Positions 1 through 32,000 of a DNA stretch of 32,000 nt are shown in pieces. This DNA is from Promethearchaeota archaeon (GTDB taxonomy: Archaea > Asgardarchaeota > Hermodarchaeia > Hermodarchaeales > Hermodarchaeaceae). The stretch spans positions 76,097 through 108,096 of the forward strand of contig JBHLMI010000005.1 in assembly GCA_048938295.1 (NCBI GenBank), written 5' to 3'. A program made the position numbers and the translations under genes. The notes under the pieces are model-generated. The model did no database searches. It was given only the letters and a program-made list of their open reading frames with translations, and had not been told where the DNA came from. Numbering within the stretch: position 1 is the stretch's first letter; every line of letters starts with the position of its first letter.

Positions 1-2
1 TT

Positions 3-977
3 CTGAGCTCCTATTATGCTGGAAACGCTAATGTAACCCGCACTCCAACGCGAATGCCACTCACGAACATGGAACTCACCTATGTCCTTCGCGATGCCAT
101 GGAGACATTAGACTTTCCAACGAGCGCCTTTCAAGCAGTAATTGGACCCGCTCGTCCTATTGCCCACTACATGGTTAACACAGCTCCGTTGAATGCGATG
201 GTATATTATGGTGATTCTCTGGTCGGTCTTGGATTAATGGCTCAGGCAATTCAACGGGGAATGCACTTTGTACCAGAGCTTGCGGGTAGTGGCGCTAGTC
301 TCGTCTGGAAGGATGTCGACATTGAAAAAACCGCAGCTTTTGTATCCCGTGCACGGTTCTTTGGGTCCGGGCAGATTTGCCTAGCAGCGAAGCGGTTGTT
401 CCTGCATGAGGCTATCTATGATGAATTCGTTGATGCATTGGTACAAGAAAGCGAGAAGCTGAAAGTAGGTTATCCTGCAGCTTCAGATACCGATTTGCCC
501 ATCGTGGGAAGCCGGGCCTTGTATCAACTCATCGATATGACACAAGAGGCGGTAAAGAAGGGAGCAAAACTCGAATGCGGTGGATATCGTATTGATGTCC
601 ATGGCGACCGAGATGCTGCTGGCTTGTTTTACAAACCCACCGTGCTCCGAGACGTACCGTTAGACTGCCAGATGTGGTATCAAGAAACCTTTGGGCCAGT
701 CTTACCTGTCATGAAGATTCGGAGTTTTGACCAAGCCATTACCCAAGCCAACAACACCCCTTATGGGATTCGTACATCGGTCTATAGTGAAGAACCGGAA
801 ATTTGGCAACGATTCTTTGATGAAATTGAAGCCCCAGGAGTTACAATTAACACAGACCATCTTCATTTCGATACCTTCTTCCCTCATCTCGGTGGACTCA
901 AAACGAGCGGCGTTTTTGGTGGTAAGTACTTCTATGAAGCGTTAACTTATCTAAAGTACCGACACTTTCCAGCGTGA
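3..977 (+). CDS. Aldehyde dehydrogenase family protein, 5'-partial (frame is open to the window edge)
   Basis: The frame is open upstream of ATG 54 (LSSYYAGNANVTRTPTRMPLT, equivalent to AGN..vlKP..P). Motifs PELAGSG (catalytic Glu), GQICLA (catalytic Cys), ETFGPVLPV and NNTPYG are present. Confidence 0.85.
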   Translation: MSSYYAGNANVTRTPTRMPLTNMELTYVLRDAMETLDFPTSAFQAVIGPARPIAHYMVNTAPLNAMVYYGDSLVGLGLMAQAIQRGMHFVPELAGSGASLVWKDVDIEKTAAFVSRARFFGSGQICLAAKRLFLHEAIYDEFVDALVQESEKLKVGYPAASDTDLPIVGSRALYQLIDMTQEAVKKGAKLECGGYRIDVHGDRDAAGLFYKPTVLRDVPLDCQMWYQETFGPVLPVMKIRSFDQAITQANNTPYGIRTSVYSEEPEIWQRFFDEIEAPGVTINTDHLHFDTFFPHLGGLKTSGVFGGKYFYEALTYLKYRHFPA

Positions 978-997
978 CCTCTTACGCCGTTTTATGT

Positions 998-1010
998 GAA
1001 AGCCTTTTAA
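998..1010 (+). promoter_or_regulatory. Candidate archaeal BRE + TATA box for the aminotransferase gene
   Basis: GAAAGCC-TTTTAA about 50 nt upstream of ATG 1058. Confidence 0.45.
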
Positions 1011-1057
1011 CCTACAACGTTCTGCAAAGGCACAGAGCTAGCAGGTGCTGGAAAAGC

Positions 1058-2221
1058 ATGTACGACGAAGAACTTACAAATTTAATGATTCCGGGACCAG
1101 TCCCTATTCATCCGCGCGTCTACCGAGCTATGTCACGGGTAATTTTCGGTCATCGAACTCCTGAATATCAAAACCTGTACAAAGAAACCGTATCGCTTCT
1201 TCAGCGACTATTGCAAACTGAACAGGACGTTTTGGTCTTCACTGGATCAGGTACAGCTGCAATGGAAGCTGCAATCGCAAATACCTTGGAACCCGGTGAA
1301 AAAGTCCTAAACCTAGTAAACGGGAAGTTCAGCGAACGCTGGTCCGAGTTGACCACCGCCTTTGGTGGAACGCCTGTCATTCAAGAGTATACTTATGGGC
1401 AAGCAGTTGATCCTGAAAGGGTGCGCGAAGCTCTGGCCTCCGATGCCTCTATTCGTATCGTTACGATGTGTCATAATGAGACATCTACAGGTGTATTGAA
1501 TCCTGCAAAAGAGGTAGGACAAATCGTTCGTGATTATGACCGCCTCTTCCTCGTCGACGGAATTACGTCGGTAGGTGGAGATTATGTCTTTCCCGATAAA
1601 TGGAATTTTGATATGTTGGTCACCGGAAGCCAGAAATGCCTTGGAGTTCCCCCTGGGCTAGGCGTCGTCTGGGTTGGCTCACGCGCATGGCAAAAAATCG
1701 GAGGACGAAAACAGCCAAGCCCCACCTTTTACCTGAATTTGTTGATGGCTAAAAAACGCTATGATGGGTTCGGTGACTCACCGTTCACGTCAGCAATTAG
1801 CCTCATGTACGGCCTTAACGAATCGCTCAAGATTATGTTTGAAGAAGGCTATGAGAATCGTGTCGAGCGACATCATCGACTGGGACGAATCACCCGCGCT
1901 GGTTATTTGGGCAGCGGATTAGATTTACTAGCGGACCCAGCCCACTATTCGAATACAGTCACAGCAGTGAAGTATCCCTCTGGAATCACTGACAAGGAAT
2001 TCCGTGGTCAGCTTCAAAATCTAGGGATATTAATAGCGGGTGGACAGGGTCCCGTGAAAGGTAAGATTTGGCGAACCAACCATATGAATATCTGCACGGA
2101 ACGCGATGTACTATCCACCTTGGCTATAATTGAGGTCGTGTTAAAGCGCTTGGGATACGAATTCCCCCTTGGATCCGGAGTCCTTGCTGCTCAAGAACAG
2201 TTATTGAAAGAAAAAATCTAG
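1058..2221 (+). CDS. PLP-dependent aminotransferase class V (serine-pyruvate/alanine-glyoxylate type)
   Basis: Motifs MIPGPVP, FTGSGTAAME, HNETSTG, VDGITS and TGSQKCLGVPPG (PLP Lys). Start moved from 974 to ATG 1058 because homology begins there and a TATA-like box lies within the extension. Confidence 0.92.
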   Translation: MYDEELTNLMIPGPVPIHPRVYRAMSRVIFGHRTPEYQNLYKETVSLLQRLLQTEQDVLVFTGSGTAAMEAAIANTLEPGEKVLNLVNGKFSERWSELTTAFGGTPVIQEYTYGQAVDPERVREALASDASIRIVTMCHNETSTGVLNPAKEVGQIVRDYDRLFLVDGITSVGGDYVFPDKWNFDMLVTGSQKCLGVPPGLGVVWVGSRAWQKIGGRKQPSPTFYLNLLMAKKRYDGFGDSPFTSAISLMYGLNESLKIMFEEGYENRVERHHRLGRITRAGYLGSGLDLLADPAHYSNTVTAVKYPSGITDKEFRGQLQNLGILIAGGQGPVKGKIWRTNHMNICTERDVLSTLAIIEVVLKRLGYEFPLGSGVLAAQEQLLKEKI

Positions 2222-2341
2222 AACTCGGCATATCATAACACGTCATCCTTATAGCCGGTGAGGAGAATCAATTAACGTCGTAGAAAATCAGTGATTTGAC
2301 GTCCTACGTGAGAGACCGAATCAGAATTGAAGTGAACCAAA

Positions 2342-5300
2342 ATGACCCCAAATGATGAGAAACCTCCAGCTGCTTTAAAAAAGGAAGAAAGTGCTGATCA
2401 AAGTGCAGCCTCCATTGAGATTTCGTCTGAGTTATTAACAGCGTTGCAGATGCCGTTTAAGCTCACGGAGTCTCAAAGTCGTGCTTATACCGTCTTGTTG
2501 GTATTGGGTCAGTTGACTGCAGATGAGATCAGCAACTATTCGGGTATCCCGATGACCAAGATAAAAAGCACCATTAAAACCCTTGAAGAAAAGCAGCTAA
2601 TCAAGCCCCTACCCGGTGTTGTCACACGCTACCGAGCATTTGCACCCTACAAGGAGCTTGCTGATGAAGTTCAATCGTTCACTAAAGACACTGAAAAATC
2701 TTGGAAAGAATTGCAAAAACTCCAGACACAAACGTTGAGCGAAATCCATGATGAGCTACAAACAATGACAAGGCAGACTCGCAGCGCCTTAGAGAACCTG
2801 AACGAACGGCAGGGAATTGCGTTAAACGAAGCGGCAATGGCTACTAACATTGTTTTAAGCAATGTTGCTGAAAACCTGCAGAAATCCTTGGATAACCTTA
2901 CAACGGAGAATGTGAATGATATCTCTGAACATACTACATCAATCCAACAGGCGCTCAGCACCCTCATTGATAAGGGAAGCACCCAACTAGATGCCGATCA
3001 ACAACTCGCCTTAGATGATGCATCAAAGGCAATGAGTGCCCACCAAGAAGAAACGAACCAATGGATTAGCTCCACATTGGAACAACTCTTAGATCAAACC
3101 TCTGGAAGTACCCAGCAAATTACAACCTGGTTAGATGACGCAAAGGCCCTTTTCGACCGTAACATTGATTTTAGCATGAAAAGCGTTGCGTCTGAAGTCA
3201 CTTCACAGAAAGTAGAAACCACGGATATCATCGAGGATACTGCGAATACCGTTACAGATGAAATTACAACCCACACTCAAGAGACACAAGGAGTATTAGC
3301 TGCTTTACAAAAGGAAACCAAACAGATTTTGACGAAACACCATCAGGAGCTCTCATCTCAAATACAAGATATGTGGGCACAGCAGACACAGGCTTTGGAC
3401 AATGCAATTATGGACCTCGAAAAAACCGTTCAAAAGGAAAATCAGCAACTAATTCAGGAGAGGGATACAGCTGCTGCAACAATGAATACAAAAATAAAAT
3501 CAGGGTGTGAAGACTCAATAAAAAGTATTGAAACGCTGTTTCAAGATTTAGAGAAAACTCAACAGCACGCTAGTTCCGAGTTACGACAACTCCACAAAGA
3601 AGCTGAAACGACCATTGCACAATGGCCTCCCTCATCACTGAATTTTTCACAATTCTCTAAAATCAAAACTACAACATCGAAATTAATCGAGCAAGTAAAA
3701 ACTGAACAAAATCAGCTGCTGGACAGCACAAGCCAAGATTTAGCCACTGAAATGCAAGATACCTACGTAGCAAGGCTTCTCGAAGTCCAGAACCTATTAC
3801 AGGCACTCATTGAAGAAGGTAAGTCACAGAAAACCAAGCTTACGGAAAATTTCAAATCAATTGCTGATCAAGTTGGACGACGACTCAAGCGCCGATTGGC
3901 TATAATACAGAAAACAGCCCAGACATTTCTATCGAATTTTCAGTCCAATGTGGATTCATTAGAAGCCCAATATCAGGCCCTTGGCAAACAAATGCAAAAA
4001 CTTCTCAAAAACGAGGCGAACGCCACTCTTAAAGCCCTCGAAGAAACTGAAGTCCAAATCAAGGAGCGCACTGACACCCGATTACTCCAGGCACAAGACA
4101 CCATAAATCAGTCAGCGCAAGAGAACCTGGCAAAAGCCACGAAAGAACAAGAGGGCAGTCTAAAACAAGTGAAAACCTTCCAAGCAGCAATGAAAAACAC
4201 AATTAAGGAAACAACTAAAGAATTACAGCAAGAATTTACCAAGCTTGAAGGTATCGTTAGGCAATATTCTGATGGAATTGAAAGTACAGCTGATAAGTTC
4301 CGTGCCGAACAAATTCTAAAAATCGAAACGGCAATTGAAAAATACCAACCTGCATTCACAAGGCTACAATCGACTCGTGATAATGCGATCACTCTCGCCA
4401 TGAATTCATTGGCAGCTCAGCTTACCAAACGACACCAAAACACTTTGAATGACTTCAACACCCTCATGTTAGAAAACATCCCAGTCTATGGCCTCTCAGC
4501 ACTGGATTCCTACCAAACTACTTTTCAAAAAAATGCAACCGCTCTAGAAACTGAAGCCTTATCAGCAACAGAGTCTGCAATCCTGAAGCAACTCACTGCA
4601 TCAGAACTCGAAACCATTGATACAGGGATTACAAAGGCTTTTAGCAAACAAATAGACGATGTTTCGGCGAGTCTCCAAGACTTCCTCGCAGGTCAACAAA
4701 CACTGCAGGATTCACAATCGGAAACTGCATTAAATCTAGCACAAGATGAGTTGATCGAAGTATTCGAGCAGCAAATCTCCAAACACAACGAGATGCTCGC
4801 GAAATCGTTCATAAGTAAACTAAAACCTGTTTTAAGCAAATGCAAAACCAAGATTTCAAAACAGATAAGCCGTGAAGAACAAATCAGCAAGATAATCCAG
4901 ACAACACACAAAAAGATCAAGACATCGCTCGCACCAATTGTAGCTAGACGTTCAAAGGCTATTCGTGATAAACTCGATGAAGAGCTCGAATCAACCTTTC
5001 AAACTCTTATCTCTCAACTAGAAAAACAGACCAACCAAGAAGCTAAAGTTACAGAGATTATCGACTCAACAGCGACCAATCTAGAAAAGTTATCAGAAAC
5101 CCAATTCAAGAAAGAGCCCAAGGAAAACCTAAACGAACAAGTATCGAATCTCCTGGCAATTTTCACTGAATACCAATCAGCCATAGAACGTCAACACATG
5201 ACTAATACAAAAAATATCACCACTAAATTTCAAGATTTGTTTAAAGAAATGATAGAGACAAGTTATGTAGGGAGCTTGAAATCACAGATAAATAGCCTGC

Positions 5301-7720
5301 TCCAAAAAACTTGCATAGAAGTGTTAAGGCTCTATCGAACAAAAATTGCGGCAGAACAGACAACCGTGATAGAAAAAGCAGAGGCAGCCTATCAAACTGC
5401 ATTAGATAAGCAACTCCGCACTCAAATGCAACCCAGAATCCATGAGTATTCAACCTCTGAAAGTCCAACAATCAACACTGTAATTGATGAAACAAAAACC
5501 GTTCTTGCCGAGACAACCAAAAATGCTGACGCAAACAGTCGAACTCTCATTGAAAAGTACTGGTTACCTCTGACAAAAATCATTGAGGAATATTCCTCTG
5601 TCGTAGTGGGTAACCTCACAGCTCTAAACACGGCTACCGGCTCTGCAGTCGACCAGACCACCATGAACGTCAACACGACCCTGACGAATTTCGAAGATGA
5701 CTCAAACAAGCTATTGTCAGCTACGGTTCAAACCTTTGATCGAGAAAAAAGTGCAATCAACGAGCAAATCACACAAAGTTTCACCGAATTGCAGGAGGAC
5801 TGCATCGCGCAGCTTCAAGAAGCTCAAACCCTCCTTGAAACATTGAATACTGATATAGTGGCACGAAAGGCTACAACGACAGAAAAAATCGAAAGCATGG
5901 CTGGAGAAATTGATGCCACGACGACCTCACACTATGCAACCACCCGAAAAATCACCAATGCCTTTGTAGAGAACGTCCAAACTGAGTTAGCAACCCAGGA
6001 AGAACGAGTTGAGAACCTCAAGAAAAATATCCAAGATCTAATCCACAAACAAGGAGTGGTCCTAAACGAGGGAGTGGATCGAATCCTAACACAACTGGTT
6101 GAGTTCTCGGAAACGCAAATACCAAAAATGCAAGGCATCATCGAAGAGAGCGGGCAAAATTACGTAAATCGCATCGAAGAGCAAAGAGCTAACACAGACC
6201 ACCACTTTGAAGAATTTGCACTCACTCTCTCGAAAGAACTAGACAAGTATACTTCAACATTACAACAAGAGCTAGAACAACTACAAACCATTACCTCGAA
6301 ATTAGTTGAGCAAATCGGAAAAGCCACTGACACTATTGATACAGAAATTACCAAAGAAACTGATACCAGCAAAGTGAACCTACTCAACACGATTAACGCT
6401 CAACAGCAGGTGTTGAATCAGGATATTAGCTCAACGTTTCAATCACTAGCCAAGAAAACACAACAAATTCAGGTCCAACTGCTAGATAAACTGAATCGTG
6501 TACGAGATGAAGGAAGAGAAGCACTTGACCAAGACCAGACCGAAATCACTACTGCCTTAGATACCACTCTTAACACGACAGTGAACAAAAAAGAACAAGC
6601 CATTCAAGCACAACTCGAAACACAGAAGGCAAAAAATCAAGCCCTGATCACTCAACTAGGCGAAACTCTGTCAGCCATTAGAGATAGCGTAACTACAACC
6701 TCAGATAGTCTCCAAGAATCAGTAACATCTGCGTTGATGAACGTTCAAGCCGAACTCATAAAAATTCACTCGAATTCAAGGACACTAATAGAAGAAACGG
6801 ATCAAACCCTTAGAACTGAGATAGGAGAGGAAGCTGAAAAGACTCTGCAAAGCCAAACCAAATCGATAGGTTTAACCGATTCTCGATTAAAGCGAGCAAT
6901 ACAGGATAGTATCCGCCGAACGAAGGAAAGCCTACAAAGTTTGAAAGGCACAGCATCAACTGATCTTCAGCAAAAGAACAAATCCTTTGTTGCATCCATC
7001 ACTCAGACACTAGAGAACGTTAAAGATGGGCTAATGACTCAAACTCAGCAAACAGGTAGGCGTATTAGTCGTACCCTGAGCAAAGAACGCCAAACTCTGA
7101 AATTAGAATATCAGACTCTGGAAAAAGAAATTACTACACGAGCTAAGACCGCCGAGACAACAGCCGTAAATTCGCTGCAGCTCTTCTCGACACAAACTGA
7201 GCCAACTCTAGACCGCTTGCGAACACAGGCAAGTCAAACGGAAGAAATTCTCATCGGTCTATGGGATACACTTACAAAACTAGAACCCGCTGAGGCTGAA
7301 CGAACTTGGCGTATTGTTACGTGCGAAGGGATTCAAAACCATTTGTTGGATATGTTGCGAAGAATTGACGAAACAATCACCTTGGTATATCCCTCGTTTG
7401 ATGAGGTGCCGGTAACTGAGCTGAGTAAGATTCAACCACAAAGCCGTGTACATATAATTACCACGTTGGATAGAGAAAAACAGCTGGCTAGTGCTCAGAA
7501 GCTCTTACAACAAGGGAATATTCGAATCTGGGATAACCCGAACATGGAGTTCTACGGTGGATCCAGGGATGGAGAAGAAGTTCTCATCGCACCCACTTAT
7601 GGAAATCAAGGGGAAATCGTTGCTGTCGTCAGCGACCAAGCAAGTTACATTGCATTATTCAATCAAACGCTAGGACCACGGTGGGTTTCCGCATCGGAGG
7701 AAATTCGTCTTCGAAGTTGA
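2342..7720 (+). CDS. 1792-aa protein: N-terminal TrmB-type winged HTH, about 1500 aa helical region, C-terminal TrmB effector (PLD-like) domain
   Basis: N-terminus LGQLTADEISNYSGIPMTKIKSTIKTLEEKQLIKPLPGVVTRYRAFAP is TrmB HTH-like. C-terminus WRIVTCEGIQNHLLDML...RDGEEVLIAP is TrmB C-terminal-like. The middle is Q/E/T/K/L-rich and poor in Pro/Gly. Confidence 0.75.
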   Translation: MTPNDEKPPAALKKEESADQSAASIEISSELLTALQMPFKLTESQSRAYTVLLVLGQLTADEISNYSGIPMTKIKSTIKTLEEKQLIKPLPGVVTRYRAFAPYKELADEVQSFTKDTEKSWKELQKLQTQTLSEIHDELQTMTRQTRSALENLNERQGIALNEAAMATNIVLSNVAENLQKSLDNLTTENVNDISEHTTSIQQALSTLIDKGSTQLDADQQLALDDASKAMSAHQEETNQWISSTLEQLLDQTSGSTQQITTWLDDAKALFDRNIDFSMKSVASEVTSQKVETTDIIEDTANTVTDEITTHTQETQGVLAALQKETKQILTKHHQELSSQIQDMWAQQTQALDNAIMDLEKTVQKENQQLIQERDTAAATMNTKIKSGCEDSIKSIETLFQDLEKTQQHASSELRQLHKEAETTIAQWPPSSLNFSQFSKIKTTTSKLIEQVKTEQNQLLDSTSQDLATEMQDTYVARLLEVQNLLQALIEEGKSQKTKLTENFKSIADQVGRRLKRRLAIIQKTAQTFLSNFQSNVDSLEAQYQALGKQMQKLLKNEANATLKALEETEVQIKERTDTRLLQAQDTINQSAQENLAKATKEQEGSLKQVKTFQAAMKNTIKETTKELQQEFTKLEGIVRQYSDGIESTADKFRAEQILKIETAIEKYQPAFTRLQSTRDNAITLAMNSLAAQLTKRHQNTLNDFNTLMLENIPVYGLSALDSYQTTFQKNATALETEALSATESAILKQLTASELETIDTGITKAFSKQIDDVSASLQDFLAGQQTLQDSQSETALNLAQDELIEVFEQQISKHNEMLAKSFISKLKPVLSKCKTKISKQISREEQISKIIQTTHKKIKTSLAPIVARRSKAIRDKLDEELESTFQTLISQLEKQTNQEAKVTEIIDSTATNLEKLSETQFKKEPKENLNEQVSNLLAIFTEYQSAIERQHMTNTKNITTKFQDLFKEMIETSYVGSLKSQINSLLQKTCIEVLRLYRTKIAAEQTTVIEKAEAAYQTALDKQLRTQMQPRIHEYSTSESPTINTVIDETKTVLAETTKNADANSRTLIEKYWLPLTKIIEEYSSVVVGNLTALNTATGSAVDQTTMNVNTTLTNFEDDSNKLLSATVQTFDREKSAINEQITQSFTELQEDCIAQLQEAQTLLETLNTDIVARKATTTEKIESMAGEIDATTTSHYATTRKITNAFVENVQTELATQEERVENLKKNIQDLIHKQGVVLNEGVDRILTQLVEFSETQIPKMQGIIEESGQNYVNRIEEQRANTDHHFEEFALTLSKELDKYTSTLQQELEQLQTITSKLVEQIGKATDTIDTEITKETDTSKVNLLNTINAQQQVLNQDISSTFQSLAKKTQQIQVQLLDKLNRVRDEGREALDQDQTEITTALDTTLNTTVNKKEQAIQAQLETQKAKNQALITQLGETLSAIRDSVTTTSDSLQESVTSALMNVQAELIKIHSNSRTLIEETDQTLRTEIGEEAEKTLQSQTKSIGLTDSRLKRAIQDSIRRTKESLQSLKGTASTDLQQKNKSFVASITQTLENVKDGLMTQTQQTGRRISRTLSKERQTLKLEYQTLEKEITTRAKTAETTAVNSLQLFSTQTEPTLDRLRTQASQTEEILIGLWDTLTKLEPAEAERTWRIVTCEGIQNHLLDMLRRIDETITLVYPSFDEVPVTELSKIQPQSRVHIITTLDREKQLASAQKLLQQGNIRIWDNPNMEFYGGSRDGEEVLIAPTYGNQGEIVAVVSDQASYIALFNQTLGPRWVSASEEIRLRS

Positions 7721-7744
7721 GAACCTAGATTGTATAAAACAACG

Positions 7745-9484
7745 CTATTCGGTGCGACCAACCCGGTTGGTCGCAGCCTTCCGGTGGAACTGAGAATTGT
7801 AGAGTTCTTGTACCCGGTGGATGGTGTCAGCTTCATTCGGATCTTTATCGTACCGTAGCCGTTTAATTCGTGCGAAGCGAAGCGCCATGCCGGACTTGTA
7901 CGTAGGACTTTTTTGAATCTCATCATATTCAACTTCAACCACAATCCGTGGATGTACTTTGACAACTCCACCACGTTGTTCAATCTTAAGATCCAAGAGA
8001 CGTTGGGTAATCTCCACAAATTCTGCATCTGTTAGTCCCTTGAAGGTTTTCCCAAGCATGTGAAACTCTCCAGTTTCAGGATCCTGCGCGGCAAGGTGAT
8101 AATCACTTAGCCATTTATGCCGTCGCCCAGTCCCCCATTCAGCTGCAATAATCACCAGGTCAAGGGTCTCCATACTTTGTTTAACCTTTAACCAAGCCTT
8201 TCCTCGTATACCTGGCTGATACCTACTGTCCAGACGTTTCGCAACTAGACCCTCATGGCCAGCCTCGATGGCTTTCTCAAAAAAGGATTGGGCTTTATTG
8301 GAATCGGAGGTCACGAGTTGTTCTACCAATGGAATTGCCCCACTAACTTTCTCAAGGAGCTCCCGTCGGGATTGATACGGTGAATCGATGAGGACATTCC
8401 CTTCTTCCATTAACAGGTCAAACAAGTACAAGGTTACAGGGATCTCAGCAATCATTTCTTCAACTTTCCTAACTCGCCGGAACCGTCGCATTAGATGTTG
8501 AAAGGGATGTGGACGTCCATCTGGCCCCTCTGCAAGCACCTCTCCTTCAAGGATACAACTTTGCAAACTAACCTGATTGCCAACCAAATCTACTAGATCA
8601 GGAAGACTTGTCGTAACATCGGTCAATCGGCGACTGTAAATACGTATCTGTGTTTGGTGATTTTCTCGTTGTAGGTGAATCTGAACACGGGCGCCATCCA
8701 GCTTCATTTCAAAAGCTGATGTTCCATCATGGATTTTTAGGGCATCTTCGACATCTTCGGCTTGGGCAGCTAACATAGGAAGCAATGGAACGAACGCACA
8801 AAGCTTCACATTTTTCAATCCTTCAGAACCCTGATGGAAAGCTGTCCTTGCTACTTGACCAATATTTCCGGTAAGCATATTCGCGCGGCGAACCAGGTCC
8901 AGAGGTATATTCAGCTTTCGTGCAATGGCACTTTCTAGCATTCCAGCACTGAAACCTATCCGTTGATCCCCCACAAGCAGTTTTGTGATATACTTAGCTT
9001 CTAGCGGTTTAGCCCGCGTAAATAAGGCTCGGAGTAATGCGGTTTTTCGTTTTCGGGACCCTGAACCTTGTGCATCTGCGATTTCGGTAAAAGTAGAATG
9101 GACATCTTGTATTGTCAAAGGCGTTGTAAACAATGTCGATTGTCGAATAGTTCCTGAGCGAAGATACAACTGGTATACAACTTCGCCAATATCCCCTGAT
9201 TGTGCAAAGAGTTCATTTAACAATTGACGCGGGGGATGCAGAAGCTCCTGGAGAATCTGATTGAGTGCTTTCCAATCAAGAGCCAACGTCCGTTGGCTAG
9301 TCCGTGGAAAAGGACGACCAATAAGGAGTAAGGTCCCAATTTCAGTTTCCTCAACCGATAAATTCGCTAGGAACGTCCCAGCCATATCCATTTTCTCTAA
9401 ACGACTCGAGGTTCCCATAATAGCCTCAGAAACTTCTGCCAAGACCTGAAATGGAGTTGCTGGATTAGCAGCCGCCTTAGACAT
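7745..9484 (-). CDS. lig: ATP-dependent DNA ligase
   Basis: Adenylation motif EMKLDGARVQIH, plus ILEGEV, YLFDLL, HEGLVAK, WLKVK and LRFAR. ATG at 9484 (TTG 9487 is an alternative). Confidence 0.97.
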   Translation of the reverse strand: MSKAAANPATPFQVLAEVSEAIMGTSSRLEKMDMAGTFLANLSVEETEIGTLLLIGRPFPRTSQRTLALDWKALNQILQELLHPPRQLLNELFAQSGDIGEVVYQLYLRSGTIRQSTLFTTPLTIQDVHSTFTEIADAQGSGSRKRKTALLRALFTRAKPLEAKYITKLLVGDQRIGFSAGMLESAIARKLNIPLDLVRRANMLTGNIGQVARTAFHQGSEGLKNVKLCAFVPLLPMLAAQAEDVEDALKIHDGTSAFEMKLDGARVQIHLQRENHQTQIRIYSRRLTDVTTSLPDLVDLVGNQVSLQSCILEGEVLAEGPDGRPHPFQHLMRRFRRVRKVEEMIAEIPVTLYLFDLLMEEGNVLIDSPYQSRRELLEKVSGAIPLVEQLVTSDSNKAQSFFEKAIEAGHEGLVAKRLDSRYQPGIRGKAWLKVKQSMETLDLVIIAAEWGTGRRHKWLSDYHLAAQDPETGEFHMLGKTFKGLTDAEFVEITQRLLDLKIEQRGGVVKVHPRIVVEVEYDEIQKSPTYKSGMALRFARIKRLRYDKDPNEADTIHRVQELYNSQFHRKAATNRVGRTE

Positions 9485-9585
9485 CAAGAGCCCCTTCTTT
9501 TCCTCAAAATCCTCCCCTCCTACAACCTTAAAAAGTGTGCTTCATTACATCCATGATAACTTCCAATTACGCAGGTTCTGAAAAA

Positions 9586-9924
9586 ATGAAAGTCCATGAA
9601 TTAACTTCTGCATCCCGAAGTGTCAACATCCGATTGCGTATCCTTTCCTTGGAGCCCGTTCGAGATGTGGAGACACGCTATGGTAAAGCCCGAGTGGCCA
9701 CCGCACAAGCGGGTGACGAAACCGGTACGATCAAGCTCTCATTGTGGAACGATGATATTGACATGATCGATGAAGGGGCCATTGTTGAAGTTGAAAACGG
9801 GTTCATCAAAACGTTTCGCGGGGAAATGGAACTATCCGCAGGACGGTATGGAACCATCGCCCTAGTTGATGATCCAAAGTTTCCTTCACGGGAAGAAATT
9901 ATGAGCAAACATCCTGGCGAATAG
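9586..9924 (+). CDS. ssb: Single-OB-fold single-stranded DNA-binding protein (crenarchaeal SSB-like)
   Basis: VNIRLRI...GDETGTIKLSLW...EGAIVEVENGFIKTFRGEMELSAG matches the archaeal single-OB SSB pattern. Start placed at ATG 9586. Confidence 0.88.
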   Translation: MKVHELTSASRSVNIRLRILSLEPVRDVETRYGKARVATAQAGDETGTIKLSLWNDDIDMIDEGAIVEVENGFIKTFRGEMELSAGRYGTIALVDDPKFPSREEIMSKHPGE

Positions 9925-9965
9925 TCCAACGCTTCAGGTCCAATAGTGTGTGAGGGAAGCTGTAA

Positions 9966-10802
9966 TTGATTATTGATCAATTCTTTGCTTGGTTACATGC
10001 TGTCGATGTATGGGTTGAAGGGCTCATGTGGCTCCTAATCTCATGGGTCCATACCTTAGGCCCTCTTGGCGTGTTTATCGGCGTAATGATTGAGACCTTT
10101 ATCGCACCGATTCCTTCACCCCTTGTTCCAATGGCAGCAGGAGCCATCCTAACCATTGGGTTAGATCCGGTGCAGGCGCTTCTTGTCATCCTATTTAGCG
10201 TTATGTTTGTTGGGGCCCTTGCAGCCACTATTGGATCGTTTTTTGCCTATGGCATCGCTTACTTTGGCGGTTATCCTATCATCGAACGATATGGCAAATA
10301 TTTTGGTTCTTCAATCGAAGAAATTGAATATACACGACTGAGCTTGGAGAAGTCTTCACGAGATGAAATCTTCCTATTCACGGCCCGTGTAGTGCCAATT
10401 GTTCCCCTCTCAGTTGTTTCACTACTTTATGGAGCCATCCGATGGAATCCAAAACGCTATACACTCCTCACGTTCTTGGGTTGCTTACCACGGTATTTTG
10501 TTCTGGGTCTTTCGGGGTGGCTTTTAGGATTTGTCTTGCTAAGTATCATCGATTTCTTTGAAACGATTATTCTGGCATTTGTCCTCATCTTCTTTGTCGG
10601 CTTTGTGCTTTACCGAATAGTCATCCGCCGGCGCTCACAACAGATGCAGGCGTCAATGAAAAAGGAGGCACCAAAGACTGACGATTCAGCTAGCCTTCAG
10701 AGTGAGGATTACCAACAACTGCCGGTCGTAGCTCGAAGAAAAACATCACTTTACAGCCCTGGTTTTGGAGATCCGCTTGGAGAGCTGCCGCACGACCCTT
10801 AG
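9966..10802 (+). CDS. DedA/VTT family membrane protein
   Basis: Motifs IETFIAPIPSPLV, YGIAYFGG and ARVVPIVP..VSLLYGA...Y.LLTFLG.LPR, with several TM segments. Confidence 0.9.
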   Translation: MIIDQFFAWLHAVDVWVEGLMWLLISWVHTLGPLGVFIGVMIETFIAPIPSPLVPMAAGAILTIGLDPVQALLVILFSVMFVGALAATIGSFFAYGIAYFGGYPIIERYGKYFGSSIEEIEYTRLSLEKSSRDEIFLFTARVVPIVPLSVVSLLYGAIRWNPKRYTLLTFLGCLPRYFVLGLSGWLLGFVLLSIIDFFETIILAFVLIFFVGFVLYRIVIRRRSQQMQASMKKEAPKTDDSASLQSEDYQQLPVVARRKTSLYSPGFGDPLGELPHDP

Positions 10803-10974
10803 CGTCGTGAATGGAGTCATACAACGGTGAAACACAGATTGGTGTGGTCTCCCCTTCAGGAGTGATACATTTGAAATCCTCGGGAACCTTTGCGGGGGCA
10901 GGTAACCGTGCGGAGACCCGGAACTTCCCATCGAGGATACTGAGCCAGATTTCAGGATACTTACACTCTGTCAT
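10690..10974 (-). CDS. Hypothetical protein, 94 aa, overlapping the 3' end of the DedA gene
   Basis: ATG at 10974, globular-looking alpha/beta composition, AT-rich TATA-like sequence about 35 nt upstream, divergent from rnhB. Overlaps the low-information DedA tail by 113 bp. Confidence 0.45.
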   Translation of the reverse strand: MTECKYPEIWLSILDGKFRVSARLPAPAKVPEDFKCITPEGETTPICVSPLYDSIHDAKGRAAALQADLQNQGCKVMFFFELRPAVVGNPHSEG

Positions 10975-11057
10975 AGATGCCACACGCAAGTAAAGTAAGT
11001 AAGAACTAATAAGCCTGAGTAATTGTTAATGGTTTCGGAGTAAAGAGAATAGCAGAT

Positions 11058-11726
11058 TTGGTGTTGGGATTGCCGCAACATATTGCAGGTGTCGACGATG
11101 CAGGTCGAGGCCCTGTTATTGGACCCTTAGTGATTGCCGGAGTAGAAATAACAACATCTCAGGAAGATGCACTTATTGAATGTGGAGTTCGGGATTCAAA
11201 GACATTAAGTGCTCGTCGTCGTGAACTGCTAGCTCATCGAGTTCACAACCTCGCCAACAGAGTCGAGGTTCTCGAAATTAGTGCAAAACGAATTGATGCT
11301 GAACGAAAAAAGAACCGCAGCTTGAACATCTTAGAGGCAGAATGGATGGCACAAGTATTGAACCGACTCAGGTGGGATGTTGCATATGTTGATGCTTCGG
11401 ATGTGAACGCGGAACGTTATGGTCGGATCATTTCTTCGCAGTTAACCACGCCAAGAAAGATTGTCAGTGAACATAAAGCAGATTCAACATATCCAGTCGT
11501 TGCTGCCGCCTCAATCATCGCTAAAGTTCACCGCGATCAGCGGATTCGCGAATTCCACAAACAGTATGGTGACTTTGGGAGTGGCTATCCTAATGATCCT
11601 AAAACGAGATACTTTCTAATCAATTGGATTCGAAACAATAGCGAGTTTCCTCATATCGTACGAAAATCGTGGAAAACGGCACAGGAAATTCATGCCGCAA
11701 ATCGACAGGAAACTCTTACTGATTGA
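11058..11726 (+). CDS. rnhB: Ribonuclease HII
   Basis: Motifs GVDDAGRGPVIGPL, GVRDSK.LS, YVDASD, HKADSTYPVVAAASIIAKV and DFGSGYP.DP.T. Confidence 0.96.
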   Translation: MVLGLPQHIAGVDDAGRGPVIGPLVIAGVEITTSQEDALIECGVRDSKTLSARRRELLAHRVHNLANRVEVLEISAKRIDAERKKNRSLNILEAEWMAQVLNRLRWDVAYVDASDVNAERYGRIISSQLTTPRKIVSEHKADSTYPVVAAASIIAKVHRDQRIREFHKQYGDFGSGYPNDPKTRYFLINWIRNNSEFPHIVRKSWKTAQEIHAANRQETLTD

Positions 11727-11745
11727 AAAGCAGTGAAATAGGGAA

Positions 11746-13329
11746 TTAAGTAGCTTCCGTTTCTTCTTTCTTTTTCTTTTTCGCTTTCTTCTCTTCCTTC
11801 TTCCGTTTCTCTGCTTCCTTCCGCTGCTTCTCTTCCTCTTCCAAGCGCTTTTCCTCAGCCTTCCGCGTCTCTTCCTCTTCCTTCTTCTTCTGTTTCTCTG
11901 CTTCCTTCCGCTGCTTCTCTTCCTCTTTTAGACGCCTCTCCTCTTCCTTGCGTTTTTGCTCTTCTTCCTTCTTCTGTCGCTTCTCCTCTTCCTTCCGCTG
12001 CTTCTCTTCCTCTTCCAAGCGCTTTTCCTCAGCCTTCCGCGCCTTCTCCTCTTCCTTCTGGATGCGCTTCGCTTCTTTTTCATCAACTTCAAGTAACTCA
12101 GTGGTTTCTGGAGGTTCTGTCTCGGCAAGTTCAGGAGGTGGAGTCATTTCTGCTTCCATCTCGGGAAGTTCTTCTTCACCCTCTTCCTTCTTCCGTTTCT
12201 TGCGTTCCTTCATCTTCTCCCGCATACGCATATACGTCTCGCTGAGCAGCTCCAGATGCCGTTTCGCGATATCTGGATGAATGTCCTTGGCTTCTAAGCG
12301 TTCCTGAATGCGGAGCACCAAAAACTCAGGGAAAAAGGACTCAAAGTGCACATCAGCGGTTAACACAATCACTGGATCATCGTTGGCGGACACCTCAACA
12401 GTATTCTCGCCCATCTTCGTAATCACTTGTATTTGCTCTAACCGACGCAACACGTTATCTAGCGATGCTTCCTTCTCAACGACACCAACCAGCTCGGATT
12501 TATGCGCGATTTTCCGTCGCAGGGTCTTGGTTACATCATAGATGTCAGGATCAAGCAGCAGCTGGCCAATCATAATCGTATCTTCTTCGGTCCACTGATA
12601 CGCCTCGAAAAAGCGCTTCACTTGTTCCTCATATTCAGCATACTGTTGTTTGTTCAAACCACCACTCTTGGCCAATTTTAGCGATTGTTCAGGGGGAAAC
12701 CGTGCCCCGAGTAAGTCATTGACCATAAAGACACAGTTATCAGATACCGCATTAATCCAATCCTCTTCCACTAGCCCACTACGCAATAAGGGCAACGTTA
12801 CCAGACCCAAGTCTGGATAGTGCTTCCCGGTCTGCAGCTCAAGCCACTCCCGTAGCTCTTCGGCCGAAATCCCACCCCGAGATAATTTGTGCATGAGCAA
12901 CCGGGTTTCCTGATCTACGAAGACTTTGGCAAGCCGCTGCTCCACCGACAGCTCCACCATCCGCTTCAGCTTCTCAAATACTTCACCCAGATACTCCACA
13001 AACTCGGGCTCACCAATATTCTCTACAATCTCACTCGATGCAAGCGTCAACCCCTCCTCATATGCACGCGGCTCCTCATCCAGCTCCATAAACAACATGA
13101 TACAGAACTGATCACGGCCACGAAGAATCCCAGTGTAAAAACTACTCACCGCCAGATTCGTTCCTTCAAGCGTCATCGTCAGAAACCCCGCCTCGGGTTT
13201 ACCCATCGCATGCGCAGTGAAGACCCGCAACATATCATCTTCAGAAACTTCAAGATTACGAGGATACACCCCGACGATACGAAGCCCGACCTTGTCGTCC
13301 CACCGACATATGCTTAGACCTTTTGGCAT
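11746..13329 (-). CDS. Longin/uDENN-like domain + probable tandem winged helices + E/K/R-rich charged helical tail
   Basis: Starts MPKGLSICRWDDKVGLRIVGVYP behind a GGGAG RBS (the ORF-track extension to 13488 is rejected). Two wH-like blocks (GGISAEELREWLE...PLLRSGLV; DNVLRRLEQIQVI) and a 111-aa charged tail follow. Confidence 0.7.
   Translation of the reverse strand: MPKGLSICRWDDKVGLRIVGVYPRNLEVSEDDMLRVFTAHAMGKPEAGFLTMTLEGTNLAVSSFYTGILRGRDQFCIMLFMELDEEPRAYEEGLTLASSEIVENIGEPEFVEYLGEVFEKLKRMVELSVEQRLAKVFVDQETRLLMHKLSRGGISAEELREWLELQTGKHYPDLGLVTLPLLRSGLVEEDWINAVSDNCVFMVNDLLGARFPPEQSLKLAKSGGLNKQQYAEYEEQVKRFFEAYQWTEEDTIMIGQLLLDPDIYDVTKTLRRKIAHKSELVGVVEKEASLDNVLRRLEQIQVITKMGENTVEVSANDDPVIVLTADVHFESFFPEFLVLRIQERLEAKDIHPDIAKRHLELLSETYMRMREKMKERKKRKKEEGEEELPEMEAEMTPPPELAETEPPETTELLEVDEKEAKRIQKEEEKARKAEEKRLEEEEKQRKEEEKRQKKEEEQKRKEEERRLKEEEKQRKEAEKQKKKEEEETRKAEEKRLEEEEKQRKEAEKRKKEEKKAKKKKKEETEAT
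11805..12041. repeat. Imperfect 87-bp (29-codon) tandem repeat, about 3 units, in the charged tail
   Basis: An exact 54-bp match at 11814-11867 and 11988-12041 (offset 174) and an exact 36-bp match at 11805-11840 and 11892-11927 (offset 87). Confidence 0.9.
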
Positions 13330-13514
13330 ACTTTTAAACTCCCGTTTATTCAAATAAGTTCTGTAGCTATGGGTTTTAAAGTGACCCGTTAACACTCGGT
13401 TTTGACTATCTGGATTCCCGTATTTAACTTGTTTGTCGGTTCCGGTATTCCGAGGTTTCCGGTTGTTGCTTTCTGCAATTTTTCGCAAGAAAAATGAGGA
13501 TTATTGAGATCTGG

Positions 13515-14384
13515 CTAGTCTGTGGTCGCTTCTGCCACTGCACCGAGGATGATTTTATAGAGGATTTCGCGGTATCGGGGATCGATGGCGACGAGTCCGT
13601 AAGCTTGCACGCCGAGGATGCGTTGGACGAGTTTGGGTGCGAGGGCGCCGGGGAGGTCTTGTTTGTTGGCGATGGCCCAGACGATGGAGGAGGGGGAGTT
13701 TTTGCGGACAACTTCGAGGATGTCGCGGGTTTCGAGGACGTTTTTGAGGGTGGAGTCAGTGACGAGTAAGACGGCGTCGGCGTTGCGGAGGTAGTAGTTC
13801 CAGAGGGAGCGGAAGCGATCTTGGCCAGCGAAGTCCCAGACGGCGAGTTCGTAGGGACCGAAGCGGACGCCTTGGAGAGTTTCGATGTCGACGGCGATGG
13901 TGGGATAGTAGTCGCCGGGAATGCTTTCGGCGGTGAGGAGTTTGAGCATGGTTGATTTGCCGACCCCGCCTTGGCCGAGGAGGCAGATTTTGAGCATGGT
14001 GACGATGACGTTATCAAGTTCGGCGCCAAAGCCTTTGAAGGCTTCGCCGAGGGGGACGGGGGTTTGGATGTAGGCGTCGATTTCGTGGCCGAATTTGGTA
14101 AGGAGGAGTTCCTGGGTTTTTTTAAGTGTGCCTTTGATTTTTTCGTCTTCGTCGTTCATGTCGACGGCGAAAACGAGGAGGAGGTGAGTGCCGGCTTCTT
14201 TGTAGATGAATTTAATGTTTTTGACGTGAATGGGCAGATCGACTTGGCTACCGAGTTCGGATTCGAAGTGTTTGTAGGTGGCAAGAAATTCTTGTCGTTC
14301 TTCAGAGGAGATTTCCACTGACCAGTATTGGCGGTGGAAAGCAAGGCGGCCATCTCGGGTCATGATGAAGACGTTGTGAATCAT
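13515..14384 (-). CDS. Longin domain fused N-terminally to an Arf/Rab-like small GTPase
   Basis: G1 GQGGVGKST, G2 PTI, G3 WDFAGQ, G4 NKQD; G5 region is atypical (LVAID). N-terminal MIHNVFIMTRDGRLAF...LLLVFAVD...F.GF..ELD..I is longin/sigma-adaptin-like. GGAG RBS before ATG 14384. Confidence 0.88.
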   Translation of the reverse strand: MIHNVFIMTRDGRLAFHRQYWSVEISSEERQEFLATYKHFESELGSQVDLPIHVKNIKFIYKEAGTHLLLVFAVDMNDEDEKIKGTLKKTQELLLTKFGHEIDAYIQTPVPLGEAFKGFGAELDNVIVTMLKICLLGQGGVGKSTMLKLLTAESIPGDYYPTIAVDIETLQGVRFGPYELAVWDFAGQDRFRSLWNYYLRNADAVLLVTDSTLKNVLETRDILEVVRKNSPSSIVWAIANKQDLPGALAPKLVQRILGVQAYGLVAIDPRYREILYKIILGAVAEATTD

Positions 14385-14406
14385 GGAATAGTGTTTCTCC
14401 TTTTGG

Positions 14407-15426
14407 TTATTCGGCGCGGGTAATGGCTTTTTCTTGAGGTGTAGCGCGTCGCTGTCGTTGTTTGTAATGGGGGAGCTTTTTTTCATCCGAACTCAGGAGG
14501 TTACGGAGCTCCCGATAATTGCGACGCAGTGAGGTACGTGAACAACCCACGAGTTCGATTATATCGTTTTCGGGTATTGAATCCCCGGTTTGTTTTGCGC
14601 TATAGTAAGCAATGGAAGCAGCAATGATTGGGCGTGGATGCCCTTGGAAGAGACCTTCTTGTCCGACATATTCAACGATGTTGTGAGCGTATTCCTCAGT
14701 TTCCGGTTCTATCTCCAAAATTGCGAACAGGCGATCGAGTATAGCATGGACTGGCTCAGCCCAGGCGCCAGATTTGGTGTCTTTAAACTTTTGTCGTTCT
14801 TGATCGTAGTCTTCAAGGATGCGTTGGATTCCGGCACGGACCAACTGGCGAGCGTTGGCAAGTTGGTTTTGGCGTTGGCGTCGAATATAACGGGGGCATT
14901 GGGGGTATCCGGGCATGTCATAGATGGTTAAATAGCATTGTTTCTTAACCACACGGCAAAAAGACGTCATTTTATCAGTTTTTATGGGTCGCTCATAGAC
15001 GTAGGGGCATAGTGATTGGTCACGTGACCCACCCCTACGTTCAATTTTTCTGTAGCTATCCGAAAGAATCTGCCGATACCGCCGTTTTCTGTTTGTAGGG
15101 TTCCCGCTTGTTTTTGTTATTCGCTGCAGTGTCTTGAGGAGAATCTCCTCATAAGGGGAGCCCTCTTCTTCAGCTGTAAGCAGTACGAAGAGACAGATAT
15201 CGTCTTCAGCACCATCTCGCATGAAACGCGTGCATACAACTGCTGCACGTTCCTTAACGTCTTTGGTAGGAAAAATTTGAAATGTGGTTCCTAGGTCCTG
15301 AGGGGCACTGCCATAATACATCATCGACATGTCGGTGACCTCAAATTCCAATGAACCAGGATACTTGGATAGTATCTTTAGTCCTTCTTTGGTATCCCAT
15401 TGACTAACGACGAGGCCCCGAGGGAT
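14407..15426 (-). CDS. Longin/uDENN-like domain + Cys4 motif + TFB/TFIIB cyclin repeat fusion (probable ATC start)
   Basis: The frame is open upstream of TTG 15351 as IPRGLVVSQWDTKEGLKILSKYPGSLE, homologous to the 13329 gene start. C-x16-C-x6-C-x12-C motif. C-terminal GHPRPIIAASIAYYSAK...IIELVGCSRTSLRRNYREL is a TFB cyclin repeat with HTH. Confidence 0.72.
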   Translation of the reverse strand: MPRGLVVSQWDTKEGLKILSKYPGSLEFEVTDMSMMYYGSAPQDLGTTFQIFPTKDVKERAAVVCTRFMRDGAEDDICLFVLLTAEEEGSPYEEILLKTLQRITKTSGNPTNRKRRYRQILSDSYRKIERRGGSRDQSLCPYVYERPIKTDKMTSFCRVVKKQCYLTIYDMPGYPQCPRYIRRQRQNQLANARQLVRAGIQRILEDYDQERQKFKDTKSGAWAEPVHAILDRLFAILEIEPETEEYAHNIVEYVGQEGLFQGHPRPIIAASIAYYSAKQTGDSIPENDIIELVGCSRTSLRRNYRELRNLLSSDEKKLPHYKQRQRRATPQEKAITRAE

Positions 15427-15576
15427 GATGAGTCACCTTCCATGCAGACAGAGCTATAGTTTACGAAGTTGTTACTTGGCTTAAGTCAAAGTTTGGAAAC
15501 GCCACAGAAAAAGGTTTTTGCACATCGGAAGGTACCCTCAATTCATTCCGAGATACTGAAACCACCATAAAACACG

Positions 15577-16758
15577 CTAATGGGTTCTAAGCCTCCAAAG
15601 TAGAAGTACAATAACGACAGAAATACCCAGAATCGTAAATCCCAACATGAAAGGAAATAGCTGGTCCCATCTCGATGTAGGAAGACTAACTGAATTACCA
15701 ATTATTGCCGGGTAGATGAACTCATCGAAATATGCATAGTATTCTTCTGAGCTATAGGGGGCGGCACCAAAGGCAAGAACAAGATCCTCTTGGGGAAGTA
15801 CAAAAACACGCATACCGCCTGCGCCTCTCATTGAATAACCGGAGATGGGAAGATCAATCCACCACTGATAGCCATACCCTTCCCCATACGTAAAGACAAA
15901 GTGAGGATATGTGCACTCAACAATCCATTCAGCGGGGAGAAGTTGTGAGACCCCCCATGTGCCGTTATTCAGATAAAGAAAAGCGATTTTTGCCAAGTCA
16001 CGTAAGCTCAGGCTAAGGCCCGCCATACCTGTCGTGACTCCTTGCGGATCATCACCCCATTCGTATGTTGAAATGCCCATGGGAGTGAACAGTCTATCAT
16101 GCACAAGGGTTTCCATTGACAACCCTGTTGTTTCCGAAATAATTGCTGATAGGAGATGACTGCAGCCTCCATTATAGTTCCAAAAGCTACCGGGTTCATT
16201 CGACATGGGTGAATCGAGGAGATATTGGACCCAATCAGGTTTTGCCCCCAACCCAAAATCACTGCGTTCCAAACCTGATGACATGGTGAGAAGATGCCAT
16301 ATTGACATGGTGGATTTCCAGGGATCCGGGTTTTGAATAGTTCGATTTGGAAAATAATCAAGAACGGAATCGTTAACACTAGCCACTAATCCATCCGCTA
16401 GAGCTAGCCCAAAGGCAGCCGCGGAGACACTTTTTGTGCATGAATAGATACGCCAAAGTTGACTTGGACTTATGCCCTGGGCGTAAGCTTCAAACAGAAT
16501 ATACCCATTGCGAATGAGCAGAAAACCTTGCACATTGTCAATGGAAGATATTGTGTGCCAGAATGCCTGTAGCAGGGTAGAATTCATTCCTTGTACTTCA
16601 GGTTGGACACCACGCCAGCCTGTGGTAGGCCAATAATCTCTTGGGAAATCTATATTGTGTAGAACACTTGGTTCATAATTGATGGCTAAGGGAGCCAAGA
16701 GAAGGAAAGTAAACAAAATAAACCATTTTGTTTGTAGAACCATCATCGACCCGACCAA
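15577..16758 (-). CDS. Serine hydrolase (beta-lactamase/AmpC-like fold) with signal/TM N-terminus and C-terminal TM anchor
   Basis: SxxK motif SCTKS, LLTMSSGL, PGSFWNYN, LF.PMGI, RDLAKIA.LYLN.G.W and GYGYQWW. Hydrophobic segments at both ends. Confidence 0.88.
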   Translation of the reverse strand: MVGSMMVLQTKWFILFTFLLLAPLAINYEPSVLHNIDFPRDYWPTTGWRGVQPEVQGMNSTLLQAFWHTISSIDNVQGFLLIRNGYILFEAYAQGISPSQLWRIYSCTKSVSAAAFGLALADGLVASVNDSVLDYFPNRTIQNPDPWKSTMSIWHLLTMSSGLERSDFGLGAKPDWVQYLLDSPMSNEPGSFWNYNGGCSHLLSAIISETTGLSMETLVHDRLFTPMGISTYEWGDDPQGVTTGMAGLSLSLRDLAKIAFLYLNNGTWGVSQLLPAEWIVECTYPHFVFTYGEGYGYQWWIDLPISGYSMRGAGGMRVFVLPQEDLVLAFGAAPYSSEEYYAYFDEFIYPAIIGNSVSLPTSRWDQLFPFMLGFTILGISVVIVLLLWRLRTH

Positions 16759-16819
16759 AGAATGAATGATTATTCGATTTTCAGTATTTTTCTATGTATA
16801 GACAAGCCAGGGTTATCCA

Positions 16820-17782
16820 TCAACGTTTCCGCTTTCGAAGATCATAGACAAGCAGTACAACAAAGAGAACAGCAAAGCTGCCTCCAATTAGGGCTAGAAG
16901 TCCCGTGTATAGTTCGATGGGCACACCGGGAGAGCTGTGAACGAGCCAGCAAGACACTTTATACATCAGGTTCCATTCTGAATCAGGATCTTGGAGATTC
17001 TGATATGTGGGCCAGTGGGTAATGTGATCTTGACTCAACCCATCTCGATCATCGCCTTCTTCGAACTCTGGGTGTGGGCTAGACAGCAACACAGTTCCTT
17101 GCCCATATCGGAAGGCAATCACACCGAGTAATCCGGTATCAGCATAGGACAGTATTGGGATAATGTTGGTATTGTCGTGGAATTCAAAATATGAAGCTCC
17201 CGAGGTGAAGACCATGTAAGAAGGTGGTTCTTCTGAGAGGTCTGGACCAGCGGAGGCTTGGTTCACGCGCATCTCAGTAATTTTAAGTTCGCCAGTATGG
17301 TGATCATGGCATTGAACGCCAGAGGGACCAACATAGTGTAAAGTGGCATCAATTATTCCTAAACTGGTGACAACAAATACCGTGCCGTGACAAACACTAA
17401 ACAGAGATCCGCCAGTAGCTAAGAATTGTCGGATACGCTCTTTTCCCAGAGGCGTTAATTCGCGTTGGTAGGCGCTAGGAGCGAATGCAGGTAAGACGAG
17501 AAGGTCGAAATAGCGGAGAGCACCCTGCTGGATGGCAGTACCGTTGAGATGTTCTACCGTGGCATTCATCCACCGGAACATATGTGTACATGCTGTGAAG
17601 CTATAGTTGTCATTCCGTTGTACATCATAGATAGCTACACGAGCGTGAGACATATCAGGAGAAGATTGGGCCATGGTGTCACTAGAATCAAACTGCAATA
17701 CTGAGGGAGCAACAGCTACCATCAATAGAAGGAAGAGCAGTAGAGTACTTTTCCTCAGTAACCACGGAATATACCTTGGCAA
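16820..17782 (-). CDS. BPL-N (class I GATase-like) domain protein, exported, C-terminal TM anchor
   Basis: DLLVLP...LGKERIRQFLATGGSLFSVCHG and GTVLLSSPHPEFE. N-terminal hydrophobic signal; C-terminal TM followed by RKRKR. Confidence 0.75.
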   Translation of the reverse strand: MPRYIPWLLRKSTLLLFLLLMVAVAPSVLQFDSSDTMAQSSPDMSHARVAIYDVQRNDNYSFTACTHMFRWMNATVEHLNGTAIQQGALRYFDLLVLPAFAPSAYQRELTPLGKERIRQFLATGGSLFSVCHGTVFVVTSLGIIDATLHYVGPSGVQCHDHHTGELKITEMRVNQASAGPDLSEEPPSYMVFTSGASYFEFHDNTNIIPILSYADTGLLGVIAFRYGQGTVLLSSPHPEFEEGDDRDGLSQDHITHWPTYQNLQDPDSEWNLMYKVSCWLVHSSPGVPIELYTGLLALIGGSFAVLFVVLLVYDLRKRKR

Positions 17783-17873
17783 CGTTCATAACCATCTTTT
17801 AAGGGAGTGTAATGAAAAACCGTAGAAGGGGGATTTATGGTCTTGGATACCGGCTAGGAGGGAAATTCCGAAA

Positions 17874-17932
17874 ATGAACCTGGCTCTTGCATCTTTTATG
17901 AACCTGATAATTCAGAAAACGACAGGTTCCAT
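17874..17932. promoter_or_regulatory. Three regularly spaced GAACCTG motifs (two direct, one inverted); candidate operator or hairpin
   Basis: ATGAACCTG at 17874-17882 and 17898-17906; inverted CAGGTTC at 17923-17929. Confidence 0.3.
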
Positions 17933-17941
17933 CATATTGGT

Positions 17942-18517
17942 TTAGCTGATATATTCGGATTTTAAGAGACCAAAATAAACAAGCCCATATCGGGTTCCAT
18001 TTTCGATTCGTGCTTCCCGAAAATGACCCTCGCGTTTAAACCCCAGTCGTTCGGCGAGTTTGATACTTCGCAAATTTGTATCGCGTGAAATCACGATAAC
18101 TTTGTGGGCTTGTAAATTGCTGAAAATGAATGTTAGAGAGCGGTTTGCAGCTTCGGTAGCGAAGCCTTTTCCAAGAACTCCTGAATCAAGGAACCAACCG
18201 AGTTCAAAGGAAGGTACTTTCCATTGATTCGGCTCGATCCAAATCTCGCCAATATAGAGGGAGTCTTTCTTCCTCCAGATTCCCATAACAAATCTTATCT
18301 GAGCCTCCCACTCGTCAGCGTGTTGGCGAACGTTAGCCTCTGCAGCAGCAATGTCTTTGATTTTCGCAACCTCCTCCACATTCGGGAGGAGAAACTGCCG
18401 ATTATGATTCCGTTCCAGCAAGGCAAGGACCGCGGCTCCATCTCCCGCTTTATATTTCCTGATAAGGAGTCTGTCTGTTTCTAAGTCCTCAGGAAGCTTC
18501 GAATATACCGGATCCAT
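17942..18517 (-). CDS. GNAT family N-acetyltransferase (RimJ/RimL type)
   Basis: LETDRLLIR, ELGWFL...GKGFATEA, N.RS.KLAERLGF.REG. Confidence 0.9.
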   Translation of the reverse strand: MDPVYSKLPEDLETDRLLIRKYKAGDGAAVLALLERNHNRQFLLPNVEEVAKIKDIAAAEANVRQHADEWEAQIRFVMGIWRKKDSLYIGEIWIEPNQWKVPSFELGWFLDSGVLGKGFATEAANRSLTFIFSNLQAHKVIVISRDTNLRSIKLAERLGFKREGHFREARIENGTRYGLVYFGLLKSEYIS

Positions 18518-18540
18518 TAATCATCCCTGGCAAAAGGTGA

Positions 18541-18912
18541 TTATTTCACCGTCGAGTCATACTGCATCATCCCCATAAGGTTTCCTTCAGTGTCTTTGAA
18601 GTACACGTAATAGCCCACACCGGGGATTGTCATTTTTTCACCGATGATGGTGCCATTGTTGGTTTTGATGAGCTTGATGTATTTGTCGATGTCTTCAACG
18701 CCGATTACGTTGACCGTGACTCCTTCTGGGAATTCCTCGCGTTGGGCAAATGATCCATTAATCCCAGGCTCTGCATCGTCACCTGTGATTAGGAACCAAT
18801 GGTCGACTGGACCTTTCCATTTTTCAACCTTCCAACCAAAGACGGTTTGATAAAACGTTGTTATCCGTTCGATATCATCAGCTGGAATCTCAAAATCGAT
18901 AACTCGGGGCAT
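18541..18912 (-). CDS. VOC/glyoxalase family protein
   Basis: MPRVIDFEIPADD.ER...FY..VFGW, V.DID..I..I..NNG, PGVG..VYFKDTEGN. Confidence 0.9.
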   Translation of the reverse strand: MPRVIDFEIPADDIERITTFYQTVFGWKVEKWKGPVDHWFLITGDDAEPGINGSFAQREEFPEGVTVNVIGVEDIDKYIKLIKTNNGTIIGEKMTIPGVGYYVYFKDTEGNLMGMMQYDSTVK

Positions 18913-18989
18913 TACAAACCACATCCACAAGGTGGGTGGGGATTTAATTCTATGCATCAACTATTGTATGTACCGGTCCCGGCAGCCTA

Positions 18990-19781
18990 TCATGTCTTGG
19001 GGGCGTAACGGCTTTGAGGCGGGATTTTTCCCACAGGGGCAAGATAGACCACAAATTCATCATTTCCATCTACTTCGAGTAACTCATCGAGCGCTTTTTG
19101 ATCATATGCGGCAATGGCACACGTTCCAGCCCCTATTGCCTCACATGCTAGGTAGAGATTTTGACAGATATGCCCGGCTTCAATTGCAGTTCCCTTGTGC
19201 GCAGCCACACTATACCGCCATTCGATTCGATAAGGAATCACTGCCCAGATAAACACCACTGCAGCACGGGCGACGAAGTTCTGTTTCAGACAGATATCAC
19301 GGAGCTGAGCTGCAAGATCAGGTTTCGCTGGAGAGAGGAATAGGAGCTTATGTTCAAGGGCAAGGTACCGGTATATGCCAGGTTGAAGCTCCGATACGTG
19401 AAAGACTGCTAGATAGGTTTCATATGGATGCCGGGATCCACCCGAGGGCACCGTGCGTTTTGTGGTATCGATTCGCCCATGTCGATTATCCAGAGCCACT
19501 TTATGGACTCCTTGCGTTACCCAGAGCAGCAAGGAGAGCTCTTCAAGAGAAAGGGGTTCGTCGATATAACCACGACGACTCTTGCGACGGTTTATCGCCT
19601 CAAGCAACGGAATTGGAGGCACATCAAAATCCTGCGGGGCCACAAGGTCAATTATCTGCGAGGTTGTTGAAAAGGGCTTCTGGAATGGCGGCGGAGGGAT
19701 GCCCTTTCGTTGATCAGGAACGATATCGGGGGTTGATGCCCAATCATGGGCTTTGAGGAATTTCCGACCTGCGTCCATCAT
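18990..19781 (-). CDS. SagB/ThcOx-type nitroreductase family protein
   Basis: AINRRKSRR, RTVPSGGSRHPYE, PGIYRY and EAGHICQNLYLACEA.G.GTCAI.AYD. Confidence 0.9.
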   Translation of the reverse strand: MMDAGRKFLKAHDWASTPDIVPDQRKGIPPPPFQKPFSTTSQIIDLVAPQDFDVPPIPLLEAINRRKSRRGYIDEPLSLEELSLLLWVTQGVHKVALDNRHGRIDTTKRTVPSGGSRHPYETYLAVFHVSELQPGIYRYLALEHKLLFLSPAKPDLAAQLRDICLKQNFVARAAVVFIWAVIPYRIEWRYSVAAHKGTAIEAGHICQNLYLACEAIGAGTCAIAAYDQKALDELLEVDGNDEFVVYLAPVGKIPPQSRYAPKT

Positions 19782-19877
19782 TGAGATCACTATCTTTTCG
19801 CGGTTCTTGTAACCCTTGAGCGAAGAAAAATAAATAATGAGTACCTTGATGCAAAGTTATCTGGAGCACGACCGTAA

Positions 19878-20147
19878 ATGATACCATTCTCTGAAGTCTG
19901 GGAACGCATCGCCAAAAACGCTGGGAAAGTCTTCTACACTAAAAAACGAATAAAATTCACATACACAGTGAATGAAGACACCCTCATCACAAATCGAATA
20001 GACTATATCTTGACCCGAAACGAAGTCATGGCTGCCTTCCGGCATGTTCCTCTTGGGGGCCCCAGTGAGTTATCTGGTCTAGTTCGCGGACCGAGTTACA
20101 TTTGGGCCATCCTCCATGACAAACGCATCCGCCAGAAGGACTGGTGA
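19878..20147 (+). CDS. Small hypothetical protein (89 aa)
   Basis: ATG start, protein-like composition (W.RI....G..F; GPSYIWAIL.D.RI), followed by a T-tract at about 20163-20168. Confidence 0.65.
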   Translation: MIPFSEVWERIAKNAGKVFYTKKRIKFTYTVNEDTLITNRIDYILTRNEVMAAFRHVPLGGPSELSGLVRGPSYIWAILHDKRIRQKDW

Positions 20148-20204
20148 AACGTTTGTAACAGCTTTTTTATCACACTATCAGGGTATGAAAGACTGGTGAC
20201 ACCA

Positions 20205-20972
20205 ATGGGACTTGTCCGAACACCAGAAGAACTCAAACGGAGGACACAACACCTTGCCCAAGGGTCTTTGATCGGAGACGTCAAGATGGTTTTCGCCCGA
20301 TTCCAGACTGACCCGAACATCGTTAAACGCCTATTACCTCCACCCCTTGAACCCAGCCCCAAGCCCCTGGGATTTGTCTATGTAGCCGAGTTCGGAAACC
20401 CCAACTTTTGCCCACCCTACAATGAGGCTGGTGTCTTCGTCGACGCGCAATACAAAAGCGAGATAGCGAGCTATTGCCTTTCCATGCCGGTCACCGTTGA
20501 CTCAGCACTGTGGCAGGGCAGAGAAACCCAAGGCTATCCGAAGAAAATCGCTGAATTCATTGCCATTGAAGAACGAGGCAACTATGTGACCGGTAATTGT
20601 ATTCGCCGTGGCAAACGGCTCATAACCATGACCCTCCAACTCGAAGGTCCTCTAAAAGAAGAACTCCCCAACACCGCGATTTACACCATCAAAGCTTTTC
20701 CCAGCATTTCCGGTGCAGGCTTTGAGCACCCACCCATTCTTATTCACTCGCACAACGAGTTCCGCTGGAATACACCCGAAAAAGGGATTGGCCGTGTCAC
20801 TTTTGGGAAATCAGAACAAGACCCCATCCACGATATTCCCATCAAAGAAGTCGTCCTCGCCGGGTATGGTAAGCATATCGAAATCCTAATGCACCCCGGA
20901 GACATCGTGGCTGAACTTGACCCAGAAATCTATGAGCCTTACTATTGGAATAAACAAGACTGGGACTACTAA
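20205..20972 (+). CDS. Acetoacetate decarboxylase family protein
   Basis: F.TDP.IVKRLLPPPLEP, YNEAG and GRETQGYPKK (Schiff-base Lys motif). GGTGA RBS 5 nt before ATG 20205. Confidence 0.88.
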   Translation: MGLVRTPEELKRRTQHLAQGSLIGDVKMVFARFQTDPNIVKRLLPPPLEPSPKPLGFVYVAEFGNPNFCPPYNEAGVFVDAQYKSEIASYCLSMPVTVDSALWQGRETQGYPKKIAEFIAIEERGNYVTGNCIRRGKRLITMTLQLEGPLKEELPNTAIYTIKAFPSISGAGFEHPPILIHSHNEFRWNTPEKGIGRVTFGKSEQDPIHDIPIKEVVLAGYGKHIEILMHPGDIVAELDPEIYEPYYWNKQDWDY

Positions 20973-21071
20973 CCTGTCAAGCGCCAATGAGAAGATTTTC
21001 TACTCTTAGAGAGAATGTGCGGAAATATAAACAACCAATACCTAAGTTATTGATCGGAGATTTGTAACCCA

Positions 21072-21359
21072 ATGCATCCGGGTACCAAACGAAAATTCAT
21101 ATACGCATATTATCGCTCTAGCAGCAATTATCGTCATTGGTGCAGCGTCTTACAATATTATCATGAGCCTTAACTGCTACTTTCCCTGCTAATGGGTTAC
21201 AGGGTTTATCGGGTATTGTGATTGTCCTTCACTAATACTAGGACCGGGAGGAACTAGCTTATACCTGAGGGCATCCCTGGCTTCCCAATAGAAGCCATTT
21301 TATTAGGCGTCTTAGTCTCTGTGGTCTTGATGCTCACTGTTTACCGTCGAAAAACATAA
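21072..21359 (+). pseudogene. Decayed exported-protein gene ending in an IPGF-TM-RRK C-terminal sorting-like signal
   Basis: MHPGTKRKF (ATG 21072), frameshift into IIALAAIIVIGAASY, in-frame TAA at 21190, then a second frameshift into EGIPGFPIEAILLGVLVSVVLMLTVYRRKT* (21267-21359). Confidence 0.5.
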
Positions 21360-21419
21360 CACTACTCCAATAAGGACACCGTGACAAAAAGCAATGCATC
21401 GAAAATCAATTCATGCAAG

Positions 21420-22031
21420 TCATTTTCGAAAATGAATTTTTTCGAGTTCCATTTCCACAATACCTAATTGTGGAAGGAGCAATGTCGTAACATCACACCA
21501 CGCCTTCACTAATCCTTGTGCTAACGCATTCTGGAGCCCTTGAGAAGCTCTCCGCAACAAGGAAGAGTGTAAATCTTTCCCTGTCATCCCACGTAAGGCA
21601 TGAAATGTCTGATCAAGAATCGTGTCTAAGGATGCAGCAATCCCACTAATGAATACCGAATTTCCAAACTCATCAACCGGTCCAACTTGCGACTGTTCAA
21701 AGGCTTTCACCGCCGCTTTATCACCCAAGATGCCGTGCGTAATCACATATGCAGCAAAAAACTGGGTTTTCCCCGTGGGATCAAACACATCTAACATCCG
21801 CAAATCCTCCTCCAAGTCCGCAACCAGCCTTCGCCAAGCCTTCAGCACTGCCTTCCGAGTTGTCTCCTCTGCAGTCACAAACTCACGAATCTGTGGTAAG
21901 AACCCCGCAGCAACACGCGCCACAAACCACTGATATTCTTTCGGTCGACTAGCAAACGTTCTTCCCTGAAACCGTCGTTTCCGACCTTGTTTCCAATCCT
22001 GAATTAACCCATTAATCTGTTCAAATGACAC
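21420..22031 (-). CDS. Hypothetical protein (203 aa, mostly helical)
   Basis: Long ORF with GTG start and protein-like composition; no motif recognised. Confidence 0.6.
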   Translation of the reverse strand: MSFEQINGLIQDWKQGRKRRFQGRTFASRPKEYQWFVARVAAGFLPQIREFVTAEETTRKAVLKAWRRLVADLEEDLRMLDVFDPTGKTQFFAAYVITHGILGDKAAVKAFEQSQVGPVDEFGNSVFISGIAASLDTILDQTFHALRGMTGKDLHSSLLRRASQGLQNALAQGLVKAWCDVTTLLLPQLGIVEMELEKIHFRK

Positions 22032-22256
22032 AAATTCATTCCCACTTCTTCTTCGTACTCCACCTTTTTAGAATAGGGTAAGACGACAAGTATTTGCCCT
22101 TTCTTCAAGGAAATCTCAAGCTTCGCTGCACTAACCAAGCACTTGCTAGGCTCAAGAGGACTCCAAGGCGTCTCTACCCCACACTCTCACAAACCAGCTA
22201 TTTGCGCAGATGAGAGTATTTATCTGTTATACTATCCAAATAGTCTCTGAGTTTAA

Positions 22257-22281
22257 TGTCAAAAAAGAGCTGTCAAAAAAG
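22257..22281 (-). terminator. Tandem T6 tracts (11-bp direct repeat), candidate archaeal terminator on the minus strand
   Basis: TGTCAAAAAAG at 22257-22267 and 22271-22281, read as CTTTTTTGACA twice on the minus strand. Confidence 0.4.
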
Positions 22282-22499
22282 TCGTCACCCCCGATACACT
22301 CGGTCCAACCGTCCAGACAAACGAAAAGTGACTGGTGAAGAACGGCTCGAAAACACCCGAACCAAATATCGACCCATAACCTATCGAACCGGTCGTTGGG
22401 CTTAAACGCTATCAGAATTCTTTTGGCTCCCTTTTGACCTGCACATGGTTAGATGGATTGGATGTAACAAGAAGCTTTAGAACAGCACCATGCATCAAG

Positions 22500-22793
22500 C
22501 TAACTGGACTGAATCGACAGACCCCTTACAAGCTGTTTGTACCCCGTTTGAATGGTACTAGCGGACACCCCGGTTGCTTGTCCAATAGCCTCCTGTGTCC
22601 GTCGTTCGTTTTCTAAAATACACGCAATGTATAGCGCGGCAGCCATGAGGCTTTCCGGCGCCTTCCGCACCGTCAACCCTGCCTGCTCTGCATCTATAAG
22701 AATCAGTTGCGCACGCTCCCGCGTTTTCGACGACAATCGCAGCTCATCAATATAGGGAGCAAGATCGTATTCAGAGATTTCGGGACTATTCAT
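22500..22793 (-). CDS. Stand-alone TFB C-terminal cyclin repeat (97 aa)
   Basis: ELRLS.KTRERA..IL..AE..GLT..KAPESLMAAALYIAC.LENERRTQ..I....GVS..TI...YK.LV matches the second cyclin repeat of archaeal TFB. GAGGTGA RBS 5 nt before ATG 22793. Confidence 0.82.
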   Translation of the reverse strand: MNSPEISEYDLAPYIDELRLSSKTRERAQLILIDAEQAGLTVRKAPESLMAAALYIACILENERRTQEAIGQATGVSASTIQTGYKQLVRGLSIQSS

Positions 22794-22827
22794 CTGATTC
22801 ACCTCACTCATCGCGAGTAAGGTTCCC

Positions 22828-22846
22828 TTATAAACCGTCTTTTTTC
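22828..22846 (-). promoter_or_regulatory. TATA box with purine-rich upstream element for the TFB-repeat gene
   Basis: Minus strand reads GAAAAAAGACGG-TTTATAA, 35-41 nt upstream of ATG 22793. Confidence 0.55.
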
Positions 22847-22875
22847 TCCCTTTCGAAAAATTGCGTGATACTATA

Positions 22876-23160
22876 TTAAACGTGGTACTCTGTTGTCAGA
22901 ATATCCATGTAGATCAGATCATGATATTGCCCGTTGAAGAATATGTGCTCACGGACACGCCCAACTTCCCTGAACCACGCTTTCTGGTAGACATGCCGTG
23001 CTCGATGGTTAAAGGCATTCACCCTAACATGATACTCACCAGGTTGAGTATATGAAACCTGAACTGCAACATAAGTTGCACCGTCTCAGAGCCCAACCCT
23101 CTATTCCAAAATGACTTGTCCCAAATGTGAAATAACCTATAATATGCTACTTTATACTTG
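22876..23160 (-). pseudogene. 5'-truncated, frameshifted RimJ/RimL GNAT acetyltransferase remnant
   Basis: Minus strand reads IWDKSFWNRGLGSETVQLMLQFRFHILNLVSIMLG* and, after a 1-nt shift, VNAFNHRARHVYQKAWFREVGRVREHIFFNGQYHDLIYMDIL...* (stop 22876-22878). No start codon precedes the conserved part. Confidence 0.8.
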
Positions 23161-23211
23161 AATCGCCTTTAATCAAATCAAACATAATGAACACACAGTT
23201 ACCTACTTTTA

Positions 23212-24510
23212 TTATAGACACAGGTAGTGGATTAGTTGTTTTATTAGATTAATCAGGTCGCTAATACGGACATATTCATCGGGTTGATGTGCTGACAGAT
23301 TATCCACGGTTAGTCCCCCAACCCCTACAAACTTATCAGTGTTTAACGCTTTAGCTACGAACCCCATGTCAGTAGAGATGGAAGCACCACCATAAATCAA
23401 ATCACTTTCTTGATAACCATGAACAGCTTTCAATGCCTTATTCATTTTCTGAATGTATTTACTTTCCGTATCAGTCTTGAATGGATAATAGGCGTGAATA
23501 AAAGTGACCTCAACATCCAAGGCCTTACTCTTAGTCATTCCACGATCAATAGCAGCTTGTATCTCTGCAATAATATCATCATACTTTTCTTCTGAGATGT
23601 ATCGTCGATTAATAACCAATTCACACTCTGAGGGCACAATGTTAGATTTAGTGCCCCCACGAATAATATTAAGATTGAACAAGGATGTCATCTGGTCGGA
23701 AGGAGCACCAACTTCTCGAAGAGCAGGTAAAATTGGGATTGACGACTCACGCTTCTCTATTTCAACTTTAAGCTGCCGCAGCTCATCAATAAATGGAAGC
23801 ATCTCTTCTACGGCGTTAATGCCAACAAAACTTATCCCTGAGTGGGCGCTTCGACCTTTAGTACGAATAATCACATCAACCATGCCAGCTACACCAGCAA
23901 TAATAATAGGATCTTGCGTGCCTCCCTCGGTGTTAATGACATGACCCTTAACATAGCCCTCCTTCGCCAAATGGTAAATACCTGGGTATACGCCAATTTC
24001 CTCGTCGGTGCATAGAGTACAGACAATATTATAGTGAGGTTCAAGTCGGAGTTCATCCATAACCTCAAGTGCTATGAGCATCCCGGCAATACCTGATTTC
24101 ATGTCACAAGCTCCCCGGCCATAGAGCTTATCACCCTCAACAATTCCTTCAAAGGGGTCCTTCGTCCATGGTTCTTCTATGGGAACGACGTCCATGTGTG
24201 CATAGATAGTCACGGTTTCTTTTCGACCATGTTCACGAGTAGCAACTAGGTTGATACGCGGGCCTTTAAGCGGATAAGGAATCGACTTGATGTACTCCTC
24301 AGGGACCACTATACGGTCAGTTGTAAAACCAATCTTCTTGAAGAGAGGTTCTAAGAAATTCACAAGAGCTTCATAGTTGTCACCGGGAGGCACAACTGTC
24401 GGAATTCGAATCAAGCCTTGCATTAGCGCAATGATTCGATCTCGCTTTTGCTCAACTACTTTGAAAATTTGCTCTAAAGAAGGTCGATCTGTTGACAAAT
24501 CATGAGGCAT
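23212..24510 (-). CDS. M20 metallopeptidase/amidohydrolase (ArgE/DapE-like)
   Basis: YAHMDVVP, LYGRGACDMKSG, TDEEIG, GRSAHSG, STDMG and AHQPDEY. ATG 24510 (GTG 24522 is an alternative). Confidence 0.9.
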   Translation of the reverse strand: MPHDLSTDRPSLEQIFKVVEQKRDRIIALMQGLIRIPTVVPPGDNYEALVNFLEPLFKKIGFTTDRIVVPEEYIKSIPYPLKGPRINLVATREHGRKETVTIYAHMDVVPIEEPWTKDPFEGIVEGDKLYGRGACDMKSGIAGMLIALEVMDELRLEPHYNIVCTLCTDEEIGVYPGIYHLAKEGYVKGHVINTEGGTQDPIIIAGVAGMVDVIIRTKGRSAHSGISFVGINAVEEMLPFIDELRQLKVEIEKRESSIPILPALREVGAPSDQMTSLFNLNIIRGGTKSNIVPSECELVINRRYISEEKYDDIIAEIQAAIDRGMTKSKALDVEVTFIHAYYPFKTDTESKYIQKMNKALKAVHGYQESDLIYGGASISTDMGFVAKALNTDKFVGVGGLTVDNLSAHQPDEYVRISDLINLIKQLIHYLCL

Positions 24511-24574
24511 GTATTTTCTCACTTCATCTGTGAGGTTTCTGTGTGTGATTGAAACATCTTCAAACTAGAGTCTC

Positions 24575-26200
24575 CTAGTTCTTAGAAATTTCCTCAAGAA
24601 TTTTGAGTTGTTCGAGTATATATTCGAGCTCAATTGCAGTTTCGATTATCTCTTTGTTCATATGTAATAAATCGACATGAGCGTCATGTCCATATTTATT
24701 CACTATATCGCATAGCTGGTCGAGGTTTTTATTTCTCCACTTAGCTTCTTCTATCATATCCTCCTGCTCTAACCGCTCTAGTTCTTCTTCAAGCTGATTT
24801 AGTTGAGCCATTCCTTTCAACATTTTTTTAGCAGCTTGTTTGGCTTCACTTGAAATATTGGACCAAATTGCCTGTTTTGCAGAGATTTTTTCCAGCAACC
24901 ACTCTGTGTGGTTTAGATTTTTTTGTGCTAACTTAATGTAAGCCGAATTGTCGGTTGTCACTGTTATTTTGTAGATATTTTCATATTTGGTTAACAGGCT
25001 CTTGACGGTTTCTTCTATCCAACTTAATGAGTAGTCTGACTGCAACTCCATCTCAAGTGTTTCAAAGGCAAAAGTAAACCAGTCAAGGTACTTCCAACCT
25101 TTCGAAACAATGCTCTTACCTATATCCTCTATGCTCCTTATTTGGTTCATTAGATTCTGAAGCTCGTTAAGAATATGTTCACTGAGTGTTTTCATAGATA
25201 GCTTTGAAGTGGTTCTTGGCAGTTTGGTTTCTTCTGAAGTCACATAGAATATCGTATTATGAAGCATTCCATTATTGTCTGGAGCAAGCTCAGGGTGGGA
25301 GCCAAACAGCACAACTTTCCCCTGTCCATAATTTGTAGTTACAACTTCTGCATTGTCTTTCATTTTCTTGTATATTTCAGGAGAACTCACCATTCCTTCT
25401 GCTTTTATTTCGTGTAACGTTGCCAGCACTTTAACTCCCTCACCAGCATCGAACGTTGGTCCACCATAAAAAAGAGCTTCATTGAAGCCCGAATATCCAA
25501 ACATAACTGGGTGGTTTGGTTTTATGATTCTCTGAATTATTGGACCTATGTTCCATACGTTTGGAGGAGTATTCGGTGTTTTCGCGTTAGCAATGCCAAA
25601 GAAGTCTTTGGTTGAAGGATACGCAACATACGTGCTTTTTTGAGCTAAGAATCCGCCAGCACAAATGCCGATGTATCCTCCTCCATTATTGACAAATTGG
25701 ACGACTTCATTTCGGGCCTTCTTGCCGAGGGTTCTCATTGTCCAAACTTCATCTCCACCTGGAAATATTACGCCATCATACTCTTGCAGGAATCCTCGTT
25801 CGATTTGTTTGGCGCTTAAGAGAGTGAAATCAAAACCTACGGTATTAAGTGCTATAGCAACAAAAACCCATGTTTCTCCTCCAATATCACTATAAACCGC
25901 AATTCTTGGACTCTTAAGTTGTAATGCCTTGATTGACGGAATTTCGCTTATTTCATTCCATTGAACACCAAATTCTTCAGCTAAAATGTTAAAGACTTTA
26001 TATTCTAGCTCATTGGCTACAATTAGGTATGAACCTGGCTTGAAATTCAATGAGCCTGCATTGAAGGATTTTAGAACCCTAAATACATCGAAACCTCTTT
26101 TTAAGAGCAGACTCACGATATTGGTGACCTTTACCATCTCTTCTGGTTCACGAGATTGGGGAAGTACAAGAGATTTTATAATTCCAATATTAGTAGCCAT
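24575..26200 (-). CDS. BPL-N (class I GATase-like) domain protein with extra N-terminal domain and helical C-terminus
   Basis: YDGVIFPGG, FVNNGGGYIGICAGG (Cys elbow), YGGP.F and GKVVLFGSHPE. Confidence 0.8.
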   Translation of the reverse strand: MATNIGIIKSLVLPQSREPEEMVKVTNIVSLLLKRGFDVFRVLKSFNAGSLNFKPGSYLIVANELEYKVFNILAEEFGVQWNEISEIPSIKALQLKSPRIAVYSDIGGETWVFVAIALNTVGFDFTLLSAKQIERGFLQEYDGVIFPGGDEVWTMRTLGKKARNEVVQFVNNGGGYIGICAGGFLAQKSTYVAYPSTKDFFGIANAKTPNTPPNVWNIGPIIQRIIKPNHPVMFGYSGFNEALFYGGPTFDAGEGVKVLATLHEIKAEGMVSSPEIYKKMKDNAEVVTTNYGQGKVVLFGSHPELAPDNNGMLHNTIFYVTSEETKLPRTTSKLSMKTLSEHILNELQNLMNQIRSIEDIGKSIVSKGWKYLDWFTFAFETLEMELQSDYSLSWIEETVKSLLTKYENIYKITVTTDNSAYIKLAQKNLNHTEWLLEKISAKQAIWSNISSEAKQAAKKMLKGMAQLNQLEEELERLEQEDMIEEAKWRNKNLDQLCDIVNKYGHDAHVDLLHMNKEIIETAIELEYILEQLKILEEISKN

Positions 26201-26256
26201 CTTTTAGAACCTCATTTCATTTAATTGCAAATGAAATGGTACTTCGAAGATTTATT

Positions 26257-27066
26257 TTATGCTAATCTCCACAATTGGGTCCGGTCCTCATTTGACAATT
26301 TGAGTCGAAGCCGTTGCGGAGAATTGGAATGAATTCTTTTTGCAACCTCTGCGACGCGTGATCCCAGGGATTTTGCCATCATGGTCGCCATTGGATCTTC
26401 TTTTATAATGTCTTTACTTTTTGCAAAGGCATACGCCTCTATTATCGATTCCATATCGAGCATTTTCTTCAATGTGTCGGTTGTAGTCATCCAGCCTGCG
26501 CCTCCATAATAGCATCCTGGGACTGGGAAGCCATAAACACTAATATCATGCGATCCTGTTCCTACTATGATCATATCGTGAATTAGAAAGAAATTATGTA
26601 TGGCTCTAATTGTTGTTTCCACACCACCATGTCTATTCCCAGCAGCTACAATAGCTCCGCCCACACAGTTCTGAAGTCCAGCCGTCCATGGTGTGTAGGT
26701 ATACCGCATCATCGGTTCGGTTCTATCAAAGAATGTCTTCATATGCCCTGAAACGTTTCCAAAATATACAGGGCTTCCTATAATTAAGCCATCAGCTTCA
26801 TATAATTTCTTTAAAAGCGTGTCTCCATCATCTCTAATATTTACCTGACAGAGATTTTCAGGGTGCTTGAGTAGTTCGATGGGGTCAAAGCATTTAAAGC
26901 ATCCACGACACGATTTGAGTTTGTATTGGTATAGGTTTATTTTCTCAATATTCACTCCACCAGTGTTCTTCGCTGCTTCAAGGGCTTCATCTAACAAGAT
27001 TTCCGTACTATGTTTAGGTCTGGGACTCCCATTTACCCCTACAATCTTAATATCCACCTTTGCCAC
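26257..27066 (-). CDS. Iron-sulfur flavoprotein / NADPH-dependent FMN reductase family
   Basis: GVNGSPR...ST, CRGCFKC...C, GSPVYFGNVSG.MK.FFDR and AGNRHGGVETTI. Confidence 0.88.
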   Translation of the reverse strand: MAKVDIKIVGVNGSPRPKHSTEILLDEALEAAKNTGGVNIEKINLYQYKLKSCRGCFKCFDPIELLKHPENLCQVNIRDDGDTLLKKLYEADGLIIGSPVYFGNVSGHMKTFFDRTEPMMRYTYTPWTAGLQNCVGGAIVAAGNRHGGVETTIRAIHNFFLIHDMIIVGTGSHDISVYGFPVPGCYYGGAGWMTTTDTLKKMLDMESIIEAYAFAKSKDIIKEDPMATMMAKSLGSRVAEVAKRIHSNSPQRLRLKLSNEDRTQLWRLA

Positions 27067-27143
27067 CTCTATTGTTAATACTCATTTGTTACCTGATTTT
27101 CTTGGATTCAAATCCCTTCTCGGCTCTTTACCCTTTGTTCAGT

Positions 27144-27998
27144 CTATTTTTTCTTATGCTTTGCCAACCAATACTTCGCAAGTTCTTTTCCTGTAGCAAA
27201 CCAAACACCGGGACGCTGTACCATGTGTTGAATCCACTTTTCATAGGCTCTAGCTCGGCTGGGACGACCAGTAATTAATGGGTGGACAACTGCACAATAG
27301 CAGAGTCCTTCATCATAATAGGCATCGAATTCTTCAGTCACAACTTCTAGCCAAGGCGACGTGGGTTCAATATTTGAGCCCGAAAACAGAAGCATGGTTT
27401 GTTCACTCATAATATAGTAGCGTGGAAAATCGTCACAGCCCCAGTACACGGGGATTTCAACCAGCCCTGTGTCCTTTCCGTCCTTTTTGTGGATGTAGGG
27501 TAAGGTCGCATTCATGTAGTTGCTTGAGTACAGATATTTCAAGTCAAGAAGTATCTTCTTTGTGTGGGGTGTGAACTCCCACGCTGGCGATCTATATCCT
27601 ACTGGCTTTTCACCTATTAGATCTTTAAATACTGCTTGGCTTTTTGTGTGGATTTCCTTTTCTTCTTCTTCTTCGAATTCCATATAGTGGAGTAACTCAT
27701 GAGTGTATCCATGGTTTCCAATTTCATGCCCCTCTGAATAAATGTCGCGAACCATGTCGGGGTGTCTCTCTGCAACCCATCCGGGTATGAAAAACGTTGC
27801 TTTCAAATCATATTTCTTGTATATTTTCAAAAGCCGCTTATACCCTTCATTAGGGCCGAATTCGCCAATAGACCACATTATGGGTCGTGCAGTCGGGTCT
27901 TCTTGGGTAATTATGAAAGATGAACTCTCTGCATCAACATCCACAGTAGGAACAACACAGCACTTAAATCCATCAGGCCATACACTTTCGTTTGACAT
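27144..27998 (-). CDS. CE4 polysaccharide deacetylase family, HpPgdA/PuuE-like
   Basis: TVDVD, ATFFIPG, GHEIGNHGYTHE, GYRSP.W, DDFP and HPLITGRPSR. GAGGTGA RBS 6 nt before ATG 27998. Confidence 0.88.
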   Translation of the reverse strand: MSNESVWPDGFKCCVVPTVDVDAESSSFIITQEDPTARPIMWSIGEFGPNEGYKRLLKIYKKYDLKATFFIPGWVAERHPDMVRDIYSEGHEIGNHGYTHELLHYMEFEEEEEKEIHTKSQAVFKDLIGEKPVGYRSPAWEFTPHTKKILLDLKYLYSSNYMNATLPYIHKKDGKDTGLVEIPVYWGCDDFPRYYIMSEQTMLLFSGSNIEPTSPWLEVVTEEFDAYYDEGLCYCAVVHPLITGRPSRARAYEKWIQHMVQRPGVWFATGKELAKYWLAKHKKK

Positions 27999-28041
27999 CA
28001 ACGATCACCTCATTGCTCAGTCTTTTTTCGATCTTACAGTT

Positions 28042-28404
28042 CTAAATTTCCTTGTATGCTTTTATCCAGACATCCATTATGGGACCAATTTTCATGGCGG
28101 CAGACAATGGGCCATGTGTTTTCATTTTTCTACGTAGCATTGCAGCCATAGCACCCATTTTGCCAGATAGTATTTTTTCCCATGTTTCAGAGTCGGTTTC
28201 TACTCGCAGAAAGGGTTTTTTCGCTTCTCCTTCGTGAAATGTTACTTTCCCTCCAGTCGTATCGAAATACCACTTAGCGCCAATGTCTTTCATTGTAAAC
28301 TCGATGATTTGCTCAAAACCTTTAATCGCCTTTACGACTTCAGGTTGTTCGCCTGTTCCACCTATGACTTTTCTCATTAACTCAATATGCTCTTCAACTG
28401 ACAT
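28042..28404 (-). CDS. SCP2 sterol/lipid-binding domain protein
   Basis: W..D.TGG....HEG......L......ETW.KILSGKM..MAAM..RKMK..G.LSAAMKI. ATG 28404 (GTG 28413 is an alternative). Confidence 0.8.
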   Translation of the reverse strand: MSVEEHIELMRKVIGGTGEQPEVVKAIKGFEQIIEFTMKDIGAKWYFDTTGGKVTFHEGEAKKPFLRVETDSETWEKILSGKMGAMAAMLRRKMKTHGPLSAAMKIGPIMDVWIKAYKEI

Positions 28405-28436
28405 AGAAACCACTTTTTGGTGTTATTATAGTATCA

Positions 28437-28446
28437 TTTATAAAAA
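28437..28446 (-). promoter_or_regulatory. TATA box for the SCP2-CE4-flavoprotein-BPLN-M20 operon
   Basis: TTTTTATAAA on the minus strand, 33-42 nt upstream of ATG 28404. Confidence 0.55.
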
Positions 28447-28562
28447 TCTAACGCTATAGCCGAAGATTTTCCATAATGTTAATTATTAATCTAAAAAATA
28501 TACAGAAATTAATGTTTATTTTTAAACGATTAATATCCCGCCTTAATTTTATTAATTGAGAC

Positions 28563-29027
28563 CTAGTCTTCGAGTTCAACTGAGCTTCTTATATCCTCTT
28601 TAAGCACCTTAGCAACGACAAGTGTATTAGTTCTTTCAATTTCGGGAATTTTCATAATTTCATCCAATTTTTGGAGATACTCATCCCTATTTTTCGATCG
28701 GGAGAGAATGAGTAAATCATTTTCACCAAATATAAAATAGACAGCCCATACGCCAGGAATATTTTCTATTTTTTTTCCAGCTTTTTCGTAATAATGTGGT
28801 CCATACTTTGCACGTGCCAAAGTAATTGTGAGGAAATTTTTTCCGAGTTTCTCATTATTGACTTTTGCATAGTATCCTTCAATAATCTTCTTTTCTTCAA
28901 GACGCTTAATTCGATAATGTATCGTTGACTTAGGGACTCCTAAATCTTTGGCAATTTGTTCTAACGAAGTTCTGCAATCCTTTTGAAACGCGGTAAGAAT
29001 TCCTATATCTAAATTATCAAGTTGCAT
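28563..29027 (-). CDS. Lrp/AsnC family transcriptional regulator
   Basis: MQLDNLD..IL..FQ.DCR.S...IA..LG.P.STIHYRIKRLE...IIEGY. GAGGT RBS before ATG 29027. Confidence 0.93.
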   Translation of the reverse strand: MQLDNLDIGILTAFQKDCRTSLEQIAKDLGVPKSTIHYRIKRLEEKKIIEGYYAKVNNEKLGKNFLTITLARAKYGPHYYEKAGKKIENIPGVWAVYFIFGENDLLILSRSKNRDEYLQKLDEIMKIPEIERTNTLVVAKVLKEDIRSSVELED

Positions 29028-29221
29028 GCCGGGTTCAACCTCGAGGGATTTCCCTTGAGAAACATGTTTGTCGATCCTTATCACAACCCTCAGCAATATT
29101 TGATATTGCTATTTGAATTAAAGGTTTGGTACTAATTAAAAATTGTAATAAGATGATGCCCAAACACTCCTCATATTTGGTTAAAAGAAAAGGAACAAAA
29201 TAACAGCAACATATATACCTA

Positions 29222-29241
29222 TTTTAATTTTACGATTAAAA
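29222..29241. promoter_or_regulatory. Inverted repeat TTTTAAT-N6-ATTAAAA in the divergent Lrp/aminotransferase promoter region
   Basis: Perfect 7-bp arms at 29222-29228 and 29235-29241. The context is AT-rich, so a chance occurrence is possible. Confidence 0.3.
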
Positions 29242-29352
29242 ATTTGGAAAGAATTTAAGAAATATGAGATAAAGTTAAATGATTGTTATAGAAAGTAATC
29301 ATAATTCCCATGATTACCAACTATGCAAATGTATTATGATGGGGTTAAAAGA

Positions 29353-30651
29353 ATGGACAAGATTGTAGAGAGGGCTAAGAAATATCTGATAACGAGTATG
29401 GTCTCCAAATTTCAACCTATAGTTGTCTCTAGCGCAAGTGGAACAATTGTCAAAGATGTCCTTGGAAAAGAGTATATTGATTGCTTTGCAGGAATTTCTG
29501 TTGTAAATGCTGGTCATTGTCACCCCGAAGTCGTTAATGCTGCTATAGAACAAGCAAGGAGACTAGTACATGCCTGTTCCTACGTCTATTATGTTCCTCC
29601 AACTATAGACCTTGCTGAAAAACTAGCTCAGATCACACCTGTTCAGCTTCAAAAATCTTTTTTTGGTAACAGCGGCGCTGAAGCCATCGAATGCGCAATT
29701 AAGCTTGCACGAAAATATACTAAGAAATATGAGCTAATTGCCTTAATGTGCTCTTTTCACGGCAGAACAATCGGTACTCTAAGCGTTACGGGGCAGGCTG
29801 AGAGGAGGAGGTTTGATATGGGCCCATACCTTACAGGAGTCTCGTTTACATATCCACCATATTGTTATCGTTGCCCATTCGAAAAAGAGTATCCGGCTTG
29901 TGATTTAATTTGCGCAAGAACGATTAACCACGTTATCAACTACTGCACAGGTAAGGGAGTTGCGGCCTTCATCGCTGAGCCAATTATGGGTGAAGGAGGA
30001 ATTATAGTCCCACCACCTGAATACTTCAAAATTATTAAGGAAGTTTTAGATGATCACGACATATTATTCATCGCTGATGAAGTCCAAAGTGGATTTGGTA
30101 GAACGGGGAAGTTTTTCGCGATTGAACATTATGGCGTAGAACCACAATTGATGGCTCTGGCAAAAGGAATTGCAAACGGTTTTCCAATTAGTGCATGTAT
30201 TACACGCGCAGACATTGGCGACTCCTTTGAACCGGGGGATCATCTCTCTACATTTGGTGGGAACCCTGTCTCTGCTGCCGCAGCACTTGCTAACATCCAG
30301 ATACTATTGAGAGAGAAGTTATCAGAAAAAGCCGCTGAGAAAGGCGAGTATATAATGAAACGTTTGAATCAAATGAAAGAGGATTATAGTATCATCGGAG
30401 ATATCAGAGGTAGGGGGTTAATGATAGGGATAGAGCTTGTAAAAGATAGAGAAAAGAAAACTCCAGCAAAAAACGAGACTATGAAGGTAAGGGAGAGAGC
30501 ACGAAAAGAAGGACTACTAATTGGATCTGGTGGAGTTGAAGGATGTGTACTTCGAATTCAGCCACCACTAGTTATTGAAAAGAAACAGATCGATGAAATG
30601 CTAAGCATTCTGGAAATGGCGATAAAAGAAGTGCAATTGGATTTGAGGTGA
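29353..30651 (+). CDS. Class III PLP aminotransferase (GabT/omega-amino acid type)
   Basis: SGAEAIECAIKLA, FHGRT, EPIMGEGG, DEVQSGFGRTG, LAKG (PLP Lys) and STFGGNP. Start placed at ATG 29353. Confidence 0.93.
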   Translation: MDKIVERAKKYLITSMVSKFQPIVVSSASGTIVKDVLGKEYIDCFAGISVVNAGHCHPEVVNAAIEQARRLVHACSYVYYVPPTIDLAEKLAQITPVQLQKSFFGNSGAEAIECAIKLARKYTKKYELIALMCSFHGRTIGTLSVTGQAERRRFDMGPYLTGVSFTYPPYCYRCPFEKEYPACDLICARTINHVINYCTGKGVAAFIAEPIMGEGGIIVPPPEYFKIIKEVLDDHDILFIADEVQSGFGRTGKFFAIEHYGVEPQLMALAKGIANGFPISACITRADIGDSFEPGDHLSTFGGNPVSAAAALANIQILLREKLSEKAAEKGEYIMKRLNQMKEDYSIIGDIRGRGLMIGIELVKDREKKTPAKNETMKVRERARKEGLLIGSGGVEGCVLRIQPPLVIEKKQIDEMLSILEMAIKEVQLDLR

Positions 30652-30657
30652 GTAAGT

Positions 30658-32000
30658 ATGACTCATTTACCTGAACCCATAAAAGAGGTTATGAATCTAA
30701 AAAACTATGTTGATGGAACATGGATTGATTCTCAGGGAGAGACTAGAGATGTTATTAATCCAGCTACTTGTAAGGTCATAGCAAGGGTGCCAATCTCAAC
30801 AAGTGATGAGATAAATGCTGCTGTGACAGCAGCCAAAGACGCCTTTTGGGATTGGAGGTGTACTCCCCCAATTGCAAGAGCACGATGCCTATTCAGATTG
30901 AAAAATTTAATGGAAGAGCACTTCGAAGAATTAAGTAGGATTCAAACGATGGAGCATGGAAAAACCATAGATGAATCCCGAGGAGAAACAAGGCGAGGAA
31001 TTGAAAACGTTGAAGTAGCAACTGGAATTCCTTCATTGATGATGGGACAAAACCTAGAGGACATTGCATCAGGCATTGATGAATATGTAGTCAGACAGCC
31101 GATTGGGCTCTTCGGAATAATAGGTCCCTTTAACTTTCCATTTATGGTTCCACTCTGGTTTGCACCTTATGCTGTTGCTACTGGAAATTGTATAATTATT
31201 AAACCATCAAGTGAAGATCCAATAAGTCAGGTGAAAATAGCCGAGTTAGCAGAGGAAGCCGGTTTTCCACCCGGCGTCTGGAATATAGTGAATGGTGGAC
31301 GGACTGTTGTATCAGGTATGTTGGACCACCCTGATATTAAGGGAATATGCTTTGTGGGATCCACCCCTGTTGGACGAGACGTTATTTACAGACGATGCGG
31401 CGAAACAGGTAAACGGGTGATTTCCCAGACAGGTGCGAAAAACTTCATACTGATTATGCCAGATGCTGATCTACCTAAAACTATTGCATCTTGCATGACC
31501 TCCTTTTATGGTAACACTGGGCAACGATGTCTCTCTGGTGCTAATCTCATTATTGTCGGTGAGGGGGTTAGGGAACACGAATTCAATGCATTTTACAAAA
31601 AGGTTGTAGACCTGTTCGTTGATGCAGCACAAAGGATTAGGGTTGGCTATGGGCTAGATGAGTCTATACAAATGGGTCCCCTTCGTGATGAGAGCAAGAA
31701 GGAAAGTGTTGTGGGGTTCATCGAGAAAGGCGTTGATGAAGGGGCACGAATAAGACTTGATGGTCGAGACGTGAAGCTCAGCGGGGATTGGCCGCATACA
31801 TGCTTCCTTAATCCAACAGTTTTCGAAGAAGTAACTTCGGACATGACTATTGGACGTGAAGAAATCTTTGGTCCTGTTGCATGTATAATGAGAGCCACTA
31901 ACTTGGACGAGGCAATAGAAACTATCCACAATAATCCTTTCGGCAACGCTGCTTCAATATATACCCAAAGTGGAAAGGTGGGTCGAGAATTCCAGTATAG
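30658..32000 (+). CDS. mmsA: CoA-acylating (methyl)malonate-semialdehyde dehydrogenase, 3'-partial (absent from the ORF track)
   Basis: Translated by hand with no stop to the window end: RGIENVEVATGIPSLMMG, PFNFPFMVPLW, FVGSTPVG, QTGAKN (no catalytic Glu, as in MMSDH), GNTGQRC and EEIFGPV. GAGGTGA RBS overlaps the upstream stop codon. Confidence 0.9.
   Translation, partial: MTHLPEPIKEVMNLKNYVDGTWIDSQGETRDVINPATCKVIARVPISTSDEINAAVTAAKDAFWDWRCTPPIARARCLFRLKNLMEEHFEELSRIQTMEHGKTIDESRGETRRGIENVEVATGIPSLMMGQNLEDIASGIDEYVVRQPIGLFGIIGPFNFPFMVPLWFAPYAVATGNCIIIKPSSEDPISQVKIAELAEEAGFPPGVWNIVNGGRTVVSGMLDHPDIKGICFVGSTPVGRDVIYRRCGETGKRVISQTGAKNFILIMPDADLPKTIASCMTSFYGNTGQRCLSGANLIIVGEGVREHEFNAFYKKVVDLFVDAAQRIRVGYGLDESIQMGPLRDESKKESVVGFIEKGVDEGARIRLDGRDVKLSGDWPHTCFLNPTVFEEVTSDMTIGREEIFGPVACIMRATNLDEAIETIHNNPFGNAASIYTQSGKVGREFQY

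Follow-up and report, generated by a model that had tools for sequence, protein, structure and literature searches.

In the window analysed here, a 32,000-nt stretch of a Hermodarchaeota genome, we identified three consecutive minus-strand genes that, on balance, are likely to form a small-GTPase switch module in which a platform of longin domains regulates or reads the GTPase encoded by gene 2. The Hermodarchaeota are archaea related to the ancestors of eukaryotes. All three genes share one orientation and begin with a longin domain, and the positions given for them in the sequence-only reading were confirmed (Table 1). Because the GTPase gene lies between two paralogous NPRL2/C9orf72-like genes, one of them with a TFB-derived end, the cluster defines a concrete, testable partner set, and it thereby offers candidate partners for one of the many Asgard GTPases that are still unexplained.

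Table 1. Features of the three-gene cluster, with positions in the window
Feature	Positions	Strand	Basis
Three conserved non-coding blocks 5' of gene 1 (15542-15560, 15505-15521, 15475-15492); promoter or leader elements	15475..15560	-	invariant columns, 13 aligned loci
Ribosome-binding site GGAAGGTGA (its TGA is the in-frame stop), 6 nt, gene 1 ATC start codon	15424..15441	-	17 orthologous loci
Gene 1, 339 aa: NPRL2/C9orf72-type longin, Cys4 element, basic helix, single TFB-like cyclin repeat, basic tail; ATC start	14407..15426	-	translation, homologues, AlphaFold model, dN/dS
Gene 1 longin (aa 1-131); W11-D12...G16 in β1-β2 loop, R67 near β4-β5 turn	15034..15426	-	model topology, VIA-align
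Gene 1 Cys4 element (C140, C157, C164, C177; C-x16-C-x6-C-x12-C)	14896..15009	-	invariance, model
Gene 1 long basic helix (aa 178-213); invariant R179, R182, R185, Q188, N191, R193	14788..14895	-	alignment, model
Gene 1 cyclin repeat (aa 214-315), closest to TFB C-terminal repeat including helix-turn-helix	14482..14787	-	profiles, Foldseek, VIA, hhalign
Gene 2, 289 aa: fusion of an N-terminal adaptin sigma/mu-type longin (aa 1-125) with an Arf-like small GTPase (aa 126-289)	13515..14384	-	Pfam, PDB profiles, motifs
Terminator-like hairpin ATTTTTC-TTGC-GAAAAAT plus T-run, 20 nt past gene 2 stop	13478..13495	-	from sequence; function inferred
TATA-like TTTAAAA, about 50 nt 5' of gene 3 ATG	13374..13380	-	from sequence; function inferred
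Gene 3, 527 aa: longin, winged helix, helical linker, winged helix, C-terminal helices, Glu/Lys/Arg-rich tail; starts MPKGL	11746..13329	-	AlphaFold, family, Foldseek
Gene 3 longin (aa 1-125); W10-D11...G15, P23, R70 in β4-β5 loop (Hermodarchaeota)	12955..13329	-	VIA, column counts
Gene 3 tandem winged helices (aa 129-211 and 248-332, helical linker)	12334..12945	-	secondary structure, profile matches
Gene 3 charged Glu/Lys/Arg-rich tail (aa 386-527)	11749..12174	-	47 K+R, 54 D+E per 142 residues

By sequence comparison, genes 1 and 3 are paralogues at their N-termini, as had been proposed: a recount by hand again gave 15 identical positions of 33, and BLASTP aligned 130 residues with 25% identity (E 5e-11). 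The AlphaFold models of both (pLDDT 78.6 for gene 1) showed the longin topology (β-β-α-β-β-β-α-α), in line with the earlier expectation. Their closest structures were NPRL2, Npr2, FLCN-complex chains, Lst4 and a Lokiarchaeal longin (Z 11-13.5), and the two domains are longins of the NPRL2/FLCN/C9orf72 kind. VIA alignment placed the gene 1 longin nearest to the Lokiarchaeal longin 8yqg_B (Z 13.5) and NPRL2 9o5d_D (Z 13.2), and the gene 3 longin nearest to NPRL2 9o5a_H (Z 12.9, rmsd 2.5, 123 residues), followed by 8yqg (Z 12.5), Lst4 (11.8) and Npr2 (11.8). In eukaryotes, longins of this class occur in the heterodimeric GAPs NPRL2-NPRL3, FLCN-FNIP and C9orf72-SMCR8. Genes 1 and 3 both retain the Trp-Asp...Gly motif (in the gene 3 family W 49/57, D 47/57 and G 54/57, with P23 at 56/57), and they lack the GP-motif Pro; a true GP-type longin is encoded away from the cluster in the same genome. 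GAP longins are defined by GP/WD motifs (PMC12290439), and in C9orf72 the residues W33 and D34 contact ARF1, GAP activity being lost in the W33G/D34K mutant (PMC8213707). The Trp-Asp of genes 1 and 3, with Gly three residues on in the β1-β2 loop, corresponds to C9orf72 W33-D34...G38. As in C9orf72-SMCR8 (CSW complex; a longin-heterodimer GAP for ARF1), two paralogous longins would cup an Arf-type GTPase, with a candidate arginine on the partner. Unlike C9orf72-SMCR8, which has DENN domains, genes 1 and 3 continue after the longin with a cyclin repeat or winged helices; the cluster has neither the GP-motif Pro nor a WDR41-like subunit, and its GTPase has a longin of its own.

Gene 3 had been described as NPRL2/folliculin-like, and its AlphaFold model (pLDDT 94.7, pTM 0.89) bore this out, showing the NPRL2/NPRL3 layout of a longin N-lobe and a winged-helix-like C-lobe. 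The best five Foldseek matches in the PDB were GATOR1 Nprl3/Nprl2 chains (E 9e-5 to 7e-4), matched over most of the gene 3 protein, and the top longin Z was again to NPRL2. The eukaryotic NPRL2 and NPRL3 (GATOR1/SEACIT; compare FLCN-FNIP/Lst7-Lst4) act as a paralogous pair. In contrast to these proteins, gene 3 has no Pfam NPR2/NPR3 match, no DEPDC5 is encoded in the cluster, the neighbouring GTPase is Arf-like rather than a Rag heterodimer with roadblock domains, and the gene 3 family does not conserve an arginine at the position of NPRL2 R78. This family is pan-Asgard (263 representatives; 113 of 151 genomes). Profile matches of the winged helices were to ArsR-type 1uly_A (E 1.6e-4) and Mnd1; family members in the AlphaFold DB are named ArsR-family regulators, and some neighbours there are named 'Folliculin/SMCR8 longin domain-containing protein'. 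The charged tail, which may form a single α-helix, differs in length among orthologues (open frames of relatives, 432-584 aa). Some gene 3 relatives are fused to, or located after, giant surface proteins.

Gene 2, which starts (MIHNVF) 22 nt past the gene 1 stop codon, had been read as a longin-GTPase, and Pfam and profile matches agreed. Its GTPase domain matched Pfam Roc, Arf and Ras (E 1e-17 to 1e-20), with Arf1 and Arf2 as top PDB matches (E about 1e-18), and the P-loop GQGGVGKS, DFAGQ and NKQD motifs are intact. The N-terminus matched Pfam Clat_adaptor_s at E 7e-5, just above the cut-off, and its family profile recovered the AP-3 mu, AP-4 sigma and AP-2 sigma longins (E 1.6e-4 to 3e-3); by sequence, the gene 2 longin could not be related to those of genes 1 and 3. 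Database orthologues are 289 aa long and align at full coverage. Gene 2 belongs to the Asgard longin-GTPase architecture already published (PMC10933270), and FLCN/SMCR8-type Asgard longins have also been reported (Traffic 2025, PMC12290439). The claim that no system of this architecture had been described thus did not hold for these protein classes, known from the same lineage, but stood for the fusion seen in gene 1 and for the arrangement of the three genes, which are new, as is the conserved ATC/ATT start codon of gene 1. Those papers assign no partners, whereas in the cluster two longins, which have WD...G and not GP plus Arg, flank a specific GTPase. The cluster also resembles MglA-MglB (a Ras-like GTPase and its roadblock-dimer GAP in one operon) in joining a prokaryotic small GTPase to a regulator of the roadblock/longin superfamily; it differs in the longin fold, in the proposed heterodimer of multidomain paralogues instead of a homodimer, and in an Arf-like GTPase with a catalytic Gln.

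To assess the linkage of the three genes, we compared their neighbourhoods across Asgard genomes. The synteny expected by the sequence-only reading was found: the genes were co-located in every relative having gene 1, their order was retained to the contig limits in 17 Hermodarchaeota loci of two genera, and gene 1 orthologues were present in 18/18 genomes of the family. The order is kept even though the gene 5' of the cluster is not the same in both genera. The flanking RNase HII, DedA and SSB-like OB genes are likewise conserved within the Hermodarchaeota, so synteny at that depth says little alone. At 12 places in other Asgard families, a gene 2-related GTPase lay less than 2 kb from a member of the gene 3 family, and such GTPases occurred at 0.90 per 10 kb near gene 3 family members, compared with 0.19 in more distant parts of the same loci and a genome-wide rate of 0.11. 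Relatives of genes 2 and 3 adjoin in six of ten further Asgard families, in varying orders and orientations. At two loci (L054 and L055) the GTPase, a longin-GTPase in L055, lies between two gene 3 family paralogues, the same plan as in the three-gene cluster, and a third longin of the gene 1/gene 3 class in the genome studied here is also encoded directly 3' of a small GTPase gene. Purifying selection on genes 1-3 is strong (dN/dS 0.05-0.07 against the nearest relative; gene 1, 0.073; gene 3, 0.053).

We propose that gene 2, an Arf-like GTPase with full catalytic motifs and its own adaptin-type longin, would act as the switch, and that the longins of gene 1 and of gene 3 (the partner conserved across the Asgard archaea, its tandem winged-helix lobe resembling that of NPRL2) would pair to form a platform for docking the G domain and for setting or reading its nucleotide state. 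The likeliest action would be stimulation of GTP hydrolysis, with R67 of gene 1 (at least 90% conserved in its family) and R70 of gene 3 as candidate arginines. Conservation of the gene 3 loop arginines holds within the Hermodarchaeota (R70 is invariant in 12 loci) and not family-wide; elsewhere R70 is not conserved and the arginine-bearing loop is mostly missing. With this loop mostly absent and the GP Pro missing, scaffold, GEF and effector roles are as open as a GAP role. A longin pair acting as an exchange factor or passive docking scaffold or effector, in the manner of Mon1-Ccz1, TRAPP, DENN or SRX, whose longin binds GTP-bound SR-β, is possible, though we regard it as rather doubtful. 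GEFs are the majority among longin platforms (PMC10933270), generic longins fall merely 2-3 Z units under GAP longins in structural alignment, and the association of gene 3 relatives with giant surface proteins suits an adaptor; however, the closest structures and motifs are those of GAP-class longins, the WD motif corresponds to the GTPase-holding face of C9orf72, and both candidate arginines are kept in the lineage that has gene 1. It is very improbable, and already disfavoured, that the three genes are neighbours by descent alone with no joint function, or that gene 1 is decaying, as its lack of a normal start codon might suggest. The syntenic flanks fit shared descent, as does the finding of Tran et al. 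(2024) that GTPase genes in strain MK-D1 do not usually share operons with longin genes (PMC10933270), but adjacency recurs with rearranged order in distant Asgard families, and only 22 nt separate genes 1 and 2. Decay of gene 1 is contradicted by its dN/dS, its 71 invariant residues and the ribosome-binding site and start codon kept in every orthologous locus.

Gene 1 would be the lineage-specific partner, in which the place of the winged-helix lobe is taken by a putative Cys4 metal site followed by a basic helix and a cyclin repeat derived from TFB; these would couple the switch to nucleic acid or the transcription machinery. It was found in Hermodarchaeota only, with 42 homologues that all share at least 49% identity, some of them named 'cyclin family protein'. 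The four Cys are invariant in 22/22 sequences, and the element, modelled at moderate pLDDT as a β hairpin (E143-149/E152-157) with a spacing that differs from the zinc ribbon's, is probably a metal site. The proposal of a TFB-type cyclin repeat at the C-terminus was upheld: PDB profile matches were exclusively to TFB/TFIIB, Foldseek ranked 1ais_B on top, VIA aligned 102 residues of 1d3u_B (Z 13.9, rmsd 2.6), and hhalign matched the second repeat of five of the genome's six TFBs (E 6.8e-6). The C-terminal TFB repeat bears the BRE-reading helix-turn-helix, and the first contacts TBP. GTPase signalling wired directly to promoter recognition had been claimed, and a device of this type would have gene 1 use its repeat and basic helix to bind either TBP or a BRE-like site in promoter DNA, with the nucleotide state of gene 2, read via the longins, toggling the binding. 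Consistent with this, no part of gene 1 is more invariant than the helix-turn-helix stretch (T-S-L-R-R-N-Y-R-E-L), Cys4 element, helix and cyclin repeat come in the order that zinc ribbon, linker and cyclin have in TFB, the region spanning the Cys4 element and the helix is basic in 22/22 members (pI 9.1-10.9), as is the tail, and besides six full TFBs the genome encodes a further stand-alone TFIIB repeat, which indicates that TFB paralogues diversify in this lineage. Nevertheless, we consider such a device unlikely. Unlike TFB, gene 1 has an N-terminal longin and one repeat instead of two, the TBP-contacting first one being missing, and no CxxC zinc ribbon or recognisable B-reader or B-linker was found in it. 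Its Pfam TFIIB score (E 0.016) is below the cut-off, its Z to CDK cyclins is just 1-2 units under that to TFB, the charge of its cyclin domain is variable and in most members acidic to neutral (pI 4.7-7) compared with pI 9.3-11.2 in nine of ten repeats from the same five TFBs, cyclin folds are often protein-binding modules, and no conserved palindromic operator was seen upstream of gene 1 in the aligned loci. The direct wiring was therefore not sustained; given the missing ribbon, B-reader and first repeat, a link of gene 1 to transcription is possible but unproven.

The cluster had also been called self-contained; a single operon is not supported, since a terminator-like hairpin comes after gene 2 and a TATA-like box before gene 3. 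A GGGAG ribosome-binding site lies between this box and the gene 3 ATG, nearer the ATG, and the stretch is kept in relatives; genes 1 and 2 are probably co-transcribed, and gene 3 would be transcribed from its own promoter. The gene 1 open frame begins right after an in-frame TGA (15435-15433), and its ATC (15426-15424) aligns with gene 3 Met1. Since no ATG, GTG or TTG precedes IPRGL, the ORF lister begins gene 1 only at 15351. Across the orthologous loci, ATC or ATT with AGGTG 7 nt upstream was present in 17/17, and in 13 of them no canonical start is possible between the stop and IPRGL. An out-of-frame ATG at 15443 was not conserved. The conserved blocks upstream had no Rfam match, and RNAalifold paired ACCUUUU of the middle block with the gene 1 ribosome-binding site, without covariation. 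Gene 1 would be translated at a low level from its conserved AUC or AUU start codon.

Genes 1, 2 and 3 are arranged in tandem on the minus strand of the window, which comes from a genome of 2.5 Mb and 66 contigs. The 22-nt gap between genes 1 and 2 contains an AAGGAG ribosome-binding site, and the gap between genes 2 and 3 is 185 nt. In the latter, a 7-bp hairpin and T-run directly follow the stop codon of gene 2, and a TTTAAAA box stands about 50 nt 5' of the gene 3 ATG. The hairpin/T-run and the TTTAAAA box suggest that genes 1 and 2 form a single transcript and that gene 3 is probably transcribed separately; a bacterial promoter/terminator scan gave no signal above shuffles. No Rfam match was obtained in 11000-16000 at E values up to 1, no second GTPase in the window with gene 2 as query, and no DEPDC5-like gene in the cluster. 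The flanking genes are unrelated to the cluster in function (RNase HII, a VTT/DedA membrane protein, an SSB-like OB protein and DNA ligase on one side; a beta-lactamase-like hydrolase on the other). Elsewhere in the window, a strong AT-skew plateau at 3-7 kb coincides with an ORF combining an N-terminal TrmB-type winged helix-turn-helix with a very long A-rich, probably coiled-coil region and a weak apolipoprotein-like match.

Table. Coordinates of the cluster, its predicted parts and additional features. Positions refer to the window unless a protein (aa) or another locus is named.
Feature	Position	Strand	Description
Gene 1	15426-14407	-	339 aa
Gene 1 longin domain	aa 1-131		from model
Gene 1 hairpin	C140, C157, C164, C177		four invariant cysteines; low confidence in model
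Gene 1 long helix	aa 178-213		invariant Arg, Gln, Asn
Gene 1 cyclin repeat	aa 214-315		five helices; from model
Gene 2	14384-13515	-	289 aa
Gene 3	13329-11746	-	527 aa
Gene 3 parts in order	longin, aa 1-123		then winged helix, two linker helices, second winged helix, C-terminal helices; from model
Gene 3 charged tail	11749-12174	-	length variable
Gene 1 ribosome-binding site and codon aligned with gene 3 Met1	15424-15441	-	codon ATC
Three nearly invariant non-coding blocks 5' of gene 1	15475-15560	-	TTCAGTATCTCGGAA; GCAAAAACCTTTTTCTG; AAC.TTGA.TGAAGCCAAG
ORF with TrmB-type domain	2342-7720	+	1792 aa
Stand-alone TFIIB-repeat ORF	22500-22811	-	103 aa
Extra longin-GTPase paralogue	L035, 1845-2711		first-genus relative
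Surface protein and GTPase flanked by two gene 3 family paralogues	L055, 45-9315		surface protein 1682 aa
Rab-like GTPase and third longin protein	L073, 935-2418		another contig of the same genome; 177 aa and 305 aa

The gene 3 model (aa 1-385, 57 homologues) reached a pLDDT of 94.7 and a pTM of 0.89, and the gene 1 model, built with 22 homologues, a mean pLDDT of 78.6. Both contain the topology beta-beta-alpha-beta-beta-beta-alpha-alpha with a five-stranded sheet, and in these models the N-termini of both proteins are longin domains. In VIA-align, the gene 3 longin (residues 1-126) scored Z 12.9 against NPRL2 (rmsd 2.5 Å over 123 residues), 12.5 against a Lokiarchaeal longin, 11.8 against both Lst4 and yeast Npr2 and 11.4 against FLCN-complex chains, compared with 9-11 for generic longins (VAMP7, Ykt6, Sec22, sigma adaptins); the gene 1 longin (residues 1-136) gave Z 13.5 to 8yqg and 13.2 to NPRL2. 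By predicted structure, both longins belong to the class that forms eukaryotic heterodimeric GAPs. The five best Foldseek PDB matches of full-length gene 3 were GATOR1 Nprl3/Nprl2 chains (E 9e-5 to 7e-4), with 290-470 columns aligned at a high global rmsd, so that the sequence-only reading, which had named gene 3 an NPRL2/folliculin-like partner, was right as to fold. Among the AlphaFold DB neighbours of gene 3 were entries named ArsR-family regulators and, at weaker similarity, others named Folliculin/SMCR8 longin proteins. Genes 1 and 3 had been proposed as paralogues from 15 identities in their first 33 residues; this count was reproduced, and BLASTP extended the similarity to 130 residues (25% identity, E 5e-11). 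Beyond aa 385, gene 3 continues as a Glu/Lys/Arg-rich tail whose length varies among orthologues (open frames of 432-584 aa, core 75-97% identical). Some very large proteins of 1330-2548 aa (P0100, P0114, P0119, P0125, P0127, P0139 and P0191) likewise end in the gene 3 core, which makes up their last 360 residues.

The N-terminus of gene 2 matched AP-3 mu, AP-4 sigma and AP-2 sigma profiles (E 1.6e-4 to 3e-3) and Pfam Clat_adaptor_s, and hhalign detected no similarity at profile level to the longins of genes 1 and 3; the AP and Clat_adaptor_s matches mark it as a longin of another kind (AP mu/sigma). The earlier claims of three co-oriented genes each beginning with a longin, and of a longin-GTPase 22 nt downstream of gene 1, thus held. 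The remainder of gene 2 scored 70.9 bits to Pfam Arf (cut-off 22.3) and 30 bits to Gtr1_RagA, its best PDB matches were Arf1 and Arf2, and its P-loop (GQGGVGKS), switch I threonine, DFAGQ and NKQD were intact. From these G1-G4 motifs and the above-cut-off Arf match, the G domain is classified as an Arf-family small GTPase. Whereas Arf proteins carry an N-terminal amphipathic helix for membrane binding, gene 2 has a 125-residue longin domain in its place. The genome encodes five GTPases of the gene 2 subfamily among 28 small-GTPase matches. In a second Hermodarchaeota genus (loci L039-L042), an extra longin-GTPase paralogue, about 54% identical to the gene 2 G domain, lies directly 5' of gene 1 (about 100-1050 nt upstream); unrelated genes occupy this place in the first genus, one member of which has the extra paralogue 3.3 kb upstream.

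Gene 1 was present in all 18 genomes of its family and had 42 database homologues, each at least 49% identical. A gene 1 pattern scan of 185,579 species genomes returned 17 loci, ten in records labelled Hermodarchaeota or Hermod and the rest under other Asgard or uninformative labels. Synteny had been put forward as a check, and the order gene 1-gene 2-gene 3 was retained at these 17 loci wherever the contig reached. Because genes downstream of the cluster are also conserved, synteny within Hermodarchaeota is weak evidence when taken alone. Of 151 Asgard genomes, 113 carry the gene 3 core family (263 representatives), some of them with as many as 11 copies. Among 30 loci fetched from 10 other Asgard families, which are not independent samples, a gene 2-like GTPase (G domains 39-51% identical) lay within 2 kb of a gene 3 family member 12 times. 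Gene 2-type GTPases reached a density of 0.90 per 10 kb at this distance; the figure was 0.19 for the more distant parts of these loci and 0.11 for the window's genome as a whole. Six of the 10 families show the adjacency, with differing gene orders and orientations, and it is stronger evidence of linkage than the synteny within Hermodarchaeota. At one locus (L065), a clear gene 2 orthologue starting MIHNTF is one gene away from a gene 3 orthologue. At two loci of another Asgard family (L054 and L055), a GTPase, in L055 a longin-GTPase, stands between two gene 3 family paralogues, which is the plan of the window cluster.

The first of these paralogues in L055 is directly preceded by a gene for a surface protein with a cytoplasmic tail rich in Glu and Lys, which resembles in this the tail that gene 3 carries in the window. 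A 147-aa membrane protein 5' of the second paralogue (L055/L054) shares the juxtamembrane motif W-K-x-[IL]-G-L-S-L of the surface protein. The window's genome has three longins of this class. The third is encoded 32 nt after a Rab-like GTPase on another contig, a second GTPase/longin pair in this genome; it is a true GP-motif longin (FDQKMGP) with several CxxC zinc ribbons and, by eye, a probable winged-helix region.

Asgard archaea possess dozens of eukaryote-like small GTPases and longin proteins. According to published work, gene order does not allow partners to be assigned (PMC10933270). The cluster and its rearranged relatives name a trio to examine: an Arf-like GTPase with two longins of the class ancestral to the GATOR1, folliculin and C9orf72 GAPs. 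The motif W-D-x3-G in the beta1-beta2 loop (WD and GP motifs as defined in PMC12290439) is kept in genes 1 and 3, with a residue other than proline after the glycine, unlike the GP motif. Every gene 1 sequence that includes the N-terminus has it unchanged, and in the gene 3 family W, D and G occur in 49, 47 and 54 of 57 members, respectively. In C9orf72, W33-D34...G38-P39 are located on the ARF1-holding face, and GAP activity disappears in the W33G/D34K mutant (PMC8213707; PMC12290439). Because both longins are of the GAP class, the WD...G motif matches the ARF1-holding face of C9orf72 and the linked GTPase is Arf-like, we infer that a heterodimer of the gene 1 and gene 3 longins would dock the gene 2 G domain. 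As candidate counterparts of the catalytic arginine finger (R78 in NPRL2, R84 in Npr2), gene 1 has R67, which is at least 90% conserved, and gene 3 has R70. The latter is invariant in Hermodarchaeota, but most of the gene 3 family has gaps in place of its loop. The pair could act on gene 2 as GAP, GEF or effector. Between the two genera, identity was 84% for the gene 2 G domain and 80% for the gene 3 longin, against 45% for the gene 1 longin and 50% for the gene 2 longin; the first two evolve slowly, and the other two fast and at similar rates. These rates hint that gene 3 may touch the G domain and gene 1 the gene 2 longin. Regulation of the GTPase by the longin pair, if it takes place, would make the heterodimeric longin-GAP principle older than eukaryotes.

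The likeness to known complexes has limits. The C-lobe of NPRL2 is winged-helix-like, and the NPRL2/NPRL3 layout of a longin lobe followed by such a C-lobe is shared, in the models, by gene 3 only; gene 1 lacks it. NPRL2/NPRL3 belong to Pfam NPR2/NPR3, whereas gene 3 falls in no Pfam family, and the 57 gene 3 family members gave weak HTH matches at most and none to NPR2/NPR3. NPRL2/NPRL3 acts on Rag/Gtr together with DEPDC5, whereas the GTPase linked here is Arf-like. In C9orf72-SMCR8 a DENN domain follows the longin; in gene 3 it is followed by winged helices and in gene 1 by the Cys4 element and cyclin repeat. Protein Atlas searches yielded sub-threshold matches only.

The C-terminal part of gene 1 had been linked to TFB. 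In VIA-align, its cyclin repeat scored Z 13.9 to Pyrococcus TFB (1d3u_B) and 13.8 to human TFIIB, then 12.6 to Brf2 and about 12 to CDK cyclins. At the sequence level it is related to TFB only: all its PDB profile matches were TFB/TFIIB, and hhalign against five of the genome's six TFBs gave E 6.8e-6 in the second, BRE-reading repeat, including the helix-turn-helix. Pfam TFIIB matched at E 0.016 with 15.6 bits, below the cut-off of 23.6, and the repeat is therefore a divergent relative, of TFIIB type with a C-terminal helix-turn-helix. TFB/TFIIB has two cyclin repeats, as do the genome's full-length TFBs, whereas the gene 1 model has one. The N-terminal CxxC...CxxC zinc ribbon, B-reader and B-linker of TFB/TFIIB have no counterpart in gene 1: its cysteines are spaced C-x16-C-x6-C-x12-C, and hhalign gave no confident alignment outside the second repeat. 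The TFB link thus held for a single TFB-type repeat. The genome has six full-length TFB genes, two of them adjoining on one contig, and the window also encodes a stand-alone single TFIIB repeat (Pfam E 2.6e-13, above the cut-off; pI 4.9).

On the most far-reaching reading, an Arf-lineage GTPase would directly control transcription initiation in an Asgard archaeon, with the nucleotide state of gene 2, read by the C9orf72/NPRL2-like longin pair, gating a TFB-derived DNA- or TBP-binding subunit, gene 1; we regard this as improbable. Direct promoter binding by gene 1 is likewise unlikely. In its favour, gene 1 is homologous to the BRE-reading TFB repeat and the helix-turn-helix is its most invariant stretch, the order metal site-helix-cyclin recalls the ribbon-linker-cyclin order of TFB, the Cys4-plus-helix region is uniformly basic (pI 9.1-10.9) and the tail is basic. 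However, gene 1 has one repeat instead of two, the absent one being the TBP-binding first repeat, it lacks the CxxC ribbon, B-reader and B-linker, and its repeat has a pI of 4.7-7 in most members, against 9.3-11.2 in all but one of the ten repeats that five of the six TFBs in the genome contain. If true, this control by gene 2 would constitute a prokaryotic GTPase-to-promoter signalling path, for which we know of no described counterpart, and would suggest that longin GAP machinery served gene regulation before membrane use. The claim that the system is unlike any described needs narrowing, since Asgard longin-GTPase fusions (PMC10933270) and Asgard FLCN/SMCR8-type longins with GAP-like motifs (PMC12290439) have been published. 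The fusion in gene 1 was found in no paper and in no genome outside the Hermodarchaeota lineage. The new part thus appears to be gene 1, which joins a GAP-class longin to a Cys4 element and a TFB repeat, has a non-canonical start and is probably co-transcribed with the GTPase gene; this Hermodarchaeota-only fusion hints at what such a switch controlled in an organelle-free cell.

The gene 1 frame opens after the TGA contained in GGAAGGTGA, and no in-frame ATG, GTG or TTG precedes the conserved N-terminus. At the position of gene 3 Met1, all 17 orthologous loci, from two genera, have ATC or ATT. AGGTG lies 7 nt 5' of this codon in 17/17 loci, 13 of which have AGGTGA 6 nt 5'; the TGA of AGGTGA usually closes the frame, and a canonical start has no room in 13 of the 17. 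The dN/dS values against the nearest relative (gene 1, 0.073; gene 2, 0.069; gene 3, 0.053) indicate purifying selection on gene 1 as well as on genes 2 and 3, and together with the invariant residues they rule out a pseudogene. A frameshift start, from an ATG at 15443 followed by a slip, was rejected: this out-of-frame ATG just 5' of the start is not conserved (2 of 13 aligned loci), as against the universal ATC/ATT and ribosome-binding site. Because the start and ribosome-binding site are conserved in 17/17 loci and gene 1 is under purifying selection, the N-terminus upstream of canonical starts is taken as real; initiation at a near-cognate AUC/AUU codon accounts for it most simply. Its conservation suggests deliberately weak or regulated translation and makes gene 1 a clear example for comparative work on non-canonical initiation among archaea. 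Regarding a structured leader 5' of gene 1, the search found just a 7-bp pairing, of ACCUUUU in the middle non-coding block with the ribosome-binding site GGAAGGU, and no covariation. The three upstream blocks may be a promoter, a terminator or a translational leader.
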